64,000 bases of DNA, taken from positions 5,146,001 to 5,210,000 of the forward strand of contig OU015569.1 of NCBI GenBank assembly GCA_907165135.1. The letters are read 5' to 3'. Both the position numbers and the translations under genes were made by a program. This document shows positions 1-64,000 of the stretch, piece after piece. This DNA is from Oikopleura dioica. Its lineage: Eukaryota; Animalia; Chordata. A model generated the notes under the pieces. It had not been told where the DNA came from. It did not search any database and saw nothing but the letters and a program-made list of their open reading frames with translations. The first letter of the stretch is position 1; each line of letters opens with the position of its first letter.

Positions 1-706
1 ACGTTTTGAGCATTCTTCCAACAATCTTCTGAAGACGCTCGCGAAAGTGACTGATATGAACAGCCTTCTTGTCGAAATAAAAGCTTTCCTTCCTCGCTCC
101 TGTCAAGAAGTTAATGCAAATTTGATGAGATATTGATAGAACGTGCAGACCGCAATCGTAGGTATTCTTTTGTGCGACAACGTCAGCGTCAACGATCTTG
201 AAGGGGACTTTTGCGCCAATGGACGTAGCAAAAGAATTTGCGCTTCTTTTAGCCGCCTTGACATTCGAATTACTATCCAAGTAGATTAATTGAAGAAATA
301 TGCAAAGACTTTTGAGGCTTTGGGATAAAAAATGCAAGGCTTACCTTATCGAGTTGAAATGAACAAATTTTTCCGTCTGTCGGAACCAGACGAGTAAACT
401 CCAGTGAGTACCCCCGGCATTCCCTGATTCCTCGTCATTTATTGGAATGAGAACGATCTCCTTAGCAGACAAATTCAAACTCTGAAGCATGGCATCTGCT
501 TCGAAAGGTTCTGCGCACAATTTAACCAATTGCACAAGGGAAGGATCAACATAGCCAATTCTTGGATCATTGATTTCTTCGTTGCTTAGATATTCGTAGA
601 AAAAGGAGATGATCTGGTCGTTGAGCCAATTCGGGGCGGAGAGCAGTGCCAAGTCAGATTGCCGAAGAACAGAATCGTGGTAGGAAATAACAATCGAATC
701 TGTCAT
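1..706 (-). CDS. SENP8: NEDD8-specific protease SENP8/DEN1 (2 exons, 3' end runs off the window)
   Basis: Exon 1 gives MTDSIVISYHDSVLRQSDLALL..NWLNDQII..GGTHWSLL. After a GT-AG intron (donor near 345) exon 2 gives QKNTYDCGLHVL, the Ulp/SENP catalytic Cys motif. Confidence 0.9.
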
Positions 707-1001
707 TCAAAAGTGTATCTTTAATTTTTTTTTAATATTTAAATGCTGCTTCAGCTCTGGTTATCTTACTCTTGGCAAAAATAATGTTTCTTTACAAGAA
801 TTGTATAAGTTAAGGTAGTCAGTGTGAATTTACACGAAGAAAATAGTTCAATCTTCAAAAGAAAAAGAGAATGGAGAAACTTGACGATTTTGTAGTCATT
901 AAAATGGTACTGCTTCGCGTTATGTTGCTGCTCACCGTAATAAAAGACTTCTAGCAACTCAGACTCGCTCAACTTGGGGAAAATAATAAAGGTGTAAATT
1001 A

Positions 1002-1531
1002 TCACGTTCCTATGGCAACAAGCGCGCCACCTGCAAGTCCGCAAGAAAGAGGCACATTCTCTTTTATTATCTCTTCAGTCGGGTACTAAACAACTCAACT
1101 CAGCTGCTATTTTGGTGATAAACAGACCTTGGATAAATCGAACTGGGGATTGCGGCTTTTCAGCTTGTTGTAATCGTTTTTTACTTTTGGCCAGTCGACT
1201 TTGATGTATCCAAGTTGGGTCAGAACTAAACCCCTTTGTTGGAAGCAAATGTACATAAAAGGCTAAAAGTACCAGAAATACAGGTGATTCCACCGCCAAC
1301 AGTAGAAAAAGCCAATTTTCCCACTTTCTTGACCAGAGCTCCAATAACTAAGCCGCCGATAAATCCAACTCCGGTTTCTTTTAAGATCTGAGCATTTCTA
1401 ATCAAGACAGGAATAAATCTAACTTCTACTGGCGTTCAATAGACTTACGTTCTAGGAGGAACTTCTTGTCGTCCTGTAAGGTATTCTTTTACTGTGCCCA
1501 AAGCTTCGTCCATCACTTCGATTCTTACCAT
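1002..1531 (-). CDS. FUNDC1: FUN14-domain mitochondrial outer membrane protein (FUNDC1/2-like), 4 exons
   Basis: Spliced product has GFIGGLVIGALVKKVGKLAFSTVGGG..LGYIKVDWPKVKNDYNK..EEIIKENVPLSCGLAGGALVAIGT*, matching the FUN14 pattern. Missed by the ORF track. Confidence 0.8.
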
Positions 1532-1730
1532 GTCTGAAAAGATTTTAAAAAATAGTGGAAATGTAGGTTTGATAATTGTAGGTAAAATTGGATATGCGTT
1601 GAGAATAAGAAAGCTACAGAAAACAGAGCAGATATACAGAAATTACTTCATTCATTCTCAATTACAGTGGATGATCATGAAGGTAGTCGGAAGTGGTTAA
1701 CTGAAGAAAATGAAAAGGAGATATCCTTTT

Positions 1731-4007
1731 TTAAGGATTTGGTTTGTACGGAGCACTTGGGTTCGAGTTGAAACCTTCGAGTTGAGTAGCGTTGATGTTT
1801 TCCCACTGCCATTGAAAGGCTGGATCGCCAACTTGCGAGCAGGGCATCATCAAAAGTTTGGAGGCGTCAACAGTCGCGCACTTTTTCGAGGAAGGATGGA
1901 CGAGTTGTTTGTCCATGTACTTCCACAGCTGGTTTCCGTGCTGATTGTGACAGTCCCAAGTCAGGATGCTCTTGCTTCGGTAACTTGCGTCTAGACAGAT
2001 TCGAACGGCGCTTTCAGGAGTCTGACCAGGTCGGATGTCTTCCCGCCACGTCAGTTGCAAATCCTGGGCATGGCTTCCTTTCTTACATGGCGACACAATT
2101 ACTTGACTACCCTTAAATAACAATCGTTTAATCAATTGTATCTTTACAGCTATCTTGCCTTTTTGACTTGTGGATCCATACAGAGGCCGGACTGAATATG
2201 CCGTAACTGGCCCCAGGCGGCAGAAGGAGGCAGAATCGGAGGATAGTAATGGAGCAGGTCAGGAATGATGTTCTTTATGTACCAGTCAAATGATTTGCAG
2301 TTGAGTTCCGCACGGAGAGCCTTGGCCTTCGTCAGATCTCCAGCATCTACAAAAGAACGGATAAAAAGATAAACAACTTTGGAGGCTTTGAATTACCGAT
2401 TTTGCGAACATAAGGACGTCTTTTATAAAAGAACTCAGCATATTCGTCCATCCAGACTTCTGCTACTCGTTTATAATTGTAATTCGGGCCGCCAGTATTG
2501 GGAATAGTATATGGAACAAACTTTCGATAGATATGACCGATTCGGGAGCATGGAGCGTCAAGAATCCTTCCTCCGCACATCCAAATTTTGAATGAGAGCT
2601 CGTACTGCTCACCGCCCCAAATTTCGAGACCTTCGTCATACAACCCAATCTCGTAGAAATAATTTCGTTCGATCGCAAACAGCCCACCTGCCATAACTGG
2701 TGATTCGAACGGATCTGATGGATCTTTGGGGCGTTTTTCTTTTGGAATGGGGATTCTTTTGTAGTACAACTCCCAGTCAAATGCTCCTCGCATTGCGTCG
2801 CCAGGCTGGCTGATATATTGAAAGTTTTCGTTGTCGATGATGTCAATCATTGGGCAGACAACAGTCTTGCGGTCCAACGAGATCGGATGAAGCAACGGAG
2901 GGAGCCAGTTGTTTGCTACTTCTACGTGCGAGTCCAGAATCACCACAACCTCGCCTTTCGCCAGATGAACGCCACGGACTCGACTGCGAATCAGTCCTTG
3001 TCTCGTTGGGTTTCGAATAAGCTTGACTTTCGTAAACTTTGCCAAGGTCTTCTCCAAGTCCGCTGAAAAATAAATAAGCAGCTTGAAAAGAAGTGTTAAA
3101 AATTCAATTTCAAAATATTATTCACAATAATTACTTTTTAAATACAGGCGAGTACTAGCATCATCGACTAGAATAATCTCTCTTAGCAAGGAGTCTGGCG
3201 ATCGATTGTGGAGGGAATGAAGGGTTCTTAGGAGTGTGGTAAAGCCTTCGTTGTGGAAAGGAATCACTACGGAGACATCTGGCAGGTCGGAATGATATTT
3301 TTTCGATTTACAGCTGTTGTGGCGAATGTCGTGAAGGCTGCGATCGAGCGCGATTCTGTCGGAAACGAGAATGTTGAAGCCGTTGTCTCGATACGCCGAG
3401 TCCAACTTTTCATTCTCGAGAAGTTCTACCGGCCGTCCTTGTTCTCCCAAGCCTACGATACATTTAATCGCGTGTTTTGTCCAATATTCAACCTGTTCGA
3501 GCAGCTTCTTCGCGCATAAACTCGTGGTCGTGCCAGTCTTTCCAAACCGGCTCTCGTTTCTTGTGCTTGACAACTTGTTGCCCTAAAATCGCACCTGCAT
3601 GCATTTGAGGATGAGCAAGATCTCCATGGAAGTTAACTTGGCTGTGCGGCGACTCGCTAAGATTGTTGTCAATCAAAAGCTTTCCTCAAACAGGAGCCAG
3701 TTTAATTTCACACCAATAAAACCGCTATTTCCCATCTCCTAAGACTAAATCTATCTAACTCGAATACTGAATTAAAACTATATACACTGAACTAAAAACC
3801 CAATTTATAAAGACGCATTACGAAAGTATCGTACATTAATTTGAAGATAGATCTGATGTAGCGCGCTCGTGAGCAACGTTGTTTGCCATACCGAATGGAT
3901 TGAAGCTGATCGATGCTTGCCGTTTCTCCAGAAGGAAGCTTCCTATAAAGAAGAAAAAGCAGGACGAAGCAGAGTCCGTAGACAAGAGGCCGGACCCGCA
4001 CCTTCAT
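1731..4007 (-). CDS. GALNT10: Polypeptide N-acetylgalactosaminyltransferase, GALNT10/GALNTL6-like
   Basis: N-terminal TM; [13 protein letters not shown]; IPFHNEG; LDSH; [19 protein letters not shown]; [17 protein letters not shown]; C-terminal ricin lectin ([11 protein letters not shown]). One GC-AG intron at 2112-2158. Confidence 0.92.
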
Positions 4008-4224
4008 AATCTTGGAACGCTTATTTCCATTCTGGAATATGAAAATAATTGAGAGGCGCTTTATTATAAAAATCCGTTTATTGAAGTAAAAAAGTAAAAG
4101 ATTTAGGAAGCATTTGAAGAAATAAGGCAAAGTCGGTTGTTGGAAGCAGCGCGATCGCGCGTTAACAGAACGCAAATGTCATCTAAAAAGCAACGTCAAA
4201 TTTAATGATTCGGTAAAATCGATC

Positions 4225-5441
4225 CTAACCTTGGCTCATGTTGAGGTCTTCAAGAATTGAATACACCATTTTCGCTGTGTTTAACTGAACGTCTGATAGT
4301 TTGTCTGTTTTCGCGTCCTTTAATTCAGGAAGGAGCGGCTCTTTCAAGTCTGATAGCCACTCCCGTAAGAGTTGGTCTAGCTGCGCTTTCCTAGGCCAAT
4401 AAAATAAAAGTCTTGCGGCTTCGCTTTGCAAGTTCTTACGACAGATATCGGATAGAGTTCCAAGCCCCTTCTTTGACCCTTTCGAGGTGAATCCACTTTG
4501 ACATGGTTCGCGGGAGCTCTTCTTCAATAAGTTCCAGACTAAGATACTTCCGAAGCACGAGAATAAAGGGATGAACAAGAGGATTCTTCCCACTAGAATA
4601 AAATTTTCATCTCTGAGAGATTGTCATCTTCTTACAATTCATGCTTGTTGTACGCCTTCATGCCACGCAAATATAACTCATCCACGGAAAGTGATTTCAG
4701 GGGCCACGTCCGGAGTTGTTTCAGAACTTGGAAGAAGTTCGAAACGCTGGCGATCTGGGGTCGGCTTTGAATCGAGCCCGGTCGCGTTGCTCGCACGTGC
4801 GTGAAAGCTTCCACGTCCGTGAAGCCCTTAACGCAGTTTCGGCTAGACACAACGATCAGAGATGATGGTTACCATATCAAAAATGAGCCAGGCCGCGCAA
4901 ACGACTCCGGTGCGGCCAAGTCCAGCGTGGCAGTGGACGGCGCAGGCGCCCTCGCTGATTGCGAACGAAATCACTTTGCAAATATCGAACATCTGGTCGA
5001 CGGAGTAAACTCCGTAGTCTTTTGTCGGGTAGCTGTAGAAGCTGATCTTCTCGGCCATGAGGCGCTCGGGCGAATACGTGAAGCCGGACTGCGCAAGCAA
5101 GGTTCCACAGTGCTCGTGCTCACCTGGCTCTTGCAAATTCACTATCGAGCGGATTCCCGCGCTTTTGAAGTATTTCACGTTGTCAGGGAAGAAGTCCTCG
5201 GCCGGACGCGCGATCGCAAGGAGCTTCGATGGCCAAATCCAGCTTGAGCTCAGTCTAGGCACTACGGAAGTTGAAAAGGCGAAGTTTCGCTGCTCGTGCT
5301 TGCACTTGGCCCCGCAGCCTACCTAATTCAAAAATACTCATTTCTTCAATGACTTCAGAATTGAAAGTTCACCTTACAGGCGACGCCCGTCGGAGTGACT
5401 TTTCGAATCCCCTCCCCTAACAATGACACAGATGGTTCCAT
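4225..5441 (-). CDS. PTPDC1: Protein tyrosine phosphatase domain-containing 1
   Basis: CGAKCKHE, LAIARP, IVNLQEPGEHEHCG, SGFTYSPE, KDYGV, active site HCHAGLGRTG, RPGSIQSR. Start codon tentative. Confidence 0.88.
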
Positions 5442-5791
5442 ATTCGAGTCCGATTACCTCATTTCTCTCTGAATTCATTTCTATTAAAGTTTTAATTTTT
5501 AATAATTCGAAAATCTAGTAGAAATAAGAAAATGATAAAAAAATGAATGTCATGCTTAGAACGTTATTTAATCAATAAAAATTATTCTTAGAGAAACTGT
5601 ACTAGTTGCAACACAGTATCTATCGCTCGTAATACGAGCCTCGTATAGTAATTTTCTAGAACCGAGAGTAGCGCCTCAATTGGAGCGGGCGAGCCAATGA
5701 GCGAGCAGAGCTGCGCGTTGAGCCACTTTTCTCACTAGGAAAAATTCTCCTTTTCTATTTTTTCGTTTCTCTGGGAAACTGACGACTACAC

Positions 5792-5995
5792 ATGAATATT
5801 TTACGAATGACTGCCTTATTTACTGCTGACTATGTTGATTTAAAACTGCAATTACTAAAAACTCAATTTCAGAATGAAAAAGTGAGAATTCCGCGCCAGA
5901 TTATTTGGAGGGAAACAGAAGAAGAAATCCAATTGCTGTCGTTGGTCAACAAGGTTATTTTCAACGCCATCGAACAGCAATACAGGAAAATCTAA
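5792..5995 (+). CDS. Small ORF of unknown function
   Basis: ATG-initiated 67-aa ORF downstream of a CCAAT/GC-rich stretch (about 5670-5720), divergent from PTPDC1. Splicing is ambiguous. Confidence 0.25.
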   Translation: MNILRMTALFTADYVDLKLQLLKTQFQNEKVRIPRQIIWRETEEEIQLLSLVNKVIFNAIEQQYRKI

Positions 5996-6408
5996 TTCCT
6001 AAGAAGGAAGTACTTCTAACAAGAGAGAACACTCTTTCTCGACTGCCTTTACTTTCATGATCGGAAAGCAAAATTAATTAAACACACTTTTAAATAAAAC
6101 CTTATGATAAATCAGAACTGTAAAACGATACCGATTCTGATTTCAAGTTTATTTTGTTTTTTTTTTGCAATTTTTATTTTGTTAAATTTCGTCAAATGTC
6201 AAGTTGGAGAATTGATAAAGGGATTCAAAAGCGCGGATAACTCTTCAGTTCAGTCGCTAAGTTGAACTATTTTAGCAGGAGTGAATTTTGCAATGAGGCA
6301 TAACAAAAGCATTTCCGAGAGTAAGACCGAACAGAACTATCAAGATTTCAAAAGCAGATTTTATATTTGGCGATAAGTGATTTCAATATGGCAGAGAGAG
6401 GGAAGGTA

Positions 6409-6569
6409 CAGTGGTGTGTGGAGTTGGTGCACCCCTAGTGAGTGCTGCGTTGGTGCACCCCTGACCCGCACTTTTTCTATTGTTTTCTTCTAGAAGTAGC
6501 AAAAGTGAGTGCTGCGTTTGTGCACCTTTTACCCGCTATCTAGGGGTGCACCAACTCCACACACCACTG
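6409..6569. mobile_element. Tc1/mariner-type MITE (161 bp)
   Basis: Perfect 30-bp terminal inverted repeats (CAGTGGTGTGTGGAGTTGGTGCACCCCTAG) flanked by TA at 6407-6408 and 6570-6571. No ORF. Confidence 0.92.
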
Positions 6570-6922
6570 TAAATGTGATTCGTCTTGTTTCCCAGCTCGA
6601 ACGCCCCCTATTTTAATTTCCGAGCTGATCTTCTCTCGTATTTTGAAGTCTATTCTTCCGAGTCGAAAGCAGATTCGAAGAGCTGGAGTAAAATGTCGGT
6701 TAATTTTTGCGATGAGTCAACCCTTGAATGAGTCATTTCCTGAATTTTTAAATCTTCCAGTCAAAAACGGGATCAGTGAGTCATTCACCATCTTTCGACG
6801 GAGAAAACTAGGGAAGAGAAATCAAAGTAGCGATCGGAAGAGATTATTTCTGCTTCTTTTTTGTGTTGATTACCTACTCATGCCAATTTTGTCTACTGAT
6901 TTGAATAGTTTAGATTGACATC

Positions 6923-7652
6923 ATGGAAGTCATGGCGGGCCTCACCCAAGAAGAACTGGACTTCAAAGAGCAACCCCGCAAATGGGTCTGCTCCGAAAAC
7001 TTGGCCAAAGTAAGCATTTCTGATGCAATCTTCGCTCTCTTTAGTCGATCTTCCTTTTATTTCATGCGACTTAGTGGCTGTCTAAGATGATCCTTGTTTT
7101 TTAACTATCTTTTGTTTTTAGCACATTGGCAATGCAGTGACAATTCTCTGCAAAGTCATGGAACGAGTTGATGAAAACAAGATAATCGTCTCCGATATGG
7201 TCGGCCAGATCACCTGCACGTGCAACAACGAAGAACTCTTCTTGTTCGCAGAAGTAAGGATAAAACTCATTACTGGAACATCTTTTCCCCAGGGAACACT
7301 TATCCTGGAAGCGGATGAAATCAAAGACGCTTTATTATGAAGAGGCCGCTTTAATATTCGATTAAATCTTAAGATTTAAGAATGGTTGAAAAATTCTAAG
7401 AAAATCCTCTAAATATACCGTATATATCATTGCATTATTTCAACTTATTAAAATTAAAATTAAAAAAAACATAAACTTGTTTAGAAAGACGACTATGTGC
7501 AGCTTGAAGGATGGGCATTGAGCGAGACGGAAATCCAGTGCTGTTCGCTTGAGGAGCTCAAAGACGAAGCCACCAACGACGAAACCGTCTTACTCCGCAC
7601 CAAGGCCGCGCTCATGATGGACCAGTACTCCGCTGTCGTCTACGCTCAGTAA
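6923..7652 (+). CDS. RPA3: Single OB-fold protein, replication protein A 14 kDa subunit-like (3 exons)
   Basis: PRKWVCSENLAKHIGNAVTILCKV..YVQLEGWALSETEIQCCS..C-terminal helix, matching the RPA14 layout by eye. GT-AG introns. ATG preceded by tttag|attgacatc. Confidence 0.6.
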
Positions 7653-8169
7653 AATCTCACCGCGAGCATTTTGAAAATCCGCTGAATCATTCACTGCGCG
7701 TTTTTTGGTGAATAAATCCACTGAAACCAAAAAGTTTCAAAAATTGACCCCCATCGGCTATACCAAACAGTTATCTTATGATTCATAAGTTATGAAATTC
7801 TAGGAATCAATGATTTCCTTAAAATTGTTTGACCTGCACGAAGGGTTTAATTGCGCTTCATCGTCATTTTCGTTGAAAGTATTTTCCATGTGATTGCCGG
7901 AAGGATAGTGAAGGGTAGCTACGTGCCTTGTGTCAATTAGGCGCCTTTTGAAAAAGTTTGTGATTTACGAGTTCGAAGTTCGGAACTAGTTACGATCGTT
8001 TGTTAAGGCGCCTCCCGGCCTGATCATCTCTCTGACGGCTGACTCAGACGGCTCTTTCTTCATTGCGCCGAGCTACTTTTCTTCAGAATCTAATCATAGC
8101 CCCGAGAAAGACGAGAGAAGCCATCAGAGAATCTTTAGTTAAAGTCAACTGCACCCTGCTCCCGAGAGG

Positions 8170-10682
8170 ATGGAGAAACGAGCGCAAAGAATCTCTAAAA
8201 TTATCAAAGAAGTGAATAAATTTAGGTAAGCACCGTTTTCATTCGCGTATCGCCTAATAACAAGAGGTATATAAGCAACCCATCTGAATAATACAAACAA
8301 TTCGCTTGTTCCGACTTAGTCAGGCGTTTAATTTTTAATCAGGGATTCGCACGATGTCTCCATGCATCCTGGGCTGCGGGCCCTCCTCCCGTGGATGGAC
8401 CATTCATATAATCTCCTGCTAAGCCGCCTTCAGAACTCTCCGCGCATTTTCGAAATGGCGGCCGGCAAAATCTCACGCTTCAAACTAGAATCTACCAAAA
8501 TCTCTCTCTACATTCCAAGTATGACGAAAACACCACCAAATCGTAAATTAATCGATTTTAGACCTCGACGACATTTCTGAGTCCTCCATGATTCCAATTT
8601 CAGTCACTTCGGCGGAAAGCGAGAAAATTATGCATCGCTTTGGCCTTTTTCGTGGCGCTGCCGGCGCCTCCAAGTTTGGCTTGAAAAAGTCAAAGTTCTG
8701 GATCGGCTACTTTGTGCGTTTAGTGACGGGATTTTATGAGATTTATTGTATCTTTCCCTTTGTGTGATCAAACCGCAGCTTTCCTTGCCTAGTTCGATGA
8801 CGAAAAAAATCGTTGACTAAAAATACAATAATAACCCGTTGAACAGAACAAGAACTGCTCTCTACATTAAATTGCTCGTTGTTCGTCGAGCTGACAACGA
8901 TCGAGGGAGTGCCCTTGGCCTCCGACTACGTTTCCAACTTCTCATATCATGGTGGATTCGCGAAAAAGTAAGTCCCATACCTCCGCCACTATCAAGACTA
9001 TTTATAGAGCGTTTTTCCCTGCTAAGCTTCTTGAGCAGCCACACGAGCCGGTGTTCGTGAATTTTTTCCTGAGACACGGATCAAACGACCTTTCGGAACA
9101 AATCCTAGCGGCTATGGAAAATCTAGAACACATTTGCTACGAGGTTCATCTCCTCACGCGCAAGTCCTTCAAACTAATCACGGAGCAAGAATCGACCATC
9201 GCGAAACTAAAGGAAGAGCTCGAGCAGCGCAAGAAGGAACACAAACGCAAGTTCCAAGAGCTACTCAAGGAGTCACAGAAACGTATCGAGCTCATCGAGG
9301 GCGACTCAAGAGTAAGTCTTTGGCTTCTTTTAAAATATTAATTTATAAGCTTTGCGCCTCTGAAATATAAAACACGAGCTATTTTCGAGTAAATAATGCA
9401 TCAAGCAATGCTTCTCTAAGTCACGTGATAATCTTCTGTTGTGAACGTCACCGACTTCTTTCAATTCCAATATCAAAAATAAACTTCAGTACTTGCGCCG
9501 AGAAAACGACGAACTACGACTTGAGAATGAGCTTCTACGGGATCAAGTAGCTGCTTTCGAGGCAAATCGAGAGGCAATTCTCGATTCAAAGGTGGAAACA
9601 CAGCAATTCCTTGGAGTCTCCCGCTTCGAACTTCAGCGCAAGTCACTGCCAGACAGACCTGAAAAGATACCCCTCATCGTAAAACGTACGTGCGCGACCT
9701 ATTTTTTGACTTGGCGTTTTCCGTTGCAGTCGCATGCATTTTTTAACGAAAGCTATTAAGCACCCACAACGGCAATATCATCTCGACCGCCGACGAGTGA
9801 ATCCATTTTAAATCGGATTGCGACGACGTCCGACCAAAATATCAAGGTAAGACAAACAAAATCGATACCTGTTTTCCTCCTCGGTTACATGAGATTATGC
9901 CTTAATTTGATGCACCAGTCAGCAAATTGTCTTCTCCGACAATTTATGTCGACGATAATTAACCCGCTTTGCATTAAGAATTCGGGAGCCAATTCAGACA
10001 AATGAAAATATTTGTTCTATATAGAGAATAGAATTCTTATATAACTATTTAGCCTTCGGATTTGCGCGAGCGGAATTGGGAGTTACTAGTGCGTCGAAAA
10101 TCGTTCCAAGAGCCTGGAATTCAAAAGATCAGAAAAAGGTGAATAGAAAAATATAGGTTATTCAGCACTTTTCTGTCGGTTGTTGATTTATTCCCTGGGA
10201 CATTGTTGGTTTTGCGTGTTTTAAAGTTTAACTTTGTTTTGGTTGAAGGCGAGAGAGGAAGACGGAGGAGGTGACGGCTGATCCAAGTCAAGTTGCATTA
10301 AGTGATATCGTCACTAGTGAAGGCTCAAGGGCGTCTACGCCAACCAACAGGTAACAATCATTTATTGTACATAACTATGGACATCTTGTCGATTTGTTTT
10401 CATCGAGAAATATCATGTCCAAGTTCATACAGTGCCTTCGATATCGGAAAGAAGTTCAAAGCTTTGCGCTTACATAAGTTAAGTTTACGGAGTACAGCGC
10501 CACACGAATGGGTTCGACATAAAGCCTCGCGAGTGCCCAATCAACAGGTCAAGACTGGACGAGTGCGAAGAAATTCTTCCGAAAGTTCGGCACGATCAGG
10601 ATCTCTGAGGAGGCGACCGTCGGCCAAGGGCAACAAGGGACTTATGCTTGATAAATTCAGGAGCGGTCGATGTTCTTTTTAG
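8170..10682 (+). CDS. Multi-exon coiled-coil protein of unknown function
   Basis: Consistent GT-AG exon chain from ATG 8170; heptad-rich exons at about 9030-9310 and 9493-9625; Ser/Arg-rich tail. The 3' end is uncertain. Confidence 0.5.
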
Positions 10683-10739
10683 TAATTAAGAACACTTTAT
10701 CATTAATACATTCGTTTTCGGACATTTTTTCTGTAGATT

Positions 10740-11378
10740 CAATATCAACTATTTATGTTCGCTGAAGTATTCTATTCGAAATTGCCTTTAAAGTGGTCGT
10801 TTACGGAGATGAAACAAACAACGGAGCGAAGGAAAATTTCTGGTTCCGGTCGTACAGCCGGTATCATCACACCTAGCGCTCATAAAAGAAGCTCCGATTT
10901 TAATGTTTATGTGATTATAAACTTTAACAAGTTCGAAAACGGCATTAACACATTTTAACTGGGCAAAGGACACCACCCAGGTGGACGAAGTCATAACCCA
11001 CTTGTTCTGACATAGTCTAATCCGCATCTACCCTTTCATGTTTCCAATTATTCGAAAGTCATTGATCGCCAGGCAGCGGACTAAACAACTTCCCAGAGTG
11101 GTATCGTACTTATTACAAACGCAACTTCCACGACAGCAACACCGATAGTAACTATGAAGACATAGAAGACCCCTACAAGGTGCAAAAGTGAACTTCAACT
11201 TTCATCATTATTCAAATAAATGACTGTATATGTAAAACATCGTCTATTTCCACGCTGCAAAATGTTCGCTTAGGGTTCCTGTCACACGACGGGAGCAGAG
11301 AGCGCCCTAAACAGCCTCAAGGGAGTTCCGATCCCCCATTTAACCATGCTCATCGAATCATATGCATTCAAAACTTGA
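10740..11378 (+). CDS. Probable further coding exons (tail of the previous gene or a separate gene)
   Basis: Exon-like blocks with splice sites (..NFPEWYRTYYKRNFHD..DPYK|gt; GSCHTTGAESALNSLKGVPIPHLTMLIESYAFKT*). Phases not fully resolved. Confidence 0.3.
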
Positions 11379-11445
11379 TTGTTGCTTTTGATTGAAACGA
11401 AAAAACGAGATAATGCGATTCACTCTTCTTTGCTTCTTTTTTGCT

Positions 11446-12064
11446 TCAGTAAGTGTTCAAGAGATTCCTCCACCAAAGATAGCTTTGTAAATGATTTCCG
11501 TTGTCGGCACTCAAGTCTTCATGGCTAAGGCGATTTTTCATAACTAGTACTATAATAATTGGGTTATAATTTCTATCCAATAAATCTGTCTGGAAAAATA
11601 ATAAGCGCTCTTTTAGCTGACAGCAAAAAATCTCGACTACGGAGAAGACTACGACCAATTGAAACGAGAGTCGGAAGAAATCGCCAATTTTCTGGGCACT
11701 TTCGGCGGATACATGACCAAACGCGAATTCAATTTCGATGACAATTTCTTCTGATCTGTTATTTTTAACTTATTGCGGCATTTCTGAAGGACTAAATAAA
11801 TTTCAGTCACTTTTATACGTTGTTTATTTGAGAAACTTTGGCAGTAGTTTTGCTTTCTTCGAGCAAAAAGGCGAGAGTGCAGATTTCAATGAAGAGGGCG
11901 AGTCCGAAACAAACACCAGACACGAGAATGCCTTGTTCGCGGGGAAGAGTATAGAGAAGACAGCCACCAGTGAGTAGGATGAGAGCTGCAATGAAGGATA
12001 AAACTCGTGTCGCTCTATTGCATGTGATCGAGGATCCCCTGTCTTTTCCTTGTCGAATGAACAA
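11446..12064 (-). CDS. Small multi-pass membrane protein
   Basis: Hydrophobic segments VLSFIAALILLTGGCLLYTL, ILVSGVCFGLALFIEICTLAFLL and FQLVVVFSVVEIFCC. Confidence 0.45.
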
Positions 12065-12970
12065 TGCTGCGCTTTTCTTTAGTTGATATATAAATGCCTC
12101 TTAAAAAACTGACTTCAATAAGACTCGATACCATTCCTTTGTCTTGTTCGAGGATCTCTTTCTATTAATTCTTGTATGCGCTAGACGTGCAGCAGAAAAC
12201 ATAGGCATTTCGGAGTTCTTATGGTGAGAAAAATTTCCAGAAAATTTCGTTCGGACTGAGTCTGAGATCTAACAACGCGCAAAATTTTCCGAATGGGTGA
12301 ATCCGGGGTGCCTCCGGTGCCCTATTTTCATCCCAAATTTGACAAGGGGATAACACAATAGGCTTTGTTGTTCTATTTTTACTACGCCATAAATGTTTGT
12401 CTGGAATCTTTACTCAGTTAAGTGGTATGATTTATTAGTAATAAAGTATTGCACTTGCCAAGAATTTACAAAATTGACGGTTTCCATCTGTGAAAACGGT
12501 TGTTTTAGCTATCGCCAAAAGGATTTTGCTTTTTCGTTCTCTAAAGCCGGCATACTTTGCCTCCCCAAAGAAGAACTTTGGGAGTTGAAACGGGAAAAAT
12601 ACAGCTTGGCCAAGCTGAAGAAGTTTTAATATATTATTAATTTAAAAGTGACGATTGAAGGTTTCATTGAGACGAAGACGTCTGGCGCGCGAGGTCATTG
12701 ACGGAGGTCAATTGGTGATCATCATCGTCCGCTGGGGATGACCATATTTGCTTCCTCTTTCATTAGCAACTTCACATGCCAGTCGCTCTTTGTGGAAGTG
12801 ACTGGCAATTATATTCGAGTTCTTTTTCGACCGTCTCTTCAAAAACGATCAAAGGCGACGATAATCATGCCTGACCATTTGGAGCACTGTAAGCTTAGAG
12901 AAACCTTTTCAAAATTTCAGAGATATATTAATCAGAAAATCATTTATTTTCAAAATATCTTCTTTAAAAC

Positions 12971-13327
12971 ATGCGAACGCTACAACATCATCATTCAGTG
13001 ACGCAAGTTTCAAATCCATGGAGAAATGCTTTAGGAGGAGCATTGACGGGACTATGTAAGTTTAAATCTTTGAAAAGAATAATACGTGACGGCTTTTAGA
13101 GGAATAACTGTCGATTTGTAGGCATTTTGGTTTTAATTGTTGTGATGGTGTGGTACTTACGCAGAAGAGAAGAACTAGAGAGAGCAGAGCAGAAGAAACG
13201 CGAAATTCTTTTCCAGCGTGCTGGCGAATATCTAACGGAGTACAAAAGCCGTCAGCCGGAAAAATGCCGCGATCGTGGCCGCGCACCCAGGAAAACGTTC
13301 CTCCTTGATTTCGAAATCTTTGTCTAA
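12971..13327 (+). CDS. Small single-pass membrane protein
   Basis: GT-AG splice joins ..NALGGALTGL to CILVLIVVMVWYLRRREELERAEQKKRE, a TM followed by basic residues. May start further upstream. Confidence 0.45.
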
Positions 13328-13489
13328 GTTTTTCTTTGATTGAACTTTTCGGGAACGTCTCTCGGAAGTCCGCTTTGTTGAATGTAAATATAATTCAAAC
13401 ACATCACGGGTTGCCCTATTTGCTGTCAGTTTCTAGAATAAAAGCCCTATCTGCAAGTATTGTTCTCTGTGTAATTCAGTTTTCAAGCA

Positions 13490-15084
13490 ATGTCCGATGA
13501 CAGTAACGGCTGGGAAAATAGCTCGGATGGTAAGCGAAAGGAAAAAGTCTCGCTTGACAGTATGAGAGCGTCCTTGAAGGGCCGCGTGCACCACTTATCC
13601 AATAGATGTAATCCAGAGGTCTCCGTGACAACATTTCTCCTCTTTCTATAGTCTTGGCGTCATCTTATTACACAGTGCGCTCCTCAGAAAAAATTGTGGT
13701 AATGAAATAGCCATTCAGGCAAAACTTCGGGTCATGGAAAAAGAATGAAGAAGAAGGAGAGAAAATCCGCGGGCCCCCGCTTTCTACTCAACCGCTCTGG
13801 AGTGCCCTTGTCCGAAGAAGCATGGGATCGCATGTTCACTTTCTACGCCAAAAATGATAAGCAGTTAAGATACAGTAATAATGTTTATTGCGACGATCCG
13901 CTCTTGATTTGCTTTAAGAAATCGAAGACAAAGCCAAGTATAACAAAACAAAATATCCAAGTTTACCTAAATTGAGCGCCTTGGGTGAGGAACTTTTATA
14001 TTTTCTTATGTTTATAATTAATTATTAGACAAGAACGCTCCTCGGTATGCCGAAGTATCGCTCTACCTCTGTAATATCAAAGGCTACTTTAACCAGCTTG
14101 AGGTAGACCTACTTCTATTTGTCAGACAATGAATAATTTATAGTACAATCACACAGGAACTCAAATTTTCGAAATATCGAAGCTGACGGGTTTCTCAAGG
14201 CTGATGGAAAAGGCGAAATTCATTATCCGTTGCTCGATGCCGATCAAATGTTTAGAAGCGACTGTTGTAGGAAGCGATATTTGAAGAGCACAAGGTTTAC
14301 TTCAAAGCTTGCCCATTTCACTTTTCAATCGCCCTAAAGGAATGTATCTGACTTGCTTCATTCCGAAGCTCATCCGCTTCCCGATTACTTTTAAATCCGT
14401 TTGCAATGGGCAGACTTTCTATCACATCGTGCTAGGAATCTACTACGAGGGACAACTTGGCTCTATTGGGCTCTCAAGAAGAGACGATTTAGCTGACAAG
14501 CCATTGATATACGACAGCTTGGCTGGCTTGATCCGCGAATTTCAGCGCTGCTACGCGGGTTACAGTCACAAGTTGCAGAAAGTAACAATTGGGGGACCCG
14601 TTCCCACCGATCTCACTTCACAAATTCAAGTGCAGTGGAATAGAAAAAAGTTTACTCTCAACTCAAAATGCGACTGGAACTCGATGAGCAGATTACCTCG
14701 GACCTTCAAAAGGGATCAGGTAGGGAGTAATCTCTTCCTTGATTCCAATAATTAACTTAGGAGTCATCGAGCAACGTAACCTTTGGACAACCTAGAAGTA
14801 TGGAAGCACTCCTCAGTATGATAAAGCTTGACACCACAAAGTACGCCATTCCGTCATCGCCGATGACAATACGCCCAGTCACTCAATTCACTCCAAAACG
14901 CGCTTCCCGACATTCTCTGGTTCCAAGTACCTCGCGTCTTCCTGCTGCTTATTCGAAACCAGCCGCTCGCGTCCGTATCTTCAAGTAAGCTCTTTTTATG
15001 ATTCACCAAATAATTTTAATTTAGTCGTCCTCAGCTGAGCAGTACAACGCGCATCTTTCGTCCATCGTGAACTGTCAAATTTAA
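13490..15084 (+). CDS. VASH1: Vasohibin (tubulin detyrosinase)
   Basis: YNHTGTQIFEISK..PIKCLEATVVGMYLT..RFPITFKS..FYHIVLG..GSIGLSRRDDL; catalytic Cys and His present. Needs a GA-AG intron at 14271-14339. Confidence 0.9.
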
Positions 15085-15141
15085 GGAAAATAAATAATTA
15101 TAATATCAAAAAGATTGAATTATTTTCGATGTATTTTGTAT

Positions 15142-15399
15142 TTATTTATTGGAAGACTCAAGCAGATTTGAAAGCATTCGCCTTCCCCGGTGCAAATAAT
15201 GCACATTGCACAACAAAGTGTTCATTTGTCTCTTAGAAATGTTGAAGATGCGCATCCAGACGTAGTAGTGCAGCGCGATTAGACAGCAGAACATAAGATA
15301 CGTCTTTATCAGTTTGTCGCGTATTTCAGTGCTTCGCATAAAATATGAATTTATTGTCTCTATCTCCTTCGGACTTTCGCGTTGGTACGGAGATACCAT
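15142..15399 (-). CDS. Possible small single-TM protein (85 aa)
   Basis: ATG 19 nt after a ccttag acceptor, directly downstream of the protease on the same strand; hydrophobic YLMFCCLIALHYYVWM. Confidence 0.3.
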   Translation of the reverse strand: MVSPYQRESPKEIETINSYFMRSTEIRDKLIKTYLMFCCLIALHYYVWMRIFNISKRQMNTLLCNVHYLHRGRRMLSNLLESSNK

Positions 15400-15706
15400 T
15401 AATATATTGGTTCGCAACTAAGGATGAAGAAAGCTTTTTCACGCCTCTTTGATGTTATAAATTTATGCCTTCTAAACGACCTTACGTAAAGCTATTTTTA
15501 TTCACGGTTTGTCAGGTGTCGAAGCGTTTATTTAATATTTATATAAATTCATCTCATTTATGAGATATTGAACAAAAGTACAACAGTAATTTCAGTTAAT
15601 CAGTTTGATGGTTTCATGTGGCGAAGAACATTGTGGTCAATGTTCATATTTTGATGCAAGTTTTGGTTCCTAAGCGGCGTCAAAACAAAATGCTAGAATT
15701 AGTAGC

Positions 15707-18327
15707 CTACCTAGGAACGACTGAATGCGCGGACGGATTTTTGATGATCTTGTGGATCCACTCCCTGTAATAAGCGACGTTGGTGTAGACCCCTGGGTAG
15801 ACTTTGTCCGCGCACTGCTTGCCAAAAGAGACGAGACCTGCGAGCGATTGTCGCTGAGTACGACGATCAAAGCAATCGAGCGGACCGCCACTAAAAACAA
15901 TCACTCCTAGTTGGAATCATAACCAGCCTCTCTCACCTATCTCCAATACACGCGTCAATGGCGCCAAGCTCCGCTGCACACAAATGCTGCCTTGAATGAG
16001 ATTTGATTAAAGTATTCTTTCACAAGCTTGAACTTGGCACTTACTTTCGCGTAAGTGTGACAGGACGTGTATGCGAAATCTCGCGCACGGAGGAATTTGC
16101 GTATGCTGCCCGGCAATCACTGAACTTTGTCAGTGGGACTTGGGCACGCTGGATCGTCTCACTGGAAAGCTACGGAGTTACGTGTTCATAGTTTGTTGAC
16201 TACCTGAAGCGGGCGCCAGGCTCAGAAGACGTACGTCCCCAACCAGTGATGTAGCAACTGTCCCTGACCTTGAGAGAGTCGACAGCGCGCGGCATGCAAA
16301 TAGGGCCCGTTTCCATGTCAAACTTGAAGCACTTGCCCGTGTGGTCTGGTTTCAACTGAATCAAGGCGATGTCATTGTTTGCTGCTCCTGTTCTAAACAT
16401 TCCCTCACATATATTTTTGCGCACTTAACTTACTCAGAAATGACTTGAAAGTTTTCGTGAACAAAAATGTCCTTCACATCAATAGCCTTTCGCGGATTTA
16501 AACTTTAAATTTTAAAGTGAGTGTTAATATCAATCTGAAATTTAATAAATGGCTTCTTATCTATGCATTTTACTCCGATCCTGTGCGTTAATCTCGTCGT
16601 CACCTTCTTTGTTGAATCTTCCGCTGCGTACTTGAAACGTGCCGCGCTCGACTGCAGCTTGAATAGTGCGCGCGTTTGAGCTTCTGTCACTGACCATCAA
16701 GCAATGCGCAGCAGTGATGACCCAGCAACTTCCGATAATTGAGGCGCCACATGCATGCTGTCCACGGGTGTGATCCGCAAAAGTCTGTGGCTTCGAATAG
16801 GCGATCTGAGCCATCCAAGGATGGTTGCATGGCTTTGACGTCGTCGCGCCGATGATGCGACTCTGGCAGTTAGAACGACCACAGTATCTTTCTGCATCCA
16901 GAAGCTCGTTCAGATCAGATTCTTAAGATTTTTAAGCTTGAATTTCTTTCCGACGAATCTTTCTGATCCGGTGAACATGCAAAAATATGCTCGGTACGTG
17001 GCTTTATAGAAAGATTCCGTCACACTGTCCCATACCTATTTCATCCTCTGGAATGTTAATCCCGTCTTCGGCACAGCGGGGAAGTGCGCAGTACTCCCAC
17101 TTTCGCTCTGGGTCTGAAATTCGCAAAGAGGATTAGATTACGTTGCTCTGTTCTCTGTTACCTGTCGTGTAGCACCACGGTAGCTGCTCGTTTTCACCGA
17201 GGACGTGGCATCGAGCTCCAGCTTGGTTCGGAAAAGGAGGAAGAATCAACGGTTTGTGAGGCGTGGTTGTATTCCATGCCTGACAAGGAATACCAGTTAC
17301 AGTCCGTTCTGCATGTTCCAGTGATCCAGAGCGACATGGTCGCGCGCGCACTACAACGAGCTGGTAAAAAAGGAACGTACACTTAGTCTGTGACTTTTTA
17401 TGTACCTTCACAAATAAGTTCTCGTTTGAGACCTTTGTTGATTTCATGCTGTCGCGCGAAGAATTTCCACTCCCCGTTTCTTGTCAGCCAGGGATATCGC
17501 CCGATGTTGTGATTTTCACGGATCGATTTTTTCAACAAACGATTCATTTTGAATGTCATTTTGTTGAACTTGAGCGGGGCTTGCAAATAATCACTCTTGT
17601 CATTTATGCCATTTAATTTACATGTCTTTCAAGCCCTAACAAAAGTGGACGGCCACCAAGGCCATGCACGGTTCTTGAAGTGAGATAGGTTCTGTTCCGT
17701 TCAGCTCCAATCCATGCGTTTTTGCCGCGCTTCTCTACAAGCAGTTGAACGAGAAATTGGTTCTCCCGCTCGTTTTGCGGCAAAGCTACTCGCGCTATTC
17801 TGTTTCCAATTGATTCATCGTCGCAGACTCTTTTTACTGTTAGTGTTACAACTAATTTAAAGTGAAGGCATTCAATTGATTTGGTTGTTCCAAATGTCAA
17901 CTTTTAGTTTATGGCAGAAATCTAACAATTCCCTATGAGCCTGTTCAACTGTGTATTGGCCTCTCATTTTTGCATAGCATTTTGTCCCAGGATCTTCTAA
18001 TAGAAACCAATTCCCATCTGAACGAATCTATCAGTAATTCGGAGTCCCTTGAGTTTATGTTTTATTATGTTGATTTACGCCTGATTGACCTTAGTCAATT
18101 ATTGTTCCTGCTTTACAAATTTTATGAAACGTAACATTCCACAGTACATAGCTCATATGTAATCCATTATTCTAGCTCCTTTATTCAGATTAGCAATGAG
18201 TATTCAGTCCACATCATGTAAAAATATGTGGATTTATACCTGGACATCGTCTGGAGCGAACTTGTGCTTGAATTGTGCTGAGTTGGAGGTAGACAATAAA
18301 TGTGATGAATGTGGCCTTCGAGAACAT
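15707..18327 (-). CDS. Secreted mosaic serine protease: signal peptide, C-type lectin-like, kringle, trypsin domain
   Basis: Signal [21 protein letters not shown]; lectin motifs [20 protein letters not shown]; kringle [20 protein letters not shown]; activation R|IIG; triad TAAHC, NDIAL, DACIGDSGGP (split by an intron). Confidence 0.85.
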
Positions 18328-19268
18328 CTGCTTTGTTTAATTTTACTGTCTCTCGGTCTGTCTCTGTCGATTGTGTTTTTTTTCTCTCTGTTTTTTGAGC
18401 TTCTTGTTCGTTTTTCTTTCTTCGTTGTAGTATTTTTGAGGTTTAGCTTTTTCCAATCGATTATCGTAATTGCGTCAATAACTCTATTGGCTTTATTTTA
18501 ATTTTAATGGTGGGGGCGCTTGTTACGACTCAATTTAGAAATTCCACCTAACGGAGTCGCTACAGAGGTGAGAGGCCTCCAACAAATACAAATTTCGTAT
18601 CGTCGATGGTCAGCCTGTAATGCCATGTTTCTGATTATCGCGCGCGAGCCATCTCCTCTTGTTTGGCTCTGGACCTGGGCATGATAGGCGCGAAAATTCC
18701 GCGAATTCTTGCTCCAAGTTGCGACTTAGTTTTAAAGAACTACTGTAATTAATGCAAAAGCGATAGGATTGTTAGAATCATCAACATTTCGAGAAGGTAC
18801 GCGCGTAGTCAATGTGTCACTATTTTCTGAATCTCTCTAGAATCGACGTCGTTGTTTTTAAAAGTCCATTTCTCTGGTCATTATGCTTCTCGGCTTTTTG
18901 AAGGAAGGACTGCAAGGAACCTGCTTGATAAAAAAAGCTGATCAAGAAGTTCCATTCAGTTCTTTGCATAAAAAAGCACACTCGACGAAATCTATAATTT
19001 TATGCTTTGATTCAAATCCTTTGAATGTCGATCACTGATGACTTAATTTAGGTTACTTGGTCGCAGTTGAACTTGGTAGCCTAGATTATCATCGTTGATC
19101 GCTTCGGAGAACATTCGACGATATTCCATTTGTTTTTTTATTTATTAGGAGCGGAGCATAAATTACACGAGGGACATTTTGAAATCAGTGTGAGGGCATT
19201 TGGATTTTGAGTACAGTGAGATAAGTTTAGTGGTCTTTAATCTGGACAGCACAGCCAACTAGTTCAGC

Positions 19269-21534
19269 TCATCCGAGCATCATCAGATTCTCGAGCTGCG
19301 CTCGCTGCTCACCAACCATTTCGTAAGGGATTGCCATGGGCGGAACCCCGACATTCATCTGCGGCTGGTTGATTTGGGCGAGGCTCTCGTCATCTCCTCG
19401 CAGCAGGAAATCGCGGAAATCAGATGGGTTTCTCGAGCGATCAATACTCGAGCATGTCTCTGCGCAAGTAGTTTTATCCTTCAAAATTATTTGTAAGTTT
19501 TCTAATAAATCTAGTATTTTCTACTCATTTCATTTCGAACTAACCATGAAGTTATTTTGCATCTCTCGATCGAGACGTCCCCAGCAGCCACCCCAGACAA
19601 ACACCTTGCAAGCATCTTCCTCTTTGTCATAGTACCAAGCTGGGACGTAGGCACGGCATTCGCCCTACACAAGGAATTTACACTCTCGCGTTAAAAAACG
19701 ACACTCACTGGCATTGTTTTTGCCATACACCTAGCCGGCTTCTCTCGCATGTCCATCAATGAGTCTCTGTCCGCAGTTCTAGCAGAGATGCCTTGTTGCG
19801 ACCCAAGTAGTCGCATTCCAACCACCTCCATCTCGCCACTGTTGCTCGGCCCTGCTTGCTGAGGCGCTTGATTTTATTGTTTTGAGTTATTCAAGGTCAT
19901 TATTTACTAACCAGATAAGAAAGGCTGCCTGGCGTACTGAAACACCATCGGTAGCAGCTCTGGAGGAATGTCACGGGCCTCGGTTTCTGACAGATCAAGC
20001 TCGATGACCAGCCATGCGGGGAGCTGCAAACTCACCAGCTGTTGACCAATTCGAGCTTGTACAGTTACAGTGGTGTCTTTAATACAGGTTCCTAAACGGA
20101 TCCATCAAGGAATGTAAACGGGTTCAACCTACCGAGGCATTCGAGACTGCTTTTAAAGTTGTTGGAGTTGCCGCCACAGTTACCAGAGTCAAACTTGACA
20201 CAAGCGTTTTTGCCTTGATGGAAGTAGTAACGTTCTTGGGTCAATTTGGAGAGCTCATCCTCCGCGGACGGCGCAATGAGCGGATTCAAGGGCTGAAATG
20301 AAGGGTAAACTTTTGACGAAATGATAAAATATCACCTCGGATGAGCAATTCCCTCGATTCAACGGCATCGTACACAAGGACATTGGCACCGGATCTATCA
20401 AGTGATTATTTTGAGAGCAGCGGGATAAAAATAATTTTTAAAAACTTCCGCAAGAAGAAGAATTTATGAGTCAGATGTTTGTAATCTGTTTTCAAAAATA
20501 TGGATTAAAAGTTTTCGTTGATGGTTATAATTACCGCAAGTATTGGAGCATTCTTGCGCAGAAGCAAAGCCAGTGCAGCTTTCTTGAACTTCGCATTTCT
20601 TGGAGATCGAATTGTAGATCCATTTCTGCTTAGAAGAACGCACATTGCGACATGTGAACAAGGGGGTTTGTGCGACATTGCATGGATCAGTTCCGAAGAG
20701 GTAGAGTTTCGGACAAATGAGCATGCTGTCAACTTCACCAAACGGCACGCGCTGAATGCGGTAGCCAGAATCAACAAACACGCACCAGCAGTTTTTGTCC
20801 GAGCATTGAAGAGGTGTCCAAAGCCCGCTCGCGTCGCAATCCGGCAGCTGGTAATCCTCAAATGTCTTCTTTGCCTTCATTGCCATTCTTGTTTAAATAA
20901 TTTATTACCGCGTCAAAGGGCACAATTATACCTGATCTCATTGCATGAAGGATATTTGGACTCGCCGCGGCCCTGTTGATATCCGGCCTCCCACCAAATT
21001 GAAGCGAGCCAGAGTGAACTAAAAAAACGTATCAGACTTTGGACGCCGTTTTTACGTTTTAATCGTCGCTATTCGCGTCAAACTCAACGTGACGCTAATT
21101 TGCAATAATTTTTTTTATCACAGCAAGGTTACAGAGTTTATTCCAGGGCGCCCACCATGCAGGCTATCCAGATCAACCCAACAGTCTCTTTGGCTCATAA
21201 AAGCCTCTTTGAAATGCTGAATCTCTTTCAGAATCCTTTAGATTCTAAAGTTTAGAATAACAAGAAAAAAATATCAAGAAGGCAGAAAAGTATGAAAAAT
21301 TTTGGTCTAACTTACGTAAAAGTCGGGGAGGCCGTTTCTTTCTCCTCTTCTTCCAAGTCAGCGAATTCAGCAAACTTGCAAGAGTTTTAATTTTGAAATT
21401 TAAGAAAATATAGGGTTGGTTTTGTTGTTTGGGTTAAAAACTCGTAGCTGAGCATGAACGATGTGCGGCGGTGCGAGTCGGCTGAGCGTGAGGCCGAGTA
21501 TGACGAGGAGGAGCGGCGTCCAGCGACTTCTCAT
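19269..21534 (-). CDS. Secreted protease inhibitor: thyroglobulin type-1 plus three Kunitz/BPTI domains
   Basis: Signal MRSRWTPLLLVILGLTLS; PDCDASGLWTPLQC..CWCV; Kunitz modules ending ..SAQECSNTC, RYYF..CGGNSNNFKSSLEC and GECRAYVPAWYYD..FVWGGC..NNF..CAETC. Confidence 0.8.
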
Positions 21535-21622
21535 CTTTTCTCTCCCTTTCTGAACGCAAAGTTATCCTCATCGAGCCCCGTTTCTCAAGGAAATTAAAAG
21601 GTTGAAATGGCCTCGAGTTACG

Positions 21623-21630
21623 TGACGTCA
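21623..21630. promoter_or_regulatory. CRE palindrome TGACGTCA upstream of the Kunitz gene
   Basis: Exact palindrome about 90 bp 5' of the ATG at 21534. An 8-mer can occur by chance. Confidence 0.3.
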
Positions 21631-22182
21631 CCCAACACGTCGAGAAGCCATTCACCTCAAGGACGGCAACTGATGACGATGATTAGTTTGATAGTAAGCC
21701 CACTTCCACCCGCAAATTACCCCAACAAAATCGGGCACCAAAAATCGGACCTCCCGATTTCGACACGACAAAGGGGCTCTAAAAGGAACACTTTGGGAAA
21801 TTTTCCTACAGCAAAGATGCTATCCATCGATCTCCTTGTTGAGAGCTACCCATCTCTGTTGCAGAAAACGTGTCAAACTTTTTAGACTCAAGAATGTTTA
21901 ATAAATGAATTCCAACTGTGTCTAAACGGCTAGAACATCTGGAGTTCAATGTATTGGGCTGCAATCTCATTTAAATATTTTCAAAGCTGGGCTGATTACT
22001 TTAGCCATTAGTAGTGTTTTGCGCACTCCAAATATACACGCAGACGAAAAATGGGATGAAAAATCGGCGATTATCGTTTTCAATGTTCCACGGTTGAAAG
22101 AATAGAAATGGCAGATAATTCTCCTCTCAGTTTAAAAAAAGTGCGACACACGGGGAATCATATAATTGCTCGTTTTCTACAT

Positions 22183-24519
22183 TCAAGAATGGCTAAAGCG
22201 AAACCCTTTTTTAAAAAGGCGATTATTTTCATAATCGGTTCGAATAGCGCCACGGTGTCTAACAATTATGCAAGTAGTAGCATTATTATCATGTTTGTTG
22301 ACAGAGACATACCTATGCTTGATCTTGTTGGAGCTACTCTTGAAGGATTCGGCGATTCTCGGCGCTAGAATTGGATTCGCCTTCTTCCGACGCGTCCTGT
22401 GTGTTTCTGTCTGATCCAATTGCTCGTGAATGGGTTGAGATAATTACGCAAGGCGCCCAACACGAGCCGTATGCTTTATTCATTTGAAACTGATTTGGGT
22501 GAATTTTTCAGCAGCGTTCTTTGTCTTCGAGCATTCACCCCTAAATTGCAATTGACGATCCTGGGAAAAAAATAAATTACTCTCGGAGTGGGAACACTTT
22601 TTGCGACAAGCATTGAACGAACATCTATTGGAAAATTATATTCAATGGATATTATTAAAGGCTGTCAGAAAATAGATATACACTGTATATTATACAGGAA
22701 GGCTATTCGTAAACTTTCGAATATTGATAAATTATATTGAATACGAAGATTTCTTATAAGTTTCAGCATCCAAATGAGAAAGATTTCAGTTCTCGAGAGA
22801 GCTTTCCGCTGATGACTTTTGACTAGTTAATGACCCTTAATTTATGGCCCATAAATTATTGCTCCTGCGAGGTTCTGAGATTTGCCTTATTCCAAAAGCC
22901 TATGAAATGTTAGAAGCCACGAGAAGCCATACCCTTGCTTGTGGAAAGCAAAGGCAAGTTCGAGTTTTAAAGATAATATCCTATTGAATTGAGACAAAAT
23001 AAAATTTCTTTACTTTGATGTCCTTTTATTGAGCATGTTGGCAGAAAGCGAGTAAAGCAAGAGAAGAATGCATAAGTTGAATTTTTCATGGAGAATTGAA
23101 GAAAGCAGAAATAAAGTTAGAAGGTGCAGTTTTTCGATTTCGCCGCTGAAAGAGAAAATAGTTTTGGAACATTCCCGGAACAACTTTCGTAACCAGCGCC
23201 TTTGAGTAAGATTCAAAGAAGAAGCCCAAACTAAATTTCTATTTTAACCTTTTCACATTTTTCGAATTTCGACCAAGAGTTTGTCTCCTTTTCTAATAGA
23301 AGGAAACCCTTTGATAGTCAGCAAGCGAGAAATGGTTAAGAAAACATATTTGCTTTTGAATCAAGCCTGAGTGTTCGCTTTGACCGGAAACCAGTCTGAA
23401 TTTTTGCCGTCGAAGTTTTCCCCTCTTGAATTATTGCAGGAGGTGCACAGCGGCACGATATAACAAACTTCATTTGAATTACGTCCTACGAGAGCTTCGC
23501 AAACGTGCATTTAGGTCTATTATTGCAGAAAGAATTCGAAGCCCTTCCTTTTATCCAAACATGTCCACCGAGACTGGCTGGTTTGGAACACATTCTTTTC
23601 GCGCAACGGGGAGCTAACTCCGGTTTGTTCACAGCTTTCTGAAAACAAAAGTTGAGTTTTCAAAATTGCTAAAAATCAAATCTGAAAATAAAAATTTGAA
23701 TTATGAAAAATTACTTTGTATCGTCCAAGATGGTTTCTTTTATCGTTGCTGCTGCCAATAACGTGCGAGACGAGTGTGTCTTTCTTGAGCTTCTCGACGG
23801 AGCCGATTTCGGGAAGATAGCCGCCGAGCATTCTCTTGGCGAGTTGAGTTTGAATGGGACGCCAGGGCAGCATCATGATCGCGGATGATCCTTTCTCTTT
23901 TCAGACGTCAAAATGAGTCACAAGGCCAACGGGCGAGACCTATTTCGCGACACAGATGACCAATTTTGTCAATATTTGGCAAAGAGCCGAAAATTTTATG
24001 CTTGGTCCCTGTTTCTTTAATGAAAAAATAAGTTTTATTTAAAAATAAACGCTTGCCAATGTTCTCGAAAGCAAAATTTAGTAACAGCTGCGATACAAGA
24101 CTGCGTCCAGCTGCTTTTAGGTTCAAAAGTGTCCTGCTGATTGTTGATTCGATTCCATTTGAATAGCGCCATCTTTTGGCGAAACTGGACATATAAGCTG
24201 GCTACTTCCCAACTATTTTCAGTTTATAAAATGAAATTTCAAAATCTTTTCTTCCACTTGAGTAAATGCATGAATGTTAATTATGCCGTAATATGTTAAA
24301 CATGTCTTCCTGTATTCTGAAATAAACATAACATAGTCGAAATGGTCTTGATTGGATTTCTGAAGCTATCTTGACATTTGAACAATCGCGTTTGATAAGC
24401 GTCGCCGCATGCACGTGATGAAAAAACAAATTTTGGAAGCGATTTTCGGCAAAAGGTTGAAGTCCGCTTACGTCAAAAACGCTCTCGATGAAGCCTCTCT
24501 TCCGCCTTTTAGTCTTCAT
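22183..24519 (-). CDS. Multi-exon uncharacterised protein
   Basis: Joinable GT-AG exons (..GHLCREIG|SSAIMMLPWRPIQTQLAKRMLGGYLPEIG..GRYK|; terminal ..KIKHR|HRGAIRTDYENNRLFKKGFRFSHS*). No family recognised. Confidence 0.45.
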
Positions 24520-24809
24520 AGCCAGATTTTGTTTGTTGCTGGTGATTTTGTTTTTTATAAGAGAAAATATTCGAAGCATCGAGGAGGAAAGCTCAGAAGA
24601 GTATTTGATTCAGCGGATAAAGGAACAGTTATGTTGAATTCAATAGTTCTGGAAACTTATTTCATTCTTGTTAATTATTTTTCCGTTTCAAAGCTTCCTG
24701 CTTTAGACTTACATGACATAACTTGGAAAAAGCGAGAGCTTCAGGTATTACGACTTCAGTTTTGGTTGATTTTGACTTCTAACTTGAGATATTATCGCAG
24801 CATGGCGGA

Positions 24810-27800
24810 ATGCGCCAGAACGCATTGCCAAGCGCCGCTGATGCGGCTGATTTGCACGTAAATGCAACTTCTAACAGCTTTCGAAAAACTGAAATTCTCA
24901 AGAATGCCATTCAAGAAACAACAATGGCAGGTAGAGTAAAAATTATCGTAAAAGAATATTTTCGATATTCGCTTTTTGTTCAAATTTTAATCCTCAGTGG
25001 GCGAAAAATCGAACGTTTTGGATTCTAGGGCCTGCAAACTAGTGTTTATTCTGTTGTGGACTAATTCGCGCGACTATTTTCCATGTCGAGCTCTTGAATT
25101 TAATGAATTAGATTTATTTTGTAAAACAAATTTTCTTTTTCAACTTGAATTTGAACATTTATAATCGCGAACGGCACGTATTTGTATTGAGCGGTTGTAG
25201 TTAAATGAAATTAGGCGAGGGAGAAAAGAAGCCTCGCGCAGTGGTACTGAGTGGTTTCATGCGCTCTGGTTCATCCTTTGTCGGCGAGGCCTTCAACGTG
25301 CACCCGGAGGTGTTCTACATGTTCGAGCCACTCCACCCCTTTTATAACACTGCCAGGGTTCACACTAACGCCTAATTGTACTCAGTAAGTAAATTGCTGC
25401 CAAATTGGCTATTCAAATGAACCCTGAAAAAAGGCTGCAAAAGAGACACGAATGAGAAAAGAATAGCACACTTAGGAAGGAATTTTCAAAACACGATTTG
25501 ATAATCTTAAACCTACATTATCTATATCAAGAGCTAGGTCAACCTAAACTGTTCGTAAGATGGCGATAGCATCTATAAATCGGTATCCAACTGAGAGGGC
25601 ATTCCATCGGGCGCCCTCTTCTGACAGCGAAGTGCCATTTATACTGGGTGCCCTCTTGATAATTATCAAAAAACAGAAAAAAAGTTTTAATTGCCATAAA
25701 ATGAAATCTTGAACATTTCCAGAATTGTATTCAATATCCCATTGAGATTATTCTGTACTCGGTGAGAAATAAAATAAAAACGATTTAATCACTTTGAAAA
25801 CTCCCAAGAAAATTATCTTCGGTATGAAAAAATCATCCAATAAGAGCTAACAGGCTTCAGATGTAACTTCACTGATGTTATCGGAAGTGAACATAGCTAC
25901 AAACACTACAAGGATAGGACTCACTGGAAGATACTAGAAATGAGAGAGTAAGATTGAGAGTCAGAAAAAGGAGGCGAACGGTTGGGGGGTGAACGACGAA
26001 TTCGACCACCGCGGTAACTTCATCTTCCGCTACAAAAGCCACCGGCTGTGCAAGGTTCACGGGTTCACATTCCAAACAGAGAATCACGCATCCACGTGGC
26101 AGCTAAATTCCTAGTCTGCTCTCGCCTTTAAATAAACCAACGTTTTCTTCGAAAATTTCTTAATTCCTCTTTAGAAACCGAAAGAGTACAGATCAGCCAC
26201 AATATTTACCCCTTTTATCATAAAATGAAAATACGGGATCTCTGTAAAACCCAGTCTAAAGCCTCCGTTTTGCGCGTCAGACTTCTCCTTCGATGGGCTG
26301 GAAAGACTTTGCAGGTGAGTAGGCAATTCTGATTCTAAATGCCTTGACGGGAGAGAGAAGATACTGTTAGACAAGTTGGAATCGCTATTCTTTTGATAAG
26401 GTACCACTGCCGCCCTGTAAATGTGCAGCTGGCCCGCGAGATGTGTCTAGCTAGCATTCCCGTCGCCAAAGTTATACGACTGTGCGATCTAGAGCTCCTC
26501 AAGCCGATCCTCGAACACGTAGGTAATTTGAATTCTAAGTTCAAGCCTCTTAAAATAGTTTCTGTCGACCGTAACAACTCCAATTCTTTCTCCAGCTTTG
26601 GCTGTTCATTTTTTTAACGTGAAGATTTTGAATATGCAGCGTTATGATATTTTCTAAACGAGTTAAAAAGCGTTCCCAATTGCGTCCTCTTCAATCGTTA
26701 ACATTTTCCTTGCTGGTTGAGATGGTGTTTAGAGAAGATTTAGCTTTTCAAGTTGAGTTGCTGGAAGGATGCGCGTGTAAGGACTTTGATATTCTTTCAC
26801 GGCCGCAGCGGGCTTCTAACACTGTTTTTACAGCGCATGGTTCATCCAACAGACCTTCACTTTATATCCATGGGAAGTGTATTGCTTCCCTTTGCGTTAC
26901 ATAAGTATTACTCTAGAATTGATACTCCCCGTCGTGACGCTTGTTAATAGAAAGTCCATCCTATTGTGCAACGATCAAAAGACGGGGGCTATTTCCGGAA
27001 TTCCCAAAAATACAAGAGCAAAGTACTCCGGAGATGCAATTTCTAAAGGTGGATTTTTAGAACTAACAACTCTTATCAGAGCAACGCGTTGAGTCATAAA
27101 GACCTGCTTTCGTAAATATTTCAACGCTGCAAAAACAAGAGTTACACAAAAAGACGAAACTGAGATCAAGGCTTATTCATCGTTGTTGTTATTTTTGGTT
27201 AGCCTCTGTAGCTCACTTTTCGGTCAGAAGGTTGATTATATTTAGATCTGAAAGTCATCATGCTGGTGCGCGATCCCAGGTTCGTGCTCATTGCTTTCTG
27301 ATTTCCTCGTGAACACGTGTCGCTTACCTCTCGCTTAGGTCGATTTTGGCATCGAGGGCGGCGATTATGACAGATTCGTCTTACCAGGCGCGGCGCAATA
27401 TGAAAGTGCAGGACGAGGAACAACTCTTGGGCAACTTGAACAACGTCGTCTGCGCCAAATCGATGGAGAACGTTGCCGCGCTCAGAAAACACCCATGGCT
27501 TAGGTAAGCAGCTATTGGTATTCTGGCTAATTTGGACGGTGAAGGGCGCGCACGAAGATCTTGCGGTATGAAGACATGTCTTTTGCCACGAATGCCACGG
27601 CCGCCAGATTGTTACGTTACGCGGGACTCAACCAGTCACGGCTTTTTCCACTTACACTTCCTTTCAAGTCTAGATCCAGAATTTACGAAGTCCTTTTTTG
27701 ACGCCAACAAAAAATTTATATGAGAAATAATATTTTTGTGGTCGAAAAAACTAACGTGGAATTAATGAGTAGTTAGTACGAGGGGTATATTAATAGAGCT

Positions 27801-28519
27801 GTGTGGAAGCCAGAAAAAGACAAATGAGGTAGCAGAGTGGCTTGGCGACATTTACTACGACCAGATGGAGAGCGCAGAGAACGTGGGCCAGGAAACCGTT
27901 CAAAATGAATTTGAAGGGGCCGATTGCATTCGCTCCCTTTGTAAACACGCTCAGACCAATATTTCAATCAAGCGAACGTGCTCTCTCTATATCCTAACTG
28001 ATATCGGTTGACAAAGAGTGACGAGAAGGCGCTTGGCCCAATTGCGAAAGCGCTCGAGCATCCTGGACGATTCGCCACTTTTGGACGGAATACGTCGCTC
28101 ATTCCTTACAAATGGATGAAAACGCTCAACTACACGTACGTGTTTGAAAATGTCCTCTGGAGTATCCCGCAAGATAAATCGATAAAACAATACAATAAAA
28201 TAGTTAATTTAAGCTTTTAGCCGATTTTTACACACAAAATTCTGCCGTTTTTTAGGAAGACTTGGCTCTTTTAAGACTCCCTGCCAGGGAGTCCCTAACT
28301 GTTCGGCATCAATATGAACAATATATAAGTTATTCGAAAAGCGGCGAAAATAGTAAGAATCAATTATTCAACTTTCAATTCAGAACAATCGACAAAATCC
28401 AAAATCTCTGTAGTGAGTACATGGACCACTTTGGCTACGGAAAGATCGCTCAGCTACCAGCCGACCACAGTAACATCATTCGCCCTGTACAAAACACTGA
28501 ATACCTCCATTTTTTGTAA
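24810..28519 (+). CDS. Carbohydrate 6-O-sulfotransferase (CHST1/CHST3/GlcNAc6ST family)
   Basis: 5'-[27 protein letters not shown], 3'-[35 protein letters not shown]. The 5' end is uncertain. Confidence 0.85.
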
Positions 28520-28699
28520 TTTTCATATTTTATTCAAATACATTTTGTTGAAAAAGATCGTATTTACAGTAAATAGTTATCCACGCGCGAATCGAATCAG
28601 AAGCTTTCACACGGTCTGGGTCTTTATCTTTACAATATGTGTGGCGAGGTTTACGAGTCTGAAAGTTAAAGAAAGCAATAATACTTTACCAGATGAAAT

Positions 28700-30143
28700 T
28701 TAGAATTTCGGCTTTCTAGCGCGACCGAGATTTTTCGTGGTTTTCGCGTAAACGTTTTTGACGCGCTTGTCCCACTTGTAGTTCTTGCACTCGCCGATGT
28801 AGTAAGCAGCGTATTGGACGATAGGGCCATCTTCGGCGAGCCAGCCTTCGAGAGTGTGGTCTTCAGCGAGAATCTGCTTCAATTTCTGCGATGGTGGCTG
28901 CCAGTCTTCCATGTCTGAGCAGCTCTTGGATCCAAGAGGGCCCTGAATAGAAATAAAACACTGCAAACAAGGAGAAAGTGTTTTACCTTGATTGAAATGG
29001 CGTCTTCAAGCTTGCCTAGAAGATTGTTCAGGTGCTGAAGTTGGTTTTGCTTGACACGCACGGGAAGCGTTATCTGCGCTTGAATCAATGGGCGGATCTT
29101 GCCAGTAAGGAGATGGAGCACACCGGCTAATGTATCGAACTTCGTGTCTAAAGAAAGCATAGGTTTAGAGAGGTGAGAAAGTTGTGATCGAGTTACTATC
29201 TTCCAGACGATCGGATTCCATCGGCTCAGCAGCAACTGCCCACCAATTGAGTTTCCAGCCCTTGTGCACTTTCGTTTGATCAGCGTCCCATGCAACAGTT
29301 GCCTGGTTAAAGTATTTGCTTAATGAAAATGGTAGACTGTCTTACTTTGTTGCTCTTGATATCATAGGGTCTGTCCCAAAAGTCCATGTCCCCCTCGTTG
29401 TGATAGATTCGTCTCTTGCCATCCCATGGCAGCGGCTCGAAATTTTTGCGCGGACCGCAGAATCGCGCAATTTTTTCGAAATTTTTATTCGCTCCGAAAA
29501 GTCCCTTGAGAATGTGGACCTTGAGCGAGATAAAATAGCTGTTCACTTTTTAACGTGATTCTCTTTTCACTAGAATTTCGTCAATCAATTCGTTTTTCTA
29601 TTTTTCAACTCGTTCCTTGTCGAATCCGCAAAAGTTGTGGTATTCCACGTCGAAGCCGTACTCTCGATCGAATTGCATCTAAATTTGTCAAGCAAAAGAA
29701 TGCGGACTGTTTCTTACGTGGATGGTGTAGTTGTCGGGAACTCTAATGTGCCACATACAGGCTTGTCGGCGATCATATCTCGCATCGACATCCTCCCCGT
29801 TTCCGACGGTAATCGTTCCTTCTAGCTGTTTTTTGCCGCCGATTTCACCACCGCATTCTTTAATTAGAATGGTTAGGTAATTTGGTGCTCCCCAAGAATA
29901 AATATCTGAAATCTACTCACCGCATTTGTTGATGTCTCTGCAGAGAGGATTCTGCCAAAGAAAACGCATCAAGTTAGAGCGTTTCTGAGAGAGGTTGATT
30001 GAAGTTGAGCTTGCACGAGAACGAAGCCATTCCAGGCCTCCTTCATCGGCCTCGTCGGCGTTGGTGGCTGGGCTCGAGTCACCTCCGAGCTCGAATCGAG
30101 CAAAAACAAGCTGGAAAATCGAAAAGCTCGACAATAACTTCAT
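28700..30143 (-). CDS. Secreted CUB-domain protein with helical C-terminal domain (oikosin-like by inference)
   Basis: Signal MKLLSSFSIFQLVFA; CGGEI..CMWHIRVPDNYTIHMQF..CGFDKVHI..ARFCG..GWKLNW is a CUB domain. Confidence 0.8.
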
Positions 30144-30737
30144 CCTTTAACACGGTTCAAATACTAAGCACGGAGAGGCTTTATTAAATTTGAAAGTGCT
30201 GAACCGACCCTGAGAGAAAGTTGTTTTCTTTTTCGTGAAGTCGATGAAGTAGACTCTCTTTTTTCTGGTGGTGGCGGCGTCGGCTGTGGGACTGATTTGG
30301 ATACAGTTTCCGGCGCCACGGTTGCTTAAAGCTTCGTAAAGTTAATGTAGAGCGCCACCATAAATCGATAAGAGAGTGGAGCGCCCGCCGCGGACGCTGG
30401 CCCGCGCGAACCATCGACAACCTGCGAACGAAGCATTCCGCGATTCTTGTGATGCGCCGCTCAGTCGCCTAAATTTGCAACATAAATGTCTTAAGAATGT
30501 CTCTTTGGATTTCTCTCTTTTAAAATTGCTTCCGTAACTGACGTATCTTTTAATCTGTAAATTTATATTACGTTGTTTGTCCTATTTCCAAATGAAAAAA
30601 GTTTATTTGCCAAAGACACATGATTTCGGAGATAGCATATTTTCACCAGTTTTTTCTAGAGCCAGTATGTTATCAAATGATTTGTTTTTCAGGGGATGTA
30701 GATTTATAAGTGTGGAGAAAAGAGAAAGACAAATGCA

Positions 30738-33700
30738 ATGAAATCTATGATCGTGTCCTCCCTCTTGATTCTTTATCAAGTAAAAGCGACTTTTCTCAGC
30801 TGCAGCGAGTCAGTTTCAATATACGACCCCTTGAAATGTAGTTTAACAGGTAAACAAAAATTCGTATTGAGTGGTAAACTAATACATTAAAATTTAGACG
30901 CCAGTGCGAACGATGAATGGAAATTGAATTACTATCACAAAATTGACATCTACTTCACATGGAAAGACGTGACAGTCAGTTCCCCTTTAACTTGGAACAG
31001 TACAACCGACGAATTTGAAAATAACGAGCTTTTGGAGACTATTCTTAAGATTTGGAATAACAAATTTCATGAAATTTCACAAAGAAATGACTTTAAACAT
31101 CTATGCTTATCCCAATAAGCTAGCAGTTTCTGAAAACGATCTCCGTCCGTACTACCTTGGCGTTATCAAGAGCAAGAACTTGGGTCTCCAAGACAGGTAA
31201 CATCAAGAATATTTTTGTAGAAACAAAACTATTTTTTGAATATTGAAAAATATATATTCATTAATTTACTAAGTGGTATCAAAATTCTCGCTCATGATCC
31301 TTTGGCGCTGATCAGTGAGGAACTCAGTAAGGAATTCGGCACGACTTCTTTCGACCCGACAACTGAAGGAGTGGAACATAGGAGTTAGTGATAAATTTAA
31401 GCAAGAATTAATTCTCTTTTTATGTGCTTTGTGCAGATATTATTCTTTCAAAGGAAATTTATTTATCATAAAAGAGACTTATCGAACTGCCGTGCTCCTC
31501 GAACTCTAAAATGATGAAAACACTGGATGAGAGTAAACTTGGGCTGATTTGGGACACTCAGGAATGAATTTAACGATTTAAGACACGACATTAGATTTTT
31601 TTGTTCTAGTCCTTGAAATCTACAAAAGTCCGTGGTCTGGGTACCCCTTGGAACGAATACTCACTTTGCAGTTTCCACCGCTGGGCGAATAGTGAAACTA
31701 TCAGGCGGAAGCTGGCTTTCGAGTAACCCTCCTGGGAAAGAAGTCTTTAGGAAAATCAACCAAAATCAGATCGTAAGTGACACTCGTTGTAAACACATGT
31801 TCCTGTATTTTCGAGAGTACCAGAACAATCTTTACTAGCATTTTAATAGTCAGAAATTTTGATTCAAAAGCGCGAACTTCGTGTCAGACCTGAACTCCGA
31901 TAATTGTAAATTTTGAACATTAGTTATCAAATGCGAGAAACCTTTCAAGAATCTCTTCTGCAATGTGATCACTTATTTGTCTAGATCACGCTTGATTACA
32001 ATGTACTCACGACCCAGGGCTTGCCAAGCACTTCCAGCGATGTGGGCCTCTTCGGAAATATGCCTTTAAACTGCGACAGGGCGGGTTTTCGATTGCGCTT
32101 AGAAAACGATGATTGCTCACGTGATAGTAACCCTGAGTAGCAACGTGGATGCCTTCTACCTGGTGACGAACGACAAATTTATGCTGCTCACATTCACTAA
32201 CACGTCCGAAACGACATGGACCAGTGAACTGCTAGTAAGCGCATCAAGTTCTTGTCTATTCTTAATGAAATTCAAAGCGCAGCGCTCCAAAAGCGTTCTC
32301 ACTTTCACGTTACATCTCCAAAATATATAGCTTTTCTTTTTAGGACCAAACTTCGCTTCACCAAGAATTTGTCACCAGTGGAGCCTTTAATGGGGACACG
32401 GAAAGTGCTGGCTTCAAGGACTTTTACATCAACAAAAAATGTGAAGTCAGCAGTGTGGAAAGCCCCATCGGACGCAAAGCTAGGGTTCAAAATGTAAACA
32501 TGATTCTTATCATTCAAAGAAACTTTCGACGGCATGAATTTTCCAATATGAGTCCGGTTTAAGCAGAAGACCGTTTTTGAACCCTTGACCTTGGGGTGGA
32601 GCACGACTTTTTCGTTCTTCGATACGACGCAACCAACAACGATTTGTGTCTTCATCGGACTCATCTGTCATTCGAGACAAGTAGCACCGCATATAAATGT
32701 CATCGCTTCAGTGGAGCCATCACTACCTCTCTTCAAGATGAAACACTAAAGTTGGATTGCTTAGGAAAACACTGCGAGATCATGATTGTCTCTGGAAAAA
32801 ACATTTTACTGTATTCTCACGACGATGGCGATTCGTGGTCTGAATACGATTTTGAGCATGCGAGCTACTCTGATATTAATTCAAACGGATTTGATGTACT
32901 TTCTGTTGTTTCTGATAAGGGTGCTCAACTGATAAATTATAAAAATAATAACACTATAATATTTTACAAGCAGAAAAAGAAACAGCCTTTTACAGACCCG
33001 GTCAACGAGCGTCTGGCAGTACTTACGAATTGTCACCAAAATAACGTTAAAGTTGCGTGGCTGATTGTAGCCGAGTCAGACCCAACTCTTGAGGTAAGCT
33101 TTTCTTTTTGGTAGTGTCATACGCTGCACTAGTAAGACGAATTAACGAGTAATTTCTGGCAACTAGGCGCTGAATACGGATAGCGGCTTCTACGCACTTG
33201 TTTGGATGCAACCAAAAGAGGGTCAAAGCCGGCTTTATGGAATATTATCTGTGAACTCATCCCTCACGGAAATCGTGTTGGATCAAACTTGCGACCGACG
33301 TATTGGTAATTTCTTAGTCTTGAATTAATTTATTGAAACTTGTTTCAAGTTTATGATGGACCACAAGAGTTTCAGCTTGACAAGACGACCAAAGCTCACG
33401 TGTCCCTCATAATAAAGAGCGACAGCGGTGACTACTCATTTAATTTGACTACAACAGAAGAACAAGCCATTGACTACACGTACGATCTTAGAAATAACAG
33501 TGATGGTGGCATAGTGGTCGACTTTATTTTCGAAGCGAAGCAGAGTTCTGCACAGTCTGGTTTTGTCGTCACATCGGCATTCATCTACCTTAGCGACCCA
33601 CTTCCAAGTTGCAAGGAGCAGTCACTTGTGCTTACTTTCAACATCGATCCACCAGAGAGCTACATAACGATGGATTACTTTGCCTCTTTTCGCTTTTTGA

Positions 33701-36084
33701 TGGGCCACCACTGGATGAGGATGTACAACTCGTCAAGCGAGCGAATGAACGAAGACATCTCCAACTGGCGTAAAAATGGTGTGGGCCATGGGAGCAGTTT
33801 TCTTGATCAGCTGAAAAAGCGCCATAAAGAAGTCATGGACTTCCGAAATATAACGCTATCCGACGGATCCATAGCCCAGGTGCGAAATACGAACTGTTCA
33901 ACTAGAAACGGGTTGAATTCTTATACACTATCAGTAATAATTTTTGCTATACTCGTGAAATTATCAAAAGCAAATGATACCCGGAAGCAGAGCGTACCCG
34001 GAATCGTGGTGGGCACGTAGTTTTTTCTGGGACATAAACGACAAAAGCTGTCTGGAAATTCCAATGGTATTGCATCTCCCGGAGAATTACAGGTGGGATT
34101 AAGCGACTTCGTCACCTCTAGCCACTCCATAAGTTAGGCCGATCCTTTCATAATTCACTTACATGTTCTGATAGGGGCTTATTAACATCTTCCCGGAGCG
34201 TTTCAGGACAGTAGTCAAACTCACTCGGGAGACGACTTGGACTTGGTTGAAATTAAAAACTCACTTTTAGACCCCCGTCTAAGTTTGGCCGATCAATCAG
34301 TATAGACAATTCTGCGAAACTATATAACGTCAATATGGAGAACTGCGAGCCGTGGACAAACAACGAGGCTAGCCAAGACAAATCTTGTTTGAAATGTGTA
34401 CAGTTGTTCAGCGATGAACCGGGTCAACTCCAACCGACTTCCTTCTGGAATTATCTCTGGTCGTCAGGGCCGCCGAACATTTGTCCCCAAGAATCCGTTA
34501 CCAACATAGTCAGCCAGTATCAAGTCACCGACTCACTCAAAACAATTGGTATCGAGTCCGAAATGATTTCCGCCTCAAGTCTTGCTCTTGAAGATGGCGA
34601 GTATAGGGATGGGTGCGAGGCACTCAACAGATCGGTGAGATCTAAAAGCACTCTTTACATCTTTAATTTTGTTTTAGCCTTACGCTTTTGAAACGCCCGG
34701 TTGTCTAAAAGAAGTCTTATACATTTACCGAAACAATTCAGTAAGTGAACTCAGCCAAGTGAACTTTATCGTTCGCCTCGTTGCGTAAAAAGTCAACAGC
34801 TTCTATCGTCAGGTGGTATAGAAAGCAGGCTATTAGAGGCATCACATGAAGCCTTAAACTAACGTGATTGCATCTCCGCGAAGTCCTTATTTTCTCTGTC
34901 GATTGCCACGGCGTGGAAACTGTTCTGCGCATTTCTGGTCCAAACATTTGTAAACCGACAAAGGGCATCCTCATCCTAAGCAAATCTATTTCATAATCTC
35001 ACAAGTGCTATCCACTTCCGCAATTGTAAATTCTACTGTTAAGTTTATTTTCAGAACAGCGCGTTTTGCTTCAAGTTGGAATTGGTGAAAGAAGCTATTG
35101 GCAATGTGAAGGTGTCATTGTACGAGAAGAATGGACGCAGTCCAGATTTACAGGATTATTTCATTTTCGAGACCAACAATCCTGAACACGCTATTCCAAA
35201 GAAATATGTCGGCCACTGTAGACAGGTTTGATTAGTTATTCGAAATTGATCGGTTGAATTGAAAATAGGGGTCTACGTTGGACTATGAATACAGTGGAAA
35301 ACTTGCAGACGTTATCGATTCTGTAAATCATACCGAGGATCATCGCCATGATCAGCCCCTATTCATGGACGACATCTACATTGTCATACCCGAATATCGC
35401 AGTGGACTTTACCACTTCGTAGTCGACTTGGACTCCGAGTTTTCATTCAAGCAGTACGCAATCGAGTTTGGCTTTTTCATCGAAGAAGGAAAAGCCTTTG
35501 ACGCCTATGCTTCTATGATTATTACTGCTCTTGTGTTATTCAGTTGTAGCATTTTCGTGACAATAAGTAAGAAATATCAGTTACAAGCACGAGTCAATTA
35601 TCTATAGGATTCCGTCGATACTTGCCAACTCAAGAGAAGAAGAAAATGATTGTGGTACATGAAGAGGGAGACACTTCGGATGAAGAGGAGGGTGAAGCTG
35701 TTGGAGTCAGGACAATGTCCTTGAGGTAAACTAACTAACATTTTATCTGAACGTTTTTCCGTGGATCCTTTTTTCGATTCCTTAAATATTCAGTATGAAT
35801 CCCAACTTCGACTACACCATTAACGACTCCGATGAATCAGATGAATCTGATGACATGGCAGGATTTGGGGAAATCAAAATCCACCCAGCAGGTACGCTTT
35901 TCATTTATATTCTTACTCAATAATGCTTTTAGAAGATCAGCCTGAAACCGAAGCTGTCAAACCGACACCTAGAGCGACATTCCTTGGACAAAAAGTGGTG
36001 AAAGACCTGATCCGACGACGCTCTAGATTGGAGCTCGAGCGCGCTCAAGAAGCGGCAGAAAAGAAATTGCAAAATCAAAACTGA
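30738..36084 (+). CDS. Large type-I membrane protein resembling CatSper auxiliary subunits
   Basis: Signal MKSMIVSSLLILYQVKA; long beta-rich ectodomain with an Asp-box-like YSHDDGDSW; pre-TM SGLYHFVVDLDSEFSF..EFGFFIEE; one TM; acidic tail. Confidence 0.6.
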
Positions 36085-36406
36085 AAAATTCAATGTCTAC
36101 TGTATTCGTATTGATTATCCATTTAATAAAACTGCCTTTATCTCTGACAACCCGCCGTAAACAACGGTACTCTGGTGCTACGCGTGCATTGTTTATTTGC
36201 TCGTTTCGCTAGAAAACGCTTCTAATGAGGTTCAATAATAATTAAAATCGCTCTAAAAGAGCAACTAATGCTGCTTACTTCCGCTCCAGTTCAACTAAGC
36301 ACTTCCTTTTTGAAATGTCGAAATTTGAAAAGAAGAGATACTTTCGAGCCTTTTCGAAGTCTTTGCATTGAAAAGAACGAATAATTTTATTGAATGACAA
36401 AGAAAG

Positions 36407-36629
36407 TTACTGTCGGTATTCTCCGCCGAAAAAGATTGGGCCTTTGTCCAAGTCGGTTTTCACACCTCGGAGTAGCGCATTTAATCCAAATGGCTCATCC
36501 TGACGCTTCATCTAATAAATCTTAGATTTCCATAGTTTTGAAGGCTTATGTTATAAACTGAGCGAATCTTACCCATGAATTGAAGTTTGGTGCTGCCGCT
36601 GCATAAGTTAAAAAAAGATTGAACTTCAT
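36407..36629 (-). CDS. 53-aa secreted prepropeptide, 2 exons
   Basis: ATG 36629; GTAAG..TTAG intron 36512-36572; TAA 36407; AATAAA about 16 nt after the stop; TATA box upstream; product MKFNLFLTYAAAAPNFNSWMKRQDEPFGLNALLRGVKTDLDKGPIFFGGEYRQ. Confidence 0.7.
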
Positions 36630-36667
36630 TTCGATTTCTGGTTGATGTTGACTGCTCAAGCAAGCTC

Positions 36668-36676
36668 TTTTATATA
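36668..36676 (-). promoter_or_regulatory. TATA box of the prepropeptide gene
   Basis: TATATAAAA on the minus strand about 40 nt above the ATG, followed by an Inr-like CAGT. Confidence 0.55.
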
Positions 36677-36889
36677 GCGATTTAAAAAGCGGTCAGTCAG
36701 GAATTATTAATTATCCGGTATTTGGCAGCATATGTCGATTTGTTTGCTTGGAAAGAGTGCAAGATTTCGAGGACAATGCATTTAACTTGTTATTAGAAGG
36801 ATATTATCCTCCTTAGGAATCTTTAGACTTCGATTCAGACTCGCGCAAAGATCAACAATTCGGTTACATAGAAAAATATTAAATACAGT

Positions 36890-39800
36890 TTATTTTTGGG
36901 ACAGAACATCACAGAGATTCTCAACGCATTTGCCCAGTAGCTCCTTGACAACATGGTGCATTTTTCGCTGCATGATGATCTGCAAGTTGGCGTTTTCGGG
37001 CTCACGGATGTCCCGCCATCCATCAGTGATTGAGACAACTTCCACTGGTGGAATTTCAACCTTCGGCGGACCCACGTCTTTTGACGCCTTTCCACGACGA
37101 CCTCCTTAAAAACATTTGGTCAGTAGAACTATTTGTAATTATTTTGAAAGAACTTCACTAACCTTTGCCTTTTTTCTGGGCAGCTGCTGCTGCCGCCGCT
37201 GCTGCAGCCTTTTCTGCAGCCTCTGCAGCTGCTTTCTCAGCCGCAGCTCTCTCCGCGGCTTCTTTAGCGAGAAGTGCGGCTTCTTTAGCGGCTATGATTG
37301 TTCTTTACAACTTTAAAGAATTTTCAACTTTTTACCGTTGCCAGCGCGTGTTTTTCTTGTTGCGGATGGAGTTTTTCGTAGATTCAAATCTCGTTTACTG
37401 ATACTGGTCAAGGTAGTTTCAGATGAAGAGGGTCTGTTCACTTTAAGTTCGGGGAAATCCTCAACCGGGAGAACCTTGAACGCCTGTCGAATCCAATTCA
37501 TCTCGTCTCCGATGCGCTCAATGCATTCGCCAACGACGTTCTTAAGTACATCATTGATGTCCGGTTGTGGAAGGGGCAGGAAGGTTTCTTCTTCGAGAAG
37601 CGATACGAGAGCCTCTTCGATGATCTGAAGCGCATCTTCTTTGCTTTCGAAGTCGTCAAGGGCGAGAATTTCGCGCTTCAATTTAGGAATGTCGTAGTCC
37701 CACTCGGCTGGATCATCCCATGGTTCAACGGTTGTATCCACTTGCTCAACACTAGAATAAATAAAATTAAAAATAATTGATTTAAAAAATGTACGTTTCA
37801 GAACTTTCGTCCTCGACGAGGCCAATTGTTGGAACGTCTTCTTGGGCGCTACTTGCACGGAGAATGTACTTGAGCCAGACTCGTCGCATGTTTTCAACCG
37901 GTTGGTATCGATAAGGAAGAGTTGGATTTTGAACTTTGAAGAGCTCTTCTTCTGACTTGGGTGCTTCGCCAAGAAGAGGTTGTGGCTTTGGTCGTATTCG
38001 CTGCAAAACTTTGTTAAGAATGTATTCAGAAGCCGATAATGCTTCTTCTCGTAATCTCTTCGCCGACTTGTTGTCATTTTCTGGCTGTCTTCCGATGCCT
38101 TTTAAGCTCACTGTGAAAGATGGCATTGATGGACTAAGCTGCAAGCTCCACACTTCATGGAAATGGCCTTTTTTCTCCGTCTTGAAGGAAAACTGAAGCG
38201 TCTCGCTTTGGCCAGGGAGGAGTTTTTTTGTCGCCGCGTTGAAGAAAAAGCGCTGCTTGTTGTTTCGATTAGGTCCGTCAAAGCTGATTTCTCGATGCTC
38301 CTTGTGCCAATCGAACATGGCTACAGTTGTGCCAACATTTGTTATAGTGATTTTGGCATGCTTCAGCTCGCCTATCATCGTATCGAAGTAGAGATAAACT
38401 GGGTGTCCGTTTTTGCACTTGGCTGTTACCACGTAGTCTTCCACTCGAACTGCTGGGCCTCTGATAAATCCATTAACAATAGAGGATTCTCTTTATTTCG
38501 GATTAGCCAAAGAGTAATATTGTATAAGCCTTGCCAATTTGGTTCGCCATAAGGTTGGTCAATAAACTCCTTGCCAAAGTGCAATCATGGAGGAAGCTCC
38601 TCATTTTGGTATGCTAATCCGATCCCTAGAGAGTGAAAGTGTACCTTCAGAAGCACTGTCAGAAAAGTTGCCATTATTTAATCTTTGTTGAGCTTGGTCC
38701 TCGAGAATTTCGGTGTCGGCTTCGTAATATTCTTTGCCTTTGACGATAATATTGTCGATATCGGGACGGTGTCCTTCGATTTCGGCAAGAATGTGTTTTA
38801 GCTTTTCAGTTCGCGAGACCAAATATTCCGAGTCAGGTCGATATGCGTACTTTTTGCTTTCACAAGTTTCTTCTTTGACGAGTTTTGGCTTTCCGATGCG
38901 TTCTAAAGGACGTGCCTGGCCCTTTTCAGATAAGCCAAGGCTCATTTTGAGGCCAGTCTCTTCGGGGCCAATAGTTTCGTATTGCCTCCAGAATTCAGAG
39001 CCAACTCGAAAGCCTTTGTTTTGGGTCAACTTCTGAGCTTCACGATCTATATTGAAACAAGAATTTTTGATCCCTATCCTTTTCCCTTATCAACAGCTGG
39101 GATAGCTCTATCAATAAGCTCTCGTACTTCGAGAGTGTGCCGAAAATCTTCTCCACTCATTCCAATAAGTTGGCTATTTTCTTTTTGAAGCAAAGAAGAA
39201 ATATATCCCTGCTGTTTTTTTCTGTGTGTCATGTGATCTTGCCAGTTTTTAAGCGCGTTCTTCGAGTTGATGCGGCTGTCAAGTTTGTAAACTGGGGGTG
39301 CTTCGTGGCTCAAGTCCATCTTGGCGCGAGTGATGCAGCTTGGCTTGCCGAGAAGTCGATTCCCGATTCGTTTGTCCATTTCTCCTGCTCCCATCGCCGA
39401 TTCAATGAAGTCCTCTTTTGACCCAATCAATTGCCAATCCTGTAACAAAGTAAGTAGATACAATCACACTATTAATATGATTTATATAATATAAACCTTT
39501 AGATTTTCAACATGACTTGCTCCAAATATAAGATCGTCTTCATGAACTGGCCAGTTGAGTGAGTCTTTTCTTTTGAGAAGCGTTATTCTATTCCGGAAAT
39601 CATAATCTGCATCGGCGTCGCCTGACATATTATTCTTACGGACTGTTATTGTTCGATTCTGACGCATATTTGAGCGCGTCACAAGAACTCGTCTGGCTTC
39701 TTCGATCGCTTCCTTCAAGAAATAATAGAGAAGTAAATCAAAAAATGAGATGCTACCTCAATTCTTTCAAGGTCGTCCGGATCGACCGCAAGTTGTTGAA

Positions 39801-40744
39801 TATCCTCTCCATCGATCACAGAAGAAGCCTTTTCTTCTTCCACTTCTGTTTCACCCTCTGTTGCTGCTGTTGAATCTTCATCTGATATTTTGCGCTTTGA
39901 GGTTTCTACAGAATTATGTTAGCGAAAAAAATTCCTGGCGAATGATTGTTTGATAAATGCTGTCGGTAAGATGCTCACTTATGCTTTCGCAACTAAATTA
40001 TTACCTTCATGAAGACTTCTTGTTGATGCGGTGTTCTTTTATGCCTGCTCAATAATTTGTTAATTTTTAAATTTCATATCCACACAAGTGAATTTGAAAA
40101 ATATGCAATCAGAATATCTTGCACAGATTCCTGCGGCGTTGGCTCCTGCTCTATATTCTCTTTCGAAGAAGTACTCGCCTTTTCAAGACTGGGAGGAGTA
40201 CTTGCTACGCTCTTTCGCGTTGTGCTTGTCACTGCCGATCCCGATGAGATTGATGTGGCCTCTGCCAGTTTGGATCAAAATCAACCGTTTCTATCTTTTT
40301 TTTTTTATATAAAATCTTGCTTGCTGAAAATAATCTTGATTTTGCAACCCTGTCTGAAGTTTCTTCTGATGCCGCTATACTTTCTGTGTTGCTCTCTTGT
40401 ACCGAGCTTTCTAAAAATTTGTATTAAAAACACTTACCCGTGCTTGTTCCCGAACTGCTTGTGTCATAAGAACTCGACAATGATGTCAGTGAGTTGACGA
40501 CACTGGTGAGCTGTCAGCTCGATCAAAATGATGATAAGAAAAGTATTTATAAACTTATTTAGATCTATTTCCTTCGCAGCTGCTCTAAGCTTGCCCTTCG
40601 CCATAAAATTCAATGATAAATTCTCTATACTAATTTTACAATTTTTGAAGCATGTTCTTTCTCCAGAGTGACAATAGAGCATCGACTCCGATTACCTGAC
40701 TTGTCTCTTTTGAGCGTTCTGTTGGACTCTGTCCGCTCGTCCAT
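36890..40744 (-). CDS. MYCBPAP: MYCBP-associated protein (AMAP-1)
   Basis: ALKNWQDHMTHRKKQQ, EFW..IG.E.TGL, IGKPKLVKEET, ITNVGTTVAMFDW, QRFFF..LLPGQSETLQFSFK..GHFHEVW, EEELFKVQNPTLPY. Confidence 0.85.
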
Positions 40745-40949
40745 TCTTGGAGCTTCTCAATTTAGCCTCCTCTTTTAGCGTTTCTCTTAAATCTCAGCTG
40801 GCTCAGAAAATATTTAAAATCAACTTAATTCTAGAGACTTTATTCTATTTTTGAAATGCGTAAATGAACTCGGAGCTGCGCGTTGCCATGGACACGATGC
40901 GAAAGTAACCGAGCAGATTTAGTTGATTTTTATTTCAAGCATTTAACTT

Positions 40950-41861
40950 TCAGTACTCTAAAGATTTCTTCGGGCCATTGACGATAATCGTTCTTCCTTT
41001 CGTAGAGTTTCTTCTACAGGGTCGTAGGATGATCCCACTTCGAATTTGACTAAGGAACGTTTCGCGTTGAGTCTTTTCCGGCTGTTCAACTTGTTTCATT
41101 TTTTAAAAGAAATATCGACCTCTCTTTTTTTACCTCCAATTGAAAAACGTTTTACTGGCTTCAACTGTGTTTTTGAATTTTTTGTCGATGGAGGTTTATG
41201 CTCGGCCCTTAAATTAAGTATAGAGTTTTATCGAATAGTTTAATTGTATGTAATTCTTCTACCGAATTCGAGTAAACGTCATTTTTCTGCCTGGAGTGGG
41301 AGAACATGGAGATGATGTTGTCGGAACGACAATCGACGAAGATGCTGGAATAGAAAAATCAACACTTTTATATTTAAACTTTTTAAAACATACATCTCTG
41401 ATGGCTTTGAATAGAGGAAACGCGACGTGTGCTATTCGAAGCTCCATAGGTTGAGTTTATTCGCGCTGGAGAAGCAGAAGTACTCAGAATGTTCTCCACT
41501 GAGTTACTTTTTCGTATTAGTTTTCGGCTCTTGATTTGAATAAGTGAATTGTCTCATATGGAATACACGTTAATTTCAATTACTCCAAGAAAAATAAGCC
41601 TAGATAGATAGAAAGGATAGTATTTCTTCCAATCCTGTTTTTGCACTCAGTAATTTTATTCTCTCTGCAATCGACAAGCGACCTAAATTTCAGATCGAGC
41701 TCATTTCCCTATCTCTTTATCACTAAAAAATACCTTCCATATTCAATCACTAACGGCAAATGAATTTTTAACTGAAGAAAGCAAGACATCTTCCCGGCGC
41801 CTTCGGAGCACTTGGAACTCAACCATCCGCGCAAGGCAGAATAAGCTTTCTCCTTCAACAT
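40950..41861 (-). CDS. Small Ser-rich protein with C-terminal WH2 motif
   Basis: GT-AG exons ending in RETFLSQIRSGIILRP. The 5' exon is tentative. Confidence 0.45.
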
Positions 41862-42177
41862 TCTTTTATCTTTCCTTTGCAAAAACAACTATTATTGAAC
41901 ACTGTTCTTTATTGAAATGTCTCCGTATATTTACTGAAAAATAATTCATAGTTTATTTCCGAACTTTTGAAGAAAATGTAAAAAAAAAAGTAAAAAAAGA
42001 CCGATTATATACTGTTGTGTTACTGTACAGAGAGTTTGGCGACTGCTGTTTCGTAAATTGAGGAAATGCGATTTTTGAGGATCGGAGCAAATTTCAAGTC
42101 TGCAATGGCTTCGAAGTTTTTACGTGGTAGGGTCAGCTCGAGAGTCAATTTTGTTATATTTGCTAAATATAAATTAA

Positions 42178-44444
42178 TTAGGAAGGATGGTCGTTTGATG
42201 TCGTCGTTGTGTGTCTTCTAAAAGCGCCCATCAAATTGCCGAAGCCTCGCTTAGAAGCCCCGAGGATGCTCTTCTCTATGGGTCATTTTTAGTTCACTTT
42301 GAGGAGAAAAATAATTTCTGCATCTTACTAAAATTGACCCTTGACTGTAGACTACTTTCTGGCTGATGGCATGCAGGAGCAAGTCTTTGATTTTTTGCTT
42401 CCACGGCTTTTTGGTATCGCAACTAGACTCGATTGAGCAGATGCAATAAATCATTAGTAACTAACCACGCATGCTTCTTGAAGAGCTTGGCTGAGCTCGA
42501 TTGCACTGGGATCGCAGCAGAGCACGTGACATCGGTATTCTTCTGGACCAATTAAATGGATAAAACCAAACATTCTGTTTGTAATTTCAGTAAATTTAAA
42601 AGTGAAATTTGCAATATTCTACCTAGCATCGTTTCCTATAGCCATAAAGCTCAAATATCTAAGACGAACGCGACTCAGTTCGCCATTGCAAGGGGAAGAT
42701 TTCGAGGAAAGAAGATCTGCGGGGGAGAGCTTTTCAAAAGAAGCTAAAGAGAACGCTGAAATCGTTAAATGAAAATAATAAAATACCGTGGTAGCAGAAA
42801 TAAACGCATTTGCAGGAGTCCACTCTGACTCGAGGTGGATGGTGAGCAGGCGACCGATGGCGTCCCGAATGGTCTCGATACCTGTAGGGTTGTTCACCGC
42901 GCAGTTGCCTACGTACTTCACTTGGAACTGATTGTAGGGCTCCGGGTCTTAATTGAATTCGAGACTTGAGTTCTAAGTTGAGCTAGCGCGGATGAGAAAA
43001 GCGAAGTGAGCGACAATTTCAATGAAATGGTTTTGTGATTGACGAGCGATCAAACCTTGAATGGAAAAGGGCCTTTGCTTTTCCTTGGCCATCTGTTAGA
43101 GTTGGATAAATATCTACTGAATGAGTAACAACTAAAAATGTTTCAGCAGTTCCAACTCGGTCCTTGATTTCGTTGGCTAGACGAAGGCAGTTGGCGTGGA
43201 TAGCAGCGGCGACTCCTTTGGCATCCGTCTCGCAGCGAAACACAAGGGCCATATCGGTCGATCCAACCCTACTCACCGAGTTCCCGACTTTGATCCCTTT
43301 ATTGGTAATAAAACTGCATGTGTGAACCCTGTCCTAGCGACGACGCCGATATCCAACTGATGCGCTGCCCAAACGCGGATCTAATAATGCAATAAAAGAT
43401 GTTGTTTGGTGCTTCTCACCGATGACAGCTTGATTGTCTCCAGAATTGCTCGTGTAACAGGATCGATAACGCGTATCTGTTCGGCCTCCACCACCAAATA
43501 AGCATCACTCTGCTGCTTTCCAGTTGACTGTCCACATTCATCTTCCTCCGGTGTATCCTATCATAATTAATAAGACGATCAACAGATGCTACAATAAAAT
43601 ATTATGGCTGACCTTTATGAGAGGTCGATATCCGAGGGAAAAGGATGTGCTTGATCTGGGGATATTTCGCGAGAGGCGGCGAATAGCATTCTGCAACTCA
43701 GACGAGAGATTTGTGTCAGCCACGATCTCTGTCGAGCCTAATTGACGTACTGGGAACACTTCTCCAGCGGTCGTCCACCGTCCGGAATGGTTTAATTGAC
43801 TACCCCTAAAACGGGTTTAAATGGGAACAAGGAAGAGTATCTGAAAAATCGCTCAGCTCGTGAATACCAGTCAACTCGGTTATCCCAGTCTTTGACCCAT
43901 TCGGTGGGAGAAGAGAGACTAGAATCAAACTCTGAAGAGATGCCTTCTTCCTCGAGAGGATTTGAGTACTCTTCCCAGTCAAGCTTGTCTAACAGCTGTT
44001 TATCGGCGTCAAATTCAAAGTCAAAGCTGCATCCATCTATCGCCGTGGATGCATTACAAACATTCAATTAAATAAATAATAATAAAGCAAAGCGTCCCAA
44101 TCTGCAGATTGTCGCGGTGGGAGAGGCTCTTCAAAAGTCTCCTCTGACATTTAAAATAAGATCAAACGGTTTTCTGTTTAGCGTTTCTCTAATGTGCCAT
44201 TTGCAGGGATTAAAATTGTGTATTCCCGAATCGTGGAAAAAATGGGCGGGTGGTTTCGACGACGGCTACCGATGCTGAGGGGAGTAAGCTGCAATATTAA
44301 TGAAGGTGACCTGCGCGGGACCAATCGCCCAGCGCCGATGAAGTTAAACTCGAGCTGGCCGTTGGGAATCGACGGCGGCCCGATGCGCCATCCCTCGCGC
44401 GCATGGACACTCGCCAAGCACGAACTGCGAACATCTACCAGCAT
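42178..44444 (-). CDS. APBB2: APBB/Fe65 family adaptor with two PTB domains
   Basis: PTB1 FPVRQLGSTEI..IRVW..VFRCE; PTB2 FQVKYVG..EWTP..RVRLRYLSFMAIGNDAR..CHVLCCDPSAIELSQALQEACLRYQK; tail KRGFGNLMGAF. Start unresolved (may extend to about 45140); paralog not resolvable. Confidence 0.85.
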
Positions 44445-45298
44445 CGCGACCGGGCAAAATATTTATTCATCACGAGCTGAGCGATGAAAAATCAAATATA
44501 ATTTCGTCAAGACTGATAAAGCACCGTTTACTTACGGAATATAAAGTGTTGGATTTGGCAGGAGTAATGTCTTAGGCTGAAATAGATTTTTATCAATTGA
44601 AATCATGGAAGACTACTAAATTCGATGTGCTTACTCGAGGACGACGCTTGAGGATAATGACATCTTCTTTTGGGCAGCCCATGGGGTGAGCGTTGCAAAA
44701 TGCCCCAAGGCGAATGCTTCGAGGGAGAACTAGCGCGCAAATTTTGACCAGCTAAATAATTTTAAAGCTATGTATCGTTATATTTTCACGGCGAGACCTG
44801 GTTTCTCCTTTTTCTAGACATTTTTTATAAATAAACCGGTCAAGATCCTTTGCCTTAGACCGAAAGAGAGGGTTTAAGAAAATTGAATTACCTTAGAAAG
44901 TCTTCGTTTTCTCTAGTTGCGTTTTGCGTATATGCATTTCTCGCAGCTCAATTCTCTATTCGTAAATTGACAGGCGCGTGTGCTCGTTCGTCCCGCGCTG
45001 TCGAGTGATAATGGCAACTGTAGTATGGCTACACTGGGTCGATTCTCTTTGGGAAGGAAAATCGACCTGCTGCTCTTTTTGCGTTTTTTGATTAGCGAGG
45101 CGAAGGGGGCCACTCTCCGCCGCCAGCTCAGCCATCGCCATCGATCGTGCAAGTATTTAATTTTAAAAAAGGAAAGCCTCAATAATGCAGCCGCCAGGGA
45201 GGATGTAACGTGTCCCCACCGGTTGACTCTCAGAATATTCATACAAAGGACACCTCGCTATGCAAACTACGGTAAACGACAGTGATCGGTCTTTTATT

Positions 45299-48200
45299 TT
45301 ATTGCTCTGGAAAAGGCTCAAATTCTTCGTAATAGTCATCCGGCTCAGCGTTGATTGTCTTGGTATATCTGCATCTGAAAAAGCCTGTATTGATCTTTAT
45401 TTTTGGTGTTAGAGTAATACTTGTTAGTGTGCATTGAAGACTCGACGCAAAAGTTAATGTTGCAAGAAATGTCCATGTTGTATTCTTCTATTCCCTGGTT
45501 GAAGACAAACGATCTCAGGTCGAGTTTTAACGGGAATAAAAATAATTTCTATTTGATGTGAAAACTCCATTCCTAAACGAAAATCGAAGCTCACGCTTTG
45601 CGAAAACACTAGGCGATCGCAACTTGGTACTTGTAAGTCGGCTTCCTCGCCCGTTCCAAACGATGTCATAGTATTTTGGGTCCGGTACATCTCGCTCAGA
45701 TACTCGGCAATTCTTTCAAGTTTCATTATTCTTTGATTATTAAACCATATTGTGATTTTTGCCAAAGCCAATAAATTTCAAAATTAAGAAACCTTCCTGG
45801 GCATAAAACACCACTGGGGAAGCAAGAGTCAATCCAATATCCCAGACTATTTTGAAATATATATTCCTCCCAATAGACATTGACCTGCTGGTGTCTTGTA
45901 AGTCTACTTGTTTCTTAAGGATATAAGCTATGAATTTGAACTTTCGTAGCGCCTAAATGCGTTGTAGGATCATTTTCATTTCAAAAGCAATCCTACCTAA
46001 AAATGCACGCAAGACTCAAATATGGTATTTTTAAAAAAAATTTTATTGAAAATTTTCCTTTTAGAGCGATTTCAAATCTTACTCTCTCGATTTCTCGAAA
46101 TTTTTCCATTGCATCGCTAAAACTAAACCGTGTCTTTTATTTCGATGATGTTAAGCTAGAAAATTGACGGGCTTTTATTTCGAAAATCTTTCGAATTTTT
46201 ATTCTAGCGTTTTCCTCTTTCTTGCTCGTGTTTTTCTTCTTTTTGTGCTTTTTCGCTTGCAACCAATCAAAGCGCTACGCTCAACCGCGCCACTCTCACG
46301 GAAAAGAGGAGTCGAGAGAGCGAGCGCCCAGCGCGCCGCTTTTTACACTATTCGCGCGCTTGGTAAGCCTCATGAAAATGGCTCTAAAATCGGTTTCGGT
46401 CGGAATTAGGAAAAACTGATCCGTCAATTTTGTAGATAAGGGTTAAGAGAAGTTATTTATCGAAAAAACTGGACCGATTTAGTGGAAAAAATTCGAGGAA
46501 TCGAGAGAGTAAGATTTTAAATCGCTCTAAAAGGAAAATTTTCAATAAAATTTTTTTTAAAAGTACCATATTTGAGTTTTGCGTGCATTTTTAGGTAGGA
46601 ATACTTTTGAAGTGAAAATGATCCTACTTCGCATTTAGGCGCTACGAAAGTTCAAATTCATAGCTTATATCCTTAAATGCAGCCGTTTCATAGATCACAA
46701 TCTCCGGTCGCGTTTCGAATCTCGAGCTTTCTTCAAAAAGACCATTGCTGAAGTCACGTGTGACGATCTGAAATTTTATGCAAAAAATTTAAAAGTTTAT
46801 TTAAAAGTACCATTCCAATGTTTCTACCCCCAAGTTCTCTTGTTCGTTTATAGACGCGAACTTCGTTTGAGAACGAGCACATAAAACTCAACCTATGGCT
46901 GAGATGGAAGTTCTGAATAAAATCCCCTTCGGGAGTTGGTTTTTCAAGGTCAATCGACATCAAGAAGCTGATTTGTTTGTCTGAGACGATCATTTCCATT
47001 CCACAGTCGTCCAAGGGAATGTCGAATTGTAGGAATTGATTGTATATGTCCAGAGTTTTCATTTTAGGACCATTTGGTTTCGGATTGATTGTACCGTTAT
47101 GCGCCTCTACCGTGCACTCATTCAAAGAAGAGTCCATTTCGTTGATTCTTGTCGCGTTATTGAGAATGAATGTTGCCGCCTTACCATTGGAATCAACAAC
47201 GCCAGGATTTTCAAAAGCGTCTTTTCTGACCTTTACCGTCATGTACGTGGGGTTGCAGCTGAGTTCGACGCATTGGGGATTTTCGATTATGCATTCGTAC
47301 TTTCCACTCTCTCGCAGTTTTGCCGACCAACATCCAGTAGTACTTTGAAGTTCTTTTTCCGTTTTTCGATCGAATACGGAGTTGGGCCCGTATGAATTCC
47401 CTTGGCAAGTAGGAAATGACTGTGCGGAGCGAATCGCCGAGTGATAAACTTCTCTGACGGTTCGTTTCTAAAAAGATCGGAGTTTTTCTATTCAACCTGT
47501 CTTTCTGTACCGTGTAGTCTTTTTCCGATGGTGCCTTTTTAGGGAGCACATGCCTTTTACTGGTTCTTTGTTTTTATAAGTAAAAGCGTGGCACTCATTG
47601 CCAGGATAATCTTGGCACTCTTTTCCGCAATCATAAAATGACTTGACGTACTTCTCAACAAGATCGTTTCCGAGAATGTATGTGTCCTCGAAGTTCCAGT
47701 ACGGATTCGAGCCAATAAAAGTCTGCACTTTGTTTCCAGATGGCTCAAATAAGCTTCTTGCATTCGACATCCCTCGAAGCAATTTTTCTACAAGATCGTT
47801 TCTGTCGACTTCCCCGTAATTCCCATTGAAGCGAGGAATTGCAGTCTTAGCGACAAAATTGTTGATCTGTTCGGAATCAAACGGCCGTTGTTCCCTTTGT
47901 GCACGAGTAATAGTGTCATTCGCAATTACTTCATCTTAAAATTTGAGTTTTAACGAATCGAGCCCTCAATTTACTTCTTGTACCTTGCGGAAGTTTTTCG
48001 TAAAGAGTCATTCTCGGCAAATCAATGTTGAAATCTGCACATTCCGGAACAAGGCTCTCGAATTCTTTGTCCAGGTTGCAATTGACGTGTGAGATTTTTA
48101 TCTCATCCGCAATGTTCTTTCTCCAGGAGTCTACGTATCGAATTTTGTAGTCTGCAATTGTCATGATTTCGTTCATTTGAGGGCAGTTTTTGCAAAGATT

Positions 48201-48408
48201 CGAAGCGACGTAGACCAGGCAAAGATATCTCCCATCCTTAATTTGTTCTTTAGAATCATTCAATCCCAATAGATTCAACCTCTAAGCAATCGATCAAAGA
48301 TTCAGGATCTGTCCACTGTATCTCGCTCTGCTCTACAAACTGCACGCCATGGGTGTTGAAGAAAAAGCATAAAATCAGGGATATATGCAGTAGTTTTAGT
48401 TCGATCAT
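45299..48408 (-). CDS. Secreted thioredoxin-like + PAN/Apple + ZP-domain protein
   Basis: Signal MIELKLLHISLILCFFFNTHG; CKNC motif; PAN CGKECQDYPGNECHAFTY..CSLK; ZP-N LSCNPTYMTVKV..IPLDDCG..FMCSF; ZP-C IYFKIVW..CRV..YYDIVWNGC..SFVF..DISCNINFAC. Confidence 0.8.
45919..46672. mobile_element. Long-TIR MITE with TTAA target duplication and GG..CC termini (Kolobok-type)
   Basis: About 190-bp inverted arms, first 43 bp identical (GGATATAAGCTATGAATTTGAACTTTCGTAGCGCCTAAATGCG); TTAA at 45915-45918 and 46673-46676; no transposase-like ORF. Confidence 0.92.
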
Positions 48409-48728
48409 AAAAGTCAACTATCGGGGAAAATTTTCACAGCTCAGTTGAGCAGCTTTTTTGAGTTTTAATGTTTGGACAATTCGTGTCACTGGCATAGACG
48501 GTTTATGTAAATCCACTTTCGTCAATAATTTGTTATAGTCTCGTCTATTCTTCTGATGCAATAGCAATTTCAAAGAAAAAATCTTCTTTCCTAATCAGAG
48601 CCCATCATTTGTCCCTCAGACAGAGTATTTTTTGCCCGTCAAACTCTTCGGCGCGTGTCGAAACAAACAGGAGTGCAGTTTCGACTTTAATAAAGAGCCG
48701 TAGTCAATTTTATAAAACAAAAAGAAAA

Positions 48729-49286
48729 ATGGAAAACTTACCTTTTTTTTGTTGCTCAACTCCAAGGGAATCCTCTCCCGAGCACGACTCTGGAATCCAT
48801 TTGACTCCAGAGTCTGGATACTATGAAGAGAAGACGTCCTATACTCATAATATCTCAGATTTTTATGAAAGATATCTTCAAAACACTAATCTTGACGGCT
48901 CTTTCGAGTCCGGATCACAGTCTCAAAAATCGGAGGATCTTTTCTCCAGAGAAGATATGCAATCACAAACTTTTTCTGAAACATCTATGCAAACGATCGA
49001 AGAAGAAGTTTATTATAAGAATTTGGCGGAAGAGTTTATGGGGCCTCCAGTCGAAACGTCTCTATCTCAAGAGTCGCAAACGAATTTTACTCAAGAGATA
49101 AATGAAGCCGTTGATGACGGTCAATTGTACCCGAACTCCCAACACTATTATCGAGAAATGGCGGAAGAATTTGAACGGGAAGAAGAAATGATTCATCCAG
49201 ACAGCCAAAGACCAGAGTCCCAGCAATGGTCGAGCCAACTTAGTGAGTCCTATGCAATCTTTGAAAAAACCGATTCCGACCAGTGA
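48729..49286 (+). CDS. Acidic Ser/Gln/Glu-rich disordered protein, intronless
   Basis: 185-codon ORF from the first ATG, with an internal repeat YYKNLAEEF / YYREMAEEF. Confidence 0.55.
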   Translation: MENLPFFCCSTPRESSPEHDSGIHLTPESGYYEEKTSYTHNISDFYERYLQNTNLDGSFESGSQSQKSEDLFSREDMQSQTFSETSMQTIEEEVYYKNLAEEFMGPPVETSLSQESQTNFTQEINEAVDDGQLYPNSQHYYREMAEEFEREEEMIHPDSQRPESQQWSSQLSESYAIFEKTDSDQ

Positions 49287-50095
49287 AAACCAACTTAACT
49301 TCACTTATTCCTTCACAACGATTTTCTTCTTTTTTCATCATTTTTTCCCAATTTGAGCGGCCGTACAATTTTTGTCTGGTAAACGAAACGATTTGGAAAT
49401 ACTTCTTCAACTACGCTTGGTCCTCCACGCCGCACTCGTTTTTTCTCATGGCCGCTCTTTCCCGCGCTCCTCCGCTAAGGGACGTTTTTTATCTTTATTT
49501 TTGCCTCAAGAAGCTCAATCTTACAATTATGTTTTGATCTCTTTTTATCAAATGTTGATTTAACAGAGAACTATAATAAGAAAATTGTAACTTTTTGATT
49601 TTGACTCTTTTCCAGAAACATCCCTAAGAAAGGCTTACGATGCGTGCTCAAAGGCGACGCTTTGCTCTGGGCAAGTATGCTCGTGGCCCGCGGCGTGTTA
49701 TCACCATGGCGAGTGCTATCAGTGGATTGGGCGAGTGGCGAGGCGACAAGAGCTGCAGATTACTGCCTTTGATGAGTAAATACCTCTCCGGCAGGCAACT
49801 TGAAGAAGCAGCCATCGACAGAGGCAAACTTAAAAGAGACAAGAAGACGACGTCCTCCTTATTGCATGGTGACCAATTAGGGATTGTTTTCCATTAGAAA
49901 AAATGTCCTCCTCAGACAACTTCTCAGACTGTAGTAATGCCTTATAGTAGTATTCTCGCTTTTTAAATGTTTACTCGAATTATCGTAAACTCAAGACTTT
50001 GAGAAGATGAGTGACTCTTATGAAATGGTGATGATAATGTTTGAGTCGCATTGCGCAAAACAGACATGTTTCATTTTTGAAAACAAGAGCAAAAG

Positions 50096-52940
50096 ATGGA
50101 AAATGCTCTTGAATTCGTCATGCCCCAAGCAGAGGACTCGACTGTAACAACCGTTTCTTTCGACCAGTCTGAAAGTCAAGATGGCGCATCGAACGATGGA
50201 GAAACCAGCTTTGCGAGCCACGAAACCGCGCACTTCACCGAACATCACGGCGATCACGACGAATTTGACGATTTGAATGCAATAACAGAAGAGAACGAGC
50301 CGCTCTGGACAGCTTCAACCCCTGACGATCCAAATCAAATGATGGAGGTAGAATCGACGAGCCCTAACTCTAGCAAAGCGAACTTTCGAATGCCCCTGAC
50401 AAATCTCAAACGACGAAAGTCACCTGGAGGAGGTTTGATTCTCTATTTTTGAGAAAGTATAATTAATGCTTAATCGTTTAGCTGAAGCACAAGAATTTCA
50501 CACGCGAGTCAATGCCAAGTCAAAGGTTATGTTTTCGTGTGACGTATGCGATTTGGAATTTTGCGACCCAAAACTGGCGGTCAAACACATTTCCGAAAAT
50601 CACATCCCTTCCATGCCTAATCTTGGCGCCAGCTCAACGATGAACCAGGAGCCGCAGCTGATCATCAGCAATCCGGACGGAGTCAAGACACAATTCCTCA
50701 TGGACGGGCAGCGCCTGTTAGACATGGACGGAGAGGGCGTTTTCATACAAATGGCCAACTCGTCAATCAAAGAGGGCAACTCCTGCCAGATAATAACGTC
50801 GAACGCAGCTAGTAGTAATTCCCCGTGATGCAGAGCCAGCAGCTTCACGGCTTGTCCGAGTTCAGTACCATTAAATACGAGACAATTCCCATAACCAGTT
50901 CCGTCTCCACGCCTCTCAACTACCCCAAGCCGACTCAAAAGAGCAAAACTGTTCCAATCGAAGCTGCTCCAAAAGCTCTGCCTTGGAAGTATCGCCAGTC
51001 GGAAGCATCGCGAAAGATCGATCATGTAGAAGTTGCTTCTGTCCCTATTCGAGGAGCGCAGCCTAATTTTCAGCAAATGCGAAAACACGGCAGCGACGAG
51101 TTTCTCAGAGAAGACCATCTTGAAGATCAAAATCGAAATCGTCAGCTGATGGCTCCTGTTGGAAACCCCGTCGTTGTCGACGCTTACTCGAGTAGTCACA
51201 CCTCGCCATTGTCCTTTCCAGAAGATGTGCTTGAAGCGGACCTAATGGGAATGTCCAAATCCGACAAGGTAGAACTATCGAATGTATATCTAGCTTGAAT
51301 TATTTAAATAAACTATTTACAAAATAATTAATTTAAGGCAGTTACTATCGGCGAGAAACGCTTCACATGCGAGAAGTGCAACAAGCAATTCTACCGCAAG
51401 AATAAGCTTCTGCAACACATGGACGGACACGCGGCGGAAAAGATGCATCAATGCCAGTACTGCGGGAAACGTTTTCAGTTTAAAACATCGCTTGTGCACC
51501 ATTTGAATTGTCACTCAGCGAATCCGCGATTCAAGTGTCATTTCTGTGGCAAAATACTCTCCGCGCACAAGATGCTCCTCAAACACCTAGTGAAGCAGCA
51601 TGGCCAATCTGTAGACGATGAACTTGTTCCCGTCCACAAATGCGAGGACTGCGGCTACAAGACGATTTATAAGTCCGATTTGACCAAGCACAGGCGGAAA
51701 CACACTGGAGAAAAGCCCTACAGATGTCCCATTTGCTTCAAAGAATTCTCTGATTCGTCGATTCTGCGAAGGCATGAAGTTGTGCACACAGGCGCGAAAC
51801 CGTGGAAGTGCAGCTTCTGCGATAAAGCATACACTCTCCGCTCCACTCTGACTAATCACATCAAAAAGGTATGCTAAATAAAAAAGTGCTCTTACAAAAA
51901 GTTCAAGGCGCACAGTGCTTGGGCAAATGTAAATGTCTGTACCTATCAGAATTGCAACAAAGCCTTTGCGACGCATGATGAGTACGTCAAGCATTCAAAA
52001 GAATGCCGTGGCAATTATCAGCCATCGCCCAGCACTGCCTCGCCCGTCTCTGCAAAAGAAACAGAAATTCTTATAGGTAGCATTCTTCTTTTGAAATTTT
52101 TCCAACAGTGAATCTCCTTATGTAGGCAACTCTTCGAAGCAGTGCAAGTTTCTCGGCACTCAAGTTCCGAACGGCGATCTTCACAAGATCAATTCTGGCT
52201 TCCAGATTGTCAATGTGCCTCAAAACGACGAATCCAAGGTCCAAATAATCGCCTCGCTCGAGCACTCGCATTTGGAAGACGGAATAACTCTTGACGATGC
52301 TGGACGAGTTTTTACAAACCAACAACTGGAGGTAACATCTTCATTAGTTTCCTGTGTTAATTAAGTTCAAATAAGACGATTGTATTCGATCGACAACTGA
52401 CTCAGAGCGACTCGAACGTCCTTCAAGTTGAGAATGGTCTCAGCCAAGAATACAGAATAGTCGGAATCCTGCCAGAGAACACTTCTCGAAAGGTATAAAC
52501 CTTATTAATAAAAAACCGGTTCAAAATTGAAGACGATGCGCGTACCAACCACAAGCATGGTTCCGATCTCGACGTATTCCTCGACTATGTACGACTCTGA
52601 CATGAAGCCGGTAAGTCATGAGAACCTAGTCAAGTTGATTCAAAAATCGCATCGCAGGTCAATCAGATCTCTACAGCCTACAGACAGATGGTCGTTCAAG
52701 ATGCTCGACAAAATGGACATGTTCTGAATGAGCAAATTGAATTCGTGAGTGCGCTATGTTTGACTCTATGCTAATACTATTCAGGCTCAACAGAATCCGA
52801 TTGTCTACCAAGATGCAGACGAGTCGAAAAGCTTGATAGTCTCGAGCGCGAGTAATGGCAGCATTCACCTGGTGCATACAGTCGCCATGGCCAATACAGG
52901 ATCTAGCACTAATTCTGTACCACAGCCCAGAACCAGTTGA
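50096..52940 (+). CDS. C2H2 zinc-finger transcription factor
   Basis: One isolated finger (CDVC..HISENH), a cluster of about 6 fingers with TGEKPY and TGAKPW linkers, one further degenerate finger, and acidic/Q-rich termini. Confidence 0.88.
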
Positions 52941-53241
52941 GTCCGAGTACCAAGTACCTGTATGCCTTTCATTTCATAGTTCCGTTGCCAGACAAAAATT
53001 CGCGTGCCTTTGTTTTTCTACCATTTTTTACCTCCCGGGAGACCCCCTTTTCTTCAATTTCTATCTATTTTAGGCTCACTTAGATTATTCTTCAGAAGAC
53101 TCTCTTTTTTTACTTTTCAACTAACTTTAATTCAAAATTGCTGATTCATTCAGACTATTTATTTATTCTGTACACTTATTTATTAAATAAAATTAACCGA
53201 AATAACGAACGAGTATATTTCTCTAAGGTTCGAATTGTAGA

Positions 53242-56095
53242 ATGAGCTACAGTAGATCCTTGGAAGATAGTCCAACAAAGAAATCAAAGCAAGCCAGGGT
53301 TGGGGTCGATTGGAACGAGTGTCTGGTAGGCGGCGAGGAAGTTCAGGAACCGATTAACTTTCTTGTAAAATTTTTTGAAAGAAAGAATACTTTCAAATAA
53401 TGGTTAATGTTGGATATTCGTTCTGAAGCTGCAGTACGCTGAACATGGTTGCGATTTCCAAATTGTCGAGCTTTTCGACAAGAGCAAGGTTGGAAGTCTT
53501 TCGGAGGCGAAACCGAGCGAACGATTCATGGGAGAAGCGTACGTCGATAACCATCTCAAATCGAGTGAATGGTGCCAGTACAATGTGCCTAGAATTCACG
53601 TCCCTGAAGGGATAGAGTCCATGGAAGCTAAGGAGAACTTGGCAGCAGCAGAGATCGTCGATGTATGTAACAGAATTCAACTGTTTAAAGCGATATGGTT
53701 GAAAAATAATTTGTTTAGGAGCAAATCAACTGGGCATTCTTCATGTCGACTCCGGGAGTATTAATTTCCATCAAGGAAGAGCACCAGAATCTCGTCAGAC
53801 ACATCTCGAAGAGCATGAATTCTCATATCAATGACTACCCGGTCATGGCCGAGATACCAGTAGTGATGAAGACTGATGACGAAAATAACGAGGTGGAAAA
53901 TGGCGCGTTGAAAGCCTGGAGAGTCTGGGACTCGCTCAGAATGGCTTGCGATCATAAATTAAGGCTGCTAACAGTGTATGTCACAAATGATATGCCGAAA
54001 AACTATTTTTTTATGTAGCCTTCGTTTGGGAACAGAGGTGCCGCTAGAATACGAAAAAGATTTCAACCGATGGTTGGGCGAGCCTATTTACGCCATCATC
54101 ATCGAGGACGACTGTTGGACACTGAATCGAGCCGGTTATCCTTGTCTCACCAAGTCGCATCAGAACTTTATCAGCAAGTTCGTGCACATGGACCCACTGA
54201 TCATCATTGAAACGAAGGGAATGAACGAGGAATTGCACCTGCGAGTGTCTTACATCAAAAATGGAAAGTGGCCGCAGTGGTTGAGAAATGTGCCGGACAT
54301 TAACGGCTATCGCGAATCCGGCCAGTCCGTCTCATTGATGGACTATCTTCAAAGTAAGACCTCTCCGAAGCTTCGAGCTTGATAAAATCTGCTTTAGCGC
54401 CGCTTCAGCCGTTGATGGACGATTTGGAATCGCTGACTTACGAGACCTTCGAAAAAGATCCAGTGAAATACGATCTTTATCAGCAAGCAGTAGAAAAGGC
54501 TCTGAAGGCGAAAGATTTGGATGAAACGATAGTTTTCATGCTCGGTGCTGGAAGAGGCCCAATTGTCGATAAGATTTTGAGGGCTGCGAAGAATGTCGGC
54601 AAGAGGATCAAAGTCTATGCGATCGAGAAGAATCCAAGTGCAGTCAATATTCTCAGGTAGAAAATCGAAGGAACTTCCATTATTCATCTACCATTCGCAA
54701 GACTTAAGAATAATGAGCTACAGATGTGGGGAGGCAATGTGGAAATCATATCCTCGGACATGCGTGATTGGAAGCCGGATTTCAAAGCTGACATTATAGT
54801 CTCCGAATTGTTGGGTTCTTTCAGCTGTAATGAGCTTTCGCCTGAATGTCTTATTGGAGCCAATCATCTGCTAAAGGTAATAAATCTTATTTGTAAATGT
54901 GGTGACCGAGAAGTAAATTTCAAACTACTGGAAAATTAACACATAATTGTCCTGTGATTGATGGCCAACCATAATTGCCGATCACTAATAGTGGTTACTA
55001 GTAATTACTATTTCAAAAGAGTTTCCGGACTTCTTAAAACTAAGAAAGAAAGCTTCGACGTTCTGTATCGATTTGGGTTCGTACTTAACAGTTCAGGAAG
55101 TGTTAGCTCAGTTCAATTACGTGCGTAATTCTTTTTTGCGTTGAGCGCGGCGCTGCGCGATTTCAGATTTTGCGTAGGTGCGCCGCGCAGAGTGGGCGCT
55201 TCTACTATTCGCTCCACGTGCCACCCGAGTAAAATTGAGCCACAGCGAGAAATTCCCTCCTTTCCCTTGAGAAATTTTCTCAGAGATCCAATCAGAAGCA
55301 CTCAATGGGAACTAATTATTTTGTTCCTTTTTTGAGAGAGATCTAGTCGAAAACCTCGGTCGTCCTATTTAATTTGAATAGGTAAACTATAGAGAAACTT
55401 CTCCGAAGGATTGTTGAACTAAATTCTCAATGCTGATTATTTAGGATGATGCTATTTCTATACCCACATGGTATACTTCGTACCTGGCTCCGATGACGTC
55501 AGAAAGTCTCTACCGAGCTGTGAAGAAAAGTGCCAAGGTGGACAGACCAGCGTCCTTTACATTCGAATGCAATTACGTAGTTAACATGAACAACAAGGTA
55601 TTACTTTCCAAAAACCTTAATTTTATAATGTTTTTTTTTTTCGCAGCTTATTCTTGGCGAAGAAAAGGAAGTATTCTCCTTCAGCCACCCGAAGGCCTTC
55701 ATGAAAGGTGGCAATTCCTTCGATCAGCGAGCTTGTCTTTCATGGAAGCTGGCTTCCGAAGCCCGAGTTCACGGTTTCGCTGGCTACTTCCACTGCTGTC
55801 TGTACGACGATGTGTTCATGTCGATTACTCCGAAGCATCACTCGCCTAAAATGTTCAGGTACTGTCATTTTTTAAGCTTCGACGTATTATTTAAGTTTCC
55901 AGTTGGTTTCCCGTGTTCTTCCCGATCGAAACACCAATGAAAGTGCGGGCTGGCGAGACTTTAACAGTACACATGTGGCGTTGCACGAGAAAGCGCGATG
56001 CCAAAACTTGGTACGAATGGCGAGTCACCTCTCCGGACGTCACCCGTACTTTCAACCCAGCTGGTCGAGCCCAATCAATCGGCTCCCACTCCTAG
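53242..56095 (+). CDS. PRMT5: Protein arginine methyltransferase 5
   Basis: [45 protein letters not shown], double-E loop [38 protein letters not shown]. Confidence 0.93.
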
Positions 56096-56252
56096 ATTTT
56101 TGAATATTTTATTTATTACTTTCTTCAAACCTCACATAACTGCCTTCCCGAAGGGGCGATGCTCAGCGAAAGCCCAACATGTTCGAGGTTCAAGTTACTC
56201 AAGTAACTTACTGATTGTGTTCTTTACAGATTGATTATCGGCTCTCGGAAAT

Positions 56253-56806
56253 ATGCGCGCTGAGCTTTGTCACTTCAGCGGCCTCAAGATCCACCCCGGC
56301 CATGGCATGAGCCACTGCCGAGCCGACGGAAAGGTCATCCGAATGATCAACAGCAAGGTCGCCTCCTTGTACCACAACAAGAAGAACCCCAGAAAGCTTC
56401 GATGGACCATCCTCTACCGACGAAAGAACAAGAAGGGCATCAGGTATTGGAAAGCGAAAGTAGAGTCCTTGTGAATAATCAGATTAGCCAGGAAGCTTCT
56501 GTGAAGCGACGTGTCCGACGTAACGTCAAGGCCACCAAAGCTGTCGGAGGACTCAGCTACACTGAAATCCTCAACAAGAAGATGCAGAAGCCCGAGGTAA
56601 GACCTACCCAAGAGCCCACTTTCCACCGACCCTTGTAGATCCGACAGAAGCAGCGAGAAAACGCCATCCGAGCTGCCAAGGACAAGAAGAAGGCCAACGA
56701 GGCTAACAAGAAGGCCGCTCGCTCCGCCACTCTTGCTAAGGGCAAGGCCGCCGCTCCCGTCGCCAAGCAGATGAAGAAGGGCGGTGCCAAGGCTGGAAAG
56801 CGCTAA
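56253..56806 (+). CDS. RPL24: 60S ribosomal protein L24
   Basis: LCHFSGLKIHPGHG..RADGK..NPRKLRWTILYRRKNKKG; 3 exons; Lys/Ala-rich tail. Confidence 0.95.
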
Positions 56807-56903
56807 AAACTTCCCCTGTCTTAATTAGTATTTAACTTTGTACTTTGACAGGAGTTGTGTTCATTCAAGTTACTTAAAATTGGGCGTTTTAGATTTGATC
56901 GAA

Positions 56904-57911
56904 ATGGGCGCATACAAGTACATGAACGAAGTTTGGCGCAAGAAGTCTTCGGACACTATGCGATACTTGCAGCGGTAACTTTATATTCACCTTTTTCAGG
57001 GCTTGACCATTTGTTTAAGAATTCGGGTCTGGCAGTACCGAAACCTCAACACCATCCACCGAGCTTCCAAGCCCACTCGACCAGAGAAGGCCCGACGACT
57101 CGGATACAAGGCCACTCAGGGCTTCGTCGTTTACAGGCACAGAGGGTTGCACGGCCTAGCTCAAATTACCTGCGATTAGGATAGCCAAAGAATGAAAACG
57201 GCAAAGAGTTACTCGGAAACACGGGGCGCGTGTCCGGTAACAAACCAGTTCTCGACTCTTCTCCGCGTTTTCTTAGTCTAGTCGCTCTAAAAACTTCTAG
57301 CGCGTGGAGAAACACTATGATTCCAAGTAATGACTCGTCATGAAACGAATTTAGAGACTGGAAAATCCAGCAGAGGGCCTTATGCAAACGTAGACGGACA
57401 CGTTTCTAAACGTCCGCGGTGAATGTTCAACCACTTGACAGAATCAAGATCCGACGAGGTGGACGAAAGAAGCCTGTCCCCAAGGGAGCTACCATGGGTA
57501 AGCCCACCAACATGGGTGTGTTCGTCCAGTTCGCCCGACGACTTCAGTCCGTCGCTGAGGAGCGAGTTGGCCGACACTGCGGCTCTCTCCGAGTCTTGAA
57601 CTCCTACTGGGTTGGTGAAGACTCCACTTACAAGTACTTCGAGGTCATCCTCGTCGACCCCAACCACAACGCCGTCCGAAACAACCCCAAGCTCCAATGG
57701 ATCACTGCTCCAGTGCAGAAGCACCGAGAAATGCGAGGCCTTACCTCCGCTGGCAAGCGATCCCGAGGTGTCGGCAAGGTTAGTTCAATTCAGCTCGTAA
57801 TCGCCCATAACTCGCTTTGCTCAGGGTCACAAGTTCACCAACTCCATCGGTGGCTCCACCCACGCCGCCTGGAAGCGACGAAACACCCTTCGACTCCGAC
57901 GAAAGCGATAA
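56904..57911 (+). CDS. RPL15: 60S ribosomal protein L15
   Basis: [75 protein letters not shown]; 4 exons. Confidence 0.96.
57145..57430 (+). ncRNA. Candidate intronic structured RNA (H/ACA snoRNA-like) in RPL15 intron 2
   Basis: 305-nt GC-AG intron with several hairpins; ANANNA boxes directly after two of them (AAAGAA 57187, ACACTA 57312). Confidence 0.35.
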
Positions 57912-58095
57912 ACTTCCTGTACTTGCCACCTTTGAAGAGTCTCATACTAATCTGCCAGACTTTTACTGTGAGCTCTTTATCGGGAAAAATAAAAGGCGAA
58001 AGGACGCACTTGACGTTAGTGATTATTACGCAATCGATATGCGCATGTTATAAGGCAGGAGGCAACGATCAGTGACTGATCATGGCTAGTTTAGA

Positions 58096-58487
58096 ATGAG
58101 AAAATTATTAGTAACTTTGCGAGCAAGCGGAATTAGAGAGAGGGCCAGGAATTTATCAGAGAAACCGCCGAGAATCCCGATTTATGCAGGTTAGAGAGAT
58201 CAGCTCTTAGCTTAGATTTTATGGTTTCTAGTGGCGAAGGGTCACAATCCTGGGATTTACTTCTCTAAGGCAGGGTCTTGAGAGGGCAACGTCTGCCCTA
58301 CCTCCTAGAATAGAGAATAATGAGTAATCAATCGTACTTAGCTTTAGCTGTTCACGCCTCTCTAAACCCGTACGAGAAAGCGGTCATGAAAGAAGTATCG
58401 GATTTTGATAGTCCAGTTTTTGCGAAAGTGTTGACGGTCGAAGCGGCGAAGAAATTTCTGTCTGAATTCGGCGAGCAAGCAAAGTGA
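58096..58487 (+). CDS. RNase H1 N-terminal hybrid-binding (Cauli_VI-like) domain exons, standalone or fused to OGG1
   Basis: Spliced: MRKLLVTLRASGIRERARNLSEKPPRIPIYAVAKGHNPGIYFSKKAVMKEVSDFDSPVFAKVLTVEAAKKFLSEF. The second intron needs a GC or GG donor. Confidence 0.7.
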
Positions 58488-58523
58488 ACGAGAATTCCTC
58501 TAACACAACTGTTTCATTGCAGA

Positions 58524-60345
58524 ATGATTCGAATTGATCGAAAAGTGCTCGATATTGAAAAGGTACTCCAGATGGGCATGACCTTTCGCTGGCATAAGAA
58601 TGAAGATTCGTGGGAAGGGGTAATTGGGAGGTGAGAATCGACGGTACATTCGTCCGAATTCGGAATTTTCAATTTAAAGGAACGCATTCCGATTGCAACA
58701 AGTTGATGAAGGTATAAAATATTCGCTCCTCAATCTGACAGAGAAAAATAATGATGCACTCATTGAACAACAACTGCGCCAGTTTTTCGACTTGGACAGG
58801 GATTACAAAATTTCGAACGACGATAAAAACATGCTTGAAGCCATCGCAACTTACGATGGTATTCGCCAGCTACAACTGGACCCAGTGGAGACACTATTCA
58901 GCTTTATTTGCTCCAGCAACAACCACATCTCAAGGTTTCGCATAAGTAACAAATGCAATTGTGTGATTAAGATTTAGAATATCTTCCATGATGGTTTACC
59001 TTGGTAGAAAAGGGCCCCTTCTCGTTTGTGGTCCAGTTGACCTTCACCAATTTCCTGATATTAAAACACTTGCTGCGCTAACAGAAAAAGAGGTGAGTTG
59101 GTGATACTGTTTCACTTTTCACAAACGACTATTTGACAGAAAGAAGATTTATTAATAAATTGTAAAGCTACGAGAAGCCCAGTTCGGCTATCGCGCAAAA
59201 TACATCGTGAAAACTGCCCAAATGATTTTGGAGAACGGCGGCGATGCCTGGGTAGAAGAGCTTCAAAATCAGGACTACGATGTGGCAGTGGAAAAGTTGA
59301 TGACTCTTTCTGGAATTGGGCGAAAAGTAGCTGATTGCATCGTTTTATACGGCGTGAGTATTTGCTCTGCGTTTTCACAGAAAGTGTAGAATTAGTCTAC
59401 AAGACTGACAAACATCTCTGAAGAAAATTGTATAATTGAACAGGAATTCTTGGTTTACCGATTTGTAAGCTACGGACATGCTGCAGACGTTCGGTTGTGA
59501 GTGGCGATTTCGCAGTCTATCCATTGCGCTAGGATTAGAATCCAGTAAAAATAGCTCACTAAAGCAAAATAACCTCCATTTTCTATTCATTTGCTCCTGT
59601 TTATAAACACGGGCCGCCTTTTTCATATATGCCCAAACAGCGATCAAGGTCAATATTGTCTACGAATTGATGAACAAAAAATAGAAACTATAAACTCACG
59701 TAAATGATAACTACGTAGATGATAATAACTCTCAAGTCGAGGACCTCCGTTTGTAAAATAGACATTGATTCTTTGAGTGTATTTCTTAATCTCTCGCGGG
59801 TACCTTTTTGATAGCTCTCATCAACAACTATGCATTAATATTGAACGAATATTTTTTAGCTGAATAAGCGCCAGGCGATTCCTCTCGACGTGCATTTGAT
59901 ACGAATCGCGAACCGCGGTAATACAGCTGTAAATTATAATTACTTACTCTCCGTTAGATTACGGTTTGCGCGAAGCTGAGAAGGGCCTCACCCCGGCGCG
60001 ATACAACAGCATTGTCGCGAGATTGAGGGAAACTTGGGGCGAAGATTCGGGGTACGTCCAGGAAAGGGATATCAGCGCCAAGAATTTACTCCTGGATCCT
60101 CTCAAAAAAAAAATTGCAATAATCCCTACAAAAAGACGGTGCTTTTCTTTAAAGAATTGCAGCTTGCGAAGGCGAAGAAAGGAGTAGGAAAGAGGAAGCC
60201 AAAGAAAGAAACGACAGACGTGAAGTTAGAGCAAGAATCCCTCCCTAAAAGGGGCAGACAGTGTGCGAAGAAATCCCCAGAGGAGAAGAAACTAAAGACA
60301 GAAGGAAGACGTAGAAGTAAAAGCAGTCGAAGGCTCGAATTTTAG
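58524..60345 (+). CDS. OGG1: 8-oxoguanine DNA glycosylase
   Basis: GMTFRW, DPVETLFSFICSSNNHISR, FGYRAKYI, HhH GIGRKVADC (catalytic Lys), AIPLDVH (catalytic Asp), WGEDSGYVQ|TVLF, basic tail. Confidence 0.92.
59375..59765 (-). CDS. Nested antisense gene for a single-pass membrane microprotein inside an OGG1 intron
   Basis: ATG 59765; GT-AG introns 59660-59699 (40 nt) and 59529-59573 (45 nt) keep the frame; TM VIIIYVVIIYTILTLIAVWAYM followed by KK. Confidence 0.62.
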
Positions 60346-60473
60346 GCGCTAAGCTTTTACAGTAACTTTTACTGTACAAACGCACTGCCAGCTTTTGACT
60401 GCCATATATTTTTTGAGAAGATACTATTTGTATTTAGCGCTAATTAGGAACTGAAAATTAAGAATTCTTAAAA

Positions 60474-62405
60474 ATGGCGTTGCGGCATAGAACAGACTCG
60501 ATCGCTAAGTACGAAGAAGCCCTGAGCGAAGTTATGGACAAGATCGCGCTCTCGTACGAAGACTTGAATGCAATCAAAGAAAAAGTGAAGGGAGATGTGA
60601 AAGCGAAGCTCGAGAAAGATCAAAGCGGTGTTGGACGAATGTTAAACTCATATGTAGCCAAGATTCCAAATGGGTCCGAGAAGGGCGAATATATTGTTCT
60701 GGGTAGAATAATCGACTTTTCATAATTGCCTATAAATTGTCTTATAGATTTCGGTGGACGATTCTTCAGAGTTGTTTATGTACGTCTGAACCAAGCAAAC
60801 TCAGCAGATGCAGACTTTTCCGTGGCCCCAAAAGGCTCTGGAACAAAACTTGGCAACGATGAAGCAGTATTTATGGAAAGCAAGATCTATCCACTAAGAA
60901 AGAATCAGACCAAAGGTTCAGAAGAGCTTTTTAAACTTATAGCAAAGGTATTTATTCAATTCATATTTTGTTGGAAACGATGAATTAGAGCTGTGCTGAC
61001 TTTTGTAGTCGCTTCAGGCTAGAAGAAAACCCCATCGATATTGTTCTTGTGAATTCGTTTCCCTGCCGCCATGAAAGCATTAATAAAGCAACTCTTATCC
61101 GATGGAACAAGGTAAGGTACTTTTTCGCAAATACCCAACTCGATCTTTTTATAGACCGTTCTGGTAAGGCTGTAGTAATAGACTGCTTACAACTTAACAG
61201 AATATTTTCTTTATGTGAATAGCTAGTCATCGTTCTAGTTTGAGCTTTTTTTATCTATTAAAAGCTGTTTCTAGGGACTGCATCCAAGCGACGGAATCGG
61301 ATTGGACGTTTCTGAGCTTCTTCAAAACGCGATCAGTGATGCAGGCTTACCGCACAAAGTTGTCGCCATTGTGAACGACACCGTTGCCTGCCTCTTTACT
61401 GGTGTTAGCGAAGAAGTCAACACTAAACTTGGTCTGATTATTGGAACTGGCTTCAACTTGTCCTTCTTGCGGACTGAAGAGCAGACACAAGCTGTTAATG
61501 CTGAAATGGGCAGTTTCGGTGACGATGGCGAGCTAGACGAGTATCTAACGAGCTTCGACAAGGATATCGTCAACGCTGGTTATATGCCTAATCCGGGGAA
61601 GCAAGTGATCGAGAAGCTGGTTTCGGGAACTTACTTGCCAGAAATCTTCAGAATCATGGTCAAGCACTTCGTCGACGAAGGACTTATGTTTAACGGCGTT
61701 TCATCCGACCAAATTGACAGAGTGGGAGGAATTCCAGGCAGTTTCCTTCCACAGATTATTAGAGCCGGCACCCAAGGTAAACAAATGATTTTCGTATGTG
61801 CGATAAAAGAAATTGACTAGGCTTAAACCACGTGCAGGATGTTTTGATCAACATCGACCTTTGTGGAATGTACGCCGATGCGGAAGCCTGTCTTTCTATC
61901 GCAAAGATGCTCACACATAGAGCTGCTGGACTTGTCGCCGCTTGCCTCGCTGGAATCATCGAAGTCTCAAACTACTCAAAGCACAGTATTAACATTTGCG
62001 TAGGAATGGTTAACATAAGCAATAATAACTTAAACTCTCCATAAGTCAAACAGCTTATGGTCAAACCGAACAAAGACGGATCGTTCTACAAAAGCCACCC
62101 ATTACTAGCTTCCTCTATTCAAGAAATGACCCAAGAGTTATTAGATGGGCACGAGGTAAATACCAATTTAGTAACTTGTTAATTAACTTGCTAGCACCAC
62201 ATCGGCCACAAGATACAGGTACCCGTCATTGAGTGTTACTTAACATTAGTTTGCCATGCTCGTTGCGAGTCTAACTTAGCTCAGACGGTGTCTATCATTT
62301 ATTGATTTCAACATAACTATTCAGGTGACGTTCCGAACATCATACGACGGCAGCGCGAAAGGCGCCGCTTTCCTCGCTGCTGCCAACGTCGCCGCAAATC
62401 AATAG
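60474..62405 (+). CDS. Hexokinase (single-domain, about 50 kDa, divergent)
   Basis: KMLNSY-like segment, DFGG, SFPC, VAIVNDTVACL, GLIIGTGFN, NAEMGSFG, PGKQVIEKLVSGTYL, DGSFYKSHP, DGSAKGAA. Confidence 0.9.
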
Positions 62406-62594
62406 ACAACTTCTAACCTATTCATCCTGAATTGCTTCAATTTCTAGTTTATGGCTGTGAGTGAGGCTGAATGCCAGTTGCGAATCTAATCTGAGTTAAC
62501 TTCAAATGAATGCTGCGAATAAATGATTGAAATGACATGAGAAAGTCGTAGTTGAAATAAGCTAAAAACGCACTTTTAGCTTATTATTTCCCTG

Positions 62595-62917
62595 CTAAGT
62601 AAATAGTGAGTCCTTATTGTCGGCAGTAGTGAAGAAATATTTCAAAATACATTTACATGTATCGGTTCTTTGTACTTGAGCGTCAAGAAACCAGCAACAA
62701 AAAAAAGCAGGCACATGAGGAAGGAAGAGCGTTCGGCGAATTTAGCTGCTCTGTAGCACAAGATCTGGAGGCTGCCAACGATGCCCCAGTTGTTAGGATT
62801 GAAAAGCTTGGGGAACTTGGCACGAATAAAGAAGCAGGTCGCGCTGAAGAGAAGCGCAATCTCAAACTTGGTGAGGACCGTTTTCTCCACAAAGTAGTCC
62901 TCCATCTGAGGCCTCAT
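62595..62917 (-). CDS. TMEM167: Protein kish / TMEM167-like small membrane protein
   Basis: LLFSATCFFIRAKFPKLFNPNNWGIVG..AAKFAERSSFLM matches the kish pattern TCAYIR..P.L..N..G..G..ARIGER; 44-nt GT-AG intron 62613-62656. Confidence 0.6.
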
Positions 62918-63518
62918 TTCGATTTCTAATGAAAGATGAATTAGAAAAGACCAATTTAAATTTGTTCTTCGAAAGCCAAAGAGGGCAAATAGTTAAAAGA
63001 AGGGAATGTCATAACGGAACAGTTGATTAAAGCGGAAAACGAGAGAACCACCTAAAGGGGATTGTAAATGCCGATACATTATCGCGATTAGTAAATAATA
63101 AAATTAATTGGCATAAGTAATCAGAAATCCATTCGACGCGCTTACCAGGATTATTTGCTTGTTTTTTACAGGCACCCGACAGTTTTCAAGAAGAAACCTT
63201 AATAATTTATCTCGAAAAAGAAACTGTGAATGCCTGCAAAAATTTATTTTCGTGACCTTCAAATTTCCACTCTATTAGGTCAACCTTTATAACGAAAGAA
63301 AGAGTAGAAAGAATATATTTATATTTTCGAAAAGAGAAAGAGAGAGAGCAGTCGTACACCAAAACAGTGAGATTAGAAGCAGTGCAACAGATTGTCGTTT
63401 TTGTTTGTTTTTTCGTTTTTAAGAAAGAGTGGAATCGAGATCAGAAGTGAACTTTGCTTGTTGATGACTTTCACCAACGGGGAAATGGAATTTTACAGAA
63501 ATAGCTTGAACGGGGCAT

Positions 63519-63944
63519 CTAGTAAATGAACGTGGCCATATTCGGGCGGTAATAGTTCTGGTTCTGCGAAGGGCCGCGACTCGACGGGTATTCTATAAAT
63601 ACATTAAATATTTCAGGGAGTGAATGTAAAACTCCGCATATTACTGCCAGTACGTTTCAAACTTACGGGCTTGATCTGCATTAGACGGATCATAAATACT
63701 GGGCCCTCCTTCGTCCGCTGTCAACAGCTGGTCGTTTTCAGAGGTGCCTCCGACGTTGACCTGGCTATAAGGAGAGACATTTCCGCCTCTTATCGGATAT
63801 TGCGCGCGATTATGGTTCGGCTGGTAAAACTATAACGATCGTTTACTCTTTGATTTTTTCTTGCTCCTTTACCGTTTGTGAAGGGTCGGAAATAGAATTA
63901 TCCCGATTAGGTCCAGAAGTTACGATTTGGTCATGGAAGGTATT
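63519..63944 (-). CDS. 3' exons of a gene starting beyond the window (low-complexity tail)
   Basis: Three in-phase GT-AG exons ending ..YYRPNMATFIY*. Confidence 0.55.
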
Positions 63945-64000
63945 CTGAAACGAAAATTGTGAAAAGAGTATTGAAGATGTAATTAACCTCTGGATTAAGC

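Follow-up and report, generated by a model that had tools for sequence, protein, structure and literature searches.

A Kolobok-like MITE segregating within an Oikopleura dioica coding exon: probable gene disruption or candidate GA-AG intron

Introduction

Introns born from transposons have been documented in algae, in protists and in the larvacean Fritillaria. The formation of such an intron by means of the transposon's own target-site duplication (TSD) is a known concept (Huff 2016; Henriet 2019; Gozashti 2022). In introners, the TSD is co-opted as one of the splice sites (Huff 2016, as summarised in PMC11282704). In the larvacean Fritillaria borealis, MITE-derived introns are non-canonical and are removed by the U2 spliceosome (Henriet 2019, as summarised in the same paper). 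Neither tunicates nor Oikopleura are mentioned in the main text of Gozashti 2022. The literature covered here, with Denoeud 2010 and Henriet 2019 themselves outside it, holds no record of a transposon-born intron in Oikopleura.

The introns of Oikopleura dioica are short, with a median length of 49 nt (PMC8008620), and three-quarters of them are lineage-specific (PMC4122922). Non-GT/AG introns make up 11-12% of the total and are enriched 3-fold among new introns (PMC8008620; PMC4122922). GA-AG boundaries are found in a few per cent of introns and are likewise enriched among the new ones (PMC7072748; PMC4122922). GA-AG introns of this species have a conserved exonic AG before the GA and an A at position +3 (PMC7072748). 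The origin of the lineage-specific introns, among which GA-AG is enriched, has been described as unresolved, and reverse splicing has been proposed (PMC4122922).

This report concerns one MITE in a coding exon of O. dioica. It lies in a stretch of 64,000 nucleotides, referred to throughout as the window. Introns of 43-49 nt in the host gene and matches in marine metagenomes are in line with this species. The insertion is polymorphic, which is a new result for this locus. It is read here, with modest confidence, as a young insertion that probably breaks its host gene. Its ends are also laid out in such a way that it could be removed precisely as an intron, and the case for and against that possibility is weighed below.

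The Host Gene

The interrupted gene lies on the minus strand, and its predicted product is a fast-evolving, secreted protein with a PAN and a ZP-N domain. Exons 1 and 2 (47984..48408) would encode a signal peptide from the ATG at 48408 and then a Cys-rich N-terminal part; they are separated by a GT-AG intron of 43 nt (48237-48279). The PAN domain is encoded by exon 3 (47497..47934) and the putative ZP-N domain by exon 4 (46811..47451), which in the wild alleles described below has its acceptor 2 nt upstream and starts at 47453. The MITE divides exon 5. The upstream part (46672..46767) ends in ...IVIYETAAFK; the G that closes it already belongs to the MITE, as the element's first base. It had been annotated at first pass as a 32-codon exon from 46767 to 46672, and 32 open codons were found there. 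The downstream part (45797..45913) reads KQVDLQDTSRSMSIGRNIYFKIVW... and has its 3' end at 45797, 45794 or 45793, depending on the donor. With GT-AG introns of 43, 49, 45 and 43 nt, the model gives a single open frame that starts at the ATG at 48408 and runs for 519 codons until it meets the MITE. Beyond the element, the frame of the window allele stays open across three tentative exons (45712-45566, 45494-45421 and 45374-45302, which span 45302..45712) to a TAA at 45302-45304, and an AATAAA follows.

The PAN_1 match is clear (E = 6e-8). The ZP-N match covers the whole profile with 24.2 bits (E = 4e-5), slightly below the cutoff of 24.7. An open ZP-C exon had also been proposed on the far side of the element. 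This part is indeed open from 45913, but neither the interrupted exon nor the later exons match ZP-C among the Pfam and Atlas profiles.

Two introns of the model deserve comment. Intron 4 (46768-46810, 43 nt, GT-AG) is hypervariable, with 10-12 differences from the wild contigs, including a 2-nt indel, whereas its flanking exons differ by about 1%; this disparity supports the exon model. A GG donor for the same intron was rejected, since a canonical 43-nt intron (ATG/GTACTT...TTTCAG; slashes mark exon boundaries) fits and the very high divergence confirms that the sequence is non-coding. Three models fit the intron after exon 5 (45713-45796): GA-AG (CAG/GAAGGT..., in agreement with the AG/GAA consensus), GG-AG, and GT-AG, the last with another acceptor. 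This intron, which lies 116 nt downstream of the MITE, may be non-canonical and native to the gene.

Across the exons, the window differs from the wild alleles by about 1.2%, with 8 synonymous and 8 non-synonymous changes. Only 7 homologues of the gene were matched among 1.84 billion representative proteins. Together, the few homologues and the equal numbers of changes point to modest constraint. No annotated or transcript-derived protein across the junction was found in the protein collections, which gave only a genomic fragment of 151 aa (P0001) and weak fragments. A 127-aa fragment (P0002) from a Logan contig of run DRR498525 is 56% identical to the ZP-N exon and is probably a homologue from another Oikopleura lineage or species.

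The Element

The MITE (45919..46672, no strand assigned) is 754 bp long, with tips GG..CC and a GC content of 36%. It is flanked by two copies of a TTAA TSD, at 45915..45918 and 46673..46676. Where the insertion is lacking, a single TTAA(G) stands in place of the two. The terminal inverted repeat (TIR) arm at 45919..46116 pairs with the arm at 46475..46672. The first 43 nt from the tip are perfect, and 13 mismatches then follow up to about 198 nt. When the TTAA is counted, the repeat search returns arms of 202 nt (45915-46116 and 46475-46676) with 94% complementarity. The ends read GGATATAAGC at one tip and GCTTATATCC at the other, with TTAA on either side. A 27-nt terminal pattern of the element occurs at just 2 sites in the 64 kb window, which are the two tips, against a chance expectation of 0.

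On the minus strand, the insertion site reads ...GCT GCA TTT AAG/GATATAAGC ... GCTTATATCC TTAAG/AAA CAA GTA. In longer context, it reads ...GAA ACG GCT GCA TTT AAG/GATATAAGCTATG ... CATAGCTTATATCC TTAAG/AAA CAA GTA GAC. The first-pass annotation had placed a MITE inside the coding region of a minus-strand gene at this very sequence, and the sequence at the site is exactly as it had been given there.

No protein domain (Pfam) or RNA family (Rfam) was found inside the MITE, which is therefore non-autonomous. Searches with the open reading frames that it carries gave no homologues and no exact records. Within the window, no autonomous partner encoding a Kolobok DDD/E transposase was found, and a scan of the 64 kb found no other TTAA-flanked TIR element. 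Kolobok and piggyBac elements are told apart by the TTAA duplication together with 5'-RR..YY-3' termini (PMC9587614). The MITE combines a 4-bp TTAA TSD, RR..YY tips (GG..CC), TIRs, a lack of coding capacity and many copies, and it is classed as Kolobok-like by its end signature alone. The earlier recognition of a Kolobok signature in the TTAA duplication and purine-purine termini agrees with both the published distinction and the GG..CC tips. A piggyBac-derived MITE was considered and rejected: the TSD is TTAA, but the tips are RR..YY and not piggyBac ends.

Within the unique core of the MITE lies a GC-rich stretch (46280-46370) that contains GCGCGC motifs and an inverted CCAAT box (ATTGG), in contrast to the AT-rich arms. 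This stretch matches nothing in Rfam or Pfam and may represent a promoter-like piece captured by the element.

The family to which the MITE belongs is abundant and looks recently active. In a DNA run (X4), the summed word depth of the family is 7,000-17,000, compared with 82 in the flanks. From word depth relative to single copy, the family is estimated at about 100-200 copies of at least 90% identity. Within the window there is one copy. An exact TIR scan of JGI metagenomes gave a single match, a chance 20-mer. Internal-deletion derivatives of the family exist elsewhere in the X4 genome, where contigs join 46000/46001 to 46438.

Insertion Polymorphism

The insertion is recent and not fixed. 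The exon is uninterrupted in other individuals and in contigs from wild populations, which belong to the same lineage (about 98% identity). Run X4 yielded a contig of 4622 nt, at a single-copy depth of 82.9, that joins 45913 directly to 46672; it skips 758 nt, with 5 letters (TTAAG) ambiguous in placement. Two Tara Oceans metagenome contigs (L001 and L002), 98% identical to the window where they align, likewise pass from 46672 straight to 45918, and their aligned parts overlap by 5 nt. Both also encode the ZP-N exon at 99% (P0001). Several SNPs distinguish X4 from L001, which are therefore distinct haplotypes. The empty site was thus found in every other sample inspected (X4, L001 and L002), and from these three alleles it follows that the insertion is young and segregating. 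It follows likewise that the exon was ancestrally uninterrupted and that the TSD is exactly TTAA. What the filled allele has in addition to the empty one is 4 bp plus the element, 758 nt in all.

A search for empty-site alleles in other populations had been suggested in the first-pass annotation; three such alleles were found. The same annotation had inferred a recent event from the near-identical arms. Its recency is borne out by the insertion polymorphism, but the similarity of the arms is no clock for TIR elements.

A second lesion is possible on the MITE haplotype. Exon 3 contains a run of five A residues (47536..47540, minus strand) where X4, L001 and L002 have six. In the wild allele, A6 goes with an intact frame and a third intron of 43 nt (GT...CAG). 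With A5 and the wild-type CAG acceptor, the frame shifts, and only an AG located 2 nt further downstream restores it. Two explanations fit the A5 run: the MITE haplotype truly has a frameshift there, or the Nanopore (long-read) assembly has a homopolymer error. If the frameshift is real, the MITE haplotype is likely a null allele.

Splice Geometry and Transcript Data

On the minus strand, the stretch 45914..46671 (758 nt) has the form of a hypothetical scarless GA..AG intron. It is the stretch missing from the empty-site alleles, and its register is ambiguous over the 5 nt of TTAAG. When 45914-46671 is removed, GCATTTAAGAAACAAG is restored, which is identical to the sequence of the three empty-site alleles. 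It had been claimed that excision as a GA-AG intron would recover the exact pre-insertion sequence; as geometry this holds, and the product is that of real alleles. In terms of geometry only, the layout AAG/GA...CCTTAAG/ is that of an introner, with scarless removal, one splice site from the element and the other from the TSD and flank. The further claim that the element must land in the sense direction falls away. The two ends share their 43 terminal bases, so that either orientation serves as long as a G follows the TTAA on the coding strand, a coincidence with a chance of about 1 in 4.

The putative intron has features that speak for splicing and others that speak against it. The donor, AAG/GAT, has the AG/GA and the intron has the terminal AG, but position +3 is T. 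The acceptor of the element, CCTTAAG/, is like the native acceptors ATTAAG/ of intron 1 and TTTAAG/ of intron 2. The native donors (GTTGAA, GTACAA and GTACTT) match U1 no better past the GT. At 758 nt, the putative intron is more than 15 times longer than introns 1-4 of the host gene (43-49 nt). In the predicted RNA fold (-379 kcal/mol, z = -28), the donor, the acceptor and any branch site would be paired within a stem of about 200 bp. Read-through of the unspliced MITE would reach a stop 10 codons into the element (...AAFKDISYEFELS, then stop), with the loss of about 135 C-terminal residues.

Three oligo-dT RNA runs from 2026 with the same species label (X15-X17) gave 0, 8 and 0 reads, none of them on the exons of the gene. 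The 8 reads of X16 lie partly on 45100-45216 and 45451-45567, at 90-95% identity and with long unrelated tails, and they probably come from a repeat or paralogue and not from the host gene. Since the empty allele segregates, a read joining 46672 to 45913 proves splicing only if it comes from a genotyped carrier.

Competing Explanations

How is the filled allele best explained? The reading preferred here, which we hold to be somewhat better than an even bet, is that the young Kolobok-like MITE insertion, which still segregates in this coding exon, probably breaks the gene. A MITE of a high-copy, TTAA-duplicating family transposed recently into the TTAAG of exon 5, and on the window haplotype it most likely disrupts the gene rather than giving it an efficient new intron. 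The filled allele would persist as a young, low-frequency variant, probably recessive or nearly neutral, in a rapidly evolving and perhaps dispensable gene, and would have been captured because the assembly represents one individual. This reading agrees with the empty site in all other samples, with the stop that read-through meets after 10 codons, and with the almost complete lack of detectable homologues and the 8/8 changes, which speak for modest constraint on the gene. The T at +3, the length and the enclosure of the splice sites in the stem also argue for it, as does the A5 run, with which the frame is lost if the wild-type CAG acceptor is used, although that run may be a Nanopore homopolymer error. 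In the rival interpretation, the permissive U2-type spliceosome of O. dioica precisely removes 46671..45914 as a GA-AG intron. The donor would come from the MITE tip (AAG/GA) and the acceptor from the duplicated TTAA and the flanking G; carriers would make wild-type mRNA, and the insertion, nearly neutral, would be an introner-like intron gain observed at a polymorphic stage. We regard this as possible but doubtful. The scarless geometry is confirmed and its product is a real empty allele; AG/GA fits the exonic AG plus GA of the GA-AG introns that O. dioica uses (PMC7072748); the TTAAG/ acceptor resembles two native ones, and native donors are also poor U1 matches. The share of non-GT/AG introns and their enrichment among new introns (PMC8008620; PMC4122922) are in keeping with it, as are the MITE-derived non-canonical introns of Fritillaria borealis and TSD co-option as an established introner mechanism (both as summarised in PMC11282704). 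Against it stand the T in place of A at +3, the length of 758 nt, the very stable duplex that would enclose both splice sites and the branch region, and the roughly 1-in-4 chance of a G after TTAA, a geometry for which first-pass annotations are themselves selected. All other samples carry empty alleles, and the MITE haplotype may have a frameshift. No junction reads came from the three RNA runs, which lacked coverage of the gene and so make no case against splicing, and no transcript-derived protein came from the protein collections. The downstream exons are still open, but in a young insertion this is uninformative.

Processing of the carrier allele through other sites, which would give an in-frame but altered protein, appears improbable. 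A GT donor in the upstream part of exon 5 (AATG/GTCTTT) could be joined to an acceptor in the downstream part (AAACAAG/TA), with about 26 residues lost; ATT/GTGATC could be joined to TTAAG/, with 9 residues lost; or the whole enlarged exon 5 could be skipped. Phase-compatible GT and AG pairs do lie on both sides of the MITE, and O. dioica defines introns over short distances, so that an exon of 971 nt with the MITE would be abnormal. Skipping would keep the frame under two non-GT donor models, in which exon 5 without the MITE measures 213 or 216 nt, a multiple of 3, but not under the GT-donor model, in which it measures 217 nt, and the 3' boundary is itself uncertain. The cryptic donors, moreover, have a context no better than that of the GA site. 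Least credible by far is an assembly artefact, that is, a long-read mis-join that placed a MITE carried by no individual. The empty site in every other sample and a homopolymer difference typical of long-read assemblies would accord with such an error, but the perfect 4-bp TTAA duplication that borders this complete TIR element exactly at its tips is what transposition leaves behind, not a mis-join. In addition, several DNA runs contain 72-80% of the words sampled from the stretch, compared with 66% in the empty-site run X4.

Significance and Comparison with Known Systems

What would follow from each outcome? Tentatively, the locus could show an animal intron at the moment of its gain: a Kolobok-type MITE that landed in TTAAG would be excised from the outset, and with precision, as a GA-AG intron, perhaps with help from its terminal hairpin. 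If so, such insertions would be one source of the unexplained excess of GA-AG among young O. dioica introns, an excess for which reverse splicing has been the explanation to date. If the MITE is not spliced, the locus simply shows a member of an active MITE family that breaks a gene and still segregates. The locus offers both a filled allele, in the assembly, and an empty allele, in another individual and in ocean metagenomes.

The MITE shares with non-autonomous elements of the Kolobok superfamily the TTAA-specific 4-bp TSD, the GG..CC termini and the TIRs; its class is assigned from its ends. Introners of Micromonas and Aureococcus (Huff 2016; Gozashti 2022) are likewise multi-copy, non-autonomous DNA transposons with TIRs and a TSD. 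As in introners, one splice site here could be the element's own and the other could come from the duplicated target and its flank, so that removal would be scarless. Unlike introners, the MITE is far longer, with arms of about 200 nt, its donor would be GA and not GT or GC, and its splicing is hypothetical. The MITE introns of Fritillaria borealis also belong to a larvacean that lacks a minor spliceosome; they too have TIRs and TSDs, and their non-GT boundaries are tolerated by the U2 spliceosome. Their boundaries are mostly AG-AC or AG-AT at a TAC target, whereas those at this locus would be GA-AG at TTAAG. Moreover, the Fritillaria introns are fixed and verified by RNA, whereas the insertion described here is polymorphic and its intron status is putative. 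Ordinary exonic transposon insertions that segregate as loss-of-function alleles are similarly young and polymorphic, with a premature stop on read-through; here, the empty allele predominates among the samples examined. The insertion in exon 5 differs from these in its ends, which happen to be compatible with scarless removal as a GA-AG intron, a type of intron that the species does use.

Follow-up and report, generated by a model that had tools for sequence, protein, structure and literature searches.

Does an RNA:DNA hybrid-binding domain (HBD) of the RNase H1 type splice in frame onto the glycosylase OGG1 in Oikopleura dioica, or do the two adjacent frames specify separate proteins? This question was raised by an earlier note on a 64,000-nucleotide stretch of contig OU015569.1 (assembly GCA_907165135.1, positions 5,146,001 to 5,210,000), hereafter the window, which proposed either a fusion glycosylase or a standalone domain co-transcribed with OGG1. 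On balance, we lean towards a conserved two-cistron unit capped by the spliced leader (SL), with an optional intron between the cistrons. Two proteins would be its main products, and a fusion in the window lineage is possible and probably minor.

Organization of the HBD-OGG1 Locus

All features described here lie on the forward strand. Homology to relatives predicts a trans-splice acceptor (GGCTAG) upstream of the HBD at 58084–58089. The sequence of the acceptor region, TGGCTAGTTTAGAATGAGA, is kept in all relatives, and the SL is joined directly to TTTAGAATG in three of their transcript contigs (L006, L008, and L010), on which the leader matches the published O. dioica SL (PMC6883708). In the window, the mature HBD RNA probably has the SL joined to position 58090 (TTTAGA-ATG).

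Three small exons were found at the positions given by the earlier note, and the peptide that it quoted was recovered from the splice model. Exon 1 (58096–58189), placed by the splice model, encodes an Arg-rich leader, MRKLLVTLRASGIRERARNLSEKPPRIPIYA, and ends in phase 1. It is followed by a 42-nt GT-AG intron (intron 1, 58190–58231) with a homologue in genomic relatives; this homologue is removed in the transcript contigs L006 and L010, and the junction between exons 1 and 2 is thus seen in its spliced form. Exon 2 (58232–58269, VAKGHNPGIYFSK) belongs to the Pfam match and is kept in relatives. Intron 2 (58270–58376), a GC-AG intron of 107 nt, is specific to the window lineage: it is missing in eight of the eight orthologous genomic loci, which read uninterruptedly ..TTCTCNAAG|AAAGCGG.. 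and therefore independently confirm the junction between exons 2 and 3 (..FSK|KAV..). The strong purifying selection acting on exon 3 suggests that intron 2 is removed from the RNA. A second copy of this intron, as might be expected from the insertion of a mobile element, was sought within the window and none was found there. Exon 3 (58377–58487), supported by the Pfam match and by dN/dS, closes with a TGA stop codon at 58485–58487, or would end at 58483 if the following 39-nt segment is spliced out. When the three exons are joined, the HBD frame gives a product of 79 amino acids plus stop (an 80-residue frame).

The 39-nt spacer that follows (58484–58522) is a candidate facultative mini-intron, as indicated by its donor and acceptor motifs and by homologous excision in the transcript contig L009. 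The segment GTGAAC...CTAAC...TTGCAG is present as described in the earlier note, with the TGA lying within the donor. The donor (AAA|GTGAAC) is in phase 2 and the acceptor TTGCAG lies one base 5' of the OGG1 ATG, and excision of these 39 nt creates the in-frame junction AA|A-ATG with OGG1. The distance from the HBD stop to the OGG1 ATG is 36 nt. An alternative in-frame donor, TCT|GTCTGA, which would define a 63-nt intron, was set aside as a poor donor without a supporting transcript.

The OGG1 coding region (58524–60345, 344 amino acids) was delimited by tblastn with the transcript-derived orthologue P0005, and every junction was confirmed in this way. Its exons are located at 58524–58630, 58680–58934, 58978–59092, 59168–59353, 59860–59917, 59958–60061, and 60136–60345. 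The 40-nt intron at 59918–59957 was also confirmed by homology, and the last intron (60062–60135) has GA-AG boundaries. A further intron of 30 nt, considered at 58712–58741, was rejected: this segment is in frame, contains no stop, and aligns to the orthologues. It is thus coding, so that OGG1 comprises 344 amino acids and the putative fusion would comprise 423.

Pfam matched OGG_N on exon 1 of the window gene, and both OGG_N and HhH-GPD on the orthologue. K249 and D268 of human OGG1 are matched in the orthologue alignment, and the motifs GIGRKVADC and PLDVH are present in the window protein too. The conservation of these domains and of the catalytic Lys and Asp indicates that OGG1 is catalytically intact. 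Domains, K249/D268 equivalents, and a basic C-terminal tail, rich in Lys and Arg, are common to the Oikopleura protein and human OGG1 (1KO9 and others); in contrast to the human protein, the Oikopleura frame lacks an N-terminal extension and starts directly at OGG_N. Judging from this gene structure, OGG1 could acquire a leader solely from the HBD cistron, via the candidate splice.

The Upstream Frame Encodes an RNase H1-Type Domain without a Nuclease

The upstream frame matched Pfam Cauli_VI (PF01693, RNase H1 N-terminal domain) with 30.5 bits (E 4.2e-7, profile positions 2–44 of 44), above the gathering threshold of 21 bits set by Pfam for this family, and an HBD orthologue scored 30.3 bits. 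The best sequence match of known structure was the N-domain of yeast RNase H1 (1qhk), which aligned without gaps across 44 residues; the alignment to the human HBD (3bsu) was gapless as well. An AlphaFold model of the orthologue L006, which differs from the window protein at about 7 of the 56 core residues, displayed a beta-beta-alpha-beta-alpha core (pLDDT 81–90) and had 3bsu_A as its top Foldseek match (target TM 0.89, rmsd 0.8 Å, 45 columns). The profile and structural comparisons that the earlier note had recommended thus both recognized the RNase H1-type domain that it had called, the structural one through the orthologue L006.

The Oikopleura protein belongs to the same sequence family as human and yeast RNase H1 (3BSU, 1QHK, PF01693), has the same fold, and carries, like them, a basic leader immediately before the HBD. 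Eight basic and two acidic residues, the first acidic one at position 15, are found among the first 30 residues of this leader, which is kept as coding sequence in relatives and may serve as a mitochondrial presequence. The protein differs from RNase H1 in that no RNase H catalytic domain was found after the HBD: the frame stops 8 residues past the domain and OGG1 comes next, as had been noticed previously.

The replacement of two contact residues of the human domain, also pointed out in the earlier note, was borne out by the gapless alignment to 3bsu. The positions of human W43 and K59 are occupied by K and A, respectively, in the window protein, and both substitutions are common to all Oikopleura lineages examined. 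Residues matching Y29, F58, and K60 are present, and F61 is replaced by Val. Among the 44 nearest HBD relatives, 38 have an aromatic residue or His at the W43 position and none has Lys; K or R occupies the K59 position in 38 of these 44. It was reported that the W43A and KK59/60AA mutations abolish hybrid binding by the human HBD (PMC10639055). The ligand of the Oikopleura domain may thus differ from an RNA:DNA hybrid, and its set of DNA-strand contacts (human W43, F58, K59, and K60), considered together with Y29, is incomplete.

Conservation, Synteny, and Domain Architecture

When the window was compared with its relatives, the HBD core showed a dN/dS of 0.02–0.04 at a dS of 0.9–1.7, indicating strong purifying selection. 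Eight genomic relatives share with the window both the gene order RPL15-HBD-OGG1-hexokinase and the short spacer, and a search for orthologues, as suggested in the earlier note, thus recovered the HBD-OGG1 pair in all eight. An assignment of the upstream neighbor as RPL8 was rejected; this gene is RPL15/eL15.

In the Bergen genome (GCA_000209535.1, FN653020.1), two separate genes are annotated 36 nt apart between RPL15 and hexokinase, namely a "Ribonuclease H1 N-terminal domain-containing protein" of 85 amino acids and OGG1 of 374 amino acids. The Bergen locus has the same two genes, order, 36-nt gap, and flanks as the window. However, the window lineage is very divergent from it (dS of about 1 or more) and has the extra GC-AG intron. 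Its HBD tail and its OGG1 N-terminus are both shorter, and an in-frame spacer donor is present in the window only.

The architecture survey was a partial, not exhaustive, test of absence: no PF01693 was listed among the best 120 of 521 OGG1 relatives, and no OGG domain among the 57 nearest HBD relatives, 21 of which contain RNase_H. The combination of HBD and OGG domains, not known from any OGG1 according to the earlier note, was accordingly seen in none of these proteins. P0131, a protein of 720 amino acids grouped in the HBD cluster, was unrelated and was set aside. If a fusion protein is made, it would be the first 8-oxoguanine glycosylase with an RNase H1-type duplex-binding module.

Fate of the Spacer in Related Lineages

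In sister lineages, both reading frames are present on one SL-capped transcript. In each of the contigs L006 and L010, the SL is followed by the HBD frame, closed by its own stop, then by the unspliced spacer and by OGG1 with all introns removed. Compared with L001, L009 is missing precisely the 46-nt GT...AG spacer, which is thus excised as an intron; this excision brings the HBD stop into overlap with the OGG1 start (ATGA), and two separate proteins are again encoded. Four transcript contigs (L006, L008, L009, and L010) have the HBD frame ahead of OGG1 on one RNA, three of them containing the full OGG1 frame; as assemblies, these contigs prove that a form exists and not its abundance. The co-transcription of a standalone HBD with OGG1, which the earlier note had put forward as an alternative to the fusion, thus finds support in sister lineages, both from L006 and L010 and from the two-gene annotation of the Bergen genome. 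As both fates of the spacer in these lineages leave two proteins, two separate proteins appear to be the ancestral and main products of the locus. The maintenance of a nuclease-less HBD beside OGG1, and co-transcribed with it, across deeply diverged Oikopleura lineages suggests a functional link between a hybrid or duplex reader and oxidative base repair.

The reading phase of the spacer donor distinguishes the window from its relatives. The donor GTGAAA is in phase 1 in eight loci or contigs of relatives and in the transcript L009, and two relatives have no spacer donor. In the window only, the HBD tail is 11 nt shorter, which places the donor in phase 2, so that excision would fuse the HBD to OGG1. 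With a donor in phase 1 or absent in every relative, the in-frame junction occurs in none of them, and the fusion junction is not conserved.

ATGA stop/start overlaps are typical of termination/re-initiation coupling, and the overlap in L009 resembles such coupled sites. The operons of O. dioica were defined by intercistronic gaps of at most 60 bp, with a median of 31 (PMC7986045), and the 36-nt gap between the HBD and OGG1 falls within this limit; both cistrons on one transcript were observed in relatives only (L006, L009, and L010). The unit resembles SL operons by this gap, by the 40-nt SL on the first cistron in relatives, and by its conserved gene order. In contrast to such operons, OGG1 was never found with its own leader at its acceptor among O. 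dioica-like contigs, this form, which the earlier note had also proposed, being confined to L007, a contig of a more distant larvacean, and the spacer of the relatives is either retained in otherwise mature RNA or cis-spliced, neither of which is the textbook fate. All four contigs cross the HBD/OGG1 boundary without a leader, three of them across the acceptor, which L008 skips. This leaderless boundary agrees poorly with the resolution of a simple operon by trans-splicing, and the translation of OGG1 is left without an explanation. By analogy with systems in which a single acceptor is contested by cis- and trans-splicing, the upstream donor and the SL could compete for the same AG. That the spacer of a chordate "operon" may either undergo ordinary cis-splicing or stay in otherwise mature RNA is relevant to the expression of downstream cistrons in O. 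dioica.

Two Proteins or One

According to the two-cistron explanation, the first frame would produce a 79-amino-acid protein composed of a basic presequence-like leader and a divergent RNase H1-type HBD with no nuclease domain, and the second would produce OGG1 with intact catalytic residues. The 36–42-nt spacer would be an optional mini-intron extending from a GTGAA(A/C) donor to an acceptor separated from the OGG1 ATG by a single base, and the sister lineages would make two separate proteins whether it is kept or excised. For OGG1, translation would proceed from a monocistronic RNA, trans-spliced to the leader at this acceptor, or else ribosomes would re-initiate on the two-cistron RNA. In the window lineage, excision of the spacer would generate a leader-HBD-OGG1 protein of 423 amino acids, possibly as a lineage-specific and probably minor isoform.

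We consider it a serious possibility, although short of an even chance, that the window lineage does excise the mini-intron and make the leader-HBD-OGG1 protein; the locus would then show a nascent gene fusion. Sister lineages already splice the spacer out of the conserved two-cistron RNA, giving a stop/start overlap, and a change of 11 nt in the upstream tail would then have produced a single frame. Such a fusion would be restricted to the window lineage, as a plausible, still unproven product. By differing in phase, the lineages offer a natural experiment on the passage from operon to fusion gene: an identical splice leaves one cryptic species with two proteins and would leave another with one.

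It is rather unlikely, in our opinion, that the window lineage splices out the 39 nt regularly, with the 423-amino-acid protein as a substantial functional isoform and plain OGG1 produced through the SL at the same AG. This isoform would combine a glycosylase with an extra module for nucleic-acid binding and perhaps with a leader for organelle targeting. Its junction is in frame and eliminates the stop, but one junction in three would be in frame by chance. In a sister lineage (L009), the homologous spacer has been proven to act as a GT-AG intron; however, the window donor AAA|GTGAAC, which has no G at −1, is weaker than the GAG|GTGAAA of L009, and lineage B has GTGAAA and still retains the spacer in two independent contigs. 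A length of 39 nt is within the range of intron sizes of this gene, as illustrated by its 40-nt intron, and a CTAAC motif lies 5' of the acceptor. Regular fusion would also solve the problem of translating the second cistron, and would be in line with an OGG1 frame that opens at OGG_N without an N-terminal targeting extension. Against it, no relative is able to make the fusion, and neither the best 120 of 521 OGG1 relatives nor the 57 nearest HBD relatives combine the two domains. Should no fusion be made, the locus remains a conserved and well-documented unit of two cistrons, for the most part already described by existing annotation.

The upstream frame could instead act mainly as a long regulatory uORF that throttles OGG1 translation, for example through the ATGA overlap, its protein being unimportant. 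Its position before OGG1 on one RNA in the four contigs and the ATGA overlap of the excised form (L009) would agree with such a role. We nevertheless judge it improbable because a purely regulatory ORF would not carry the amino-acid constraint observed on the domain, whose low dN/dS was obtained with dS near saturation and whose HBD is recognizable and confidently folded. That the two genes are independent neighbors, the joint contigs being assembly chimeras, genomic contamination, or a genomic deletion variant, is very improbable: these contigs have a low coverage, and an unspliced metatranscriptome contig (58033–58264) points to DNA or pre-mRNA in such data, but the four contigs are independent, come from different projects, and have all OGG1 introns removed, three of them start with the SL, and the gap in L009 coincides exactly with the GT...AG boundaries.

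RNA Data from the Window Lineage

Three raw RNA runs bearing the same species label gave no depth on 58000–60450. These runs represent a divergent Bergen-like lineage, and resemble the window at 90–95% only in the 3' UTR of RPL15. A junction-centered peptide word search returned no product of the window lineage, fusion or standalone, but this lineage is seemingly absent from the protein collection, so that the negative result carries no weight either way. In a metatranscriptome of the same lineage as the window, the locus was represented by the single contig mentioned above, which is 232 nt long, colinear with the genome, and unspliced at intron 1, and no contig was found at the 58483/58523 junction. 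In this same metatranscriptome, the SL is joined to the start of the next gene downstream.

Gene Organization of the HBD-OGG1 Locus

Two tightly packed genes were found on the + strand between positions 58096 and 60345. The upstream one, referred to here as the HBD gene because it encodes an RNase H1-type RNA:DNA hybrid-binding domain (HBD), comprises three exons (58096–58189, 58232–58269, and 58377–58483 plus stop); its first intron is GT-AG and 42 nt long, its second (58270–58376) GC-AG and 107 nt long. Its 79-aa product consists of a basic leader, with 8 Lys/Arg versus 2 acidic residues among the first 30, followed directly by the peptide quoted in the earlier note; the three small exons lie where that note had placed them. 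The stop codon TGA (58485–58487) falls within a GTGAAC donor-like site, and the OGG1 ATG (58524) is located 36 nt past this stop, right after TTGCAG|A. As had also been read correctly, removal of the 39-nt spacer (58484–58522) would join the two genes in frame (AA|A-ATG). OGG1 is 344 aa long, and the hypothetical HBD-OGG1 fusion 423 aa.

Every OGG1 junction was confirmed by tblastn with a transcript-derived orthologue (P0005), including the junction (..GYVQ|TVLFF..) of a non-canonical 74-nt GA-AG intron near the 3′ end (60062–60135). The same search led us to reject 58712–58741 as an intron, this segment being coding. The sole long intron of the gene (506 nt, 59354–59859) contains a minus-strand ORF of 92 codons (59375–59653).

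Reads from three raw RNA runs labelled as the species, and from a plankton metatranscriptome, were mapped over 2,701 bases. The three runs were Bergen-like: their loose-end consensus matched the public Bergen O. dioica assembly (L013), they were 90–95% like the window only in the 3′ UTR of the upstream gene, encoding ribosomal protein eL15 (RPL15, 57419–57910), and their depth was zero at the HBD-OGG1 locus. In these runs, the RPL15 mRNA was polyadenylated about 70 nt past its stop codon, as poly(A) loose ends were seen behind 57979. The acceptor at which the HBD gene receives the spliced leader follows approximately 100 nt downstream. The metatranscriptome does include the lineage of the window and yielded only two contigs. 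One carried the leader (..TTTCGATTGTCTAAC) joined to the downstream hexokinase gene (ATG at 60474) at AG 60461–60462. A second same-lineage contig (oligo-dT, 232 nt, depth 2, 58033–58264) was colinear with the genome; since it extends upstream past the leader acceptor and retains intron 1, its source is pre-mRNA or carried-over DNA.

Identity of the HBD

The domain assignment was borne out by profile and structural comparisons. The Pfam Cauli_VI/RNase H1 N-terminal model matched the HBD protein over profile positions 2–44 of 44 with 30.5 bits (E 4.2e-7; cutoff 21 bits), the top sequence match among solved structures was the yeast RNase H1 N-domain (44 residues without gaps), and the family profile aligned gaplessly with the human HBD (3bsu). 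AlphaFold modelling of an orthologue (L006, 49 sequences), which shares all but about 7 of 56 core residues with the spliced window protein, gave a beta-beta-alpha-beta-alpha core (pLDDT 81–90), for which Foldseek ranked 3bsu_A first (probability 1.00, target TM 0.89, rmsd 0.8 Å).

The gapless alignment also confirmed the predicted substitutions at W43 and K59 (human numbering), replaced by Lys and Ala, respectively, whereas Y29, F58, and K60 are kept. Lys occupies position 43 in every Oikopleura lineage but in none of the 44 nearest relatives outside Oikopleura, 38 of which have an aromatic residue or His; position 59 is K or R in 38/44. In the human HBD, hybrid-specific binding is abolished by W43A and by KK59/60AA (PMC10639055), and the ligand of the Oikopleura domain may therefore differ.

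When the HBD protein served as query in an exhaustive search of representative sequences, only 59 hits were obtained. Most of the 57 that were not Oikopleura orthologues carry two to six repeats of the HBD; 21 of the 57 contained RNase_H and none an OGG domain. Likewise, PF01693 was absent from the best 120 of 521 OGG1 relatives. No protein combining an HBD with OGG1 was found within these two sets, which constitute a partial test.

Conservation of the Locus in Relatives

In a word search, a peptide with the proposed junction at its centre recovered only four proteins, all from marine metagenome contigs. Together with their cluster mates, they gave eight orthologous genomic loci (L001–L005 and L011–L013). 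One cluster, the 57-aa HBD cluster of P0004, listed a 720-aa protein (P0131) without visible resemblance to HBD sequences, probably listed there through an artefact of clustering or look-up.

The order RPL15–HBD gene–OGG1 was kept in all eight loci, with hexokinase also visible downstream in L013. Intron 2 of the window was absent from all of them, so that the exon 2/3 junction has independent confirmation; this intron, of which the window holds no second copy, would have been either gained in the lineage of the window or lost in all relatives. Between the window and its relatives, the HBD core showed dS of 0.9–1.7, dN of 0.02–0.06, and dN/dS of 0.02–0.04. These values indicate a real protein-coding gene under strong purifying selection, and a window lineage very divergent from its relatives. 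Public data already include the HBD gene: in the Bergen annotation it stands as a "Ribonuclease H1 N-terminal domain-containing protein" of 85 aa, with a 374-aa OGG1 as a distinct gene 36 nt away. The novel findings are how the spacer behaves at the RNA level and the shift in phase from one lineage to another.

Transcripts Spanning the HBD Gene and OGG1

Five spliced contigs from relatives bear on how the two frames are expressed. In L006 (JGI) and L010 (Logan), both of a single lineage (lineage B), each contig starts with a 3′ portion of the O. dioica spliced leader, joined to TTTAGA-ATG. An HBD frame of 90 aa that ends in its own TAG follows, then a retained 41–42-nt spacer, and then OGG1, in a different reading frame, with all introns removed. 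Co-transcription of a standalone domain with OGG1, one of two options in the earlier note, is thus supported in relatives. Compared with genomic L001/L002, L009 (Logan, Bergen-like lineage) is missing precisely 46 nt (GTGAAAATTAGG...TTTGAAG), so that in its lineage the spacer is a genuine GT-AG intron. Once it is excised, the HBD frame closes with ..LERE-TGA, this stop overlaps the OGG1 ATG (ATGA; L009:150–170), and two proteins would still be produced. This stop/start overlap recalls coupled termination/re-initiation. L008 (JGI; L008:1–250), a full-length-looking cDNA, carries at its start a template-switch remnant and all 40 nt of the leader, identical to the published spliced leader (PMC6883708). 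In it, HBD exon 1 runs straight on, out of frame, into exon 2 of OGG1, so that the exons encoding the HBD and the first exon of OGG1 are skipped. Such a form is probably non-productive, but it is further proof of a pre-mRNA common to both genes.

The best-supported reading is a conserved, leader-capped two-cistron unit, encoding an HBD microprotein and OGG1, whose inter-cistron spacer is an optional mini-intron. OGG1 may be translated after the leader is added at the spacer's AG, as happens in the more distantly related larvacean of L007 (OGG1 42% identical), where the leader is joined 27 nt upstream of the OGG1 ATG, or alternatively through re-initiation. The earlier proposal of leader trans-splicing at this acceptor finds its parallel in L007, but no such leader was seen in O. 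dioica-like contigs.

Phase Shift of the Donor and the Putative Fusion

From the conserved GAATTY codons, the donor lies 25, 28, or 31 nt away in relatives, and thus in phase 1, but 14 nt away in the window, and thus in phase 2; in L003 and L004, the donor GT is lost entirely. An in-frame fusion would therefore be possible only in the lineage of the window, where the same splice could plausibly yield it. Excision of the homologous intron in another lineage, a confirmed 40-nt intron within the same gene, and the CTAAC motif and pyrimidine-rich acceptor of the window spacer are consistent with such splicing, whereas the window donor lacks a G at −1 and lineage B retains its spacer in two independent contigs despite a GTGAAA donor. 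We regard the presence of the fusion at an appreciable level as possible, though somewhat short of an even chance, and its role as a substantial functional isoform in this lineage as unlikely. Judging from the donor phases, the fusion cannot be the conserved function of the HBD-OGG1 arrangement. An in-frame junction is expected by chance in one case out of three.
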